Assembly (NCBI GenBank): GCA_963676915.2
Contig: CAXXVK010000011.1
Coordinates: 64,001 to 128,000 of the forward strand
Source of the DNA: Myxococcota bacterium
Lineage (GTDB): Bacteria; Myxococcota_A; SURF-8; G963663525
Direction of reading: 5' to 3'
Length of the DNA stretch: 64,000 bases
Shown here: piece after piece, positions 1-64,000 of the stretch
Layout of the letters: every line of letters begins with the position of its first letter
How positions within the stretch are numbered: position 1 is the stretch's first letter
Translations under genes and position numbers: made by a program
Notes under the pieces: model-generated
Seen by the model: only the letters and a program-made list of their open reading frames with translations
Database searches by the model: none
Told to the model about the DNA's origin: nothing

Positions 1-40
1 TTTCGCGTCATTTCGCAAACAAATATTTTTGATCGTCAGT

Positions 41-1552
41 TTACAGTGAGGTGCCATCGCTTTCGACTCGGTACGCCTCGACGATGGCTTGGTCGGCGAT
101 GTCGTAAATCAGGAAATCCATAGGATCATCGTACCCAAGGATTAACCGGGTGCGGTCCGGTAGGATGCCGATCCGATTGGGATTGCAGCTAATACGTCCG
201 GGGAGCCAGAAAAGACAATCCACGGGTACGAAATCGAGGGTTGCGGCTTCGGCATCGAGCAGGTACAGGCCGTCATCGGCAAGATACGTGATTTCGTTGG
301 TGGTTCCCATTACGTATTTCGACAGACTCAAGTTCGGTCCATCGACTTTCGACAGGATTTTCGTTTCGGCATCTACCACCCATATTCCTGTTTCGATGGA
401 TTCCTTCGAGTAAATCAGCACCGAACGGCTGTCCGGTGTGATCGTGTATAGCGGCAAAATCTCCCCAAGGTTCACGATGTCGGTATGGCGGGTTTCCGGG
501 TAGAGGAACATCAGGCTGTAAAGGGTATCGGTCAAGATTCCGGTCATGTCATTCAATGTGTTCTTACGTCCGAAAGCCAGGGCGTATTCGCCGGAGGGTG
601 CAAAATCCACCGGACCGAAACCAGGGACGGTTTCGATGTAACTGTGACTCTCCAGGTTAATTATCGAGACGGGGTCGGCACCGGAAAAGCTTGAATGGCA
701 CCAGGTCGGTGCAAGCATTCCCAAAGCGCCATCGGGGGAAATTTCTATGGAAGCGGCACAGTTTGGAACAAGTAGTTTTTTGATTTTCTTCGGATTTTTG
801 CTTGAGAAGAAAGAAAGCTTCGAACCAATGCGTGCACTGTCCTGATCGCTTACAGGAAAACATTTCCACTCGTCCCCGTCGAACGGGTAATGATGCACCA
901 CCACCCATTCAGAGGTAGCTGCACTCCAGACGAAATCATAAATGTAATCGGAAAATTCATAGGTTTGCGACTCGAAGGTTTCCATATCGACCCGCACGCT
1001 CGTATCTCGTTCGCCCCAACAGATGACTTCCGTGCCGCTTTCATTGATGGACAGGTAGCTGTCACGCACGGGGACTACGTATTTTTTCAACACGGACCCG
1101 CTTGGCAGATCGACGATTGTCAGGACGTTTTGATCGCCGTCGTTGCAATTTGCGTAGATGCTATCGTCCATCGTGATCCAGGAGCCATTGCTTTCGAACA
1201 TGCAGGCTGGCCAGGAGAGGAAAATCGCCCGGTTGTCTTTGGTAAAAGCTACCCGCTGGGGATGCAAAGGGATATCGAGCCAATGGCCTGTTCCGTCTTG
1301 AAGATCCAGGGCGTAGGTTTTGGTATCGCTGGTTACGAAGATCACGAAGCGACCTTCATTGTCGATTACAACCTGTTCGTCCAGCAATTGGCCGCGCACG
1401 GCGTTTCCCGGAGCGACTTCGTTTTCGTTGCGTCCAGCTTGATTCCAGTCGTCCTCGCGCCAGTCGATTTCTCCGCAGCCGATTCCTGTCAGAGACAGTG
1501 CGCCCAGACACCAAAGCAATAGTAGAGGAACAGCGTATTTGAAAGAAGACAT
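41..1552 (-). CDS. Lipoprotein, YncE/beta-propeller-like (paralog A1 of tandem pair)
   Basis: Start moved to MSSFKYAV (AGGAG RBS upstream). Signal peptide ends LTGIGC. Repeated S/T-P-D-G turn motifs typical of propellers. Clear paralog of 3402..4886. Confidence 0.75.
   Translation of the reverse strand: MSSFKYAVPLLLLWCLGALSLTGIGCGEIDWREDDWNQAGRNENEVAPGNAVRGQLLDEQVVIDNEGRFVIFVTSDTKTYALDLQDGTGHWLDIPLHPQRVAFTKDNRAIFLSWPACMFESNGSWITMDDSIYANCNDGDQNVLTIVDLPSGSVLKKYVVPVRDSYLSINESGTEVICWGERDTSVRVDMETFESQTYEFSDYIYDFVWSAATSEWVVVHHYPFDGDEWKCFPVSDQDSARIGSKLSFFSSKNPKKIKKLLVPNCAASIEISPDGALGMLAPTWCHSSFSGADPVSIINLESHSYIETVPGFGPVDFAPSGEYALAFGRKNTLNDMTGILTDTLYSLMFLYPETRHTDIVNLGEILPLYTITPDSRSVLIYSKESIETGIWVVDAETKILSKVDGPNLSLSKYVMGTTNEITYLADDGLYLLDAEAATLDFVPVDCLFWLPGRISCNPNRIGILPDRTRLILGYDDPMDFLIYDIADQAIVEAYRVESDGTSL
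60..760. repeat. Highly similar DNA block shared with ~3451-4180 (3' halves of paralogs A1 and A2)
   Basis: Long identical runs, e.g. ccggtcatgtcattcaatgtgttcttacgtccgaaagccagggcgtattcgccggagggtgcaaaatccac at ~540 and ~3931. Confidence 0.9.
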
Positions 1553-1565
1553 GGTTCTTCTCCTA

Positions 1566-3224
1566 TTAGTGAAGCTCGAAACGGGTTGTAACTTCTTGGG
1601 TTTCTGTGTCGTAGACCAAGACGCTTCGTGTGTTTGCGAAGCCCAATAGCAGGTATTTTCCACCGCTGACGCCGAACAGCATTCTCAAATCCCTGATCGT
1701 GAATTCTTCACCTAGCCACGATCCGACATCGATGGAAACCATTTCCTGAGTATTTTCCACAAGGTCGAAGCGTTTCAGGCCAACGGCGTCGCCACCGATG
1801 TACAATTCGTCTCCTTCTGTAGAAAACGCTCGATAGGAATTGACCGACGATACGCCGAGAGAGTTCCACTCACCCGTTTCCAGGTTGTAGACAACCAGGC
1901 CACCATCATCTTCGGGATATGCCAACAGTCGTTTGGAGTCGGGAGAAAAACGCTCCGGGATCATCGGTTCATCGGTCGGGATTTCTTCGCTTTGGAAGGA
2001 TTCCAAGTCCAGTAATAACCAGGAGGCGTTTTCCTCGTCCCCATCTTCTGCGAGCAGGACGAGGCGTTTTCCATCGGGACTCATTTCAAAATGACTTGTT
2101 TCCGGGTAGCGGTCGATGACTTCCATCGTTTCGAAATCGATCAGGCAGCTTGGGAAGGATGTTTTTTGGTAATAGGTATGCAATAAGGCAAGAGAAGATT
2201 GCGGGATGTGGGTGCCGAAAGTCGGGCAACCTTGTGCGTCTAGCACGGCTTCCGGCGTTAGAGTGTCGCCCGAAAAGCGAATGAACGTTGGATCGACCTG
2301 TATGGGATCTTCATCCGGTCGTTCCTCTTCGAGAGTGAACATAAATAGGAATTTTTCGGCGTTTTCCCAGAAGACGTAAAATGGACGATAATAGTTCGAG
2401 TTGGTGGAAGCATTCAAGAAAGAGGTGGCGACCTCTTCTCCGAGCGTTTCCGAAAGCTTTTCGTACAGAGGAATCGTGGCGATTTCCGTTAATTCGTTGT
2501 TTAGAATCGACAACGTACCCGAACCATCGCTCCAGTTTTCCAAATCCGCCATGATCAGCTTGGTCTCTTCGGGGAACGGGACGAACCGTTTGGTTTTACA
2601 AGGATATTCTGCGGGGTCGATCAAGGTCTTTTCGGATTCGTAAGAAATGAGCGCGACTTGATCGTCTTCCCAGTACAATACTTTGTCTTCATACGGACGA
2701 ATGTTGGTCGGTACATGATACACCGAGTTGGCATCGACGGTTCGATTTCCAAAGGTATGTACGTAGTCATGTCGAAAAAGGAAAAGACTTAAATTGTCGT
2801 TTGTATCGTTGGGCAGGACAATCTTTCTGCTGATATTCCAAGTTTCGGTATCGACCGCCCAAAGTGTGTTCATCCAGCTTTCAGTCTGGTCTTTTCCCTG
2901 GAAAAGGATGTATTTTCCATAGTCGTGTAATTTGTAGTATTCGTAGAATGTAAAAAATCCGGAATCTGAATCTGTTGAATCACTGTCCCCGTCCGGTGCA
3001 ACCATCGTTACATCGCCATCGCCGACTATAGAATGCGTCCATGGGCTATCGGGGGCGGTCCAGGGATAGAGGCAAGAACCTTCGGTGTACCTTCCAGGGT
3101 TATAAACATAACCCTCGTCGCTATCTGTCGAGAAATCTATGCAAGATACGGGAAGTAAGCTGATAACCAGGACGAGCCAGGGAAAAGAATACGGGAAATG
3201 ATTTTTGTCTCGTTTCAGGCACAT
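1566..3224 (-). CDS. Lipoprotein, beta-propeller-like (paralog B1)
   Basis: Probable start MCLKRDK after GAGGA. Lipobox LPVSC, SPDGKRL and FSPDSKRL propeller motifs. Paralog of 4899..6491. Confidence 0.75.
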   Translation of the reverse strand: MCLKRDKNHFPYSFPWLVLVISLLPVSCIDFSTDSDEGYVYNPGRYTEGSCLYPWTAPDSPWTHSIVGDGDVTMVAPDGDSDSTDSDSGFFTFYEYYKLHDYGKYILFQGKDQTESWMNTLWAVDTETWNISRKIVLPNDTNDNLSLFLFRHDYVHTFGNRTVDANSVYHVPTNIRPYEDKVLYWEDDQVALISYESEKTLIDPAEYPCKTKRFVPFPEETKLIMADLENWSDGSGTLSILNNELTEIATIPLYEKLSETLGEEVATSFLNASTNSNYYRPFYVFWENAEKFLFMFTLEEERPDEDPIQVDPTFIRFSGDTLTPEAVLDAQGCPTFGTHIPQSSLALLHTYYQKTSFPSCLIDFETMEVIDRYPETSHFEMSPDGKRLVLLAEDGDEENASWLLLDLESFQSEEIPTDEPMIPERFSPDSKRLLAYPEDDGGLVVYNLETGEWNSLGVSSVNSYRAFSTEGDELYIGGDAVGLKRFDLVENTQEMVSIDVGSWLGEEFTIRDLRMLFGVSGGKYLLLGFANTRSVLVYDTETQEVTTRFELH

Positions 3225-3266
3225 GATCATCCTCACATGAAAAAGCACGATTGCTTGACATGTCCC

Positions 3267-3306
3267 AAAATCCTCTGAAAGGATTCATCTTGGATTCACT
3301 GTGCCC
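3267..3306. promoter_or_regulatory. Conserved upstream motif with palindrome AATCC-N7-GGATT (copy 1)
   Basis: aaaatcctctgaaaggatt...gattca...tgccc here matches aaaatcctctaatcggatttt...gattca...tgccc at 6535-6572. Both lie ~45 nt upstream of paralogous B genes. Confidence 0.55.
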
Positions 3307-3401
3307 TGGCTGTTTGAAACAGTGTATTCGAAATTGGAGGCGAGTTCAATCTTTTCTGAGGATAAAGTTTGTTTTGGATAAGAGGTTTCATGCAAAGCTT
3401 C

Positions 3402-4886
3402 TTATCTGCTGTATGACGACGCTTCCCCTGTTTCCAATGATGTGTCGTCACTTTCCACTCGATACGCTTCGATGATGGCTTGGTCGGCGATGTCGTAGAC
3501 GAGGAAATCCATGGGATTATCGTACCCGAGAACCAGCCGGGTGCGGTCCGGTAAGATGCCGATCCGATTGGGATTGCAGTTTGTACGGTTGGGGAACCAG
3601 GACAGACAATCCACGGGCACAAATTCGAGAGTTGCAACTTGGGCGTCGAGCAGGTACAAGCCGTCATCGGCAAGATACGTGATTTCGTTGGTGGTTCCCA
3701 TGACGTATTTCGACAGACTCAAGTTGGGACCATCGACTTTCGACAGAATTTTCGTTTCGGCGTCTACCACCCAGATTCCCGTTTCGACGGATTCCTTCGA
3801 GTAAATCAGCACCGAATGGCTGTCCGGTGTGATCGTGTACAGCGGCAGGATTGCTCCGAGGTTCACGATGTCGGTATGTCGGGTTTCCGGGTAGAGGAAC
3901 ATCAGGCTGTAGAGACTATCGGTCAAAATTCCGGTCATGTCATTCAATGTGTTCTTACGTCCGAAAGCCAGGGCGTATTCGCCGGAGGGTGCAAAATCCA
4001 CAGGACCGAAACCTGGGATGGTTTCGATGTAGCGGTGATTCTTCAAGTCGATCATCGAGACGGGATCGGGAAGTGAGGCAGGATTGGTGAAAGAAGTATA
4101 ATCAGGATGACACCAAGTAGGTGCGAGCATTCCCAAGCTGCCATCGGGGGAAATTTCCATGGAAGCGGCACAGTTGGGAACAAGCACTTCTTTGATTTTG
4201 TTCGGGCTTTTACTCGAGAAAAAGGAGATTTTCGAGCCAAGGCGCGACTCGTCACGGTCTACTTTATCGAATTTTTTCCAATCGGAATCTTCGAACGGTG
4301 CGTGATGCACGACGAGCCATTCCGAACGGATCGGATTCCAGCGAATGTCCCAGATGTATTCGTCGAACGCTAAGGAAGTCATTTTTTCTGATTCCAGGTC
4401 AATCAGCACTGCCGTGAACTCTTCTCCCCAGCAAATCAACTTGTCCCGCTTATCGTTTACGGAGAGATATTTATGTTGCTGACTTATTGGGATCTTTCTT
4501 AAAAGATTTCCGTCTTCCAGATCGACTATCGCCAGGTAATTGCCGCTCTCGGTAAAAACAGCCCGGTTGTCCATGCCAAATGCCACCCGTCGGGGATTGA
4601 TGGAAACGTTTAGCCGTTTAGCCGTCCCGTTTTCCAGATCCAGTGCATAGGTTTTTCCCTCGTCGGTTGCGGCGACCGCGAATCGTCCTTCATCGTCGAT
4701 GACAACCTGCCCATCGAGAAGCTGGCCCCGTTGACCGCTTCCTGGGCTGATTTCGTTTTCGTTGCGTCCTCCCTGGTTCCAGTCATCCTCGCGCCAATCC
4801 AGTTCCCCGCATCCAAACGAAACGGTTGAAAACGAACTCAAAACGAAAAGCAACAAGCATGGAACGATATATTTTATGGGAAACAT
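3402..4886 (-). CDS. Lipoprotein, YncE/beta-propeller-like (paralog A2)
   Basis: 494-aa ORF with AAGGAGG RBS and lipobox VSFGC. Mature N-terminus CGELDWREDDWNQ is nearly identical to A1. Confidence 0.8.
   Translation of the reverse strand: MFPIKYIVPCLLLFVLSSFSTVSFGCGELDWREDDWNQGGRNENEISPGSGQRGQLLDGQVVIDDEGRFAVAATDEGKTYALDLENGTAKRLNVSINPRRVAFGMDNRAVFTESGNYLAIVDLEDGNLLRKIPISQQHKYLSVNDKRDKLICWGEEFTAVLIDLESEKMTSLAFDEYIWDIRWNPIRSEWLVVHHAPFEDSDWKKFDKVDRDESRLGSKISFFSSKSPNKIKEVLVPNCAASMEISPDGSLGMLAPTWCHPDYTSFTNPASLPDPVSMIDLKNHRYIETIPGFGPVDFAPSGEYALAFGRKNTLNDMTGILTDSLYSLMFLYPETRHTDIVNLGAILPLYTITPDSHSVLIYSKESVETGIWVVDAETKILSKVDGPNLSLSKYVMGTTNEITYLADDGLYLLDAQVATLEFVPVDCLSWFPNRTNCNPNRIGILPDRTRLVLGYDNPMDFLVYDIADQAIIEAYRVESDDTSLETGEASSYSR
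3451..4180. repeat. Second copy of block shared with ~60-760
   Basis: Direct visual alignment with 60-760. Confidence 0.9.
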
Positions 4887-4898
4887 GGGCTTCCTCCT

Positions 4899-6491
4899 TT
4901 AGGGCAACTCGAAGCTTGTTACGATTTCCTGGCTCTCCGTGTCGAACACCAATAGGTTCCAGGTGTTTTCGAAGCCGAGAAGAAGAAATTTCCCCTCATT
5001 GACACCGAACAGCAAGTTCGGCTGATTACCGGAAAACTCCTCGCCAAGCCACGGTGCAACATCGAGGGAAACCGTTTCCTCCGTATTTTTCACCAGATCG
5101 TATCGTTTCAATCCAAATTTGTCGTTGAGCAGATACAATTCATTTCCATCTGAGGTAAACGCGAATTCGGAAGCACTGGACGGAAGGTATATGTTGTTCC
5201 ATTCTTTTGTCTCGAAATTGTAAACTTTGTATATCGTTGGAAAATTACTGTTTGGCCGCGCCAACAGCCGCTTGCCATCGGGAGAGAACTGCGAGGGTAC
5301 CAATGGGAAATCCGTTGGGATTTCTTCGGTTTGAAGAGTTTCGAAATCCAAATACTGCCAACGAGAGGGATACGAGTACTCCACTTCGTCGGATTCTTCT
5401 TTATCCGAGGACTCTTCTTCGAACACTTCGAGAAGGACGAGCCGTCGGCCGTTGGGTGCTACCGCAAGATGCTGTGTTGCCGGCAAGCGGCTGACGACCT
5501 CCATCGCGTCGAAATCGATCAGACAACTGGAATAAGGTGTTTTTTTATCCGGTGTACTTAGCAACGCATACGAAGAGTTGGGAATGTAGGTGCCGAAAGA
5601 CGGGCAGTTTTCTGCAGTTAATATCGCTTCAGGTTCAAGAGGATCACCTGAAAAACGGATAAACGTTGGGTTTGCAAAGTCTACAAACCAGTTCGTAATA
5701 TCCGGATTATATACATGAGCATAAGAGAAGATAAACGTTTCCTCATTTAGCCAGAAAAAATCATAGGGATAGAAAGTTCCAATTGATATACTTGCTTCGG
5801 TGAATGAATCTGCCGTTTCTTGTCCAAAAGTATCCAAAATGGTGTCGTAGAGAGAAATGTTATATTTCTCTTTCAGATTTTCATCGAGAATTGCCAGCTT
5901 CCCTGAGCCATCTTCCCAGTTTTCGAAATCCACCATCACTACGTTCGGTGTGTCGGGAAAAGGAATGAACTGTCGATAACCACAGGGGTAGTTCGTGGGT
6001 TCGATCAAGGTTTGATCAGCATTGTATGAAAGCAGAGAAAAATTGTTTCCACTACAAATCATCAATCGGTTTTTGTAGGGGAGATTATTGTTCCATGGGT
6101 TGTACGAATGATCTCCGAATGTTCGAATGAGGTCGTTGGAAGCTTTCGAGATGGCGAAATAAATTGTGTTTGCAGAAAATACGAAGTTTCTGGTTCTCCA
6201 GTTTTCAGTATCGACCGCCCAAAGAACCTGCTTGGTATTGTCTTTGATCTCTTTTCTTCCCAGGAAGAGAACATATCGGCCATAATCGTACAGTTTGTCG
6301 TAAAAGACGTTTCCTTCTTCCTTCGATGCTTCCATCGTTGCCGTGTTTTCGTCACCGGATAACGAATGCGTCCATGGGATGTCTTTTTCGTAAGAATCGT
6401 CTACGCAACCCCAGAGGATTTGTCCGCTGAGGAGGACTCCAAGAATCAGGAGAAATATGCAAGTTTTCTTATCCTTTGTTTTTAGGCGCAT
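4899..6491 (-). CDS. Lipoprotein, beta-propeller-like (paralog B2)
   Basis: Probable start MRLKTK after GAGGA. Lipobox LWGC. Shares PWTHS, DxENWxDGSG, PTFIRFSGD and WLGEEF motifs with B1. Confidence 0.75.
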   Translation of the reverse strand: MRLKTKDKKTCIFLLILGVLLSGQILWGCVDDSYEKDIPWTHSLSGDENTATMEASKEEGNVFYDKLYDYGRYVLFLGRKEIKDNTKQVLWAVDTENWRTRNFVFSANTIYFAISKASNDLIRTFGDHSYNPWNNNLPYKNRLMICSGNNFSLLSYNADQTLIEPTNYPCGYRQFIPFPDTPNVVMVDFENWEDGSGKLAILDENLKEKYNISLYDTILDTFGQETADSFTEASISIGTFYPYDFFWLNEETFIFSYAHVYNPDITNWFVDFANPTFIRFSGDPLEPEAILTAENCPSFGTYIPNSSYALLSTPDKKTPYSSCLIDFDAMEVVSRLPATQHLAVAPNGRRLVLLEVFEEESSDKEESDEVEYSYPSRWQYLDFETLQTEEIPTDFPLVPSQFSPDGKRLLARPNSNFPTIYKVYNFETKEWNNIYLPSSASEFAFTSDGNELYLLNDKFGLKRYDLVKNTEETVSLDVAPWLGEEFSGNQPNLLFGVNEGKFLLLGFENTWNLLVFDTESQEIVTSFELP

Positions 6492-6534
6492 TTCATCCTC
6501 ACATACGATGCACATGAATGGTCATCACGTTACG

Positions 6535-6572
6535 AAAATCCTCTAATCGGATTTTTCTGATTCATTTTGCCC
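6535..6572. promoter_or_regulatory. Conserved upstream motif with palindrome AAAATCC-N7-GGATTTT (copy 2)
   Basis: Perfect 7-bp inverted repeat. Homologous to 3267-3306. Confidence 0.55.
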
Positions 6573-6678
6573 GGACACTCTATAAGTGGTTCGAGCCAAC
6601 GAAACCTTTTCTGTTTTTAACGAAAAAAATGGTTTTAAAAAGCACCTGGATTTCTAAGAGTTACAGAAATCTCTTTGG

Positions 6679-7593
6679 TTACGGCAGGTTACCTCGTTGG
6701 GATAGGTAAATCAATTCCCGTTCCAGATCGACTCCGAAGCGTTCCTTTACTTTACACCGGACTTCTTCGACGAGTCGCCGGATGTCTTCGGCTGTGGCGT
6801 TTTGATCGTTGATGATGAAATTGTGATGCTTGGTACTGACCGCCGCCCCACCGATGCGCAAACCGCCTAATTCGGCAGCTTCGATCAGTCGTCCCGCATA
6901 GTCGCCCTCGGGACGCTTGAATACGGAACCACAGTTGGGGAATTCCATGGGGTACTTCGAACGGCGCTTTTTCTTGACGGCCTCCATCGACGCAAGCAGT
7001 TCCTCGGGCGGCTGGCGCTCGGAAACATGGAACCTCGCTCGCAGCACCACACCCCATTCGAGTTTGAACAGGCTCGTTCGGTAACCCATGTGCAGGGATT
7101 CGCGAGGCAGTTGGTGCAGATTTCCTTTCGAATCTAAAAAGGTTACATCCAACAAACGATCGGCGATGGATGCATCCATGGCGGCGTTTTGCACGATGGC
7201 CCCGCCGATGGTTCCGGGAATGTCGTACAGAAAGCCGAAACCGGGAACACCGTTCGAGGCGGCGAAGTGGGCAAAGGTTTCATCGGAACAAGCCGCCGGA
7301 ACGTCGAGCACGTCGCCATCGAGCGTAGGTCGGGAACTGTGATCCACGATCCGCAATACGAGTCCTTCGATGCCTTCGTCCGGGACGAGCACGTTGGAAC
7401 CAAGACCGAGAATCGTCAAAGGAATCGAATGTTTGTGGCACTGTTGCACGAGCCGGAGGATGTCTTCTTCTCGTCCGGTTTCCACAAAGGCTTCCGCCGG
7501 ACCACCAATGCGGTAGGTTGTATAAGGTGCCAAGGCGACGTTCGTTCGGAGGTCGAACGCATCTCCCAAATAATTTTGTATCGTCGATGTCAT
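6679..7593 (-). CDS. murB: UDP-N-acetylmuramate dehydrogenase
   Basis: TTYRIGGPA, GLGSNVLV, IPGTIGGA, GYRTSLF, PNCGSVFKRP, VSTKHHNFIIN and LERE motifs. Confidence 0.93.
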   Translation of the reverse strand: MTSTIQNYLGDAFDLRTNVALAPYTTYRIGGPAEAFVETGREEDILRLVQQCHKHSIPLTILGLGSNVLVPDEGIEGLVLRIVDHSSRPTLDGDVLDVPAACSDETFAHFAASNGVPGFGFLYDIPGTIGGAIVQNAAMDASIADRLLDVTFLDSKGNLHQLPRESLHMGYRTSLFKLEWGVVLRARFHVSERQPPEELLASMEAVKKKRRSKYPMEFPNCGSVFKRPEGDYAGRLIEAAELGGLRIGGAAVSTKHHNFIINDQNATAEDIRRLVEEVRCKVKERFGVDLERELIYLSQRGNLP

Positions 7594-7600
7594 TTTGGTT

Positions 7601-10522
7601 TCACCCCTTGGCGTTCTTTTTCGTGTTGGCTTTCTTTTTGGTGCTTTTTCGTTTTTTAGGCGAAGTTTTCGCTTTGGGGGTAGTCTTCTTTTTCGATTTC
7701 GGGTTCATTCCGAGCTTGGGAGCAAGGTAACGACCGGTCCAGCTTTCGGAACAGTTCGCCACATCTTCGGGTGTTCCCTGGGCCACGATTTCCCCGCCTC
7801 CGATGCCTCCTTCGGGACCGAGATCCACGACCCAGTCCGCCGTCTTGATCACGTCCAGGTTGTGTTCGATCACCAGCACGGTATTCCCGGACTCCACCAG
7901 TCGATCCAACACCCCCAGCAGTTTGCGGATGTCGTCGAAGTGCAGGCCGGTGGTGGGTTCGTCGAGAATATACAACGTCTTGCCTGTCGAACGCTTGGAC
8001 AACTCCCGAGCGAGTTTGATTCGCTGCGCTTCACCTCCCGAAAGGGTGGTGGCGGCTTGTCCCAGACGGATGTATCCCAAGCCGACATCCTGAAGGGTTT
8101 TCAACTTTTTATAAATCGACGGAACATTGCGGAAAAGTTCGCAATTTTGATTGACGGTCATTTCCAGCACGTCGGAAATGGTTTTTCCGTGCCAGCGAAC
8201 CTCCAGGGTTTCGCGATTGTAGCGTTTACCCTCGCAGACATCGCAGGTTACGTAGATGTCGGGAAGAAAATGCATTTCAATTTTGATCAGACCGTCGCCC
8301 TGACAGCTTTCGCAACGTCCGCCTTTGACGTTGAAAGAGAATCGTCCCGGTTTGTAGCCACGGGTTTTCGACTCCGGGAGTTGGGCGAACAGGTCGCGGA
8401 TCGGCGTGAAGACTCCGGTATATGTAGCGGGATTGCTGCGTGGCGTGCGTCCGATAGCGGACTGGTCGATGGAAATCACCTTGTCGATGTGCTGAATCCC
8501 CGAAATGGCACGACAGCCTTCGAGTTTTTTCTTGCGACGCAGTTTGGCGGTCAACGATGGCAGAAGGGTGTCGATAACCAACGAGGATTTTCCCGAACCC
8601 GAGACGCCGGTCACGCAGATCAATCGCCCCAACGGTACGGAAAGATCGAGATTTTTCAGGTTGTTGGTGGTGCAGCCTTTGAGTTCCAGGACTCGCGGAT
8701 CGCTGTTGCGGCGTTTTTTGGGCACTGGGATTTCCAAAGCGCCTGAAAGGTATTTTCCGGTCAAGGAATCGGATTTCTTGATTTCCGCCGGAGTTCCCTG
8801 GGCTACGACCTCGCCGCCGTGGATGCCCGCGCCCGGTCCCATATCCACGACGTGATCGGCTTCCAATATGGTGTCTTCGTCGTGCTCCACGACCACGACC
8901 GTGTTTCCCAGGTCGCGAAGGCGCTTTAGAGTATCCAGCAGTCGGTCGTTGTCACGCTGATGCAGGCCGATGGATGGTTCGTCGAGGATATACAGAACGC
9001 CGACCAGCGACGAGCCGATTTGCGTGGCCAGTCGGATGCGCTGTCCTTCGCCGCCGGAAAGCGTGCCGGAACTACGATCCAGGTTGAGGTATTCCAGACC
9101 TACGTTATTCAAAAAACTCAGTCGTTCGCGAACTTCCTTCAGTATTCGCTCGCCGATCTGCATCTGTTTGTCATCGAGATGCAGGTTGAGGAAGTAGTCC
9201 AGCGCCTGTCCCACCGTGAAGTGGGTGACATCCATGATGTTTCGGCCATCGATGCGCACCATCAACGCCTCGGAACGCAGGCGCAATCCGTTACAGGAAG
9301 GACAAACCTGTTGGTTCATGTACTTTTCGAACTCTTCCCGGATATACTCAGAAGCCGTTTCCCGATAGCGTCGTTCCAGGCTGGGAATCACGCCCTCGTA
9401 TTCCCGTTGCCATTCGACGTGTCGACCTTTTTCGTCCTTGTGACGAAAACGCACTTCGACGCCGCCGGAACCGTACAGCACGATTTTCTTGGCTTTTTTC
9501 GACAGCTTGTTCCAAGGCGTATCGAGCGAGAACCCAAACTCTTCCGCTGCGCCTCTCAAGTATGTCTGGTAGATGAAACCTGTTTTCGAGTTCCAGGGCC
9601 GAATCGCGCCTTCTGCCAGCGTCAAGCTTTCGTCGGGAACGATCAGTTCGGGATCGAAGTAGGTTTTCTCTCCCAGTCCGTGGCATTCGGGGCAGGCACC
9701 GAAAGGACTGTTGAAGGAAAAAAAGCGGGGTGAAATTTCAGGGAAACTGATGCCGCAGTCGGCGCAACCGAAATTTTCGCTGAACGTCCTGGATTCTCCC
9801 GACACGGTTTCGATGGTCGCCAGTCCCTCTCCAAGGGCGAGAGCCAACTCCAGCGAATCCGCTAGACGGGAACGAATCGTGGGTTTCATGATCAGGCGAT
9901 CCAGGAAAACCTCGATGGTGTGCTTTTTTTGGCGATCAAGAGAAACGTCCGTTTCGGAAAGATCGACCATTTCTCCGTCGATACGTATACGCGGGTAGCC
10001 ATCCTGCACCAAGCGCTTCAATTCTTTCTGGTAACTTCCCTTTTTTCCTCGGATAAAAGGCGCAACGACGGAAAACCGCGTGCCTTCCTCCAATTCCATC
10101 GCCTGATCTACCATCTGGTTGATGCTCATGGCGGTAATCGGCTGCCCGCAGGAGGGGCAAAAAGCCTCGCCGATACGTGCAAACAACAAGCGGAGGTAGT
10201 CGTAGATTTCAGTGACGGTAGCAACGATGGAACGTGGGTTGCGGCTGGCGTTTTTCTGTTCGATGGAAATTGCCGGGGAAAGTCCCTCGATGTAATCGAC
10301 ATCCGGCTTGTTCATTTGCTCCAGAAACTGGCGAGCGTAGGCCGACAGGGATTCCACATAGCGCCGTTGTCCCTCTGCATAGAGCGTATCGAAAGCCAGA
10401 GAAGATTTTCCTGACCCGGAAAGTCCTGTAATTACGATAAGTTTTTCTCGGGGTAACGTCAGATCGACGTTTTTCAGGTTGTGCTGACGCGCCCCTTTGA
10501 TACGGATGATTTCACTGGCCAC
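7601..10522 (-). CDS. uvrA: Excinuclease ABC subunit A
   Basis: GARQHNLKN, two Walker A motifs ([16 protein letters not shown]), LSGGE signatures and CxxC Zn fingers. Confidence 0.98.
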
Positions 10523-10662
10523 AAGCTTGCCTTTCCACGGTTGCCGGTTGCGGTTCTTCGTTCCACTGGAACGAACCTATAAATTTAGACCATGCTCGGT
10601 GAAAAGCAAGGGACAGGAGCGACAGGACTCCCCCCATTTTTTCAAAGCTTGTGTCCCATCAT

Positions 10663-10754
10663 GGGTGCCACGGTCTTTGCCCGAAGGGCAATGGCCGTGA
10701 GATTCCAGGTACTTGCACGGCCATCGATTCTTCCAATCGAAGACCGTGGCACCC
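10663..10754. repeat. Inverted hairpin doublet, REP/REPIN-like (copy 1)
   Basis: GGGTGCCACGGTCT-TTGCCC GAA GGGCAA-TGGCCGTG, 16-nt spacer, then the same unit inverted. Homolog at 63759-63851. Confidence 0.8.
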
Positions 10755-10928
10755 TGAAGTTTTTATTTGTAAATAAGGTGCTTTTACAAGAAATAATCAT
10801 TTTCACTTTTGAAATTCGAAAAGCGCTGTATTTACTTCCAGATACAAAATCGCAATACGGTTTTTCGGGGGATGTCCTGACAAGAGCGAGGATTAAAGAA
10901 GCGAAAACAAAGAAAAATCTCAGCACAT

Positions 10929-10962
10929 AAAAAAGCCCGTAGAAAACAACCGTTCTACGGGC
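10929..10962 (-). terminator. Rho-independent terminator of 10999..11781
   Basis: GCCCGTAGAA-N8-TTCTACGGGC stem followed by T6 on the minus strand. Confidence 0.8.
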
Positions 10963-10998
10963 ACTTACATCGTAAATTTGTTCGAGTGTAAAGAACGC

Positions 10999-11781
10999 TT
11001 AGTTGAACGTGATGCTCAAAACCGCGTTTTTATACTGTTCGTCCATATCTTTGATCAAAGCTTCTCGGTCTATGATCTGCTCGTCCCGTTCGTTGGTTAC
11101 ACGGATTTTCCCGAGGTGGGTGTCGAAGTTCTGGTTGCCTTTGTAGGTCTTGACCACGAAACGGAAAAAGTCTTTGCTTTCAATGACGTGGCGAGCTTTT
11201 TTTCCTTTTTTCTTCGTGTAGAGCACGTACTGGTTGATCATCAGGCATTCGACCCGATCCGGCGAGGCATCGGAGACTTCGTAACAGTTCTTCTCGCCGT
11301 TCTCGCGGTTTTTCTTATTGAATTCAATGGTTTTGATGTCTTCCCAAGGCACGAAAAATTCGTTGCGGTCATAAGTGACCATCAAGCCTTCGCTAAGTTC
11401 CCATTGAGGCTGTGCGCCATGGTCCGTAATTCCTTGAGCTACCAGGAAATTGACGATGGTCCCTTTCCAGATTTTCTTGTCCTTCAGTTTGATGCTGACT
11501 TTGATGTTTCGTTTGTCCGGGGGGAACTGCGGTTCGGGCGCTTTGGCCGGTTCGGCGGCTTGTTCGGGTACCGCTTTTACGTCTGCGGCTGCAGCATCGG
11601 GCGTTGTTGCCGGTTCGGCTTTCGGCTCGGCTTTTTCAGCCGGTTGATTCAACATGGAATCCAACGAATTTTCGAATTCTTCCGCAGAAGGAGCGGCGAC
11701 CCCTTCGTCGCTAGCGGCAAAAACCGGAAATGCGAGAATCAGAGAAAAGAGAATCGTTACAAAGCCTGCGGTAATTTTCAT
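10999..11781 (-). CDS. Hypothetical secreted protein
   Basis: Start MKITAGF after AGGAG. Signal peptide ends VFA-A, followed by an A/E/P-rich linker and a globular Lys-rich C-terminal domain. Confidence 0.7.
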   Translation of the reverse strand: MKITAGFVTILFSLILAFPVFAASDEGVAAPSAEEFENSLDSMLNQPAEKAEPKAEPATTPDAAAADVKAVPEQAAEPAKAPEPQFPPDKRNIKVSIKLKDKKIWKGTIVNFLVAQGITDHGAQPQWELSEGLMVTYDRNEFFVPWEDIKTIEFNKKNRENGEKNCYEVSDASPDRVECLMINQYVLYTKKKGKKARHVIESKDFFRFVVKTYKGNQNFDTHLGKIRVTNERDEQIIDREALIKDMDEQYKNAVLSITFN

Positions 11782-12039
11782 GATCTTATCTCCTGTTGAT
11801 CCGTCCCCTTTACGCCCCAACCTTAACGTCGGTTTCCCTTGGCTGTCAAGTTCGAAGCCACTCCCAAGAGCAATTGCAGAATTTGGAAACGTTCTCCCTT
11901 CTTGTAACCAATTATGTCCAATGGTATAAAAAAGGAAATTGTCCACCACCTAAAAATGAGATTCGTACCTCGGGAACGATGCGGGAAATCATGCTTTGTG
12001 CATTGGATCGGAATCCCAGACCTTCGAAGAGAGGAAAAC

Positions 12040-13203
12040 ATGATAAATACCACCCTTATTGATTCCTCAAACGACATCGTGTTGTCACCGTTCCAAGAAG
12101 AACATATTGCTCCCATTCTTGAATTGATGAACCGGGAGGGCTGGTATTATTACGACCGAAACGAGCTGATGCGCTATTTGAAGCTTGGGGAAGAATGTTT
12201 CGTTCTGCTTTCCGGTAAAAACGTGATCGGTTGCCTGTTTACGACGAATTACGGAAATCAAGCCTGGTTGGGAAACATCATCGTAGCGGGAGCACCGGAA
12301 GCGGCGCAACGGTCGAGCGATTCCATTGGTTATCGTAACAGAGGTTACGCCGGGCGGATGATTCTCCATGCTATGGAAATTCTTGGGAAAAAAGGTGTCA
12401 AGACCTTTCGTCTGGGTTCGGTGCCAACGGCTATCGGTGCGTATAAAAAGGTTGGTTTTCGAGCCGAATCGTTTACGACGGCCCAGGAGGCTTGGCTTCC
12501 TTTGACGTTCCGGGACGATCCTCCCGAACTCGAACCTGGAGAAGTTGTCGAAACGATGACCGCCGAGGATGTGACCCAGGGTGTCGCACAACTCGATGGC
12601 ACCTATTTTCGTTCCAACCGCACCACGTTGCTTCAGGAATTGTATGCGGATTCCATTCGGGAGAGTTGCCTTTGTTTGAGGAAAAAGGACGACCTTTTGG
12701 GATTTGTCATGATTCGACGTCGTATGACGCTGAAAAAGGAAGGTGGTTTCGCCGAAGGACCGGATGCGGTTTATCGGTTGGGGCCATGCTGCATTCAACC
12801 GGATGTCGGCATCAGGGGATTCAAGATCCTTTTTCAAAAAGCGATGAAAGCGGTTCATGCCGAACTCGAACACTTTGAGGGGCAAGCGAAACTCTACGTC
12901 GTGTTTCCGCAAAACGCCGTAAAAAGCAGAATATACGCAGCTTTCGAAGAGATGGGTGGGGCAGATCCTGATCGTGTGTTCAACGAACATGACCAACTCT
13001 TCGGTTCCACCGCTTCGACGAAAAACGACGAGTTATGGAAGGTCATGCAAGAGCTTGGATTTCAACAGGAATACTTCGAGCAGGTTATGAGCGTGACGCC
13101 CGGAGAACCCCCGGAATGTCCTCCGAGGGATCGTGTCGCGGTGCAGTCGCAGGCCGATCCTGAAGGAATCTTCGCTACGGCGACTCCGGGAGATAAAGCG
13201 TAA
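12040..13203 (+). CDS. GNAT family N-acetyltransferase (two-domain)
   Basis: Start MINTT after GAGG. LGNIIV...YRNRGYA acetyl-CoA motif and AIGAYKKVGF. Second degenerate GNAT domain with RLGP. Confidence 0.8.
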   Translation: MINTTLIDSSNDIVLSPFQEEHIAPILELMNREGWYYYDRNELMRYLKLGEECFVLLSGKNVIGCLFTTNYGNQAWLGNIIVAGAPEAAQRSSDSIGYRNRGYAGRMILHAMEILGKKGVKTFRLGSVPTAIGAYKKVGFRAESFTTAQEAWLPLTFRDDPPELEPGEVVETMTAEDVTQGVAQLDGTYFRSNRTTLLQELYADSIRESCLCLRKKDDLLGFVMIRRRMTLKKEGGFAEGPDAVYRLGPCCIQPDVGIRGFKILFQKAMKAVHAELEHFEGQAKLYVVFPQNAVKSRIYAAFEEMGGADPDRVFNEHDQLFGSTASTKNDELWKVMQELGFQQEYFEQVMSVTPGEPPECPPRDRVAVQSQADPEGIFATATPGDKA

Positions 13204-13237
13204 CGGTTTGGTAAAAATGCAATAAATTCGGGAAAAC

Positions 13238-13879
13238 TTACGAACGTTTGTTTTTCATGGCACGGAAAAAGCCAAGAAAATAGTCTCCCGCCGAGGTGAC
13301 CGAGAAGAAAAAGGCGAAGTACAGCAGGACCAGCCCTACGGTGTGCAGGTTGACTTCGCTTTCCCAGAAACCGAGGTTGATGATGTACGAACTGTGCACG
13401 ATCATCGCGGCCAAACCACTGAGTTGAAAGGCGGTTTTATATTTTCCCAAAGAACGGGCGGCGATGACCAGCCCTTCCGAAGACGCAATGGCCCGTAAGC
13501 CGGTAATGGTGATTTCCCGCGCCATCAGGATCACCGCAAGCCATAGGGGTACGCGCTCCATATTCAATAGCACCAGCAAAACGGCCAGCACGATCAGTTT
13601 GTCGGCCAGTGGATCGAGAAATTTCCCGATCACCGAAATCTGGTTCAATTTCCTGGCGAGAAAGCCGTCCAGAAAATCGGTTGCAGCGGCAAGACCGAAC
13701 GTTAAGGCGGCAATAAAAGAAGCCAGCGGAGTGTCCACCATCATCAAGGCGCAAACCACCGGCACGGCGAAAATCCTACCCAAAGTCAACAGGTTGGGGA
13801 GGTTCGTCAATTCTCCCAGCAGGGAAGGGGAGTTTTTCGGAGTCGAAGACTCATTGTTTTTCGTGTGGTTCTCTTCCAT
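13238..13879 (-). CDS. pgsA: CDP-diacylglycerol--glycerol-3-phosphate 3-phosphatidyltransferase
   Basis: NLPNLLTLGR, DFLDGFLAR...GKFLDPLADK, REITITGLR and GKYKT motifs. Start approximate. Confidence 0.93.
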   Translation of the reverse strand: MEENHTKNNESSTPKNSPSLLGELTNLPNLLTLGRIFAVPVVCALMMVDTPLASFIAALTFGLAAATDFLDGFLARKLNQISVIGKFLDPLADKLIVLAVLLVLLNMERVPLWLAVILMAREITITGLRAIASSEGLVIAARSLGKYKTAFQLSGLAAMIVHSSYIINLGFWESEVNLHTVGLVLLYFAFFFSVTSAGDYFLGFFRAMKNKRS

Positions 13880-14088
13880 GAACCTTGCCATAGCACCAGT
13901 TTGCCGCTTAAGCAATAGTCGGGTGGAGATTTTTACAAGCTTTAACATTTCGACCGTTTTTGATTTTGTTGAAAGATTGACGAAACGCGGTCTTGTTTGG
14001 AATACCGTTTCCAAGAATGAATACATGTCTGGAGTACTGATAAATTTTTGTGAAGGGAAGGTGGCGGAATCCTTCATGTCTTTTCCGC

Positions 14089-14117
14089 TTGACGTAGAAG
14101 ACGGGCCGCCTTACTTT
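14089..14117 (+). promoter_or_regulatory. Putative sigma70 promoter of malic enzyme gene
   Basis: TTGACG-N17-TACTTT, ~85 nt upstream of the ATG. Confidence 0.55.
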
Positions 14118-14203
14118 TGAACAACCAAAGCCATATCGACCCGTATGGGGACATTTTTCCGGGAGAGCCGTGGTTCGGCTGTTCCATGAAAGGTCATTGA
14201 ACG

Positions 14204-15556
14204 ATGGGAAACGAATCTCAGGACAAGCGCATCGCGCAAGCCAACAAGCCGTTTGAAGACGCCAACCGGCTTCATCCATACTATCGCGGCAAACTCGAAG
14301 TACAGCCCAAATGCCGCATTCGCGATTTCAACGATTTTGCCATCTGGTATTCACCCGGTGTGGCCGCTCCCTGCCGCGAAATCGAGGCCGACCCGGAAAA
14401 AGCCTACGAAATGACCTCCAAATGGAATTACGTCGGCGTGGTTTCCGACGGTACCCGCGTGCTGGGACTGGGGGATATCGGTCCGTTGGCCGGTTTGCCT
14501 GTGATGGAAGGCAAAGCTATTCTTTTCAAATACTTGGGTGCCGTAGACGCCTTCCCGATCATGCTGGATACCAAAGATCCGGACAAATTTATCGAAACGG
14601 TCAAGATCCTGCAACCGACCTTCGGCGGCTTCAACCTCGAAGACATCGCGCAGCCCAAATGTTTCCGTATTCTTGATACCTTACGTTCGGAGTGCGACAT
14701 TCCTGTCTGGCACGATGACCAGCAGGGAACGGCAGCGATTCTGCTTTCGGGGCTTTACAATGCGGCGAAAGTCGCCGGTCGGACTTTCGAAGACCTGACC
14801 ATTGCGATGGTCGGCGCCGGAGCCGCCAACGTGCGGTTTGCAGCCTTGCTGGAAACGGCCGGAATCAAAATGGAAAACATGGTTGTTTGCGATTCTCGGG
14901 GAACGTTGCATACGGACCGCGAAGACCGCGAGCGGCTGCAAAGCCAATATCCCGAAAAGTGGTGGTTATGCCAACGCACCAACCCGAAACGCATCAAGGG
15001 GGGAATTCCTGAAGCGATGAAAGACCGGGACTTCGTGGTGTCGCTTTCCACACCGGGACCGGGAATTATCCAACCGGACTGGATCAAAACCATGAACCCC
15101 GATCCCATCGTGTTCGCCTGCGCCAATCCCACACCGGAAATCTGGCCTTGGGAAGCCAAGGAAGCCGGGGCCAAAGTCGTCGCCACCGGTCGCAGCGATT
15201 TTCCGAACCAGGTCAACAACTCCATGGGATTCCCGGCGATTTTCCGAGGGACGTTGGATGTCCGGGCCAAGACGATCACCGATAACATGTGCATCGCCGC
15301 CGCCAAAGAGTTGGCGCGTTTCGCCGAAGAAAAAGGCATTCACGAAGACTATATCGTTCCTACCATGGACGAGTGGGAAGTCTATCCTCGCGAAGCTGCC
15401 GCCGTGGGAATGCAGGCCGTGGCCGATGGCGTGGCCGGGGTTACGGACGCAACCTTTGAAAGCCTCCAGGCTAATGCGACCGAAATGATTCTGGAATCCA
15501 GGAACAAATTCCAGACCCTGCAACGGGAATTCATTACCGATCCCGACGCCGAGTGA
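14204..15556 (+). CDS. NAD(P)-dependent malic enzyme (short form, no PTA domain)
   Basis: YSPGVA, VLGLGDIGP, MEGKAILFK, NLEDI, HDDQQGT, GAGAAN, ANPTPEI and ATGRSDFPNQVNN motifs. Confidence 0.93.
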   Translation: MGNESQDKRIAQANKPFEDANRLHPYYRGKLEVQPKCRIRDFNDFAIWYSPGVAAPCREIEADPEKAYEMTSKWNYVGVVSDGTRVLGLGDIGPLAGLPVMEGKAILFKYLGAVDAFPIMLDTKDPDKFIETVKILQPTFGGFNLEDIAQPKCFRILDTLRSECDIPVWHDDQQGTAAILLSGLYNAAKVAGRTFEDLTIAMVGAGAANVRFAALLETAGIKMENMVVCDSRGTLHTDREDRERLQSQYPEKWWLCQRTNPKRIKGGIPEAMKDRDFVVSLSTPGPGIIQPDWIKTMNPDPIVFACANPTPEIWPWEAKEAGAKVVATGRSDFPNQVNNSMGFPAIFRGTLDVRAKTITDNMCIAAAKELARFAEEKGIHEDYIVPTMDEWEVYPREAAAVGMQAVADGVAGVTDATFESLQANATEMILESRNKFQTLQREFITDPDAE

Positions 15557-15568
15557 ACCTTTTCATCG

Positions 15569-16231
15569 TTATTCGATCCAGTCGGAGATGTCTGTCAGCG
15601 CTTTACGAGTAATATCGGGAACCTGGCAGTTTTCCGCCGGATATCCGACTGGGAGAATCATGAGCGGAACCTCGTTCTCCGGGCGTCCCAGAATAGAACG
15701 AAGGAAGTTCATCGGACGTGGTGTATAGGTCAGTGTGACCAGACCTGAAAGGTGAATAGCCGAAAGCAACAGACCTATCGCCAGGCAAGCCGAGGTGTGT
15801 GAATAATAGACCTTTTCACCACGATCCCCGCGCTGCAAACGAAATGCTACGACCAACCAAGGGGCGTCTTCTAAAAACGGCTTTTCGGGTCCGAGTCCCA
15901 GAGGGGCGATATCCTGAAGCATTTCAGAATGTTCGGTGCTTTCAAACAGCTTGCGTTCCACCGACTCACAAGCTTTGCGAATGGTGCGTTTGGTTTCCAG
16001 GTCGGATACGCAAACGAAGCGCCAAGGCTGGCGATTGGCACCACTGGGTGCCGATCCGGCGCAGCGGATGAGGTTTTCCATGGTTTCCTTCGAAACCGGT
16101 CGATCCGAAAAATGACGGATACTTCGACGCAATGCCACCGTTTCGAAGGTTTGACGACTGAGCCTTTCCGGTGGATCTTTCGGAGAATAGCAACGAAATG
16201 CTCTGGAATTTCGATTGGTTGTGTTATTCAT
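15569..16231 (-). CDS. Nitroreductase family protein, iodotyrosine deiodinase-like
   Basis: RRSIRHF, APSGANRQPWRF, KPFLEDAPWL, GLVTLTYTP, LGRPENE and PVGYP motifs. Confidence 0.85.
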   Translation of the reverse strand: MNNTTNRNSRAFRCYSPKDPPERLSRQTFETVALRRSIRHFSDRPVSKETMENLIRCAGSAPSGANRQPWRFVCVSDLETKRTIRKACESVERKLFESTEHSEMLQDIAPLGLGPEKPFLEDAPWLVVAFRLQRGDRGEKVYYSHTSACLAIGLLLSAIHLSGLVTLTYTPRPMNFLRSILGRPENEVPLMILPVGYPAENCQVPDITRKALTDISDWIE

Positions 16232-17646
16232 CGTTCGGTTTCACTCAAATCGACGAACGTACCTTTGATGGTGAAATCCGGATTGCTGCCTTCCGACCAT
16301 GCCACGAAATAGATGTCGTCTTTGATATAGGTAATGGCCGGTTGATAGGGGGCGACTGAAACGGAATTCACGCGGATCGATTCCGAGAATTTTTCAAAGC
16401 TCGATCCGTTTCTTGCAAAACCACGGATGGTTACGTAGTAGCCTGATCCCGATTCCGAACTGTAATACACTGCCGCACCGCCATCAGGAGACGCTGCGAG
16501 TGAGGGGGAGAACTCGTTTTCGCCGCTGGAAGCCAGCCTTACATTCGTGGAACCGCTGTTTTTCTTCGAAGCATCGATGAGTACGACGTCTCCTTCGTCT
16601 GCACCCAATGTGCCAAAGGCAAGGTACACGGGACTGTTTTCGTCGCGATAGGCTGCGAACGACGGTCCTGCTCCACCGTTTTCCGTTCGGCTGTCGTATG
16701 CGGTTTCGGAAAGGGGCATCGATGCACCGTAGGGAATCACGTTGTATTGGATGAAATCCTCGTCATCCTCCCAGGCGACATACAGATTGCCAAAGAGATC
16801 CGCACCCGCGTCCGGGAAGACCTGCGACGTGGAGTCGTCGAAATGCAGTTTCACAACGGACTCGACGGTTTCTCCATCGGAGTCGATCACCTGGGAAAAG
16901 GCTTGCCATTTCCCATAATTTTCTTCACTGATCGTGTCCGGGTCGGCCCATGAACCGACCACGGCGAAGCGGTCGTTCGGTAGGGCGACGACTTTGGCCA
17001 TCCAGGCGTTGATGCTTTCATTTTCATCGCTTCGTACCGGATGCAGGGTGCGGTCTTCGTCCATGATCGGTGTGCCGTCGAAACTATAGGTTCTGTAGTG
17101 GATGGATAGATTGTTGGGAGATTCGCCGTTGTCCGACTGCCAGACGAACGCCACGCGGTCGGCGGCAAGGTCGAGATCCGGTTCTGTTTCGTTGAAATCC
17201 GCCGTATTGACTTTGAACGGTGCAACGAGCGTCTGGCCGTCCAGGGCGATGCGGGTAGCGTACACGTCGAATGTGTTCTGTTCATCCGGGCGGTTGTAGA
17301 CGATCCAGACGCCTACGCCATCGAAACGCACCGTAACGTGAATCTGGCAACTTCGGCCTGCGGCGTCGAGATCGAACACCTGTCCGGTAACCGGCTCGAT
17401 TTCCGATGTGAAAGCAATGGGTTCCAAGGTCGCGGGCGGTTCTTCTTCTTCGGCTTCTACTTCGGATTCCACTGGTTCGGCGTCCATGTCTCCGGGAAGA
17501 GGCTCGGATTCTTCGACTTCTGCTATGGAATCCGTGTCGCTATCGCCATCCTGTTGTGACGTGGTGTTATCGTCGCTACCACAACCATACAGCGGAAGAA
17601 AAAGACAAACAGCCACGATCAATAACAAAATTCGTACGCTCGGCAT
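16228..17646 (-). CDS. Hypothetical lipoprotein with acidic linker and beta-rich repeats
   Basis: Start MPSVR after AAGGAG. Lipobox LYGC, DGDSDTDS linker and repeated P-x-(L/I)...F-x-W-x-(S/D) blades. Confidence 0.7.
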   Translation of the reverse strand: MPSVRILLLIVAVCLFLPLYGCGSDDNTTSQQDGDSDTDSIAEVEESEPLPGDMDAEPVESEVEAEEEEPPATLEPIAFTSEIEPVTGQVFDLDAAGRSCQIHVTVRFDGVGVWIVYNRPDEQNTFDVYATRIALDGQTLVAPFKVNTADFNETEPDLDLAADRVAFVWQSDNGESPNNLSIHYRTYSFDGTPIMDEDRTLHPVRSDENESINAWMAKVVALPNDRFAVVGSWADPDTISEENYGKWQAFSQVIDSDGETVESVVKLHFDDSTSQVFPDAGADLFGNLYVAWEDDEDFIQYNVIPYGASMPLSETAYDSRTENGGAGPSFAAYRDENSPVYLAFGTLGADEGDVVLIDASKKNSGSTNVRLASSGENEFSPSLAASPDGGAAVYYSSESGSGYYVTIRGFARNGSSFEKFSESIRVNSVSVAPYQPAITYIKDDIYFVAWSEGSNPDFTIKGTFVDLSETER

Positions 17647-17809
17647 CGTCAACAGCTCCTTCGAACGAAGATTAAAAAAACAGCACATTGTACCTGGATT
17701 TCGCAAAAGATCGCGAATTTTCCCGATTTTATCCGATGTTGCCGGTGTTTTTAGGGAAAGCAACGATCTGTGGGGAGTTTTGTATAATTTCGTGCAGATA
17801 AAAGCGTTT

Positions 17810-18559
17810 TTATCCGAAATCGCTGGTGTCGAGGAGGCGGTTGCGTTCCTGAAGTTGCCTGCGGAAGATGAAATTGACGACCTGGCACCGGTCGGACTCG
17901 GAAATACCGACGAATTTGATGCGCACGATGTATTTTTTCAACGTACCGTCCTGGACTGGTTGATCTCCTACAACGCGCCCCGCGATATTCAGTTTGGAAT
18001 TTTGCAACTGAATTTCCAAATAGAGTTCTTGCCCGGCTTTCAGCGGCTGATCGAGCATCAAGGCAATACCGCCGCCGCTGATATCGCGACTTTGAGCGGT
18101 TTCCCCTTCGGCGTCGCACAGAGCGGACCACTGCTTCTGGCTTTTCGTACGTAAAGCAAAGCCGTCGAGGTAGTGATCGGGGATTTTTACGGGAACGAAA
18201 CGGACGTTCAGATGGGTTCCGATACGGAAAAATTCGCGATCCACCTGCTCGATAGGCACAAGCGGTTGTCCCAACTCCAGCAGTACGCTGCGTTCTCCGG
18301 TGGTATCGGTGCTCAACTCGATGCCTTCGATACGAAACGTTCCAAGTTGAACGATGTTTTGCCGAAGGTATTCGACAAGGACTCTTTTTCCAGGTTGCAG
18401 CGCCTGCGGGGTAATCGCCTCCGGCAAGAACACCACAAGGTTCTTTAAGGATGCCGTATGGTGAGCTTTCGCACCCACTTGCAGGTAATACCCAGCCGTG
18501 CATTCAATCGTCAGGGCAACGAGTTGATCGTTTTTCGGAACTGCAAACTCGTGAGGCAT
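17810..18559 (-). CDS. PilZ domain protein (YcgR/flagellar brake-like, c-di-GMP receptor)
   Basis: REFFR (RxxxR) and DISGGG (DxSxxG) motifs. C-terminal IFRRQ-type helix. Confidence 0.85.
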   Translation of the reverse strand: MPHEFAVPKNDQLVALTIECTAGYYLQVGAKAHHTASLKNLVVFLPEAITPQALQPGKRVLVEYLRQNIVQLGTFRIEGIELSTDTTGERSVLLELGQPLVPIEQVDREFFRIGTHLNVRFVPVKIPDHYLDGFALRTKSQKQWSALCDAEGETAQSRDISGGGIALMLDQPLKAGQELYLEIQLQNSKLNIAGRVVGDQPVQDGTLKKYIVRIKFVGISESDRCQVVNFIFRRQLQERNRLLDTSDFG

Positions 18560-19022
18560 AAAACTTCTTCCAGGTCGATCTTGAAACGTCGGTTTCTAGT
18601 TTGATTTCTTTGACTCGGAACGAAGGACGATGGCGTATCAATCCATCCTCGGAACGAAAACGAAATCATTCCTTCGTACCTGTTTTCTTTTTACACTCGA
18701 AACGATTCGTTTGCAAACGATCGTCTTTCATGCCTACGAAAACATGCGTCAAATTCAGTCAAACGGGAATCGTTTCCCCACGATGTTTTTCAAAATGCCG
18801 AATTGTCCGTGCCAGGAGACTTCCTGTTTCCTCGCCTGAATCATTCATGAAGAATCACCTACGACTTGAAAACTCTCGATGTTTCACTCGTTTCCCGATT
18901 TTCATCCTCGACAGACTATTGAGTATGCCTGCGGGTGAAATTCGCTCCAACTTCGTGAAACATCTTCGGTTTTCGGCGTCTCGCAACGATTCTCACGAAT
19001 GTTCCAGGCCGCACGGACGATT

Positions 19023-19433
19023 TCAGGCTACCTTGAAAAGCATTCGCAGATAACTATCGCTTGCCGACATTCCATCATGCTCTTCTCGTTTAGAACTGGA
19101 TGATGGCTCGACGGAAGCAGTCAGCGCTTGAACGGCGCTTTTTCCTCCCGGCAATTTGCGCATCTGTTCCAATCCAAACTGGAACTCGGTGGACACCCGT
19201 TCGTATTCCTGCGCAAGACTCTGGCATTCCGCATACTTGCGTTCCAGTTCCTTGCCGAACGATGCCTTGAGTTCATCGGACCAGTGGGTGGACTGGTACA
19301 TCATCCTCGCCGCCGAACGATAGGCATTGAGAGAACTTACGAGCGCATTGAGTTTCAACTCGCACTCGGCGTGCAACCGGAGAAAACTTTCCGGATTGCG
19401 ACTGGGCTTCTTTTTCCTGAAGTTTCCGAACAT
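19023..19433 (-). CDS. Hypothetical protein, helical/coiled-coil
   Basis: 136-aa ORF with AAGGAG RBS. No recognised domain. Confidence 0.55.
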   Translation of the reverse strand: MFGNFRKKKPSRNPESFLRLHAECELKLNALVSSLNAYRSAARMMYQSTHWSDELKASFGKELERKYAECQSLAQEYERVSTEFQFGLEQMRKLPGGKSAVQALTASVEPSSSSKREEHDGMSASDSYLRMLFKVA

Positions 19434-19585
19434 GACAATCTCCTTGCAATCCTTTGCAAACTACTAAACATCCGTGTCATCAAATCCAATCGGTTCGTAG
19501 TGGAGATCCTGAAACAGGAAATTTCAGGTTTTGTGTCGGTTGAGTAGGGAAAAAGTGGAATGTAGATATTATAATTTACCAAAGA

Positions 19586-21661
19586 TTACAGATCGTCATC
19601 CGTTTTTCTCTTTCTGTAACCTACGAGAAACAAAAGAATCGCTGCAAACAGGAACGACCCTGTAAGCCCTGACATTCGGCAGCCATCCGAGGTTTTCGAG
19701 GTTGTTCCTTCCGAATCCAGGTCGCCGCCGACCGCTTCATCGTCGGATGTCACTTGCGGAGCTACGGGAGGGCAGGCGGAGTTGTCCGCCGGGGTTTCCA
19801 TACCATCGGTGGGTTTGTCGCAGAAACCTTGAAGCTTTGCTTCCACTTGCAGATCGAAAGGTGGTTGGGTGGTATCCGTGGCTTTCAAAATGAGGGAAAC
19901 CTGAAACGTTCTGGCCGGGGCGTCATCGGCGAAAAGCTCGTCGCGGTCAGGATTTTCCACGGTCAGACTGAAGCTGGTGGTGTCGCCATCGGTTTCGGGA
20001 GCGGATAGGGATTCGTCCGCATTTTGCCATTGCATCGTGGATAGGTCGAGCGCGGTGCTTTGGACTTCGCCGTCGGGATTGCCGGTTTCATCTACCGTAG
20101 CTGCTTCGATTTCCAGGACTCCGGTCCCGTGAAACGCTGCCGTTTCCAGTGTTACATCCAATCGATAGTAGGGGAAAATCATCTCCGGGGCCGGGTTGCT
20201 GTTGGCCGATCGCAGATCGATGGCGAAATCCATTCGGGAAAACGGCCCTGGCGCGGAAGGATGCAAAACGACGGTTTCGTCTTGGTAGTTCATCGAGTCG
20301 GTCCAGGCCGACATTCTAGGACGGTAAGGGAAGCCGAATTCCACGAAACGGGCTTTGTCGAAGGGGCTGGCGTTCGATTGCAGCACCGTGCCTACCATGT
20401 GGGGATTTTCGAACAGACGTTCCACAAGATCCTGAACGGAGAATTCCAGAACCTCTCCGACGATTTCCGGCATGGAGCGACCATAGGTGAAATCCCGGTC
20501 ATCGACGCCGTACAGGTGCTTGGTGGAGAGTCCTGTTTCCGGGTCGATACCGAAAACGGCCACGTCGTCCAGGCGTGTCCCACCGCTTTCGAATTCCACG
20601 GCGAGGTTATCCATCCATTTGTCGATGGTTTCGAGGTCTGGAACGATGTCCTGTCCGTCTTCGGTAACTTTCAAATACGAGGACCATTGCGCCAGTCCAC
20701 TCACTGCCCCCATGGAAATCTGACAGGGCATGGAACCGCCTACACCTTCTTTTCCGGTCATTCGCTGGCGATAGTTGGTGCTGCACTCGATGGAAACTTC
20801 TCCGTTTTCCACGATGATCGGATATTCATGGCCGAGGTTGTCGTACTCGGAAACACCGTATAGAGCGGCCAGAATCCCTTCGGAGGCGGACCCCAGGGAG
20901 GCGGCGTCGGTCATGTCCAGTAGAGACTCTGGATTCACTCCTGTGGCGTTTTCGTTCAATATGCCGGTCCAGTTCAGGTAATGGCTACCGTCGGAGTATT
21001 GGGAAATTTGTACTGCAAGTCCGAGATGCGGATTCTGATTTCCGAACGCGGTTTCGGCGTTTTCCTGTGATAGATATTCATCGTTTTCATATCCGTACAG
21101 CAGTGGATGAGCGAGGAAATCGGTAGGATAGCCATGGCGACCGTTGACGTTGAAAACCAATGCAGCTCCGGCACTGTCTACAAACGTGTGACGATTGTAG
21201 AGACTTCCGGAGGGATTTTCCCAGTCCGGGATGATGTATTCCATGTGGCCGCGCCAGTCCTCGACGGCGTGGGCGGCGTACCCGAAAGCCCACGAAATTT
21301 CATGGATATCTTTTGCATTGGCGATCAGGTGCCGGGACCAGGCGAAGTAGCGGTCCGGGTCGGTGTATCGTCCCCAGCATTCGTTGGAAATTCTGCCGTT
21401 GTCTCCTCCACAGGCGACCGTGCAGAACGAGGCCATGAATTCGTCGGAAAGAATATACCAGACGTCGGGACCATAGGAGCCGTGAACCAACAATCCCAGA
21501 TTGAACGCCTCTTTCCAGCGGTGGGAAATACGGTCGTGCCCATGAACGGTCAACGCGCTGTGCACACCCGGTCCCCAGCCCCAAGCGGGTTTCGAATCGT
21601 CGATAAGAAAAAACGACAACGTAACGAACAAAACCGAAAAAATGCGTAAAAATTGCTTCAT
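19586..21661 (-). CDS. Zn-dependent phospholipase C/P1-nuclease-like surface protein with MYXO-CTERM-like tail
   Basis: Signal peptide, then mature N-terminal WGPGVH, GSYGPD, GYAAHAVEDWRGH and H..D Zn ligands. C-terminal SDGC, hydrophobic helix and YRKRK. Confidence 0.75.
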   Translation of the reverse strand: MKQFLRIFSVLFVTLSFFLIDDSKPAWGWGPGVHSALTVHGHDRISHRWKEAFNLGLLVHGSYGPDVWYILSDEFMASFCTVACGGDNGRISNECWGRYTDPDRYFAWSRHLIANAKDIHEISWAFGYAAHAVEDWRGHMEYIIPDWENPSGSLYNRHTFVDSAGAALVFNVNGRHGYPTDFLAHPLLYGYENDEYLSQENAETAFGNQNPHLGLAVQISQYSDGSHYLNWTGILNENATGVNPESLLDMTDAASLGSASEGILAALYGVSEYDNLGHEYPIIVENGEVSIECSTNYRQRMTGKEGVGGSMPCQISMGAVSGLAQWSSYLKVTEDGQDIVPDLETIDKWMDNLAVEFESGGTRLDDVAVFGIDPETGLSTKHLYGVDDRDFTYGRSMPEIVGEVLEFSVQDLVERLFENPHMVGTVLQSNASPFDKARFVEFGFPYRPRMSAWTDSMNYQDETVVLHPSAPGPFSRMDFAIDLRSANSNPAPEMIFPYYRLDVTLETAAFHGTGVLEIEAATVDETGNPDGEVQSTALDLSTMQWQNADESLSAPETDGDTTSFSLTVENPDRDELFADDAPARTFQVSLILKATDTTQPPFDLQVEAKLQGFCDKPTDGMETPADNSACPPVAPQVTSDDEAVGGDLDSEGTTSKTSDGCRMSGLTGSFLFAAILLFLVGYRKRKTDDDL

Positions 21662-21746
21662 AGTGTCAACTCCCGAGAGGGGAAAGAACGGCTGTCGGTA
21701 GAATGTTTTCCATGCCGGTTCTCTATACCATGTTTCTTTAGACGAC

Positions 21747-21773
21747 AAAAGGCCCGTCGTCATGACGGGCCTT
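21747..21773 (-). terminator. Rho-independent terminator of dcw operon
   Basis: AAGGCCCGTC-N5-GACGGGCCTT hairpin with a short T run on the minus strand, just after ftsZ. Confidence 0.7.
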
Positions 21774-21804
21774 GGAAGGAAAAACCTTCGTACATCATTC
21801 GTTT

Positions 21805-23160
21805 TTAGCGTTCCCGCTCGCGGAGGCGGATTTTCCGTCGTGCCGATTGAATGATGGCCTGGTCGTTGAAGATATCTTCTTCGTACAGGCTGTTGACGCG
21901 TGGCGTCTCGCGGCGCGGACGAGTTTCGCGGGGACGGATTTCACGCGGGGTGTCGGCACGGTCGAAGAAAGACGAAGGAAGCGACTGGGGCGGAGCCACC
22001 AGTTCTTCGTCGTCGGGCCTCGATTTCGGGGCATCGCCGCCCATCGGCAGGTCGTCCTCGAAAATTTCCACAGACGTGCTCGACGAGGCGCGAAGATCGT
22101 CGCCTACCTGCAGTTTCCGACGACGACGAGGAGAGCGTCGGCCACGCGTCGGAGTTTCCGAATCGTTGGCTTCGTCCGGGAAACCGGTTGCGATAACGGT
22201 AACTTGCACACTGTCTTCCATGCTGTCGTCCACCACGTATCCGAAGATAACCGAGGCTTGCGGATCGGCGCTTTGCTGAATGTAGGTAACGGCTTCGTCC
22301 ACTTCGGAGGCTCGAAGCTGGGTGGAACCGGTAACGTTGATGAGCACGCCGCGAGCACCCTCGATGGAGAGATCGTCGAGCAGCGGGGAGGAGATCGCCA
22401 TCCGGGCGGCGTCCATGGCGCGGTTGGTGCCACTGCCTAGACCGGTGCCCATGATCGCCATTCCCATGTTGGACATGATCGATTTCACGTCGGCGAAGTC
22501 CACGTTGACGTAGCCTGCCGTGGTGATGAGATCGGAGATGCCGCGCACCGCACCGACGAGAACGTTATCCGCTTCTTTGAAGGCTTCGACGAAGCCCAGG
22601 TTTCCGCCGTCGATATCCAAAAGTTTCTGGTTGGGAATCACGACCAGGGTATTGACGCAGGATTTGAGTTCCTTGACGCCTTCCAGTGCCGTGTTCATCC
22701 TTTTCTGACCTTCGAAATTGAACGGCTTGGTAACGACACCGACGGTCAGGATGCCCATGTCCATCGCTTTTTGTGCGATGACCGGGGCCGCGCCCGTGCC
22801 GGTTCCGCCGCCCATACCCGCCGTGACGAACAGCATGTCCACGCCTTGGATCATCTCTTCGATCACCGCCAGCGATTCTTCTGCCGCTTTCTGGCCGACT
22901 TTGGGATAACCGCCAGCGCCAAGGCCGCGTGTCAGCGATTCACCCAATTGGATCTGCAGGGCCACTTTCGAACGTTCCAGCGCCTGCACGTCGGTGTTGG
23001 CCACGATAAACGACACGTTTTTCACATCGGCTTCCATCATCGACGTAACCGCGTTGCTCCCGGCGCCGCCCGCACCCAGAACCGCCAGTTTCGCCGAGCG
23101 GAAGCTCAGTTCGTCCGCCATGTTGAATTTGATTTCGAAATCGTCTCTGCTTTCCGTCAT
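21805..23160 (-). CDS. ftsZ: Cell division protein FtsZ
   Basis: [39 protein letters not shown] (T7 loop) and VTVIATG. Start MTESRD after GGAGG. Confidence 0.97.
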
Positions 23161-23223
23161 TCTTTCCTCCTTTGGGCTCCCTGACCCGAAATTATCCGTA
23201 CATCGGAAATCAAACAAGTTCGT

Positions 23224-24283
23224 TCAGTTTTTTTCTTCCATTCCGGCTATGAACGGTCCGCCCACCGTCCACGTCGGAAAAACTGCAACATTCTTTTCAA
23301 CTCTTTGAATTTCTTTCAATTTCGCGAGAGGCTGGTTGATTCCCAGCAACGTCACGCGAACGTTGTCTCCGTTTTCACAGGCAATACGGCGACTCCGAAG
23401 ATTGGTGTTGTTCACCAGCGTCATCAGCAGGGCTTCCACCTGCTCCAGCGCATTTTCCCGTTGGGGACCGGAGCGAACCGTCAGACAAAGGGTTTCGCTT
23501 TGCTCCAAGGGGATTTTCCACGAGGAACTGCGCGATATCGCTTTGAAAAAGGCATTGCGGGGAGCTAGTCCGCCCGCTGCCGAAGCCGTGGATACCGCGA
23601 TGGAAGCTTTCTCGAAAACTTCCTCGGAGAGTTCGTCTGCCTGTTCCGCCTGATCTTCTTCCAAAAACAGGTCGCAGACGGTTTCGATCATCTGCGCCAT
23701 TTCGTCGTCGCATTTTTTGAAAATCGTATAGGTTCCCGCTTCAAGAACGCTTTCTTCGAGGTCGGCTCCCGTGATGCGAATCACGCCGTTGCAGGCGCTT
23801 TCCAACTCGTCGATGGCTTTATTCGCCGTTTCCTGCCGATCTTTTCCTTCGAAATCGAAAGGAAGTCCGACCACGGCTACGGTGGCGATACCCCGGCGTC
23901 TGGCCTCGGAGGCGATGACCGGCAGAGCACCGCTGGCGGTTTCACCGCCCAGACCGCCCACGAGGACGAGTTTTGCGCAATCCACGCAGTTTCAAACCCC
24001 ATCGTCTGCGGGAATCCCGAGCACACAACGCACCGTAGCGGCCATCGATACGTCCCCGGTTGACCGGCGTTCCCTGGCCGAACGGCAGACGGCTCAACGG
24101 TCGTAAATGGGAAGATTCCAACAGGTCGAGATCGGTGTCCAACGCCAGCAACGAGACTTGGTCCGGCAGGCGTTCGCGAACCTTTGCCAGAACGTTCAGA
24201 CCCGCTTCTCCGACCCCGAAAACACCGACCTGGCAGGCTTGTAGCCTTTGCTGGATGTCTTCTTTCATTTCATTTTTCAACAT
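23224..24283 (-). CDS. Divergent FtsZ/tubulin-like protein (split by one +1 frameshift at ~23971-23974)
   Basis: GVGEAGLNV, ALDTD, GGLGGETASG, LPFDFEG and VRVTLLG follow FtsZ motif order. Removing one base from the A4 run joins the two ORFs into 352 aa. Confidence 0.75.
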
Positions 24284-24313
24284 AATCAGATGCTCCTTGG
24301 CGGCGGTAAATTC

Positions 24314-25516
24314 TCAGGGTCCGAAAAATTTCGTGATTTTGTTCCAAAGGCTGCGTTTGCCGATTTTCGTGGCACCGTGTCGAGCGCCGTACATCACGAG
24401 TCCTACGCTCGTAGAAAACTTCGGCTTGGATACCATGTCCGTAAGTCCGGTGAATCCTTTGGGTTTCGCGACACGTACCGGCATATCGAACATTTCTTCG
24501 GCCAGCGTTTCGATGCCTTTGAGCGAGGTGCAGCCTCCCGTAAGGACCACTCCCGCTCCGATGTAGCCTGCCATGCCGGAGGCTTCGATGTTGCTGATGA
24601 TGGCCGAAAAAATCTCTTCCATGCGCGCTTCGATGATGTCGCATAACGCCATACGGCTGATCAGGTGACTGGCCCCCACGCCGACCCTTGGAACGTCCAC
24701 GGTGTCGGTGTTGTTGACCAACTCGGCCAGGGCGCAGCCTTCGTGTTCCTTGATGCGTTCGGCGTCTTCGGGTGGTGTGCGCAGGCTGACGGCGATGTCG
24801 TTGGAAATCATGTCCCCGCCGGAAGCGATGACTCCGGCATGGAGAAGCGCGCCCTTGGAGTAAATCAGGATGTCCGAGGTTCCCGCGCCGATATCCACGA
24901 AGATGCAGCCCAGGTCTTTTTCCGGAGGCGTCAACGTGGCGTAGGAAGCGGCCAGCGGATCGAAAATCATATCGCAGACATTCACCCCGGCCTTGTTGCA
25001 GCAGCGCTCGATATTCTGCATGGCGGTCGCGGCGGCGGTGATGATGTGAACCTGAGTTTTCAGCCGCACGCCGCTGATGCCCAGTGGCACTTTGACTCCG
25101 GCCTGGTCGTCCACGATGTATTCCTGGACTTTGGTGTGGAGAACTTTGCGGTCCATGGGGATCGGCACGGCATTGGCCTGTTCCAATACGCGGTCGATGT
25201 CGCTCTGTTCGATTTCCTTGCCTTTGATGGGCACGACGCCATCGCTGTTTTCACCCTTGATATGCGGGCCGCTGATACCGACGAAAACGTCCGAAATCTG
25301 TACCCCGGCCATCAGTTCGGCGTCTTCCACCGAACTGCGGATGGAATGCACCGTTTCCTCGATGTTCGTGATGCTTCCACTGGACATACCCGAGGATTTC
25401 TGCGTTCCCACGCCGATGACTTCAACTTCGCCGTCTTCTTTTACTTCGCTGGCAATACAGCGGGTATCGGATGTTCCGATATCGAGACTGGCGATGATTT
25501 CTCCTTTTTTGGCCAT
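24314..25516 (-). CDS. ftsA: Cell division protein FtsA
   Basis: MAKKGEIIASLDIGTS, VDIGAGTSD, IEARMEEIF, GVVLTGG and STSVGL motifs. Confidence 0.96.
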   Translation of the reverse strand: MAKKGEIIASLDIGTSDTRCIASEVKEDGEVEVIGVGTQKSSGMSSGSITNIEETVHSIRSSVEDAELMAGVQISDVFVGISGPHIKGENSDGVVPIKGKEIEQSDIDRVLEQANAVPIPMDRKVLHTKVQEYIVDDQAGVKVPLGISGVRLKTQVHIITAAATAMQNIERCCNKAGVNVCDMIFDPLAASYATLTPPEKDLGCIFVDIGAGTSDILIYSKGALLHAGVIASGGDMISNDIAVSLRTPPEDAERIKEHEGCALAELVNNTDTVDVPRVGVGASHLISRMALCDIIEARMEEIFSAIISNIEASGMAGYIGAGVVLTGGCTSLKGIETLAEEMFDMPVRVAKPKGFTGLTDMVSKPKFSTSVGLVMYGARHGATKIGKRSLWNKITKFFGP

Positions 25517-25518
25517 GG

Positions 25519-26434
25519 TTACCTTCCCATCTCCTCTTGTCCGAAATCCTCGGGCTTCGGAGCCTGGAACCGTATGGAGATTTTTTCCGAATGGTTTCTG
25601 TTGTTCAAGTTGATGCGGAGCGGCTTGCGTTCTCCCTGGAAAAGGTCCGTCCAGTTTTTCCTGAAGACGGTCGAGTTTGCGTTGCCAGTTGTCGTCCCCG
25701 ACGATCACTTTGGTGGGGATCGATCCGACGAGCAGTGCAAATCCCGTCGTTTCCAGAATCACTTCGTGCAGGTCGGCTCTTTTCGACAAAGGATGCTCAC
25801 GATAAAGCCGAATCAGGTCGAAAGCGTTCGTAACGTTCTCGCTTACCTTTTTCTTTTCTTCTTCTTTGGCGTTGTTTTTATTCTTTTGGTTTTCTTTTTG
25901 ATCTTTCGTCTCGAAATCCGCCGGTTTCAACCCACGGATCAAGGTGTATTCGTCAATGGAATCCAAATCGGCGAGTTTGAAAGGTTCGAGGTCGGTATTG
26001 AGATACACGTAGGCTCCCAGGTCAACCACGGCCACGACCTTTTGTTCGGTGACGGCGATGGTCAGCGAACGGTTCAGCCAGTTTCGCGTAATGTCGGCCT
26101 GTGCCACCCACGGAAGTTTCTCGACCTTTCGGGCGGCGGGTTTGGTGTCCATCCCGACGAGATCCATTCCCTGGGTTATTCCCGATTGGAAGATCACAGC
26201 ATCATTGGGAGTTTTTTCACTGCCGGTGACATGGATTTGTTGGAGTTCGATCAGTCCGAACGACGAAACCGGAACGATTCCTTCCCAGGCCAGTGCGGCA
26301 TAGACGAAGACGGACGCCAGGATCACGGTTCCCAGGATTTTTCCGATGTTTCGCGAGGGTGGCGCGACTTCATTCGGATGTTCCAGCTTCCGGTTTTTTC
26401 TCAGCAGAATGTTTGCCGTTCTCTGCGGAGCCAT
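25519..26434 (-). CDS. ftsQ: Cell division protein FtsQ (apparent in-frame fusion to FtsA caused by +1 base at ~25655-25659)
   Basis: TM helix and POTRA domain (LPWVAQADITRNW). Removing one A gives ...LRINLNNRNHSEKISIRF...EEMGR* ending 2 nt before the ftsA ATG. Confidence 0.85.
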
Positions 26435-26447
26435 AATCGTTAGCCTT

Positions 26448-27409
26448 TCAAGCTTCGGAACTCGTCCGTTCGAGTCCCAGCGAGGCGTCCAACAACATTT
26501 CTTCCATCAAATCGTCGAAACCGATTCCCACACCCTGTGCGATTTTCGGCACGAGGCTGTGAGATGTGAGTCCGGGCATGGTGTTGATTTCCAGCACTAC
26601 CGTTCCTCGTGTTTTGTGAAAAACAAGGTCCGTTCGGGTTACGCCACTGCATCCGAGGGCTTTGTGCGTTTTCAGTGCAAGTTCGCAGCATTCTTTGTAA
26701 TCTTTGGGTTGAATGCTGGGCGGGTACAGGTAGCGTGTATCGTTGGTCAGGTACTTGGCTTCGTAATCGTAAAATTCTCCTTGAGGAACGATTTCAATGG
26801 CTCCAAGCACCCGTCCGCACAAAATCGCTACATTGATTTCCTTGCCTGGCCTGAATTCCTGAATCAAAAGAGTGTTTTCACCTTCTGTCGCTTTCTCTAC
26901 CGCCGGTGGCAATTCGTCGGGATTGCGCACGATGGAGACGCCGACGCTGGAGCCTTCGGTGTTCGGTTTGACCACCACCGGCAAGGGGAAATCCAGGTCT
27001 TCCGCTTTGAGCAGGCGGGCGTCTTCGGCGTCGAAGCGTTGGTATTTTGGGACGGGAATTCCGCTGGCCTGCAAGACACGGGCGCTGAAATCCTTGTCCA
27101 TCGCCAGCGCGGAGGACATGACTTTCGAACCGGTGTAGGGGATGTTCATCATTTCGAGCATCCCTTGCAGACAGCCGTCCTCGCCCCATTTGCCATGCAG
27201 AGCGATGAAAGCCACCTCGATCTCGTTTTTACGCAGATCTTCGGCCACGTTCGGACTAACGTCGATTTCAATGACTTGATATTGTTTGCGTTTCAGGGCG
27301 GCGAGGGCAGCGCGTCCCGGTCTCGAACGAAACTTCGCGTTCCCGCCGATTCCCCACCAAGGAGTACGGCAACCTTTTTTTGCAGCATGGCTTCCCGGCT
27401 AAAACTCAT
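26448..27409 (-). CDS. ddl: D-alanine--D-alanine ligase (two +1 frameshifts near 27316-27344)
   Basis: VAVLLGGES(AEREVS), ALHGKWGEDG, PYTGS, KPNTEGSSVG, YDYEAKY and LEINTMPG motifs. Confidence 0.92.
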
Positions 27410-28806
27410 GGCGCTTTCCCTTCTTTTTCCTTCAGCATCGAAAGAACGTCCAGTCCCGTCCGGTGGATATCTCCCGGCCACCAAGGGTCAACAGCAGTTC
27501 ACCCGGATCCCAGCGTTTCCACGGCCCGGCGTCCGGCCTTGTCCCGGTCGCCCACGTATTCGACCTGAACGCCCCTGATTCTTGATTCGCTCGACGAGCG
27601 TCTGGCTGTCGATTCCTTCGATGGGCGGTTCGCTGGCCGCGTAAATATCCGTAACGATCAACCGATCGACGTTTTCGAAAGACTGGGCGAATTCGTCCAT
27701 CAGGTCGCGGGTTCGTGTGTAGCGGTGTGGCTGGAACAGCACCGTAATCGCCCCGTCGAAGCATTCTCTTGCAGCTTTAAGGGTGGCGCGAATTTCCGAG
27801 GGATGGTGCCCATAGTCGTCCACGACCGTTACACCGCCAGCTCGACCCTTGATCTGGAACCGGCGTTCCACACCATCGAAAGTTGCGAGGGCTTCGGTCA
27901 GAGTCGCCACGGGAATGTCCAGTTCGAATCCCACGATAAAAGCCGCCAGGGCGTTCAATACGTTGTGGTGTCCCGGTAAGGGAACCTGTACACGGCCAAG
28001 TTCCTTGTCGCCGTATACGATGTCGAATTCCATGCAGAGATTCCGGGCGCGAATGCGGGTGGCGCGGAAATCGTTTGCCTTCTTCGAGGCCGTAGGTAAC
28101 GTTTCGACCCTTGATACGTCCGCTGATTTCCCGGACGATCGGATCGTCTCCGCATAATACGTTCACGCCGTAAAATGGAATGCTGCTTGCGAAACTGACG
28201 AAGGCGTCTTTCTAACGCGTCGAAAGAGCCATAATAATCCAGGTGTTCTCTGTCGATGTTGGTGACGACGGTCAGCATTGGTGTGAGTCGCAGGAAACTG
28301 CCGTCCGACTCGTCGGCTTCGGCGACCAGCATCGAACCTTCACCCAGGCGGGCATTGGTGGCCGTAGCTCGTCAGTCGTCCTCCCACGAAAAAGGTGGGG
28401 GTCCATTCCGGCGGCGGAAAGCAGCCAGGCGATCAAGCTGGTGGTAGTGGTTTTGCCGTGCGATCCTGCCACGGCGATACCTTCCTTGAGGCGCATCAGT
28501 TCGGCCAGCATCTGGGCTCGCGGAATCACGGGGATTCCCCCGGCGGATGGGCCTCGGCCAGTTCGGGGTTGTCCGAACGGAATGGCCGAAGAACAGACCA
28601 ACACGTTGGCGTCGCCAAGGTTTGACGAATCGTGCTTGAAATTGTAGCCGAACGCCGAGTTGCTCCAGTCGTTTCGTGTAGCGCGACTTTTTGAGGTCGG
28701 ACCCCGAAACCTTGAACCGCAATCCCGTAAGCACTTCGGCCAGTCCGCACATGCCGACTCCGCCGATGCCTACGAAATGCACGTTTTTGAAGCGTTTTAG
28801 CAACAT
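27406..28806 (-). CDS. murC: UDP-N-acetylmuramate--L-alanine ligase (multiple frameshifts)
   Basis: Fragments in order: [63 protein letters not shown]. Stop overlaps the ddl start. Confidence 0.9.
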
Positions 28807-28862
28807 GGGTTCGAACTTTCCTTTATCTCGTATCAAACGGCGTCAAACGCCGCCCGTTTGTG

Positions 28863-29952
28863 TTATTTTCGCACCGATTCTTCAAGCAATTGAGTCACGT
28901 TCGCGGCAGCCTTGGGATGGGCGGCGCTTTGGACCCGTCCCGACATGTTCGCGATTTCTTCCGGATTTTCGATTCGTTCTCGTAAAAAACGCACCAATTC
29001 GGTCGCGTCGATATCCTTTTGCTCCCGTACCCAGGCCGCACCGGCTTCAACCAGTTCCGCTGCGTTGTGTACCTGATGGTTGTCCGCTGCGCCCGGAAAC
29101 GGGATCAGCAGGCTGGGACGTCCCGCGACCGCCAGTTCCGCACAGGTCGCCGCACCGGAACGCGCCACGACAAGGTGACACCACTTCAAAGCACCGGCCA
29201 TGTCATCGATAAATGCCACCGCTTCGGCGTTCAACCCGGTTTCACGGTATCGTTCGGCGACGGCTTCAAGGTCGTGTTGTCCGGTCTGGTGGCGGATCGT
29301 CAAGCGGTCTTTCATCGGTTTCAGGTCCGGGGCGGCGTCTCGAAACAGGTTGTTGATGAACGTTGCACCCTGGCTTCCACCGAGGATCAGAACCTGCAAA
29401 GGTTCTGAAATTTCACGAGTTTCCTGAGAGTCGGAGAGGAACTGGTCCAAAAACTCCTGGCGCACCGGATTGCCGGTGAGGACGGTTTTTTTTCGCATCG
29501 AACCAGCGCGCTGCGTGGCCGAAAGATACCGCCACTTTTTTGGCGAAACGACCGAGTTGGCGGTTGGTCATGCCCGGTACCGAGTTGGGTTCCAGCAGCA
29601 CCAGCGGTTTTCTCAGAAACCAGGCGGCCAGACAGACCGGCCCCGCGGCAAAACTTCCCAGGCTGAGCACGACATCGGGACGGAAACGGAGGACGATCCA
29701 CAGTCCTTGCAAAAACGCCAGAGGAAGACGCAGCAGCGAAAGCAGCGTTTTGAACAGTCCGACGCGCTTCAGACCGCTGGCCGCCGTGTATTTCACCGGA
29801 AGGTTCTGTTCGGGCAGAATGCGCGATTCGATGCCGTCGCGAGTACCGACGAACAGCACTTCATTGCCTTCCTTTTTCAGCCATTGTTTGGCTACGGCAA
29901 TCCCCGGGAAAAGATGGCCACCGGTTTTTCCACCAGCCAGCAACAGTCTCAT
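28863..29952 (-). CDS. murG: Lipid II GlcNAc transferase MurG (one +1 frameshift in A8 run at 29486-29493)
   Basis: AGGKTGGHLFPG, EPNSVPG, TGNPVR, GGSQGA, FIDDM, RSGAATCAEL and HQVHNA motifs. Confidence 0.92.
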
Positions 29953-31076
29953 CTTGCGCCTCCTTTCGGGTCCGCAACGCTGTGACGACTGATGTTGAGC
30001 AGAATCCCGAAGGCCATCAGCATCGCCACCAGAGACGATCCCCCGTGGCTGTAGAGCGGAAGAACGATGCCTTTCTGAGGGAGCAGGCCCATCACCACGC
30101 ACATATTCATCAGCGCTTGAATGCCGAACAATGCGCTGATGCCGTAGGCGGCGTACATACCGAAGAGATCTGGCGCTTTGAGTGCGATCCGCCATCCTCT
30201 GTAAACGATGAACAGATACATGGCAATCAGCGTCATGGAGCCGATGAATCCCAACTCTTGAGAAAGACTGGAAAAAATAAAGTCGCTATGCATTTGCGGA
30301 AGGAAGAAAATCTTGATGGTTCCCTGTCCGAGACCCATACCCGTCAGACCGCCGCTGCCAATGGCCATCACGGACTCTCGAAGCTGGTAATCCAGCACCG
30401 TGAGATCCTGGTTGCCGAACATGAAGCTCAACGAGCCCAGGTAATCTCTCAAACGCCGGGCGACGTGATCGAACTGCCAGGCGGCCATTCCAAGACCCAG
30501 CAACCCAATGAAAAACAGTGAAATGATGTAGGAAACCTTGGTTCCGGCAACGAACATCATCACCATCACCACGCAGCCGAGAAGCGCCGCCGTACCTACA
30601 TCGGGTTCGGGAGCGATTAGTCCCATAACGATGATCGGTACCAGCAGGAAGCGTAGAAATCCCGAGGTGAAACGCTTGAGTGCGAATTGATCTTCCAACG
30701 CCCAGCGACTCAGAGAATACGCAAGGAACAGTATGAGGGAAAATTTGGCGAATTCAGAAGGTTGAACTTTTAAGCCGAAAATTTTGATCCAGCGGGTACC
30801 GCCGTTCATCGTCGCACCCAGCGGGGTATAGACGAGGATCAGCGCAACAATGGATACTCCCAGAAGGTGGGGCGCCCAGGTTTCCCAGAAATGATAGTCC
30901 ACCTTGCTCAGCAGGCCCATAAACAACAGTCCGATCACGGCGTACAGAGATTGTGTACCCACGAAATAGAACTGGTTGCCATGGTTCTTCAGTGCGAGAA
31001 AAGCACTCGAAGAATAGACGACCAGCAGGCCGCCTGCCAGGCATAGGACGATGCCCGCCCAGAGCAGGGCATCCAT
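29949..31076 (-). CDS. ftsW: SEDS peptidoglycan polymerase FtsW
   Basis: GGTRWI, QPSEFAK, EPDVG, AIGSGG, HSDFIF, EELG-like QELG and SHGGSS motifs. Start may lie a few codons upstream. Confidence 0.93.
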   Translation of the reverse strand: MDALLWAGIVLCLAGGLLVVYSSSAFLALKNHGNQFYFVGTQSLYAVIGLLFMGLLSKVDYHFWETWAPHLLGVSIVALILVYTPLGATMNGGTRWIKIFGLKVQPSEFAKFSLILFLAYSLSRWALEDQFALKRFTSGFLRFLLVPIIVMGLIAPEPDVGTAALLGCVVMVMMFVAGTKVSYIISLFFIGLLGLGMAAWQFDHVARRLRDYLGSLSFMFGNQDLTVLDYQLRESVMAIGSGGLTGMGLGQGTIKIFFLPQMHSDFIFSSLSQELGFIGSMTLIAMYLFIVYRGWRIALKAPDLFGMYAAYGISALFGIQALMNMCVVMGLLPQKGIVLPLYSHGGSSLVAMLMAFGILLNISRHSVADPKGGAR

Positions 31077-31105
31077 GGAACGTTCTTTTTCCAACCAACC
31101 ACTCC

Positions 31106-32198
31106 CTAGAGGTTGAATTTCAGCTTCAGGCTCGCAAGGCCGACAATGGCCAAGATGATCGAGATAATCCAAAGCCTCACCACAACCTTGGGCTCCGCCC
31201 AGCCCTTCAATTCAAGACTGTGGTGAAATGGGGCCATTCTAAAAATACGTTTGCCCGTCAATTTGAAACTTCCAACTTGCAAAACCACGGAAATCACTTC
31301 GAAAACGAAAATTCCACCGACAACCACCATCAACAGTTCCTGCTTGGTCAAAAAAGCCAGAACGCCCAAAGCCGAACCGATAGTCAGGCTACCTACATCC
31401 CCCATAAAAACCTGTGCGGGGTAGGTGTTGTACCAGAGAAAAGCCAGGCAGGCACCGAAGAGTGCCCCGGCGAACACGGCTAGCTCGCCAGCGCCCGGAA
31501 CGTAAACCACGTTGAGGAACTGAGCGAACTTGATGTTACCTGCCAAATACGCGAGAATCATGAATACGATCGTGGTGGCCATGGCCGGTCCCCAAAGCCA
31601 GACCGTCAAGGCCGTCCGTGAGGTTTACGGCGTTGGCCGTTCCGGCGATGACAATGGCCGCAAACGGGACATACATCCACAATGGTATGTTAGTAATCGG
31701 ATTCCAGACGAACGGCACCTGGAGATCGTTGGCGAAGTCGGTCAGGGTAAACAGCAGCAGTGCGGCGACGGCGGTAATCAGCAACTCCAGTCCCAGGCGC
31801 AGTTTGCCCGAGATTCCCTTGGAGTTGTTTTTCGAGACTTTCATCCAGTCGTCCCACAGACCCAACACGCCGAACGAACCTGTGACCAGCATAGCGATCC
31901 AGGTGTAGGCATTGTCCAACCGTGCCCAGAGAAACGTAGAGCACAGCAAGGAAGCCAGGATCAACGTTCCGCCCATTGTCGGGGTTCCGGCTTTGGAAAG
32001 ATGAGACTGCGGGCCGTCGTCTCGAATGGCCTGCCCGTACTGTCGGCGCTTCAGGTCGCGAATCATCACCGGGGAAAGCAGGAATGTAATCAACAACGCC
32101 GTCAGTGCTCCGCCAGCCGTGCGAACCGTAATATACTGGAAGACGCGAAGCGCCGTTTCATCCCCACCGAACAGTTGATATAGAATATGGTAAAGCAT
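31106..32198 (-). CDS. mraY: Phospho-N-acetylmuramoyl-pentapeptide transferase (one +1 frameshift at ~31590-31593)
   Basis: [33 protein letters not shown] and FRMAPFHH motifs. Confidence 0.93.
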
Positions 32199-33601
32199 CA
32201 GTCCCCGTGTTCCGTACTCTCGTTTTCGAGAGCTTCGACAACGCGTTCCATTTTCGTCGAACGCGATCCTTTGATCAGTATCCAGTCTTCGGGCGCAATA
32301 AACGCCGTCAATTCTTCGGTCAAATCCTCCATCTTTGCGAAAGAATGAACGTTTTCCGCAGGCAATCCCGCGTCACGAGCGCCTTTGGCGATATCCTCGG
32401 CGTGTTCACCGTAGGCGAAAACGTGGTCTGCCCGATACGCCACGGCTTGGTGACCGAGCCGTTCGTGCAGTGCGCCGGATTGTTCGCCCAATTCTTTCAT
32501 ATCGCCCAGAACCGCCACTTTTCGCGCTTCTCCGGCGGCTTCGGACAAGTAGTTGAGTGCAGCCGCCATGGACGACGGATTGGCGTTGTAGGTGTCGTCG
32601 ATGACCGTGATTTCATTGGAAAGTTCGAGCGTTTTCAGGCGGCTGCCCGGAACGGAGACGGACGCAAGACCCGGCAGCAGATCGTCCAGATTCAGTCCCG
32701 CCGCGATTATGGCCGCGAAAGCTGCCAGCGCGTTGGCAACGTTATGTTTTCCCGGAAGCGGTATTTCCGTGCGGTAAACCTTCAGCCCGGCGAGAAATTC
32801 GATCCGGGTGGAGTCGCGTCCCAAATCTACATGGGTCGCAAGGATGTGGGCTTCGGGATTGTTTAACGAAAACGTAACCTTGCGGCAACTCGTCCGGTAG
32901 GACTGATCCATGACCCGTGAGTCGTCGAGGTTTGCAACGGCGACAGCACCCTCGGGAAGCCCTTCGAAAAGCTCTCCTTTGGCGCGAGCCACACCATCGA
33001 TGGTTTTTAGTCCTTCGAGATGAGCTTCCGTCACATTGAGCACGATTCCGATATCGGGACGCAGAATTTCGGTTTGACGCGCCAGTTCGCCTTCGGCATT
33101 CATGCCGCATTCGACCACGGCAAAGCGCTCGGTCGAGAGTCTCAGCAAGGTTTTCGGAACCCCGATGAGATTGTTGTAATTTTTCTCGGTTTTGAGCGTT
33201 TCATATTTGGCCGACAGCAGCGAAGCCAGAATTTCCTTGGTTGTGGTTTTTCCCGAGGAACCTGTCAGGGCGAATGCTGTTACGCCCGTACGTGCCCGAT
33301 GGAACGCGGCAAGGTCGCCATAGGCAACGAGGGAATCCGGGACGAAAAACAGTGGTGCGTTTTCAGGCAGGGTGGAGGTGTCGAATCCTTCTTCCACCAT
33401 GGCTCCGACGGCTCCGTTGTCCAGCGCTTGTCGGACGAAAGCGTGACCGTCGAAGGTATCGCCTTTGATCGCAACGAACAGGACTCCGGGACGGATATGG
33501 CGGGAATCGGTACTGATTCCGACAACATCGGCGACAGATCCGCGTGCACGCGCACCCGTGGCGTCGATGATGTTTTGTACACTGAAAACCGGGCCGTTCA
33601 T
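32198..33601 (-). CDS. murF: UDP-MurNAc-tripeptide--D-Ala-D-Ala ligase
   Basis: TDSR, TGSSGKTTTKE, NNLIGVP, DDTYNANPSSM, LGDMKELG and KGSR motifs. Confidence 0.95.
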   Translation of the reverse strand: MNGPVFSVQNIIDATGARARGSVADVVGISTDSRHIRPGVLFVAIKGDTFDGHAFVRQALDNGAVGAMVEEGFDTSTLPENAPLFFVPDSLVAYGDLAAFHRARTGVTAFALTGSSGKTTTKEILASLLSAKYETLKTEKNYNNLIGVPKTLLRLSTERFAVVECGMNAEGELARQTEILRPDIGIVLNVTEAHLEGLKTIDGVARAKGELFEGLPEGAVAVANLDDSRVMDQSYRTSCRKVTFSLNNPEAHILATHVDLGRDSTRIEFLAGLKVYRTEIPLPGKHNVANALAAFAAIIAAGLNLDDLLPGLASVSVPGSRLKTLELSNEITVIDDTYNANPSSMAAALNYLSEAAGEARKVAVLGDMKELGEQSGALHERLGHQAVAYRADHVFAYGEHAEDIAKGARDAGLPAENVHSFAKMEDLTEELTAFIAPEDWILIKGSRSTKMERVVEALENESTEHGD

Positions 33602-35139
33602 GCGTTCCGCTCCCGTATTTCCAAGGCTTTCGCCGCAACTTCCCGATCGTCGAAGTGGCGTTTTTCCCGCCCGACGATCTGATAATCTTCATGTCCCTTA
33701 CCCGAAATCAACACTGCGTCACCCGGTTTGGCCCAAGCGATGGCTTCGATGATGGCTTGTTCCCGATCTTCGATAACCGCATAGCCTTTTTCAGCGTCGC
33801 AGCCTTCGGATAACGTCTCGAAACGATGGAGGTTTTCTTCTTGTACGCCCGCTTCGACCTGTTCGAGAATTTTGAACGGATCTTCGGTGCGGGGGTTGTC
33901 GGAGGTGACCATCACCAAGTCCGCCAGCTTTGCGGCGGTGCGTCCCATCGGAGCGCGTTTGGAGGCATCGCGGTCGCCGCCGCAACCCATTACGGAGATC
34001 ACACGACTCGTTCCGGCTTGTGCGCGCAATTCTTCCAAGGCTTTTTCGAGTGAATCCGCCGTATGCGAGTAATCCACGAAAACGTGAATCGACTCGTGGG
34101 GAACGCGCTCCATGCGACCCGGAATGTTCGTGCAGGTCGAAACCGCCTGTACGGCGTCCTGGAAATTCTCGCCCAACGCCAGCGCCGCTGCGATGGCTTG
34201 CGAGGAATTCGAAAGATGGAACCGGCCGACAAGTGGCAGTGCCAAACGGGCGGATTGTCCGGCAAAATGAAGGATTCCCGTAACTTCGCGCAGGTTGCAG
34301 TCACCTGGTTCGATGGCGAGTTCAGCGCCTTTGAGGGGCAGCGTCGCGACGCGATATACTGGCCCTTCGAAGCCTTCGACCATATTTTCTCCCCTGGGAT
34401 CGTCCAGGTTGGTAACGGCTGCTGCGGGTTTTCCGCCTTCGGGGAGAACGTGCGTGAAAAGGATCTGTTTGGCGCGAAAATAATCTTCCTGATCGTGATG
34501 GTAATCCAGATGGTCCGAAGCGAGGTTCGTGAAGGCTCCTACGTCGAAGGCAACGCCTCGTGCGCGTCCCTGATCGAGAGCGTGCGAACTGACTTCGCAG
34601 ACCACGACATCCACTCCGTCCGCAAGCATTCGAGCGAGAATGCGTTGGAATTCCACCGGACCGGGTGTGGTGGTCGGGGCGGGAAGTTCGGTTCCCGGCC
34701 AACGATAAGCCACAGTGCCGATAATGCCCACCGTGTGTCCCAGAACAGTCATGATCGCTTCGAACAGGTACGTAAACGAGCTTTTGCCGTTGGTGCCGGT
34801 GACGGCGACCATTTTCAGTTTTTTGGAGGGATCACCGAAGAAGCGCGCCGCCATATGGGATACAAGTTGCCGGAGGTTTTCCAGAACGATAATCGGCACT
34901 TGGGTGTCGATTTCCACGGAACGTTCCGCCAGCACCATCACCGCACCGTTTTCAATGGCTTTACCGATGTAATCGTGTCCGTCCGCAAGGTGTCCCTTGG
35001 TTGCGATGAAAAGGCTTCCCGGTCGGGCAAGGCGGGAGTCGTCCACGACATCAAGAATGTCGAGTTCTCCGGCCGCACCGGAAAGAGTCATCCAAGGTTT
35101 CAATAGCTTCGACGAATTCACGTTACAACCTCTCGGCAT
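33598..35139 (-). CDS. murE: UDP-MurNAc-dipeptide--meso-DAP ligase
   Basis: VTGTNGKS, EVSSHALDQ, DHLDYH, GCGGDRD, DNPR (DAP specificity) and GKGHEDYQ. Start is ATG 35139 or GTG 35121. Confidence 0.95.
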   Translation of the reverse strand: MPRGCNVNSSKLLKPWMTLSGAAGELDILDVVDDSRLARPGSLFIATKGHLADGHDYIGKAIENGAVMVLAERSVEIDTQVPIIVLENLRQLVSHMAARFFGDPSKKLKMVAVTGTNGKSSFTYLFEAIMTVLGHTVGIIGTVAYRWPGTELPAPTTTPGPVEFQRILARMLADGVDVVVCEVSSHALDQGRARGVAFDVGAFTNLASDHLDYHHDQEDYFRAKQILFTHVLPEGGKPAAAVTNLDDPRGENMVEGFEGPVYRVATLPLKGAELAIEPGDCNLREVTGILHFAGQSARLALPLVGRFHLSNSSQAIAAALALGENFQDAVQAVSTCTNIPGRMERVPHESIHVFVDYSHTADSLEKALEELRAQAGTSRVISVMGCGGDRDASKRAPMGRTAAKLADLVMVTSDNPRTEDPFKILEQVEAGVQEENLHRFETLSEGCDAEKGYAVIEDREQAIIEAIAWAKPGDAVLISGKGHEDYQIVGREKRHFDDREVAAKALEIRERNA

Positions 35140-36898
35140 ATGCCGCGCCCTCTTCGGAGTCTTTTGGCTCGTTGGGGCGAATTCCACGTAGTTGCATGAT
35201 TTTGCTGGCGATTTTAGAAAACGCGGGACCGGCAACTTCCGATCCGTAGTACGCGCCTTTTTTCGGTTCGTCGATCATCACCACCAGCACGATCTCGGGA
35301 TTTTCGGCTGGAAGAAAACCGACGAACGACGAAACCCAATGTTTTTTCGAATACTTGCCAGTGGCAGGGTCGATCTTCTGGGCCGTTCCGGTTTTTCCTG
35401 CCACGGTATAACCCGGAACTTTGATCTCTGCGCCGGTGCCTTCCGGTCCCATGACGTCGACCATCATGTTCGTGACGATGGCAGCGGTCTTTTGTGAAAA
35501 CACGCGGTAGCTTTTCGCTTTCTGTTTCCAACTCTGGTCTTCGATCGGTTTCAGATCCGGTCCAAGCACGTTGCGGATCAGCGTGGGCGGGACGATCACG
35601 CCACCGTTGGCGATAGCGGCGACCGCTTTGGCCAGTTGCAGCGGTGTAACGCTCAATCCCTGACCGAAACCCAGTATCGCCAAATCGGCCGGTTGCCATT
35701 TGGTCCACTTGTTGAGCAGTCCCTTGTTTTCGCCGTTGGCTTCGATGCCGGTCGGTTTTCCGAAACCAAAAGCTTCGAAAGCAAACGCAAGTTTTTGCGC
35801 TCCCATCGTTTCCGCAAGTTTCGCACAACCGATGTTGCTGGAAACGACCACGATGTCATGGAGGGTCATCCAACCATGTTTGGAGGTGTCGTGGATCGTC
35901 GTTCCCGGAACATCGTAGGCTCCGTTTTCGCAATAAAAAATCGTTTGCGGACCGGCTAGCCCGAATTCGATGGCGGCGGCGACGTTGAGAACTTTGATGG
36001 TGGAACCGGGTTCCAGAGCGTGTTCGATGGTGAAGTTGTGCAGGTTGGGCACGTCTTGTTCGCGGATGTCGTTTCCATTGAAGCCGGGATACTGAGCCAT
36101 AAGCAGGATGTCGCCGGTGCGTGGATCGAGTCCCACGGCGAGGGCGCGGTCCGCACCGTGTTGCTCGTGTGTCTCTTTGAGCGCTTTTTCGGCAAAATAC
36201 TGGAAATTTCGGTCCAATGTGAGAACGACGTGACGTCCCTGGGGAACGTCGAGGTCCAGATCTTTGGAACCGGCAGCCACGTTTCCACGGGGATTTTTGA
36301 TTCCCGGTTGCTTGAGGCTTTCACCGCGAAGCCACTTGTCCATCTTGCTTTCGATGCCCATTTTCGGGAGCATCTCGATGTTGGTGAACCCGAGAACGGG
36401 AGCCGCCAGGTGGTTTCCCGAATAAATCCGGCGTACTTCGGTTCGAAGGCCCAGGCCGTCGAACTCGGTTTTGCCGGTCAATTGCTTGACGATCGTTTCG
36501 AAGCGCTGGGCTTCGTCGTCTTCGAGGCGACGTTGCAGCCAGGCGAAGGTTTTTTTCGAGTCGAGCAGTTTTTCCACCCGTTTGGAACGTTTTCCCAAAA
36601 AAGTAGCCATGATGGCTTTGGCCATGTCCGGGTCTTTGATCATCGACGGGTGGGCGTAGATCGACGAAACCCGCTTGCTCACGGCCATTTCGGTCATGTT
36701 GCGGTCAAAGATCGTTCCTCTTAGCGGAGCGATCGAAAGGTCTTTGCTGGTTTGTTCCAGAACCGCCGTTTTATATCGGTCGGAATCGGCGATTTGCAAT
36801 TTGTATAGACGATACGAGACGACACCGTAGCCAACAGCGATCAGAGCACCCACGATCAGGATGCGAATTTGCATGTTGTAAACGATGGAAGCACGCAT
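35123..36898 (-). CDS. ftsI: Penicillin-binding protein 3 (transpeptidase)
   Basis: N-terminal TM, RGTIFDRN, EPGSTIK (SxxK), SSN (SxN) and GKTGTAQK (KTG). Confidence 0.95.
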   Translation of the reverse strand: MRASIVYNMQIRILIVGALIAVGYGVVSYRLYKLQIADSDRYKTAVLEQTSKDLSIAPLRGTIFDRNMTEMAVSKRVSSIYAHPSMIKDPDMAKAIMATFLGKRSKRVEKLLDSKKTFAWLQRRLEDDEAQRFETIVKQLTGKTEFDGLGLRTEVRRIYSGNHLAAPVLGFTNIEMLPKMGIESKMDKWLRGESLKQPGIKNPRGNVAAGSKDLDLDVPQGRHVVLTLDRNFQYFAEKALKETHEQHGADRALAVGLDPRTGDILLMAQYPGFNGNDIREQDVPNLHNFTIEHALEPGSTIKVLNVAAAIEFGLAGPQTIFYCENGAYDVPGTTIHDTSKHGWMTLHDIVVVSSNIGCAKLAETMGAQKLAFAFEAFGFGKPTGIEANGENKGLLNKWTKWQPADLAILGFGQGLSVTPLQLAKAVAAIANGGVIVPPTLIRNVLGPDLKPIEDQSWKQKAKSYRVFSQKTAAIVTNMMVDVMGPEGTGAEIKVPGYTVAGKTGTAQKIDPATGKYSKKHWVSSFVGFLPAENPEIVLVVMIDEPKKGAYYGSEVAGPAFSKIASKIMQLRGIRPNEPKDSEEGAAYAERL

Positions 36899-37410
36899 CA
36901 GTTGATCATTCTCTCCCTGGGCAGTGTAACGACCGACGCCGGTTCGGGAACCCGCATTCCGTACCGAATCGCTTCGGCTTCGATTCTGTTGATCGGTGCA
37001 AGCTCGTGCACGTCGGCGAGGTATTCCTGGGTCTCTTGAAGCAGGCGTTTTTCCTGCTTTTGCAGTGTCGAAATTTCAAAGCCGAGGCGGCGTTGCTCGG
37101 TATGGGTCCAGGTCAGGAACATCGCGCTCGCCAATAGCAAAAGCACTGCCACGAGGAATGAGGCGTAACCGCTGTGCAGCAAGTTCGAAACGAACGAACG
37201 GTTGTTGCTGGCGATGTCCATGTCCTTCCGGGACGGCTTTGCCGGCTCTCGGGGAATTTCCGGTGCGAGGGAAAGAGGCGTGAAAACGGGTGCATCAAAG
37301 CCCGCCGATTCGTTTTGTCGTACCCGGACCAGTTGCCGTGCGGCGACGACACCGGGACCGGAAATCACGATTCGAGCCGATTTTCTGGGATTGGTGCTTG
37401 AGTTAGTCAT
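36898..37410 (-). CDS. ftsL: Cell division protein FtsL with long N-terminal extension
   Basis: Position between rsmH and ftsI. Single TM, leucine-zipper coil and RIEAEA...GMRVP. Confidence 0.8.
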   Translation of the reverse strand: MTNSSTNPRKSARIVISGPGVVAARQLVRVRQNESAGFDAPVFTPLSLAPEIPREPAKPSRKDMDIASNNRSFVSNLLHSGYASFLVAVLLLLASAMFLTWTHTEQRRLGFEISTLQKQEKRLLQETQEYLADVHELAPINRIEAEAIRYGMRVPEPASVVTLPRERMIN

Positions 37411-37413
37411 GAT

Positions 37414-38397
37414 TCACCTCTTGCATACCACCCTCAGTTTCGCACTGCGGGATCTCGGATTGGCGTCGACTTCTTCCGAAGTCGGCGTTACGGGTTTCGG
37501 AGTCAGTACTTCGACCAGAGCTTCCCGGTCGTATCCCGGTACTGGCAGTCCCGGAGGACCGTCCTGGCGACGGGTCCATTCTTTGATGGCGTTGCGGACC
37601 ATGCGGTCTTCCAGCGAATGGAAGCTGATGACGGCCAGTCGTCCGCCGGGGGCCAGTATGTCGAGCACGTTTTCCAGAAAACGTTCCAGGTTTTCAAGTT
37701 CTTGGTTGAGGAGCATCCTCAGCGCCATGAAGGTTTTGGTGGCGACGTGGATTTTCTGTGGCCAGAATTTTCGCGGTACTGCCGAAGCCACGACATTGGC
37801 GAGGTCTTCGGTCGTCGCGAGTTTCCCCTCGGCCATTTCCCGCTTGATCGCTTCGGCGATGCGACGGGCGAAACGCTCTTCTCCCAGTCTGCCGATGGCT
37901 TTTGTCAAATCTTTGGCGCTTTTTTTGCCGAGAAGATCCAACAATTGCTGCTTTTGATCGCGATCCATACGCATGTCGAGCGGACCCGAGCGCTGGAACG
38001 AAAAACCGCGCTCGGCTTCGTCGAGTTGGAACGAGCTGACGCCCAGGTCGATGACGATACCCTGAACCTTGCCGCGTTCTTCCGGCAGCAGCAGGCTGGC
38101 GATATCGGCGAAATTCCCATGCCGGGCTTCGAAACGCGATCCGAAGCGTTGCAATCGCTCAACGGCTCGTTTCAACGCGATCCTGTCTCGGTCGATCCCG
38201 ATCAATTTCCCGAAATCGTTGAGCATTTCGAGAATCATTTCGGAGTGTCCGCCTCCGCCCAGAGTCGCGTCTAGGTACAAGCCGTCCGGCTGCACATCGA
38301 GAAAGCGGACGCTTTGGGTTTTCAGTACCGTGACGTGGCGCGGCGAACCGGCCATAGGTTCGGGAGACTGACAAGGATTGTTCCAAGGAGCCATCAT
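37414..38397 (-). CDS. rsmH: 16S rRNA m4C1402 methyltransferase
   Basis: HVTVL, DATLGGGGHS, DLGVSSFQLD, GPLDMRMD, ISFHSLEDR and NPRSRSAKLR motifs. Confidence 0.96.
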   Translation of the reverse strand: MMAPWNNPCQSPEPMAGSPRHVTVLKTQSVRFLDVQPDGLYLDATLGGGGHSEMILEMLNDFGKLIGIDRDRIALKRAVERLQRFGSRFEARHGNFADIASLLLPEERGKVQGIVIDLGVSSFQLDEAERGFSFQRSGPLDMRMDRDQKQQLLDLLGKKSAKDLTKAIGRLGEERFARRIAEAIKREMAEGKLATTEDLANVVASAVPRKFWPQKIHVATKTFMALRMLLNQELENLERFLENVLDILAPGGRLAVISFHSLEDRMVRNAIKEWTRRQDGPPGLPVPGYDREALVEVLTPKPVTPTSEEVDANPRSRSAKLRVVCKR

Positions 38398-39227
38398 TTC
38401 TCACCTCCTTCTCCCGGTGTCGTTCCCGGAGGAGTACCTTGCGGAACTCCCGGTGGAGCGGGGGGGAAAGGCGGTGCGCCCGGAGCGGGAGGTTGCGTCG
38501 GCCATGCAGGCGCTGCCTGTGGCCAGGGCTGCGGAATCGCCATAGGTTGCTGAGGAGCATACGGATAAGCGGCATTTGGCGGCCAGCCTTGTTGTTGCGG
38601 GTATTGTCCCGGCCAGGCGGCGGCTTGGGGTGGCGGATATCCTGCGGCTTGCTGTGGGTAATAGGCGGGAGCCGCGCCACCCTGTGGCGATCCCGAACCC
38701 GGCATCGGCGCCGGTCCGGGGTTCATCGGCGGCGGAGTTTGGGTTCCGCGACGATGATTTTCCCTCAAGGCCCGCAAATAGGCGGGAGCCGAGGGGGTGA
38801 TGTTCTGGTAATCCTGCTCGGCCATACGGACGGTCCAAAGCTCGGCGTATTCTCCGACGCCGACCCAGGAAATTTCTTCCCGATCGGTCAGATGCAGAGC
38901 GGAACGGATGGAGGCCGAAAGCGTGACGCGCCCCTGTTGATCGATGCTGGCTTTCATGTGTTTACCCACGTAATGGCGGTAAAACACGGTGCGGAGTTCG
39001 TCGTCAGGAGCGGTCTCGACCAGATCCATTTGCTCCTGCCAACCATCCAGGGGCCAGGCTTCGATATGTCGGGGCTGGGACAGACTGGGAACGAGGACGA
39101 GCTGGCTTTGCCCGCGTTCGCGTAGATCTTTCAGGAACGGAGCCGGGAAGCTCGCCCTATGCTTTAGATCTACCTGGAAGGGATACGATCCCCACCAGTT
39201 GATTTTTTTTGTCGTTTCATCGGCCAC
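38394..39227 (-). CDS. mraZ: Transcriptional regulator MraZ with Pro/Gln-rich C-terminal extension
   Basis: First gene of dcw cluster. Two AbrB-like repeats (VDLKHRASFP, IDQQGRVTL) and VGVGEYAELW. Confidence 0.85.
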   Translation of the reverse strand: MADETTKKINWWGSYPFQVDLKHRASFPAPFLKDLRERGQSQLVLVPSLSQPRHIEAWPLDGWQEQMDLVETAPDDELRTVFYRHYVGKHMKASIDQQGRVTLSASIRSALHLTDREEISWVGVGEYAELWTVRMAEQDYQNITPSAPAYLRALRENHRRGTQTPPPMNPGPAPMPGSGSPQGGAAPAYYPQQAAGYPPPQAAAWPGQYPQQQGWPPNAAYPYAPQQPMAIPQPWPQAAPAWPTQPPAPGAPPFPPAPPGVPQGTPPGTTPGEGGEK

Positions 39228-39765
39228 GACAAAACCTCAGTCCCAGTAAAATGCTAGAAGTACACTAAATACCCAGCAAAATTCTTGATTATTTTCAATA
39301 AGATAAAAATGCCACTTTTTAAGAAAAATCTTAATGGGTCGATATGGAGCATTTTAGAGCTATTTGGGTCAGATTGGCAAGTAAAAAATCAAATCTAAGT
39401 CCCTGAATTTCTTTGAAAATACATTAAATATATTTTAAAGCATGTGTCAGTCTAGTGTTATCAATTACTTATGTATGATAAGTGATAGAAAATTGCAATC
39501 CCAATTACTGGATTTTTTTCTCCCTAGATCGAAAAATGAGCATACTTTGAGGCACGGATCTTGAAATGTCCTTTAAACAGGGACAAAAGACAGAAATACG
39601 CCATTTAACATGTGTGGAAGTTGTCGAGATCCGTTGCTATTTGGTTTTAGCGATTGAAAACCTTGAAAATGAAGTCTGTTCTTTGGTTAGGTCGGATGAA
39701 GAACCACCCGGCCTCCGATTTAGAGGTGTTTTCGAGACGACAGGAGGTTTACTGGGGGGGGGCTT

Positions 39766-40650
39766 TTAGTTGTAATCGCCGAGTTTGTCGATTTCTTCTT
39801 TGGCCTTGGACGTATAACGCGATCCGGGGTAACGGAAGATCAGGTCTTCGAAGAAGAGTTTGGCGTCCCGCTTCATTCCCATTCCCAGAAAACATTTGGC
39901 CAGCATGAATAGCGCCCGGTCCTGCATATCACCGTTTTTGTATCCATCGAGCACTTTTTGGAAGGTCATCGCGGCCTGGTGGTAGTTTTTTTCGTCGAAG
40001 TAGCTGTTTCCAATCCAGATTTCGGCATCGTCGGCCATGGAGTCTTTGGGAAAGCGTTTCAGGAAATTGAGCATCAGCCGTCGTCCTGGGATGGTTTCGC
40101 CTTTTTGAATCAGTTTTCTTCCCTGACGAAACAGGTCTTTTTTATCTTTGATGTTCGACCCATCCTGAATCACGGGTTCTTCCGGTGTGACGGCTTGGGG
40201 GGTAGCGTCGGAGGAGACTCCAAGTTTCGCTTCCAGTACTTCGACGCGTCGGGAGAGTTTGTCGATTTTTTCGCTAAGCTCCATTCGCGCCACTTGCGTG
40301 GTATGGTCGTTTTGTTCGATCAGACCGGTCAGCATTTGGATCTGGCGGCGCAACTCCTGGACTTCCTGACTGTCGAGGATGTTGTCCTCTCCCATTCGCG
40401 CTTCGACCTGAGTAATTTTTGCCGACATGCCTTGATCCCGCTGGATCGATTCATCCGTCTGTTTTTTTTGGTCTTCTTCCAGGGTGTTGAGGTGGGTTTG
40501 CATGGCCAGGAGATCTTGCTCGAGCCGTTCGTGCTCTTCTTTGGTGACAAGACAGCCCGGCAACAACAAGCCGAAGACGAGAAAGAGCGAGAAAACGGTC
40601 CATCCTTTGGGAATCAAACGGCTTTTCGTCGGTTTGCGCGAATGGATCAT
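39766..40650 (-). CDS. cpoB: Cell division coordinator CpoB/YbgF-like (coiled coil + TPR) lipoprotein
   Basis: Lipobox LPGC, long coiled coil and TPR with FPKDSMADDAEIWIGNSYF. Directly downstream of pal. Confidence 0.8.
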   Translation of the reverse strand: MIHSRKPTKSRLIPKGWTVFSLFLVFGLLLPGCLVTKEEHERLEQDLLAMQTHLNTLEEDQKKQTDESIQRDQGMSAKITQVEARMGEDNILDSQEVQELRRQIQMLTGLIEQNDHTTQVARMELSEKIDKLSRRVEVLEAKLGVSSDATPQAVTPEEPVIQDGSNIKDKKDLFRQGRKLIQKGETIPGRRLMLNFLKRFPKDSMADDAEIWIGNSYFDEKNYHQAAMTFQKVLDGYKNGDMQDRALFMLAKCFLGMGMKRDAKLFFEDLIFRYPGSRYTSKAKEEIDKLGDYN

Positions 40651-40665
40651 ATGTCATCCAATTTC

Positions 40666-40699
40666 AAAAAAGGGCGGAAGTGCAAGCCTTCCGCCCTTT
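40666..40699 (-). terminator. Rho-independent terminator between pal and cpoB
   Basis: AAAGGGCGGAAG-N7-CTTCCGCCCTTT with T6 on the minus strand. Confidence 0.75.
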
Positions 40700-40721
40700 G
40701 AGAGTCCGAAAAACAGGAAAC

Positions 40722-41459
40722 TCAGTCCTTGATGATCGTCTCACCACGGCGGTTCTTGGCCCAGGCGTCCTCGTTGTGACCGTAGGACAGCGGACGTTCC
40801 TCACCGTAAGAGATCGTTTCGATCTTGTTGCGGGAAATGCCGAGATTCACGAGGAAATCACGGACCGCACGGGCACGACGTTGACCCAGCGCGAGGTTGT
40901 ATTCGAGGGAACCGCGTTCGTCGCAGTGACCTTCGATCTTGACACGCACGCTGCCTTTGCTCTTGATGCATTCGTAGTTGTCACGCAAGGTCTGGCGTGC
41001 TTCGCTGGTCAGGTAGTATTCGTCGAAATCGAAGTGAATCGTCTGGATTTCGCAGGCTTCCGGTGTCGGAGCGGAAGAACCGAGTGCAGGCGGCATGCCT
41101 TTTTGACGGGCTTCATCTTCACTCATGCAGCGATCTTGCCAGCAGACGTTCTCGCCACTGCAATCGTCGGCAGAGTCGCACTCGGCGACGCATTTGCGGA
41201 CTTCGCCTTGCAGACGGCAGACCCGATTGGAGGCGCAATCGTCGTTGGTCGCACATTCATGGCGAACTTTGGCTTCCAGACAGTTGCCGCCACGGCATTC
41301 CAATCCAGCCTCGCAATCGCTGTTTTCGAGACATTCCGGTGGCGGAGGAGGAGGGGGATCTTCTTTACCGCATCCACCCAACCAAAGCGTGCCCACAATC
41401 AACAGTCCCAGGATGACTCCCGGGGAAAAGATAACCTTTCGGTTGGATCTGGTCATCAT
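40722..41459 (-). CDS. pal: Peptidoglycan-associated lipoprotein (OmpA-C domain) with Cys-rich repeats
   Basis: Lipobox LGGC, IHFDFD, IEGHCDERGSLEYNLALGQRRA, SYGEERP and KNRR motifs. Confidence 0.88.
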   Translation of the reverse strand: MMTRSNRKVIFSPGVILGLLIVGTLWLGGCGKEDPPPPPPPECLENSDCEAGLECRGGNCLEAKVRHECATNDDCASNRVCRLQGEVRKCVAECDSADDCSGENVCWQDRCMSEDEARQKGMPPALGSSAPTPEACEIQTIHFDFDEYYLTSEARQTLRDNYECIKSKGSVRVKIEGHCDERGSLEYNLALGQRRARAVRDFLVNLGISRNKIETISYGEERPLSYGHNEDAWAKNRRGETIIKD

Positions 41460-41933
41460 AACCCCTTTCCTTCTTTTTGATCCGAATCGTAAATAACTGT
41501 TCGTCTTCATTGAAAAATTCGTTATATCGCTTCGGTTTGGAACCCATCTCCCGAATCGATACCGTAACTGTATTGTAAGTTTTGATCGCGTTGCGTCAAT
41601 ACATATTTTTTTCAAATAAAGCATTCATTCTTGCACACGGATTCCTATTCTATTAAATATACGTATAAAGATCAAGTTTTTTCGCTGACAAGTAGCTTTA
41701 TTCATCGAAAAAAATCTCTAAAAAGAATTGTAATCATCATGGGTTATAAAACCAAAAGAAAAATGATAGAATAGATGTAAACTTTTACGAACCCAAAAAA
41801 AGAAACATCAGTAACTGTAGAGGAAATTCCAAATTGTTGTCAAGGAATTCACATCTTATGATTTTAGTACTGCTGTTCTTGGATAGAATTCGATTACTGT
41901 TTGTAAATGGAAGATTTTTAGAGAGAAAACGAG

Positions 41934-42446
41934 TTATTTTTTGGCAGGATTCACTTCGATGACGAGGATCATCACACCTTTTTTGTAGCGACTACCCCCC
42001 AGAATCACCATATGACCGTCACGGATCAGTAAATCCGTCTGTATGCGCTTGGGAATGGATAGCGAGATCTTCCACATCTCACTCTGTTTTTCGACCGGTA
42101 TTAGCGAAAGAGGTTTGTCATCGGGAAGGATCAACGTCCCTTTCTGGCCGATCTTCAAAGAGAGGCTTTGCTCGTTTTCGAGATGATATTGGGTAAAATC
42201 GAAAAGCTGATTGAGTCGTTTTTGTAAAGGTTTCAATCTCGGATCGACCTTGTTTTCCCCTTTGGCTGCATAGACGATTTGTACTTTCAATGTGGGGGAA
42301 GCCGTTGTTTCGGCACGAACATCGGTCGAAAGAGCAGAAATCAGCGCCAGCACCATGAAAATTATTGGAGAGATTCGAAAAAGTCCGCTCATCATCGGTC
42401 GTTTCAACTGCATTGTCCGGGATACTCCGGACGAAAAAAAGGTCAT
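41934..42446 (-). CDS. Hypothetical exported protein in ECF operon
   Basis: Hydrophobic signal segment ending VRA. VDPRLKPL...F...Y and ILGG motifs. 6 nt downstream of the anti-sigma gene. Start uncertain. Confidence 0.65.
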   Translation of the reverse strand: MTFFSSGVSRTMQLKRPMMSGLFRISPIIFMVLALISALSTDVRAETTASPTLKVQIVYAAKGENKVDPRLKPLQKRLNQLFDFTQYHLENEQSLSLKIGQKGTLILPDDKPLSLIPVEKQSEMWKISLSIPKRIQTDLLIRDGHMVILGGSRYKKGVMILVIEVNPAKK

Positions 42447-42452
42447 TCCGGG

Positions 42453-42953
42453 TCAGTTCATATTTTCTTCGAACAACCAGATCACTTTCACCGGTTCGTT
42501 TTCTCCGTCGATTTGAGTTTCAAAGACTCGTGCTTCGGATTCGAACGTGTTCAGGTTCTGAACGATTACGTTATTCGGTTCCCAACTGGAGTCGGATTGG
42601 CGGTGCTGATAATGCAACCCTACCACCAAAGCCAGTGCTGCCGCTGCAACGGCAACCGAAACCGGTTTCCACAGATTTGAAAAACGTTGCTGCCAGGAGG
42701 AAAGAGTCGGCGTTGTTTTTTCTTCCGACAATCGTTGTTCGATCTCGGCCGCTAGGGCATCTTCGTCTAGCGAGCGCAGCGCCTCTTCGGTATCGTGGCG
42801 CAGTCCCTTGCCGATCTTCTCAAGCCATTCGACTTCGGATTCCAGCGTGGGATCGTTCGACAAAGCCTCTTGAACCATCTCACGTCGGGTATCGTCAAGT
42901 TCTCCGTCGTGCAGCCGATGCACGTCTTTCACTGTTGTTTTGTTTCGTTTCAT
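42453..42953 (-). CDS. Membrane-anchored anti-sigma factor
   Basis: LHDGELD (zf-HC2/RseA-like, Zn ligands degenerate), single TM and short periplasmic domain. ATGA overlap with the sigma gene. Confidence 0.8.
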   Translation of the reverse strand: MKRNKTTVKDVHRLHDGELDDTRREMVQEALSNDPTLESEVEWLEKIGKGLRHDTEEALRSLDEDALAAEIEQRLSEEKTTPTLSSWQQRFSNLWKPVSVAVAAAALALVVGLHYQHRQSDSSWEPNNVIVQNLNTFESEARVFETQIDGENEPVKVIWLFEENMN

Positions 42954-43570
42954 GTTCGATCCTTTGTTCCTTCGCGGTGGCGATTCATGGATTTCTGTAT
43001 TTTCTTCCGCGCATGGAACAGCCGGGACATCACCGTCCCGAGACTGCAATCGATCGCCTCGGCGATCTCTTCATAGCTTAACCCTTCTACCTCTCTCAAC
43101 ACAATGACTGCTCGGTGTTTTTCCGAAAGTTTTTCCATGGCCTCTCCGACCATTCGACCCAACTCCTTCGTTTCCAACGCTTTGAGCGGGTGGGGAGGAG
43201 CGGCGCTTCCTGGAAAATCGGCGTCTGTCGCTTCGGTAAACACTTCAGGTAGTTCACCGAACAGGACGGTCTTTTTTCTGTGGCTTTTCCCGGCGGTACT
43301 GATCGACAGATTGACGGCGATTCGGTAAAGCCAGGTATAAAATGACGAATCGCCTTTGAATTTACTCAAATGTCGAAACGCCCGGATAAAAACCTCCTGG
43401 GTGGTGTCTCGCGCCTCTTCCCGGTCGCGGACGATTCCGAAGCAAATCCCGAAAACCCGGCCTTGATAGCGCCGGACCAACTCGCTGAAAGCCCTCGAAT
43501 TGCCGTTTTGCCCCTGTTCGACCAGTTCAAGGTCGCTCAGTGGTTCCGGCTGTTCGTGTCGAGCCTTCAT
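42950..43570 (-). CDS. ECF sigma-70 factor (RpoE-like)
   Basis: AFSELVRRYQ, QEVFIRAF, FYTWLYRIAVN, LREVEGLSYEEIA and GTVMSRLFHAR motifs. Confidence 0.93.
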   Translation of the reverse strand: MKARHEQPEPLSDLELVEQGQNGNSRAFSELVRRYQGRVFGICFGIVRDREEARDTTQEVFIRAFRHLSKFKGDSSFYTWLYRIAVNLSISTAGKSHRKKTVLFGELPEVFTEATDADFPGSAAPPHPLKALETKELGRMVGEAMEKLSEKHRAVIVLREVEGLSYEEIAEAIDCSLGTVMSRLFHARKKIQKSMNRHREGTKDRT

Positions 43571-43644
43571 ACCTACTCAACTATTCGACTTTCCAAAGGA
43601 CGTAAAGATTCAGAAAGAAAAGCTTTTACGTCCTTTTTTTTCGT

Positions 43645-44967
43645 TTAAACGATACCGATGCCGTGATAGTCGAACCCCATTTCTTTCAACTTTTCAGGCA
43701 ACCACAGGTTTCGACCATCAAACAGGGCTTTTCCATTCATTAATTTTGCAATTCTTTTGAAATCGGGAGAGCGGAACTGCCGCCACTCGGTGACGAGAAC
43801 CAGGGCGTCCGCGCCTTTGCAGGCGTCGTACATGTCGTCACAGTACAGGAGATTGGGTTCGTCTCCGAAAATGCGACGGGATTCGTTCATCGCGACAGGA
43901 TCGTAGGCCTGCAAACGAACTCCGGCTTCGAGCATTTCCTTTGCAAATACCACCGAAGCCGCTTCACGCATGTCGTCGGTTTCCGGTTTGAACGACAATC
44001 CCAGAAGGCCGATGGTGCGGCCTTTCAACTCTCCTTTGAAGTACTCCCGGATTTTCTGACCCAGAACCATTTTTTGCTTGTCGTTGCGTCCATGGACGGA
44101 GGCCAGCACCATCGGATCGACACCGACATCCCGAGCCGTGCGGATCAACGCCTGCACGTCTTTCGGGAAGCAGGAGCCACCATAACCCACGCCCGGAAAA
44201 ATGAACGAGTATCCAATGCGGGAGTCCGCACCGATACCCTGCCGTACTTTTCGTACATCGGCACCGACTTTTTCGCAGATACACGCGATTTCATTGATGA
44301 AACTGATTTTCGTGGCCAACATGCAGTTGGATGCGTATTTCACCATTTCCGCCGAAGGGGGGTCCATGAAGATCAGTCGATCCTGTCGCAGCTGGAACGG
44401 ACGGTACATGACCCGCATGAACCGTTCGGCGCGTTCGGTTTCGCAGCCCACCACGATCCGGTCGGGTTTGAGGAAATCATCGATCGCCGCGCCTTCTTTA
44501 AGAAATTCGGGATTGGATACCACGTCGAAGGGGATGTCCAGCCCACGGCGGTCCAATTCTTCCTGAATGGCATGACGTACTTTGACTGCCGTTCCCACCG
44601 GGACGGTGGATTTGTCGATGACGACCGTGTAATCCGTGATCAACGACCCGATTTGCCGAGCGGCCTGAACGACATAGGAGAGATCCGCCGACCCGTCTTC
44701 CCCCGGAGGAGTACCCACGGCGATGAAAACCGCTTCGGCACCCACGATGGCTTCAGACAATTTCGTGGTGAACGCCAATCTACCTTCTCGGGTGTTGCGT
44801 TCCACGATGGCGTCAAGGCCTGGCTCGTAAATCGGGATTTCCCCGGATTTGAGCTTGATGATTTTCCCTTCGTCCACATCCACGCAGGTGACGTCGTTGC
44901 CGACTTCCGCGAAGCAAGCGCCCGATACCAAACCTACGTATCCTGTCCCTATCATTACGATTTTCAT
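43645..44967 (-). CDS. ugd: UDP-glucose 6-dehydrogenase
   Basis: GTGYVGL, IAVGTP, KSTVPVGT, SNPEFLKEG, GYGGSCFPKD, FKPETDDMRE and DGRN motifs. Confidence 0.95.
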   Translation of the reverse strand: MKIVMIGTGYVGLVSGACFAEVGNDVTCVDVDEGKIIKLKSGEIPIYEPGLDAIVERNTREGRLAFTTKLSEAIVGAEAVFIAVGTPPGEDGSADLSYVVQAARQIGSLITDYTVVIDKSTVPVGTAVKVRHAIQEELDRRGLDIPFDVVSNPEFLKEGAAIDDFLKPDRIVVGCETERAERFMRVMYRPFQLRQDRLIFMDPPSAEMVKYASNCMLATKISFINEIACICEKVGADVRKVRQGIGADSRIGYSFIFPGVGYGGSCFPKDVQALIRTARDVGVDPMVLASVHGRNDKQKMVLGQKIREYFKGELKGRTIGLLGLSFKPETDDMREAASVVFAKEMLEAGVRLQAYDPVAMNESRRIFGDEPNLLYCDDMYDACKGADALVLVTEWRQFRSPDFKRIAKLMNGKALFDGRNLWLPEKLKEMGFDYHGIGIV

Positions 44968-45193
44968 GTTTGCCGGTCCCGGTAAATAGACTAGAATAAT
45001 TTAGGTAACCGCTGCCTCATGCATATCTGCAATACGGATATTTGTCAATTGCAGGAAAACGCGATACAACGGACGAACCTATAATCGTTGGAACTCGAAA
45101 CGTCTTCTAAAAGGAATCCCTTAGAAGGGATTTGGAGAAAGAAGAAACGATTTCGAGAGAAATTTCTCCAATGTAGGGATGGGGTGTTTTTTA

Positions 45194-45223
45194 CTGACAG
45201 TCTTGCATCATTATGCGTATAAT
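45194..45223 (+). promoter_or_regulatory. Putative sigma70 promoter
   Basis: CTGACA-N18-TATAAT, ~80 nt upstream of 45305. Confidence 0.4.
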
Positions 45224-45304
45224 GGCACGTCAAATCGGTTGGAACACCCGAGAATGAAACAACGACTTGTCAGGCATGGATCGAACATGACGAGGAAATT
45301 CAAG

Positions 45305-47155
45305 ATGATACGCCTTTTCTCTTTGCTGTTGGTCACCTGTTGGCTCATTTCCTGCGACTCCAAAGACACGCGTGTTTTCGAGCCGTCTCAGACCGGTGGG
45401 GATACCGATACGGTCACGGATAACGTCGAAGCCTCCTGCACGAACGGCGAAAGCTGTGATGACGGGATTGAATGCACGACGGACGATATCTGCACCGATG
45501 GAGTCTGCAAAGGATTTATTCGGGGGGATTCCTGCCTGATCGATGATGAATGCTATTCGGGCAGCGATTTCAATCCCGGAAATCGCTGTCAGTTCTGTTC
45601 TCCGGCACAAAACCAAGAGGAATGGACCAATCTTCCAAATGGTCAAACCTGTAACGACAGTGCGGAATGTACCTCTGATGACGTATGTCAAAACGGAACC
45701 TGTACAGGTGACATTGCTGATGGTTATTGCTTGATTGGTGGCGAGTGTTTCGAGACGGATGAGGCCAAGGAAGGAAATATCTGTCTCGTATGCGATCCCG
45801 ATTACGATCCAGTAGGATGGCGTTCCTACACCATGCTCCCGGAATGCGACGATAACGACCCCTGTACCACCGATTCGTGCGATCTCGATAGTGGGATCTG
45901 TAGTAACGAGGAAATCGCAAACGATTGCGGTACGTTGACTTGTGGTGCTTCTCCTTCGGGATGCTATGAATGCGGTGACTGCGAAGGATTCAACCATGAA
46001 TGCCTCAGCGGTCAGTGTAATATTCTCGTCGACGATTGCGGCGATTCGGGTGGTTTGCAGGACGGTGCCGCCTGGCCGATGGTGGGCTATTGCGTAACGC
46101 ATCAGGGAAGAAGCCCGTATTCGGGACCGATAGCCGGGCAGGTTCAGGTTGCGGTTAGCACCGGTGGGGCGATTCGGTCCGCTCCTGCGATTTCCGGCAG
46201 CGGGCGGCTGTACGTAGGGTCCACCGATGGAAAACTATACATTTACAACCCGTCGTCTGATTCTCTCGAATGTACTTTCACCGCAGGGGATGAAATTCTT
46301 TCAACTCCAGCCATTCATAAAAGTGGAACCGTATTTTTCGGCTGTCAAAACGGATACTTGTACGGGATCAACATGGCGTGCAACCAGTTGATCAAATTCC
46401 AAGCTGATGGTGCTGTGTATTCTTCCCCTGTGATCGGAGCCGATGGAACGGTCTATTTTACGACAGAACAGGGGTCGCTTTATGCGATCGATCCCAGTCG
46501 TCCTGCCGGGGAACAGTTGAAATGGAAATGGAGCGATTCCAATGGTCAGGTTACGCGTAACACGAATTCTTCGCCCACAATCGATGCAGATGGCAACATT
46601 CTGTTCGGTTCGGTGGATGGAATCGTTGTTGCGATCGATCCCGATGGTGAAGAAATCGCTCGTCGGACCGGCGTAGGGTCGGTTATCACTCCTATTGCTA
46701 TTAGTGGTGACGGGGAAATTCTGACGGGAACAACGTTCTCCAAAGCGTATTCGTTAACCTTGGATTCGGTTTTCAGCGAAGATTGGGTCTACGATGCAGC
46801 CGGCCCGGTATTCGGACCTGCGATTGGTACCGATGGCGTGCAACTGTTCCCCGCCAAGGATGAAAACCTCTATGCCTTCAATCCATCCGATGGAACGGTC
46901 GATTCCCGTTGGACCATCGATCTTCAAAGCCCATCGCGTTGTACACCGCTGGTCGGTGCGGATGGCTTGGTCTATGTCGGTACTCAGAATTCCCACCTGT
47001 TCGTCATCGATCCAAGCGGAAGCGGATCGGTCAAATCCGAGACGGTGGTCAGTTCTCAGTCCGGGATCGGCGGTCAACTTTGGGGATTGTCTATGGCGAA
47101 AGACGGAACGTTGTATATTGCTTGTGAAGACGGAAACTTATACAGCTTCCAGTAA
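45305..47155 (+). CDS. Lipoprotein with Cys-rich repeats and C-terminal PQQ/BamB-like beta-propeller
   Basis: Lipobox LISC, CDDGIECTTDDIC-type repeats, and SSP...DGTVY(F/V)G..DG.LYA blades. Confidence 0.82.
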   Translation: MIRLFSLLLVTCWLISCDSKDTRVFEPSQTGGDTDTVTDNVEASCTNGESCDDGIECTTDDICTDGVCKGFIRGDSCLIDDECYSGSDFNPGNRCQFCSPAQNQEEWTNLPNGQTCNDSAECTSDDVCQNGTCTGDIADGYCLIGGECFETDEAKEGNICLVCDPDYDPVGWRSYTMLPECDDNDPCTTDSCDLDSGICSNEEIANDCGTLTCGASPSGCYECGDCEGFNHECLSGQCNILVDDCGDSGGLQDGAAWPMVGYCVTHQGRSPYSGPIAGQVQVAVSTGGAIRSAPAISGSGRLYVGSTDGKLYIYNPSSDSLECTFTAGDEILSTPAIHKSGTVFFGCQNGYLYGINMACNQLIKFQADGAVYSSPVIGADGTVYFTTEQGSLYAIDPSRPAGEQLKWKWSDSNGQVTRNTNSSPTIDADGNILFGSVDGIVVAIDPDGEEIARRTGVGSVITPIAISGDGEILTGTTFSKAYSLTLDSVFSEDWVYDAAGPVFGPAIGTDGVQLFPAKDENLYAFNPSDGTVDSRWTIDLQSPSRCTPLVGADGLVYVGTQNSHLFVIDPSGSGSVKSETVVSSQSGIGGQLWGLSMAKDGTLYIACEDGNLYSFQ

Positions 47156-47247
47156 AAGGAACGTTTCGAGGCATAGGAAAATGCCTGAATGTGAGCTAAC
47201 TACGGGATTTCTTTATAAGAAATCCCGTTTTTTTTGGGGGATGACTT

Positions 47248-48183
47248 CTAGTCTTTTTCTTCCATCGGCGGTGCAACGGTCTCCTCGGAACTTTCGCTTC
47301 GTGATTCCAGTTTTGGAGCGGTAGCGCTTGTTTCCTTGGCTTTTGGATTTCTCTGTTCTTCGTACAAACGAACCCAGTCTTCTTCAAGCAGGGTTTGGAG
47401 ATCTTCGGGTACTTGTTGTTTCTTATCGATATCTTCGTTAGGGGACGCCGCTGACGTGGCTTGTTTGTCTGTAGCTTCTTCCGAGGGGTTCTCGTCGGTT
47501 TCGTTGGTGGAGTCGAGGGGAGGGGGAACGGTTTGATTTTCCTCGGTTTTATCTTGGGTAGAAACTTCGTAGTCTTCTTGTTCCTCTTCCATTTCAGGTA
47601 GGGGAGGAGGAACAAGCGGAGATTCCGGGACGCTTTCAAGAACTTGACCGGATTCTCCATCCAGCAGGTTTTGCTCGTCAGTTTTCTGCTTGCGTTCGAG
47701 AATGATCTGTTCGATCCGCCATCCGGCAAGGGCGGAAAGCTGGGTCAGTTTGGACAATCGCGAGGGAGAAGGCCGGTTGTTGGAATCGACATAAGCCAGC
47801 ACCGGGACGCGACCGGCGACACTGACGGGAATCGCGACGAAGGGGCGGGGCGGCTTAAGTCCCCGCATTTCCAGAATCGCCCGCCATTCCGGCAATCCTG
47901 TAGAGACGCCTCCGACCGGCACCCCGGAGCGAAGCGCTCGCGAAAACGGGCTGGGAGAGTCCAACGGAATCACGAGGTTGTCCAGTTTGGAAATTTTTCC
48001 CGTTGCGGAAAAGGTTTTCCAACCATAGGCAAGTGTGCCTTTGACGTTGAACAAGAGGACGAATTCGAACCAGTCCGTCAATAGATCGCCGAACAATAGT
48101 CCGACCTCTCCGGGAGTTTTCCGTTTATGCAACCTCGTTTCGAATTCTTTCAGAATTTCCGCGAACGTAGCAGCCTCGGTCAT
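47248..48183 (-). CDS. Hypothetical protein, GAF-like domain plus acidic disordered tail
   Basis: VAIPVSVAGRVPVLAYVD GAF-like strand pattern. ATGA overlap with the RDD gene. Confidence 0.65.
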   Translation of the reverse strand: MTEAATFAEILKEFETRLHKRKTPGEVGLLFGDLLTDWFEFVLLFNVKGTLAYGWKTFSATGKISKLDNLVIPLDSPSPFSRALRSGVPVGGVSTGLPEWRAILEMRGLKPPRPFVAIPVSVAGRVPVLAYVDSNNRPSPSRLSKLTQLSALAGWRIEQIILERKQKTDEQNLLDGESGQVLESVPESPLVPPPLPEMEEEQEDYEVSTQDKTEENQTVPPPLDSTNETDENPSEEATDKQATSAASPNEDIDKKQQVPEDLQTLLEEDWVRLYEEQRNPKAKETSATAPKLESRSESSEETVAPPMEEKD

Positions 48184-49403
48184 GCCAACTCCTCGATCCT
48201 CCGGTGCTCGCCCGGAGCCAGTTCCCGACGCATTACCATCGTGCCCGCCCATCGGTCGTGCGGGCTTTGTCCTTGCTTGTACTTATATAATCCTATCAAG
48301 GAATACCCCACCGCCGCAAGTCCGAAAAGAAGGGCAAAGGTACGTTTGATGCTGATTTTCAGTCCTACAGGCTCGCTGTTTTTCATGACCGTACGAATGC
48401 CGAAGACGGTTTGGCCGGGGCTTTCTCCGCAAGTGGCGGTAAAGAAGACGAGGTAGACGAAGACCACCGTCAGATAGAGAAAAGCCAAAGATATCAGCAA
48501 GGACGGGTCGGCTCCGAAGGAAGCGAGTGTGGAAAATGGATTGTCACCGAGTTGAATGTCGAAGAACATTCCGGCAAAAAAGCCCAATCCAACCCAGCCC
48601 ATTATGACAAACAGCGTGAGCGTCAATGCCAGATCGAAAAGACCGGCCATGATGCGGTCCGTGGGGGATGCTGTGATGATTTTCACCCGCTCTGTCGGTA
48701 TGGAAATCCTCGGTGGTTCGGGAGCTTTTGAAGAGGCGAGCGGTAGTTCCTGTTGGATGGGACCGGAAACCACTTTTTTCTTTTTGCGACCGTGTCCACG
48801 ACTCCAGGGAGGATCGGATTTTTCAGAATCGGGCATACGAAACTCGATGACGGAAGAACTTTCTTCCTGAATATCGTCGAGGGGAATCAATTCCTCGTTT
48901 TCACCGAACAATTCCTCGATCACGATTTCGGCGGATTCGTTGCGGAAATCCTGGGCTTTTTTAGGTTGATTCTCTTCTTTTGACCCGGTTTCGTCGAAAA
49001 TATCTCTCAATAAAGACTGCAATTTTTCGGAAGTATCTTCTTCTTGCGGAGGCATTTCAACCGCTGCCAGTTTCGGTCGGTTTTCGGCTGGCTTTTTCGG
49101 GTTTTCGGATTTTTCAGGAACGGAAACGGTTTCCATCGCTTTGGAGTTGGACACCACCCGCAGCGGTTCGACCTGACGCCATGGGTTGTCGTGGTCTTCC
49201 CGGCGAGGATCCTCCAGTTTTTCACGGGATCGAACCAGCACGACGCCATCGGAATCCGAGTTTCTGTTTCGTGTTCTGTCCGGCCCGTTTTTTACCAGGG
49301 CTTTCGAGCCTAGAGGGCATCCGCAGACCTCGCAATGCGTGGCGCTTTTAGAACTGGGCCAATAGCATTTCGGACATTTGACGAAATCGTTTTTCTTCTC
49401 CAT
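48180..49403 (-). CDS. RDD family membrane protein with N-terminal Zn ribbon
   Basis: CPKC...CEVCG, RIMAGLFD, GESPGQTVFGIR and HDRWAGTMV motifs. Confidence 0.85.
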   Translation of the reverse strand: MEKKNDFVKCPKCYWPSSKSATHCEVCGCPLGSKALVKNGPDRTRNRNSDSDGVVLVRSREKLEDPRREDHDNPWRQVEPLRVVSNSKAMETVSVPEKSENPKKPAENRPKLAAVEMPPQEEDTSEKLQSLLRDIFDETGSKEENQPKKAQDFRNESAEIVIEELFGENEELIPLDDIQEESSSVIEFRMPDSEKSDPPWSRGHGRKKKKVVSGPIQQELPLASSKAPEPPRISIPTERVKIITASPTDRIMAGLFDLALTLTLFVIMGWVGLGFFAGMFFDIQLGDNPFSTLASFGADPSLLISLAFLYLTVVFVYLVFFTATCGESPGQTVFGIRTVMKNSEPVGLKISIKRTFALLFGLAAVGYSLIGLYKYKQGQSPHDRWAGTMVMRRELAPGEHRRIEELA

Positions 49404-49476
49404 GACGGTCCTTTTTCGATCCTGTGGAAACCTTGTTTCGTGTTGTCTGAAGTTCTGAACGCCGATTTCCGAAGCG

Positions 49477-50208
49477 TCAGGACATATCTCCCCAAAAACC
49501 TTGCAAAAGACTTACAGCGGCAAGCGGAGCGGTTTCGGCACGTAGTACACGCGGTCCCAACGAGACGAATCGAGCGCCGCTTTGCTGCAACAGTCGGGCT
49601 TCGTCGTCAGTGAATCCACCTTCGGGACCGCTGAAGACTCGAAACCGTTCAATGTTGGGTCGTTCTTCGAATAGCGTGCTCAATGAAATCGCCTCTTTTG
49701 AAAAATGCAGCGCCAGGTCTATCCCGATCGGTGGGTTTTCCAGTGCTTCGGAAAGCGTGATCGGTGCATGGATTTCGGGCAGGCGAATCCGTCCGCTTTG
49801 ACGGCAGGCTTCGGCGGCGATGGTTCGCCAACGCTCCAACCGGGTCGTCTTCTGCTTGTCGATCCGTGCGACGGTCCGTTCGGTCGCTAGTGGCCGAATT
49901 GCGGATACGCCCAGCTCGCAGCATTTTTGGATCGCCCAGTCCATCCGTTCTCCCTTGATCGACGCCGGTAAAACCTCGATTTCAACCGGCGGCGATTCTT
50001 CCCGTCGAACGTGTTCGATAACCGTGGCTTCCGCTTCGTTGCGGGAAAGTTCATCCAGACTGGCTCGCCACTCGTCGGCAACGCCGTCGAAGACGAGAAA
50101 GTCCTGTCCTTTTTTCAGGCGCAGCACCCGTACGAGATAATGTACGGCCTGGCGTGGCAATTGAACCTTGCCCGGTGCCTTGACCTCTGGTAAATATAAC
50201 CGTTCCAT
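49477..50208 (-). CDS. rsmE: 16S rRNA m3U1498 methyltransferase
   Basis: HYLVRVLR, QKCCELGV, EACRQSGR, GPEGGF and LGPRVLRAETA motifs. Confidence 0.95.
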   Translation of the reverse strand: MERLYLPEVKAPGKVQLPRQAVHYLVRVLRLKKGQDFLVFDGVADEWRASLDELSRNEAEATVIEHVRREESPPVEIEVLPASIKGERMDWAIQKCCELGVSAIRPLATERTVARIDKQKTTRLERWRTIAAEACRQSGRIRLPEIHAPITLSEALENPPIGIDLALHFSKEAISLSTLFEERPNIERFRVFSGPEGGFTDDEARLLQQSGARFVSLGPRVLRAETAPLAAVSLLQGFWGDMS

Positions 50209-50247
50209 ATCCCTTGCCGAGCGATGGCTTGATTGTAAACTATATTC

Positions 50248-50277
50248 ATTATATCATCTGGTCTCAAAAGATGCCAA
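50248..50277 (-). promoter_or_regulatory. Putative sigma70 promoter of rsmE (extended -10)
   Basis: Minus strand TTGGCA-N18-TATAAT with TG at the extended -10 position. Confidence 0.55.
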
Positions 50278-50444
50278 CAAAGATTTGTTATCGTTCATTT
50301 TTTCAAGGGAGGACTTTTTCGGGAAAAGAGATCGAAAAATCCCGAAAATGAAACATTTGAGTGCAATTTGACGCAATGATGCGGGAGTTTTCGTATGCCG
50401 GGCGCGGTCCGGTGCGAACCATTCCCTTGCTTGAAGGAAAAAAC

Positions 50445-51254
50445 ATGCCGCAGGATTCTACGCCCGTAGTATCGGAAAAACGCCCGGAATTGAACAACAT
50501 CGCTATCGTGTTGGTAGAGCCACTGTTTCCCGGAAACATCGGTTCGGTGGCGCGAGCGATGAAGAATTTTTCGTTATCCGACCTTCGGATGGTGCATCCG
50601 CCCCAGGATCGGGGACACGAAGCCTACAATATGGCTCATGGGGCGCGGGAATTGCTGGAGAACGCCAAACGGACCTTCACCCTGGAAGAGGCTATCGACG
50701 ATACAACGTACCTTGTCGCCACGACGGCGCGACTGGGCGGCTGGCGGCGTAAAGTGCTATCTCCTCGCGATGCTGCACCGCAGATTCTGGAAATCGCCGC
50801 TACGAACAAAGTAGGGATACTTTTCGGAGCGGAGGATCGTGGGTTGACCAATGAGCAGCTTAGTGCCGCTCAGATGCTTGTAAGTATTCCCACGGGAGAA
50901 ATGGCGTCGCTCAACCTGGCGCAAGCGGTGTTGCTGATCGGGTACGAACTGTTCGTCGAACCGTTCGATTCTTCCGAAAGCGACCGGCGGGAATTGGCCA
51001 AAGTGACGCGATTCAACACCTTGCTCGAACATTTGCGGGATTCGTTCACGTTGATCGACTTCATGCGGTCCTACAACACCGACTACTGGATGCAGGCGCT
51101 TCGCCGGATCTTCGGACGGTCTCGACTCGACGAACACGAAATCGACATGTTGTTCGGTCTTGCCCGGCAGATCCGCTGGGCGGCACGTCATTTGCCGGAT
51201 GCCGAAGAGCGGTTCGAGCGCATCGGGCAATCCCTGGAAAACAAGAAAAAATAA
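50445..51254 (+). CDS. trmJ: tRNA (C/U32 2'-O)-methyltransferase, TrmJ/LasT family
   Basis: IVLVEP..PGNIGSVARAMKNF, ATTAR, LFGAEDRGLTNEQL and SLNLAQAV motifs. Confidence 0.85.
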   Translation: MPQDSTPVVSEKRPELNNIAIVLVEPLFPGNIGSVARAMKNFSLSDLRMVHPPQDRGHEAYNMAHGARELLENAKRTFTLEEAIDDTTYLVATTARLGGWRRKVLSPRDAAPQILEIAATNKVGILFGAEDRGLTNEQLSAAQMLVSIPTGEMASLNLAQAVLLIGYELFVEPFDSSESDRRELAKVTRFNTLLEHLRDSFTLIDFMRSYNTDYWMQALRRIFGRSRLDEHEIDMLFGLARQIRWAARHLPDAEERFERIGQSLENKKK

Positions 51255-51284
51255 AAAAAGGCAGGCGAATCAATCGCCTGCCTT
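51253..51284. terminator. Terminator between convergent genes
   Basis: AAGGCAGGCGA-N5-TCGCCTGCCTT with a T-rich tail on the minus strand. Confidence 0.75.
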
Positions 51285-51312
51285 GAATGAACTCAGACTG
51301 ACCGAGCGAAAT

Positions 51313-52521
51313 TTATTTGTCGCTCGTGGGGGCTTCGAAGTGCCCGAAGTGCATGGTCTGACCGCCGTCCATCGCGACGATGGTTACGGCATTGGGGAAC
51401 AGCATGAAATCGTAGTTGTTGATGGGAGTGATTTCGCCATCGACCAACGCGAGCGCCACGAAGCTGACCTTGGTGCCTTCAGGGACGCCGGGGGCTACGT
51501 CGATGAAAGCGAAGGTGCCGTCACTGTTGGTGTTGGTCAGGGTGTTCATCGGAACGAGGTTGGACACGTTGGCGTTGAAATACGAGGTTTTTGTCGCTTT
51601 GACGCTCATCGCCACCGTGGCGTTTTTCACCAGGCGGTCTCCGCAGTCACGAACCGTACCCGAAGCCACCGAGCGGTCGCTACGCACGCCCTGGGTAACG
51701 CCTGCCGTCGCCGGAACGAGTTTCCAGGAGGCATCGGAAATGGCGTTGACTTCGATGTCGTAATCTTCGTTCTCGACAACGTCTTTTTTGTCGATATAGA
51801 TGTTGAACTGGTAGGTGTCGTGGAAGTCCACGTTGCCTTCATCGTAGGATTTGAACACCAGCCAACGATTGACCGGAACGTCATTGATGGTCATTTTGCA
51901 CTGACCCTGATCGTCTTCCGGCTCCGTGACTTTGGTGGGGGTAATCAGGGATTCGCTGGTCGGATAACTGGTTTTGATCTCACCGCTTTCGTCGTTCTGG
52001 TTGTGAATTTCCACGATCAGCGAAGTGCAGGGAGCGGCCACGCCGAAGACTTTCACGCGGGCGGCCAGATTTACCGTCGATTCTTCGGTGAAGTCGTCTT
52101 CGAGTCCCGCGCTGGAGCAACTGAAATCGGGATCGACAGGCTCATCGTTTTCCAGAACCGGATCGTAGCTGCCCTTTTTCTTGCGGTCGTCGTAATCGTA
52201 GTAGGAATTTTCCCAATATAGGCTGGCTTCCTGCTTCGGTTCTACGGCGCAAATGCCGTCTTTGGTGTCGTCGGCTTTCCAGCAGAAGCCCTTGGAGCAA
52301 TCGCCGTCTTCCTGGCAAGTGTTGAGCAGGGTTTCATCCACTACGCTGTCTTGTTCCAGACCGTTTTCGGGGGTGTCTTCCGCGCCTTCGTCGGTATCAC
52401 CCGAAACGTTCGAGTCATTGTCGCCAAGATTCAAAGCTTCATCGTCCGATCCGCATCCAGTTCCCAGCAGAACTAAAGCGAACAGGCAAGCGATCATTGT
52501 CAACCAAACGTGCTTTTGCAT
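51313..52521 (-). CDS. Lipoprotein with Cys motif and carboxypeptidase-regulatory-like beta-sandwich domains
   Basis: Start MQKHV after GGAGG. Lipobox GTGC, acidic linker, CQEDGDC...C and SGTVRDC...TNSDGTFAF. Confidence 0.7.
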   Translation of the reverse strand: MQKHVWLTMIACLFALVLLGTGCGSDDEALNLGDNDSNVSGDTDEGAEDTPENGLEQDSVVDETLLNTCQEDGDCSKGFCWKADDTKDGICAVEPKQEASLYWENSYYDYDDRKKKGSYDPVLENDEPVDPDFSCSSAGLEDDFTEESTVNLAARVKVFGVAAPCTSLIVEIHNQNDESGEIKTSYPTSESLITPTKVTEPEDDQGQCKMTINDVPVNRWLVFKSYDEGNVDFHDTYQFNIYIDKKDVVENEDYDIEVNAISDASWKLVPATAGVTQGVRSDRSVASGTVRDCGDRLVKNATVAMSVKATKTSYFNANVSNLVPMNTLTNTNSDGTFAFIDVAPGVPEGTKVSFVALALVDGEITPINNYDFMLFPNAVTIVAMDGGQTMHFGHFEAPTSDK

Positions 52522-52761
52522 GTCTTCCTCCATCCCCAAGGGATTTTCGACTGAAATCAAAAAAGATAATATACCATAAATTGAAATTAAACGTGAACCT
52601 TATACAGTGCGGGAGGATTCCAGGTCAAGCTATTCGAGTGGAGAGCACAAAGTTTATCTGATCACAGGAACTTCTGTGACCCGAAAAGCCAGGAAATATC
52701 ATAGGTTGTCTCTTGACATCGCATCGCCAGTAGTCAGTTTATTTAAAATGAATACAAATAG

Positions 52762-53502
52762 GTGGTTGCCATGTACATTTTTCGCACTTTTCCCAAATTG
52801 AATCGTTTCTTCGCCTTTTCCACATTTTCGAAATGGAGCCGACATCTCGGTTTTCGGGACTTTGGGTTGTGGAACGCTGCATTGGTGGTTCTGCTTCTCC
52901 TATTGGTAGGATGCGGAGACGATGGCGGAACGACGTTGGATGCGGACGCCGACTTTGAAAATTGGGAAGAAGAGGAAAGTGTCGAAACGTCCGATACATC
53001 CGAAACGGTATTTATGTCGTACACAGATGATGAAAAAACCGTATCTTTTGTGGATTTGGAGCGATATCTCGGGAAATGGTACGAAATCGCTACCTATGTC
53101 ATCCCATTTCAAGTCGGTTGTACCGGTTCGACGGCAACATACGCCCTCGACGGCAACGATGTCGCCGTTACCAACGAGTGTATGCTCGAATCTCTCGATG
53201 GGGAATACAAAGTGGATACGGCCAGAGCGGAAATTGTCAACGAGGAAACCAACGCGGAATTGTTGGTGTTTTTCTCCGAAAATTTCGGTGCGGATTATTG
53301 GATCATCGAGTTGGATGGCCAGGAATCCGAAGAACCCTACGAGTGGGCCGTTGTCGGCAGCAGCTTGACTATCTTTTTATGGATTCTCAGTCGAACGCCT
53401 CAAATCGAAGAGACACGTCTGACCAAGATTCTTGCTCGACTTAAGGAACGAGGATACGACCTGGAAAGTCTCACTTACACGGTTCAACCGGAAGACGAGT
53501 AA
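52762..53502 (+). CDS. Bacterial lipocalin (Blc-like) lipoprotein
   Basis: Lipobox LVGC, VDLERYLGKWYEIA, DYWIIELD and LWILSRTP motifs. Start uncertain. Confidence 0.9.
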   Translation: MVAMYIFRTFPKLNRFFAFSTFSKWSRHLGFRDFGLWNAALVVLLLLLVGCGDDGGTTLDADADFENWEEEESVETSDTSETVFMSYTDDEKTVSFVDLERYLGKWYEIATYVIPFQVGCTGSTATYALDGNDVAVTNECMLESLDGEYKVDTARAEIVNEETNAELLVFFSENFGADYWIIELDGQESEEPYEWAVVGSSLTIFLWILSRTPQIEETRLTKILARLKERGYDLESLTYTVQPEDE

Positions 53503-53512
53503 AATTCGACAG

Positions 53513-53998
53513 CTATTGCAACAAGCTCTCGATATCACTTGCAATTTTTGATGGTTTTGTAGCGGGAGCATACCGTTTGACCGGTTGACCTTTTCTGTCG
53601 ATCAGAAATTTTGTGAAATTCCACTTGATGGCTTTGCTGCCGAACAGACCTTTTTGAGCTTCCACAAGGTAACGATAAAGTGGGTGAGCTTCCGACCCGT
53701 TCACCTGTATTTTTGAGAACATTGGAAACGTTACGCCGAAATTCAACGAACAGAACTGCTGAATTTCTTTTTCGTCCCCAGGTTCCTGGTTTTGGAATTG
53801 GTTGCAGGGAAACCCTAAAACAACGAATCCTCGATCTTTGAACTGTTGATACAGTTTTTCCAATCCCTCATATTGGGGAGTGAATCCGCATTGGCTGGCC
53901 GTATTGACGATAAGCAAAACCTTGTCGTTGTATTCGGAAAGCGATTGTTCCGTTCCATCGATGGTTTTGGCCTGAAAGTCATAAACGGAATGTTGCAT
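53513..53998 (-). CDS. Glutathione peroxidase (Cys type)
   Basis: VNTASQCGFTPQY, LGFPCNQF and KWNFTKFL motifs. Confidence 0.95.
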   Translation of the reverse strand: MQHSVYDFQAKTIDGTEQSLSEYNDKVLLIVNTASQCGFTPQYEGLEKLYQQFKDRGFVVLGFPCNQFQNQEPGDEKEIQQFCSLNFGVTFPMFSKIQVNGSEAHPLYRYLVEAQKGLFGSKAIKWNFTKFLIDRKGQPVKRYAPATKPSKIASDIESLLQ

Positions 53999-54105
53999 GA
54001 AGACTTCCTTTCAATCTTTTATTCAGATAGTGAAAGAAAAGCTTCTAAAAGAAATCGCCTGTTGTCAACCCACTTGAATCATAAATAAATTACATGGTGA
54101 AGCGG

Positions 54106-55464
54106 TTATTTCTCGGCATCCAAAGCAAGCCCGGAGGTTTCTACAAGCGCCATCAGCACCGCGCCGATGCCGTAGGAAATGTCATCCTTGCGGGTCAGGT
54201 CGGCGTAATATTCATATTCACCAACGGAGGTGGGACCGGAAATGTCCGTAATTACAGGACGATTCTGGTCGTCGCGCTCGATGCGGGAGCGTACGCCGTC
54301 CATAGCTTTTCCGATGGCCGGAAGGATGGAGGCGTCCTGGAAACCGTAACGGTAGGCTTTGGCTGCGCCGAAGGAAAACAGCGCCGCCACGCTCGTTTCG
54401 AGGTAGTTTTCCGGCTCGCCTTCACCGCCTGCCGGTCGATTCATGATGGTGTGCCACAATCCGGTTTCCTGATCCTGGTATTGCAGAAAAGCCGCTACTT
54501 GCTTATCGAGGGCGTCGAGCATCGAAGGAACCGTTTCGCCACGGTTGTAGCGTACCCGAAGATGATCATACCCGGCTGCCGTAACCCAGGCGTTACCACG
54601 TCCCCAATACACATTGTCTGTCTGTTCGTACAAAGAATAAATCGAGTGCTTGTAAAATCCTGATTCCTCTTGCAGTAAATCGGTAAATACGTTGAATTGG
54701 TATACGTATTCGTCAAGGGCTTCGTCGTCGTCGGAGTACTCGCCCCAGCCGGTCAACACGTTTCCGAACATGAACAGCGAATCGACCCACAACGTTACGC
54801 CCAGGGCGTCCCAGGTGCCGAGATGATTCAAGCCGCCTTCCGGTGTGCGTAAGGCGCGGTGGTACAAGTAGTCGAAGGCGTCGTCCATTACGGCCTGGTA
54901 TTTTTCATCGCCGGTTTCTCTCAGAAGGAACAAGGCCAGCGAAGAAGGAGCACAAGAATCGCTGGATTCCATCATGTAACCTTCGTCCATATGGTGATCG
55001 ATCCACGCACGGATGTACTCCAGGTATTCCGATTTTTCCGTGACGCGATAGACCGCCGCAACGCCGAGCATCATCACGGCTTCTCCCCAGTCCCATTTCA
55101 CATCTTCCGGGGCGTGCAGGGCGATTTGTTTGTCTACGATTTCCTGAGCCAACTGGATGTTTTCCGAGGACGGATCTCGTTTCGTGCGGTGGCAGGCGTC
55201 GTCCGGGGGAGTGTCCGACGTGCAGTAATCGTAAGGATTACGGGTGCCTTCAAGCGCTTCGACGACGGGAAGGTACTGCGCCAGATGGTCCGATGTCTCA
55301 CCGGTTTCGTCCGTGTCGCCGGAAGTTTCTTCCACATCGCCGGTTTCGTCCGTGTCGCCATCGGAAACACTGGAGTCGTCCGAGTCGCTGCAAGCCGTCA
55401 GAGCCAGCACGAAAAGACATAAAAAGCTACAGACAAGTGCATTCCATAAAATTTGTCGCGTCAT
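54106..55464 (-). CDS. GH88/GH105 unsaturated glycosyl hydrolase-like lipoprotein
   Basis: Lipobox LTAC, WDWGEA, LWVDSLFM, WGRGNAW, Q...GLWHT and ETS motifs. Confidence 0.85.
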   Translation of the reverse strand: MTRQILWNALVCSFLCLFVLALTACSDSDDSSVSDGDTDETGDVEETSGDTDETGETSDHLAQYLPVVEALEGTRNPYDYCTSDTPPDDACHRTKRDPSSENIQLAQEIVDKQIALHAPEDVKWDWGEAVMMLGVAAVYRVTEKSEYLEYIRAWIDHHMDEGYMMESSDSCAPSSLALFLLRETGDEKYQAVMDDAFDYLYHRALRTPEGGLNHLGTWDALGVTLWVDSLFMFGNVLTGWGEYSDDDEALDEYVYQFNVFTDLLQEESGFYKHSIYSLYEQTDNVYWGRGNAWVTAAGYDHLRVRYNRGETVPSMLDALDKQVAAFLQYQDQETGLWHTIMNRPAGGEGEPENYLETSVAALFSFGAAKAYRYGFQDASILPAIGKAMDGVRSRIERDDQNRPVITDISGPTSVGEYEYYADLTRKDDISYGIGAVLMALVETSGLALDAEK

Positions 55465-55497
55465 GACGTTCCTTATCCGATGGTTTCTTTCGGTCGA

Positions 55498-56874
55498 TTA
55501 CGACTTGTTTTTTTCCGAGTTTTCGTGAACCTGTTCGAGTTTTCGGTAAATGGTGCGGGCCGCGATGCCCAATACCTGAGCCGCCACCTTTTTGTCTCCT
55601 CCGAATCGGCTCAACGTTTCGAAAATGATCTGTTTTTCGATTTCATCCAGCGTGGAGCCGAACGGCACGACGTACGGTTGCCGTGTCGAGTCGTGGGCTT
55701 CGATATCCTCGAACAGATCCTCCACTTCGATCCATTCGCCCCGGCATAGAATCACGGCCCGTTCGATGGTTTTTTCCAACTCGCGCACGTTGCCGGGCCA
55801 GGGATGTTCCAGTAATTTTTCCATGGCCGTACGCTGGAATCCCACCAGTTTCCGTTGGTTTTTTGCAGCGTAATGGGTCAGGAAATATTGGGCCAGCAGC
55901 GGGATGTCGGCCATGCGTTCTTGCAAGGTCGGCAGACGGACGTTGATCACGTTGAGGCGGTAGAAAAGGTCTTCTCGGAATTTCTTTTCTTCCACCAGAC
56001 GGCGAAGGTTACGGTTGGTAGCCGCCACGATGCGAACGTCCACTTTCAACGTGCGACTGCTGCCCAGACGCTCGAATTCCCCTTCCTGAATCACTCGCAG
56101 CAATTTTGCCTGCAATGTCAGGGACATGTCCGAAATTTCATCGAGGAACAGCGTCCCGCCGTCGGCCGTCTCGAAGCGTCCTGCCCGTCGATTCGCCGCG
56201 CCGGTGAACGCGCCTTTTTCGTAGCCGAACAGTTCCGATTCGAGAATCGATTCCGGTAGCGCCGCGCAATTGACCGCCACGAAGGGGCCGCTTTCGCGCT
56301 CCGAAAGGCGATGGGCCGCCCGAGCGAACAGTTCCTTGCCGGTTCCGCTTTCGCCGGAAATCAGCAATGTGGCTTTCGACGGAGCCGCCTGACGCAGAAT
56401 TTCCAAAGGGCGTTTCATCGCTGCCGCCGATCCGATGATGTCGGAAAGCGGCGAGTTGCGTTGCAGTTGGTCGCGTAGTTTCTTGTTTTCGTTGAGTAAT
56501 TTGCGTTTTTCCCCGGCTCGCTCGACGGTTTTCAGTACCTGTACCCGTTTGAACGGCTTGGTGATGAAGTCGTAGGCTCCTTCCTTCATCGCTTCGACCG
56601 CCGTTTCTACAGTGCCGTACGCCGTCATCAGAATCACGTCGCAATCCAAGCCGATGGCCCGCACGCCTTTGAGCAGGTCCAGGCCGTCCATTTCACCCGG
56701 CATCATCAGGTCGGTGAGGATGATTGGGATACCCTGGGAGCGGGCGATGTCCAATCCCTCGTTTCCCCTTTGCGCACGATGCACGCCGTAGCCGTCTTTG
56801 GTAAACAGTCGCTCCAGCGTGTCCAAGTTCGCCTGGTCGTCATCGACAATCAGAATGTCGCATTTGGAAGCCAT
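55498..56874 (-). CDS. Sigma54-dependent response regulator (NtrC/AtoC family)
   Basis: Receiver domain (DD...DLMMP), GESGTGKE, GAFTGA, LFLDE, WPGNVREL and a Fis-type HTH. Confidence 0.95.
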   Translation of the reverse strand: MASKCDILIVDDDQANLDTLERLFTKDGYGVHRAQRGNEGLDIARSQGIPIILTDLMMPGEMDGLDLLKGVRAIGLDCDVILMTAYGTVETAVEAMKEGAYDFITKPFKRVQVLKTVERAGEKRKLLNENKKLRDQLQRNSPLSDIIGSAAAMKRPLEILRQAAPSKATLLISGESGTGKELFARAAHRLSERESGPFVAVNCAALPESILESELFGYEKGAFTGAANRRAGRFETADGGTLFLDEISDMSLTLQAKLLRVIQEGEFERLGSSRTLKVDVRIVAATNRNLRRLVEEKKFREDLFYRLNVINVRLPTLQERMADIPLLAQYFLTHYAAKNQRKLVGFQRTAMEKLLEHPWPGNVRELEKTIERAVILCRGEWIEVEDLFEDIEAHDSTRQPYVVPFGSTLDEIEKQIIFETLSRFGGDKKVAAQVLGIAARTIYRKLEQVHENSEKNKS

Positions 56875-56919
56875 CGGTTCTCTTTTCCGTTCATTTCCGA
56901 CCTTTGACGGCACGAAAAC

Positions 56920-57771
56920 TTATTTCTTTGTGCCGAATTCTTTTTCCAACAGCTTTTTACACTGCGGTTTGAACAGGATGCCGTCGGGGTATTCTTCTTT
57001 TTTCGGGTCCAGTCCTACACAGGTTTCCAGGGCTTTTCGGGCTTTTTCCCGATCGTCTCCCTTGTCCCGTTTCAGGTAGGTTTCGGCAAGATAGAAATGC
57101 GTTCGAAGTTTCTGCGGGGCATCTTTGGCCGAGCGCTCCAGCAGCTTGGCCGAGCGGTCGAGATCCCGTTTCATTGCCGGAAGTTTGAACCAGTACCGAC
57201 CGTAGCCGCGAGTCGGTCCCGCCATTTCGTATTTGGCGTTGATCTTGATCGCTTTTTCCAGCGCCTCTTCGTAGTCTCCTGAAACGCCTTTGAAAACCGC
57301 CGAAACCACGCCGATGGCTTTGCCGTATTGTGCCAGGGAAATTCCGCCGAAATAGTAGCCTTCGACGCGTTTCGGTTGCAGTTTGACCGCTTCTTGTCCG
57401 GTTTCCCAGCCCTTTTTCCCCATTTTTTCTTTGATGTCGTCGTTTTTCGCCCATTCGGCAATCCAGAAACAGGCCCGAGCGATACGCCAGTTGGCATCGA
57501 AACGTTCTTTGTCGGTTGTGGCTTTTTTCAAAGCGGTTTCGGCGAAGTCCAACGATTTTTGGATGTTGCCTTTGCGATGGCGTTTCTTCCAGGTGGTATC
57601 GGAGGACCGGAAGAGGTCCGCAACCGTCGGTTCCTGCGGTGTGGCCGGAGCCTCTACCGTTTTCTCGGCAGCGTTTTCCCCTGCATTCGGCGCTTGCGCA
57701 TCAAGCGTTCCCGCCCAAACGGGCAATGTCCACAAAAGTCCACACAAAACGATGAAACTTGCACGCAACAT
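56920..57771 (-). CDS. Secreted helical-repeat protein, TRAP TatT/TPR-like
   Basis: Signal peptide ending VWA. WRIARACFW, GYYFGG.SLAQYG and GRYWFKLP helical-repeat pattern. Confidence 0.65.
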   Translation of the reverse strand: MLRASFIVLCGLLWTLPVWAGTLDAQAPNAGENAAEKTVEAPATPQEPTVADLFRSSDTTWKKRHRKGNIQKSLDFAETALKKATTDKERFDANWRIARACFWIAEWAKNDDIKEKMGKKGWETGQEAVKLQPKRVEGYYFGGISLAQYGKAIGVVSAVFKGVSGDYEEALEKAIKINAKYEMAGPTRGYGRYWFKLPAMKRDLDRSAKLLERSAKDAPQKLRTHFYLAETYLKRDKGDDREKARKALETCVGLDPKKEEYPDGILFKPQCKKLLEKEFGTKK

Positions 57772-57960
57772 GGCATTCCCTTTCGAATTCGATTGGAACC
57801 AGAAAACCCGGTCAAGATACCATCGCTTGCGCCGTTTTTTCAATGTTTTCCGAAATCGAAAGGGTTTGGGATGCATTGTGTCCTCAAGGAGGACCATTGC
57901 ATGATCTTGCACTCGTTTGTCGTTTTATTTCAAATCAGTGGGTCAAGTTACACAAGGTTG

Positions 57961-59943
57961 TCATTCGGGAGGAAGAGTGGCAACGAATTCTTCGAACCGT
58001 GGATCATGCCGGATGCGGTCGAAATCCTCGTCGTTGGCGATTCTTTTTTGTGTTAAGAAAATCTTTGAAACGCTTCTACATTTTTCCAGCCACTCGATAG
58101 ATATTTCCGTATCTCCTTTACATGCGAAAAGACATCCAAGGTTGTATAGTGCATGATAATAATCTGGATTGATTTTCAAAGCGGCAATGTATTTTTCGTA
58201 AGCCTCGTCCATCAACTTGTCCGCCTCTTCACCTTGTCTCGTTTTTGCCTTTTCGTTCAGAGTGAGACCCCAGTTGTAAAGCGTTTCGTGATTATCTGGC
58301 TTGATTTGCAAAGCAGCTCTATATTTTTCGCAAACCTCTTCCCACAACTTGTCCGCCTCTTTTCCTTTTCGCGTTTTTGCTTTTTCGGACAGAGCATTGC
58401 CCCAATTTATTAGTGCTTTGTACGTATCTGGCTTGATTTTTAAGGCAGCTTTATATTTTTCACATGCCTCTTCCCACAACTTATCCGCTTCTTCCGTTTT
58501 TCGTGTTTCTGACTTGTTGTACAGTGCAAGACCCCAGTTGTTTAGTATTTTGTGCATGTCTGGCTTGATTTTCAAAGCAGCTTTATATTTTTCGCAGGCA
58601 TTGTCCCACAACTTGTCTGCCTCTTTTCCTTTTCGTGTTTTTGCTTTTTCGGACAGAGTGTTACCCCAGTTGTATAGCGCCTCGTGCATGTCTGGCTTAA
58701 TTTTCAAAGCGGCATCATACTTTTTGCAAGCCTCATCCCACAATTTATCCGCCTCTTCCCCTTGTTGTGTTTTTGCCTTTTCGTGCAATTTGTTTCCCAA
58801 ATCGATTAAGGACCACGCGTACATTTCCTGTAACTCATCCGAAAGCGGTTGGGAGGCTGCTTGTAATATTTCCGTAACCTCTTTGTGGCGACCTTGGAAA
58901 TACAGATTCGAGACGTTTTTAGTGAGTTGCTTTTCTTCTTTTTGGTGCTCTGATTCTTTCGGGCATTCCGGAGTGTTGTCGATCAGGCATTTTTTTGCCA
59001 ATCGCAATTGATTTTTAGGTTTTTCTAACAGATCATAACCTGCTTTTTCGCCTTTTTCGGAATAAGGCTGGAACTGTTCCAGGATCGAGAGTTGGTGAGA
59101 AAACGGATCGGCGATAAACGGAGGGAGGTCAAGCTGTAATTCCTGACATAGCTTATAAAAAAAGCTATCGGCATCGTAGCCTTCAACCCAATAGGCATGT
59201 TTTTCACGGTTTAATAATTTTTCCTGCACGACTGGAATGGGTTCCGAATCCCGGTATCCTACCCAATAGAGAGCATTGTTGAATTTTTTCCCTGCCAGAT
59301 TCTCGAAAACCGGATCGTTATCACCGCTGTATCCAACCACCAGCCATGTGCGGCGTAATGAGGCATCCTCAAATGCTGGAGCCAGATCTTTGGCATGGTC
59401 TTTAACATCCTCTTGGGTATGCAACTGAACGAAACCGCCATGTTGACCGTGCAGGAAGAAAACCGATGGATCGCAGACCAGATCGGCTTTGAAGCGGGTC
59501 GAGATGGCTAGATCATACACCGAAGGAAAACAGTGATACAGTGACAATGCACGGAGGGTGAGGTTGTCGAAATTCGTGGTCAGAATTCTACCCACATATC
59601 CTTGATCTACCAGATACCCGAGAAGAAGATGCGCCCAGTTCAATCTGGATTTGGCAACGTAATCCGCAATGAGATCGTACCGAGGGCCAGTATCCAATTC
59701 CCCCATCAAATAAGGATAGGTAGGTTTTTCAGGGGCGGTTTTTTCCTGGGCGCGTCTGTAAGCACCCGGATCGTTGTCTTCAATCCATTTTTCAATGCCA
59801 CTCGCCAAAGGAATTCCGGCAGAAAACGAGCAGCCTGCTCCGATCAGAACCGAGCAGGGGACTTTTCGGTCTCTACCACGTCTCAGTGATACCGCAACGT
59901 CGGAAATAGTACGTTTGATGTCATTTTTCATAGATTGTTTCAT
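57961..59943 (-). CDS. SIR2-family (SIR2_2-like) domain fused to TPR-like repeats
   Basis: LIGAGCSFSAGIP, TTNFD, LHG and VGYSG motifs. Five 44-aa repeats. C-terminal YNLGCLFA...DEDFDRIRHDPRF cap. Start MKQSM after GAGG. Confidence 0.88.
   Translation of the reverse strand: MKQSMKNDIKRTISDVAVSLRRGRDRKVPCSVLIGAGCSFSAGIPLASGIEKWIEDNDPGAYRRAQEKTAPEKPTYPYLMGELDTGPRYDLIADYVAKSRLNWAHLLLGYLVDQGYVGRILTTNFDNLTLRALSLYHCFPSVYDLAISTRFKADLVCDPSVFFLHGQHGGFVQLHTQEDVKDHAKDLAPAFEDASLRRTWLVVGYSGDNDPVFENLAGKKFNNALYWVGYRDSEPIPVVQEKLLNREKHAYWVEGYDADSFFYKLCQELQLDLPPFIADPFSHQLSILEQFQPYSEKGEKAGYDLLEKPKNQLRLAKKCLIDNTPECPKESEHQKEEKQLTKNVSNLYFQGRHKEVTEILQAASQPLSDELQEMYAWSLIDLGNKLHEKAKTQQGEEADKLWDEACKKYDAALKIKPDMHEALYNWGNTLSEKAKTRKGKEADKLWDNACEKYKAALKIKPDMHKILNNWGLALYNKSETRKTEEADKLWEEACEKYKAALKIKPDTYKALINWGNALSEKAKTRKGKEADKLWEEVCEKYRAALQIKPDNHETLYNWGLTLNEKAKTRQGEEADKLMDEAYEKYIAALKINPDYYHALYNLGCLFACKGDTEISIEWLEKCRSVSKIFLTQKRIANDEDFDRIRHDPRFEEFVATLPPE
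58140..58800 (-). repeat. Intragenic tandem repeat, 5 x 132 bp
   Basis: Variants of cccacaacttgtccgcctc recur at ~58209, 58341, 58473, 58605 and 58737. Confidence 0.9.
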
Positions 59944-60343
59944 GAGCTTGGAGTCCTCGAAAAACGTGTGTCCTATTTGTAGGGTATTGTAGATAGTGTA
60001 ACCATTAATATTAGTATATTTTATCATATGTTTATGCAACCAATATTCGGTTGAAGTTCTTGTTTTTTGTCAAAATCAGGTGTTCTGGAATAATTAGCAT
60101 AATCAACCTGGCCGATCTGATTCTAATCCTTTGTGGCCAAAGTAGCTTTTTCGTCATTTAGAGGACGAACAATCTCCACCGACCCCCGGTTTTCAACCCC
60201 CCATTGCATTGCAAAGATCCCGAATTATTTTTTCTCTGAAAGGACGTGAATCTCGGACGCCTTTCGAGGTGCCGGCCACAGAATGGGTAAGTGGCCGGTA
60301 TGGTTCAGGAAAACAATGGATTTCTACGGGAGGAAACGATTTC

Positions 60344-62950
60344 ATGGACCTGAACAGATGTACGGTAAAATGTCAGGAAGCGCTTCAGGAAGCCCAGACC
60401 AAGGCCGTGATCCACAATCATCAGGAAGTCGATGGCGAGCATTTTCTTTCGGCGCTTCTGGAGCAATCGGATGGGCTGGCTCCGCGACTGCTGCAACGCA
60501 TGGAAATTCCCGTCGAAGCGTTCAAAGAACGACTCGATCGGATTTTGGGCGATAAACCGCAGGTCAGCGGTCCGGGAACGGAACCGGGAAAAGTCTACAT
60601 CACGCAACGTTTGAACAAACTGCTCGTTCAAGCGCAAAACGAAGCCAAAAAACTCAAAGACGAGTACATTTCCGTCGAACATGTGATGCTGGCTTTCATC
60701 GACGAGGGAAAAAGCACTCCCACCGGAAAACTTTTGCACGAATTCCATGTAACGCGTGATCGTCTGCTGAAGACGCTGACTTCGATACGCGGGCATCAGC
60801 GCGTGACCAGCGCCGATCCAGAAGGTACCTACGAGGCGTTGCGAAAATACGGGCGGGATCTCGTTGAAGAAGCCCGCTCCGGCAAGCTCGATCCGGTCAT
60901 TGGTCGGGACGACGAAATCCGCCGGACGATTCGTATTCTGTCGCGTAAAACCAAGAACAACCCGGTGCTGATCGGTGATCCCGGTGTGGGAAAAACCGCG
61001 ATCGTGGAAGGTCTGGCCCATCGGATCGTTCGGCAGGACGTTCCCGAAGGTCTCAAAGATAAAACGATTTTCGCTTTGGACATGGGTTCTCTTGTGGCAG
61101 GAGCCAAATATCGCGGTGAGTTCGAAGAACGCCTGAAAGCCATTTTGCAGGAAATTCGGGAATCGCAGGGACGCATCCTGCTGTTTATCGACGAGTTGCA
61201 TACCATCGTCGGTGCGGGAAAAACCGAAGGTTCGATGGATGCCGGAAATATGCTCAAACCCATGCTTGCTCGTGGAGAGTTGCATTGCCTCGGCGCCACG
61301 ACCCTCGATGAATATCGGAAATACATCGAGAAAGACAAAGCCCTGGAGAGGCGTTTTCAACCTGTGGTGGTGGAAGAACCCACCGTCGAGGATACCATTT
61401 CCATTCTGCGGGGACTCAAGGAGCGCTACGAGATTCATCACGGCGTACGGATACAGGATAGCGCGCTCGTTGCCTCGGCGATGTTGTCCAACCGCTATGT
61501 GAACGATCGATTCCTGCCGGACAAAGCCATTGATCTGATCGACGAAGCCTGCGCGACCATCCGCACGGAAATCGACTCCATGCCCACACAACTCGACGAC
61601 GTATCGCGTCGGATCATGCAGTTGGAAATCGAAGAAGCGGCATTGAAAAAAGAAAAGGACCGCGCCAGCAAGGAGCGGCTCGATAGCTTGAGAAAAGACC
61701 TGGCGAATCTGCGTACCGAAGCCGACGCCATGCGCGCCCAGTGGGAGAACGAAAAGCAGGCGATTCAGGATGTCCAGACCTTGCGGGAAGAACTGGAACA
61801 GGTTCGGCACGATATCGAAATTGCCGAGAGGGATTACGATCTCAATCGGGCGGCGGAGTTGCGACACGGAAGACTCCCGGCACTGGAGCAACGTCTCAAG
61901 CAGGAAGAGGAGTTGTTTTCGAAAAACCAGGTCGGGGACCGTCTGTTGCGGGAAGAGGTTACGGAAGAAGAGATCGGCGAAACGGTGTCTCGCTGGACCG
62001 GGATTCCCGTCTCGCGATTGATGGAAGGCGAGCGGCAAAAAATCCTCAAACTCGATCAAATTCTGCACGAGCGTGTAATCGGACAGGATGAAGCGGTTCA
62101 ACTCGTCGCCGATGCGGTGATCCGCGCCCGTTCCGGGATCAAAGATCCGAGGCGGCCTATCGGAACGTTCATTTTCCTGGGACCGACCGGCGTGGGTAAA
62201 ACCGAACTGGCCAAGACGCTGGCGCATTCGCTGTTCGACTCCGAGGACAACATGGTTCGCATCGACATGAGCGAATACATGGAGAAACACACCGTAGCTC
62301 GTCTGCTCGGCGCGCCTCCCGGCTACGTGGGATTCGAAGAGGGGGGTCAACTGACCGAGGCCGTGCGTCGCAAACCCTACGCCGTGATTCTGTTCGACGA
62401 AATCGAAAAAGCCCATCACGACGTGTTCAACGTCTTGCTTCAGATTTTCGATGACGGCAGGCTCACCGACGGTCAGGGGCGGACGGTTGATTTCAAAAAC
62501 ACGGTCATCATCATGACCAGCAACATCGGTTCACACGCACTGTTGGAGGGTATCGACGCCAACGGTGGACTGCGTGATGCTGCCAGAGATCGTGTAATGG
62601 GAGAATTGCGTGGGTACTTCCGACCGGAATTTCTTAACCGGGTGGATGACATCGTGCTGTTCAAACCTCTGACGCTGGAGGAAGTCGAGCAGATTGTGGG
62701 GTTGTTGACCGAGGATCTGGCTCGAAGGCTGGAGGATCGGCGCATCCGCATCGATATCACCGAAGAAGCACGGCGTTTTATAGCCGAAGCGGGATACGAC
62801 CCCGTCTATGGTGCGCGGCCATTGCGTCGTTATCTCCAACGAGAGTTGGAAACCCGCATCGGGCGGGCGTTGCTTACCGGAGAGGTTTCCGACGGCTCCA
62901 CACTGCGTATCACGGTAAAGGGCAGAGAGTTGGACGTTGCGTATGGATGA
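60344..62950 (+). CDS. clpB: Chaperone/disaggregase ClpB
   Basis: [23 protein letters not shown], coiled-coil M domain, [15 protein letters not shown] and YGARPLRR. Start after GGAGG. Confidence 0.97.
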
Positions 62951-62953
62951 TCG

Positions 62954-62986
62954 AAAAAAAGAGCAGGCGTGCTGCCTGCTCTTTTT
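62954..62986. terminator. Bidirectional rho-independent terminator
   Basis: A7-GAGCAGGC-N5-GCCTGCTC-T5 between convergent genes. Confidence 0.85.
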
Positions 62987-63016
62987 CAATGATTTCAGAT
63001 TTTTTTTCGGCTGAGA

Positions 63017-63589
63017 TCAGAACCAGAAACTCACGCCACCCACGAGATTGATGAACTGCGGGTTGCCTTCTCCGGTGGATACGAGCACTTTGTACTGGGA
63101 TTGCAGAAACAGATCGATGTTGGGGAAAGCCCGGTAGCCGAAGCCGAACAAGCCGCCGAAATGCGGAAGAATGACGTTGTCTGGTTTGAATTTACCGTTG
63201 GACATACCCAACGTAGCCGCGAAAAACACCCGCCAGTAATCTATGGGTACCACGAACTTGAAGTTCATCGACAAATCGGTGATGCCGGTGATGTCGTATT
63301 TGAGTTTTCCGTCCGATGTTGCGACTTTCTTGCTACGTACCAGGCGATAGATGTTGGCCTGTGGCGTGACGTAAAACGTTGAAATGATGGGAATATCAAC
63401 GAAGAAACCCCAGGACTCCGTAATATTGTAGCGGTCGTGAAGGGGAAAATGCGCACCGGCATAGGCGCTCACTCCGGCTTGTCGATCTGAAACGGGTCGT
63501 TCGTCGGGAATTTCATCGGCCCAGGAGATCTGAGGCAGAAGGAGAAACAGTGCCACGATCCACCCGCCGGTTTTCGTCCAACGCTTCAT
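63017..63589 (-). CDS. Small outer-membrane beta-barrel protein
   Basis: Signal peptide ending SWA, alternating amphipathic strands and terminal ...GGVSFWF. Confidence 0.75.
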   Translation of the reverse strand: MKRWTKTGGWIVALFLLLPQISWADEIPDERPVSDRQAGVSAYAGAHFPLHDRYNITESWGFFVDIPIISTFYVTPQANIYRLVRSKKVATSDGKLKYDITGITDLSMNFKFVVPIDYWRVFFAATLGMSNGKFKPDNVILPHFGGLFGFGYRAFPNIDLFLQSQYKVLVSTGEGNPQFINLVGGVSFWF

Positions 63590-63665
63590 CGTTGCGTTCC
63601 TTTCGGTCTTTATCCCGCGATGGTTTACACGAGATGTATGGATTCGGTTAATTTACACTGAAAAT

Positions 63666-63694
63666 ATTTTATGCGATTGGGACGAGAAAGTCAA
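63666..63694 (-). promoter_or_regulatory. Putative sigma70 promoter of 63017..63589
   Basis: Minus strand TTGACT-N17-TAAAAT. Confidence 0.65.
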
Positions 63695-63758
63695 ACTTCG
63701 GTCGTTTCGTGCCGGGCGATTCAATTTTTGAATGATTTACCCCATTCAAGTGCTTTCG

Positions 63759-63851
63759 GGGTGGCACGGTCTTTCACCGTGAGGTGAATGGCCGTGAAAT
63801 TACGAAAAATCCGGGCCATCGATCCGTTCCGGATCGAAGACCCGGGCACCC
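63759..63851. repeat. Inverted hairpin doublet, REP/REPIN-like (copy 2)
   Basis: GGGTGGCACGGTCT-TTCACC GTGA GGTGAA-TGGCCGTG, spacer, then an inverted unit GGGTGCCCGGGTCT-TCGATCCG GAA CGGATCGA-TGGCCCGG. Confidence 0.8.
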
Positions 63852-64000
63852 ATTCCTGGATTTATAGAGTTAGATTTGTACCGAATCAAGAACTGAATCA
63901 CCCTGCGTTTCGTGCCGCAAAAGAAAATCTTCGGTTGAAAACGACGAAGTGGAGCCGAAGGACAAAAAACGGCTTCGGTTCGGACATTATCGGTAAAGAG

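Follow-up and report, generated by a model that had tools for sequence, protein, structure and literature searches.

A degenerate FtsZ paralog encoded between ftsA and ftsZ in a Myxococcota bacterium: a candidate non-catalytic regulator of FtsZ assembly

Two adjacent open reading frames located between ftsA and ftsZ in a Myxococcota bacterium, here designated ORF-A and ORF-B, are the two parts of a single FtsZ-like gene, which encodes a paralog of 352 residues, is under purifying selection and, according to structure prediction, yields a protein with the two-domain FtsZ fold. The nucleotide-binding signature and the catalytic loop of FtsZ are altered or lost in this protein, and there is roughly an even chance that it is a non-catalytic FtsZ paralog that works as a regulator, modulating the assembly of FtsZ instead of serving as a second ring-builder. 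The window, that is, the whole stretch of 64,000 nucleotides that was analysed, corresponds to positions 64001-128000 of contig 11 of its genome (G000), and all of the genes discussed here are located on its minus strand, where they follow the order ddl, ftsQ and ftsA (read as one ORF), ORF-A, ORF-B and ftsZ.

In the deposited sequence, ORF-A (24283-23942, 113 aa) and ORF-B (23985-23224, 253 aa) overlap out of frame by 44 nt. Removal of one base from a run of four identical bases at 23971..23974, which reads TTTT on the plus strand and AAAA on the coding strand and holds one base too many, joins them into 352 codons, and a ribosome-binding site, AAGGAG (24293..24298), can be read from the sequence 9 nt 5' of the ATG at 24283; the earlier note had reported both the reconstructed frame and its own ribosome-binding site, and both were found in place on the minus strand. 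Codons 1-104 (23972..24283), which follow the frame of ORF-A, contain helix H0, the T1 loop GVGEAGLNV (24191-24217), the triplet DTD (24131-24139), where FtsZ has NTD, and a modified T3 loop with an arginine-rich H3 helix (23972-24079). Codons 105-352, together with the stop codon (23224..23970), contain the T4 loop GGLGGETASG (23929-23958), the T5 motif PFDFEG (23845-23862), an acidic stretch at the place of T7 (23620-23661), an FtsZ-type C-terminal domain, and a tail that is predicted to be disordered and has a conserved end (23227-23322). Thus, the four FtsZ landmarks that had been listed from the sequence (GVGEAGLNV, DTD, GGLGGETASG, and PFDFEG) are all present. On the upstream side, a spacer of 30 nt separates the stop codon of ftsA (24314..25516; Pfam FtsA and SHS2_FTSA) from the ATG of the paralog, and on the downstream side, 63 nt separate the stop codon of the paralog from the start of the canonical ftsZ (21805..23160). 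The latter encodes 451 aa from the ATG at 23160, is present in the protein collection in this 451-aa form as P0210, and matches Pfam Tubulin (2e-47) and FtsZ_C (4.5e-31) as well as TIGR00065, with 400.5 bits, above the cut-off. A Pfam Tubulin/FtsZ search of the whole genome retrieved only ftsZ and ORF-B.

Intact orthologs were found in two other assemblies. The congener G001 carries an uninterrupted ORF of 353 aa in the same place, so that the ftsA-paralog-ftsZ order, the conservation of which the earlier note had wished to see verified in related genomes, is kept there; alignment of the DNA of the window with that of G001 reveals exactly one +1 difference within the paralog, in the AAAA run, plus one gap of 3 bases later in the gene. 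The second ortholog, P0331, is a protein of 352 aa encoded in a third assembly, on a contig of 90,399 nt, shares a 90% cluster with both ORF-A and ORF-B, and differs from the reconstructed product of the window in 17 of its 352 residues (95% identity), being identical in 102 of the first 104. Moreover, the reading of P0331 across the junction is exactly what removal of one A from the window would give, and the start MLKNEMKE... is common to the ATG in the window and to the gene calls behind P0331 and P0330. A switch of frame further upstream, with an in-frame TGA, was also considered and ruled out, since both intact orthologs keep the frame of ORF-A until the A-run.

The extra base at 23971-23974 is very probably an error of the assembly. 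When 16 genes of the window were aligned with 80 kb of G001, frame-breaking +1 insertions appeared in six of them, with one each in the paralog, ftsQ, murG, and mraY, two in ddl, and about ten in murC, and the five sites that were inspected are all homopolymers (T4, T5, C4, T8, and C4). Apart from 23971-23974, the +1 sites include 25655-25659, 27315, 27344, 29487-29494, and 31590-31593. Seven of the 16 genes, among them ftsA and ftsW, have no frame-breaking insertion, and in the remaining three (ftsZ, o159, and o149) the gaps that are not multiples of three either sum to a multiple of three or are located 5' of the start codon. Both mraY and murC are required for the synthesis of peptidoglycan, and a second close copy of either was not found in the G000 genome, where the next matches are 29% identical. 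Genuine breaks in all six genes, including the sole mraY and murC, are implausible, and the frameshift in the paralog is therefore very probably due to the assembly. Contigs, not raw reads, of four public runs were also compared over positions 23000-24500; those of run X3 cover 18 of the 30 bins into which this stretch was divided, and those of run X4 cover none. A 10,864-nt contig from another study, 94% identical to the window, spans the whole stretch with 88 substitutions and a single gap, which corresponds to one T fewer at 23971. The probable source run, which contains 94% of the words of the stretch, has a depth of only 2 to 2.9, and its contigs stop at 23973 and resume at 23972, inside the TTTT run, at a depth of 2. 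Such a break would be expected if the few reads available disagree on the length of the run, with no 31-mer across it seen twice.

A real frameshift, which would make the gene a recent pseudogene in the lineage of the window while relatives keep it intact, is quite improbable. The extra base is indeed part of the deposited assembly, for which public gene calling gives two pieces, of 113 aa and 245 aa; however, +1 insertions of a similar kind also occur there in ftsQ, ddl, murC, murG, and mraY, of which mraY and murC lack a close spare, the contigs of the probable source run break in the homopolymer as if reads disagreed, and the gene has no other lesions and a low dN/dS in both halves. The earlier note had named a genuine frameshift as something that would speak against its reading, and the +1 insertions in the neighbours, together with relatives that lack the extra base, indicate that the frameshift is most likely not genuine. 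It is still less probable that the DNA is correct as written and that programmed +1 ribosomal frameshifting at the A-run yields the full protein: a lysine tRNA slipping forward by one base on AAAA could again pair perfectly, but the extra base occurs in neither relative, so that the site is not conserved, and the neighbouring genes carry the same kind of insertion. The apparent fusion of FtsQ and FtsA, which in the assembly of the window are read as a single ORF of 706 aa (24314-26434), is an artefact of the same kind. In G001, ftsQ and ftsA are separate; the ftsA of the window is 94% identical to the separate frame of 401 codons of the congener, and the true end of FtsQ in the window is in another frame, 3' of a T5 run (25655-25659) that holds one base too many. 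The annotation of the G000 genome thus needs care, as both the apparent frameshift and the FtsQ-FtsA fusion are most likely assembly artefacts.

The paralog is under purifying selection. Compared with G001, its dN/dS is 0.12 upstream of the break (104 codons) and 0.26 downstream of it (248 codons), and the corresponding value is 0.05 for each of ftsZ and ftsA; at the amino acid level, the identity of the paralog to its counterpart in G001 is 74% in codons 1-104 and about 67-68% in codons 105-352, and that of its neighbours is 94%. In the comparison with the relative that is 94% identical, 39 of the 40 substitutions listed (out of 87) are in ORF-B. The listed changes are distributed over codon positions 1, 2, and 3 as 11, 3, and 25, respectively; they alter 35 codons, 23 of them synonymously and 12 nonsynonymously. 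The intact orthologs and the dN/dS of 0.12-0.26 agree with what had been supposed from the sequence, namely, selection rather than decay.

As ORF-B alone matches the Pfam Tubulin/FtsZ family (PF00091) with an E-value of 7.7e-11 and 43.1 bits, above the cut-off of 33, the resemblance of its translated sequence to this family is far beyond chance; the full paralog of the congener reaches 47.9 bits against the same cut-off. Against the NCBIfam ftsZ model TIGR00065, the congener protein scores 82 bits (E 4.9e-23) and ORF-B 69 bits, neither of which reaches the cut-off of 295.2. A Pfam scan of the congener protein at E-values up to 1 returned only PF00091, with neither Tubulin_2 (PF13809) nor a further domain, and FtsZ_C (PF12327) was likewise not matched at E up to 1; the corresponding region nevertheless still aligns with the C-terminal domain of FtsZ and is modelled as such. 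The AlphaFold2 (AF2) model of this ortholog, for which the input alignment included 57 FtsZ sequences, has a pLDDT of 84.9 and a pTM of 0.82 and displays the complete two-domain FtsZ architecture, in which helix H7 continues as one long helix through the place of T7 and the tail is disordered from residue 320. All 46 matches listed in a Foldseek search of the PDB are FtsZ (E 1.3e-21 to 9.9e-20; TM 0.53-0.79 on the target). The two-domain model and these matches uphold the tubulin/FtsZ fold that had been proposed, and the paralog is accordingly modelled as having it.

In FtsZ, the glycines of T1 and T4 bind phosphates, and the T7 loop of the next subunit activates hydrolysis. An alignment with 57 FtsZ rows has 48 columns in which conservation reaches 85% or more; the paralog keeps 35 of these, and the 13 that are changed are found mainly in T1, T2, T3, T4, and T6. 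Two residues aligned at T4 columns for the window belong to the out-of-frame tail of ORF-A and are to be disregarded, since ORF-B has G at these columns. T1 becomes GVGEAG or GIGEAG through a change of G to E; in T2, N is changed to D and, additionally, T to A in G001; three conserved columns are changed in T3; in T4, one G becomes D or E and another becomes A, which turns GGGTGTG into GG[E/D]TASG (GGLGGETASG or GGLGGDTASG); and in T6, N is changed to G. The altered glycine columns of T1 and T4 are 93-100% G in the 57 FtsZ rows, and an acidic residue (D or E) in place of the third T4 glycine occurs, among the 331 proteins compared, only in the family of the paralog (three proteins) and in one other. 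T5 PFDFEG and several glycines of the pocket are retained. Where FtsZ has NVDFAD, the paralog has the acidic EEDQAEQADELSEE, and in all three orthologs the NxDFxD loop of T7 has given way to a variable, poorly conserved acidic stretch. The loss of T7, which the earlier note had singled out, is thus seen both in the sequence and in the alignment with FtsZ; T7 was the only loss that it stressed, but the GTP pocket of the paralog itself has degenerated as well.

Since both the phosphate-loop glycines and T7, which have these established roles in FtsZ, are changed, we infer that the paralog no longer hydrolyses GTP nor activates its hydrolysis in a neighbouring subunit, and it probably binds no nucleotide. 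For the same reason, the degeneracy of its own GTP pocket, it probably does not act in the manner of a tubulin subunit that binds GTP, and its likeness to gamma- or alpha-tubulin would be one of analogy. T4 is, nonetheless, among the best-conserved regions of the paralog, and some ligand could still bind there. An active second FtsZ, which would bind and hydrolyse GTP and copolymerise, as does the truncated FtsZ1 of Agrobacterium tumefaciens, seems improbable. The complete predicted fold, the presence of T5 PFDFEG and several pocket glycines, and the strong conservation of the T4 region among the orthologs are compatible with activity, and known bacterial duplicates retain activity and copolymerise (PMC13732431). 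However, both phosphate loops have acidic residues at positions of glycines, the asparagine of T6 and the entire NxDFxD loop are gone, and an archaeal FtsZ without these two motifs did not polymerise in yeast (PMC3684127).

The short tail noted earlier proved correct in the sense that the paralog has neither the linker nor the C-terminal peptide of FtsZ; the core is followed by about 32 residues for which disorder is predicted, and a comparison of alignments found no match to the FtsZ C-terminal consensus at the end of the paralog. The C-terminal peptide of FtsZ binds FtsA, which tethers it to the membrane. The last 20 or so residues of the tail are conserved between the orthologs.

The surfaces of the predicted protein also set it apart from FtsZ. 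In a three-way comparison of the orthologs, two of which are 95% identical, conservation is highest in residues 81-120 (H3-S4-T4) and 241-260 and lowest in residues 201-220 (the place of T7) and 321-340. The net charge of the T3-H3 segment is +8 in G001 and +11 in P0331, compared with a median of -1 in 57 FtsZ rows, and that of the segment at the place of T7 is -9 and -10, compared with an FtsZ median of -1 and a range of -4 to +4. Judged by these segments, the paralog has a basic top and an acidic bottom, and both of its longitudinal faces differ from those of FtsZ.

On the basis of this pattern of conservation and charge, it can be speculated that the basic and best-conserved top face of the paralog (T3-H3-T4) docks on FtsZ at its acidic T7 face, either on a single subunit or at the end of a filament, while its acidic and poorly conserved bottom face would be unable to recruit or activate a further subunit. 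The paralog, which would be produced together with FtsZ as a non-enzymatic regulator, might in this way cap the ends of filaments or sequester subunits and, consequently, tune the assembly and turnover of the Z-ring. The most specific form of this proposal is a dedicated end-capper of FtsZ, a dead, nucleotide-free and co-transcribed paralog whose top docks without GTP and whose bottom, devoid of T7, stops growth, and it should be regarded as tentative and rather unlikely in its full detail. If it were true, a paralog subunit would set the length and treadmilling of the filament, in what could be seen, by analogy, as a bacterial counterpart of the division of labour among tubulin isotypes, with their non-hydrolysing interfaces and the end control exerted by gamma-tubulin.

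The same features would fit a functional paralog whose target is not FtsZ, either as a self-assembling scaffold independent of nucleotides or as an adaptor that, through its C-terminal end, contacts a partner such as FtsA; this is possible, although doubtful. Both longitudinal faces differ from those of FtsZ, and neither may still fit it; the charge dipole of the paralog is self-complementary, and molecules with a basic top and an acidic bottom could just as well join head to tail with one another in the absence of FtsZ; and the conservation of the last 20 or so residues, despite their predicted disorder, could suit an adaptor. Nevertheless, the position in the operon directly before ftsZ and the retention of the whole FtsZ core favour a role linked to FtsZ. 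A complex prediction from alignments for the FtsZ core (residues 12-335) and the paralog (residues 1-322) returned no verdict, with a score of 0.00 in two runs made without controls, and speaks neither for nor against an interaction. As for other division proteins, in the five genomes surveyed (G000, G001, and three of the same order) ZapA was found in all five, and MinC_C and SepF were found in none, a pattern that does not differ between the genomes with and without the paralog.

The paralog appears to be restricted to one genus, as far as public data go. When 1.84 billion representative proteins were searched exhaustively with HMMER, 7,862 matches were obtained at E <= 0.001, only two of which, the query itself and the window's own piece, had an E-value of 1e-30 or better; no other close relative was found in these proteins, and a word-indexed search of 5.8 billion agrees. 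Among 41 genomes searched, the paralog is present in G000 and its congener G001, and the other 39 returned only matches at the level of FtsZ (best E 8.5e-17, 32% identity). A search of genome contigs with the congener protein, from which the window's own or near genomes may be excluded, produced 150 pattern matches, none of which was confirmed. Outside the genus, in all ten loci examined, ftsA adjoins ftsZ with a gap of roughly 60-300 nt, too small for a gene. In a midpoint-rooted tree of 50 sequences, a branch of about 9 substitutions per site separates the pair of paralogs from the 48 FtsZ sequences, none of which groups with the pair. One named FtsZ match, at 53% identity, is labelled 'Myxococcales bacterium' and fits a lineage that is probably in or near Myxococcota.

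Filament polarity and treadmilling have so far been probed by means of engineered interface mutants and small inhibitor proteins. If the paralog caps or sequesters FtsZ, it would serve as a genetically encoded tool for studying both, and as an experiment already made by nature, and it would illustrate a path by which a subunit of a cytoskeletal polymer can become the regulator of that polymer. In the openly accessible literature, a search for a second bacterial FtsZ that is GTPase-dead or embedded in the dcw cluster gave no such case, nor one of a copy with dead motifs between ftsA and ftsZ. A copy that is part of the operon, has lost the nucleotide signature as well as the catalytic loop and is nonetheless maintained by selection would be a naturally occurring bacterial pseudo-enzyme of the tubulin superfamily.

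With canonical FtsZ, the paralog shares the two-domain fold, the T5 motif PFxFEG, the location in the dcw cluster, and a homology that is evident at an E-value of 4.9e-23. However, it is only 22-25% identical to FtsZ; GGGTGTG, the N of T2, T3, the N of T6, and the NxDFxD of T7 are changed or lost; the linker and the C-terminal peptide are absent; and the top and bottom segments are reversed in charge. Additional copies of FtsZ are known from several groups of bacteria. According to one study, bacterial FtsZ has undergone at least five independent duplications, with copies that are located outside the dcw operon and are mostly truncated, and the GTP-binding catalytic regions are conserved in the Hyphomicrobiales duplicates analysed (PMC13732431); additional copies outside the dcw cluster are also described in another (PMC9871819). 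In A. tumefaciens, overproduction of FtsZ1 blocks division, an effect that needs enzymatic activity, and both FtsZ1 and FtsZ3 resemble the paralog in being extra FtsZ proteins that lack C-terminal parts, and have been proposed to tune division (PMC13732431). In contrast, the Hyphomicrobiales FtsZ1 type is encoded outside the dcw cluster and keeps its active site (PMC13732431), whereas the paralog has a degenerate site and a gene that is flanked by ftsA and ftsZ.

A degenerate homolog of similar size is known in archaea. Nmar_1262 of Nitrosopumilus maritimus is a Tubulin-domain protein of about 340 aa that lacks the GTP-binding motif and NVDFAD and did not polymerise in yeast (PMC3684127). It is the sole FtsZ homolog of an archaeon that divides by means of Cdv, whereas the paralog is a second copy beside a canonical bacterial FtsZ. 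The look-alike clusters that a protein language model returned for the paralog consist of Nitrososphaerota proteins (score 0.94-0.95), a likeness of features that serves as a lead only, and the resemblance between the paralog and the thaumarchaeal degenerate FtsZ homologs is likely to be a convergence. Other divergent members of the FtsZ/tubulin superfamily, FtsZl-1 and FtsZl-2, were described in scattered bacteria by Makarova and Koonin in 2010 (PMC2875224), and carry Tubulin_2, without FtsZ_C-type domains and in other gene contexts, according to a later article (PMC9871819). The paralog differs from them in that it matches Tubulin (PF00091) and not Tubulin_2 (PF13809).

The FtsZ-like domain of ARC3, a protein of plant chloroplasts, is not known to have GTPase activity. 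ARC3, with this FtsZ-derived domain, is reported to inhibit the assembly of the Z-ring directly and offers a parallel in that a derived FtsZ domain is able to serve as a regulator (10.1101/2024.01.08.574726). ARC3 is, however, eukaryotic and combines this domain with a middle domain and MORN repeats, whereas the paralog consists of an FtsZ core and a short tail, 352-353 residues in all.

Compared with the congener, a genome of the same genus (G001), the essential cell-wall genes of the window are dense in one-base insertions, and the direction of these differences is constant, with the extra base lying on the window side every time. They include two in ddl (27315 and 27344), about ten sites in murC (27478-28644), which is broken into at least five pieces in the window, one in a T8 run of murG (29487-29494), and one in a C4 run of mraY (31590-31593). 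Such a density of insertions in essential genes points to a poor consensus quality of the assembly across the cell-wall gene part of the window. The depth in the likely source run, a public sequencing run that holds 94% of the words of the stretch 23000-24500, is 2 to 2.9.

The same kind of difference is found at the junction of ftsQ (25519-26434) and ftsA (24314-25516), where a 706-aa ORF gives the appearance of an FtsQ-FtsA fusion. This appearance is an artefact: ftsQ carries an extra base in a T5 run (25655-25659), the real C-terminus of FtsQ lies in a different frame past this insertion and ends at a TAA placed two bases ahead of the ftsA ATG, and both are separate genes in the congener.

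Directly 3' of ftsZ, a 725-aa ORF on the minus strand (19586-21763), hydrophobic at its C-terminal end, may also be a member of the division operon. Its counterpart in the congener is a single frame with about 70% identity, and a Pfam search with this congener copy gave no matches at E up to 1e-5. Regarding division-site regulators, neither MinC_C nor SepF was found in any of five genomes of the order (that of the window, the congener, G003, G005, and G007), and ZapA is present in all five; the control of the division site in this group must depend on other means.

Within the paralog, the FtsZ-like gene between ftsA and ftsZ, 37 nt of the T1-loop region (24195-24231) match unrelated longer contigs from two runs with six differences, and this match is probably the conserved T1 region from ftsZ of other organisms. 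Outside its own family, the best match to the paralog in the HMMER search of 1.84 billion representative proteins is P0062 (E 1.4e-22), a 731-aa protein with two FtsZ cores in tandem, both of them lacking the NxDFxD loop, which may represent a different type of degenerate FtsZ. Moreover, in G021, a genome of the same phylum, the paralog query matches five separate places with open frames of 258-659 aa, which suggests an expansion of tubulin/FtsZ-family genes there.
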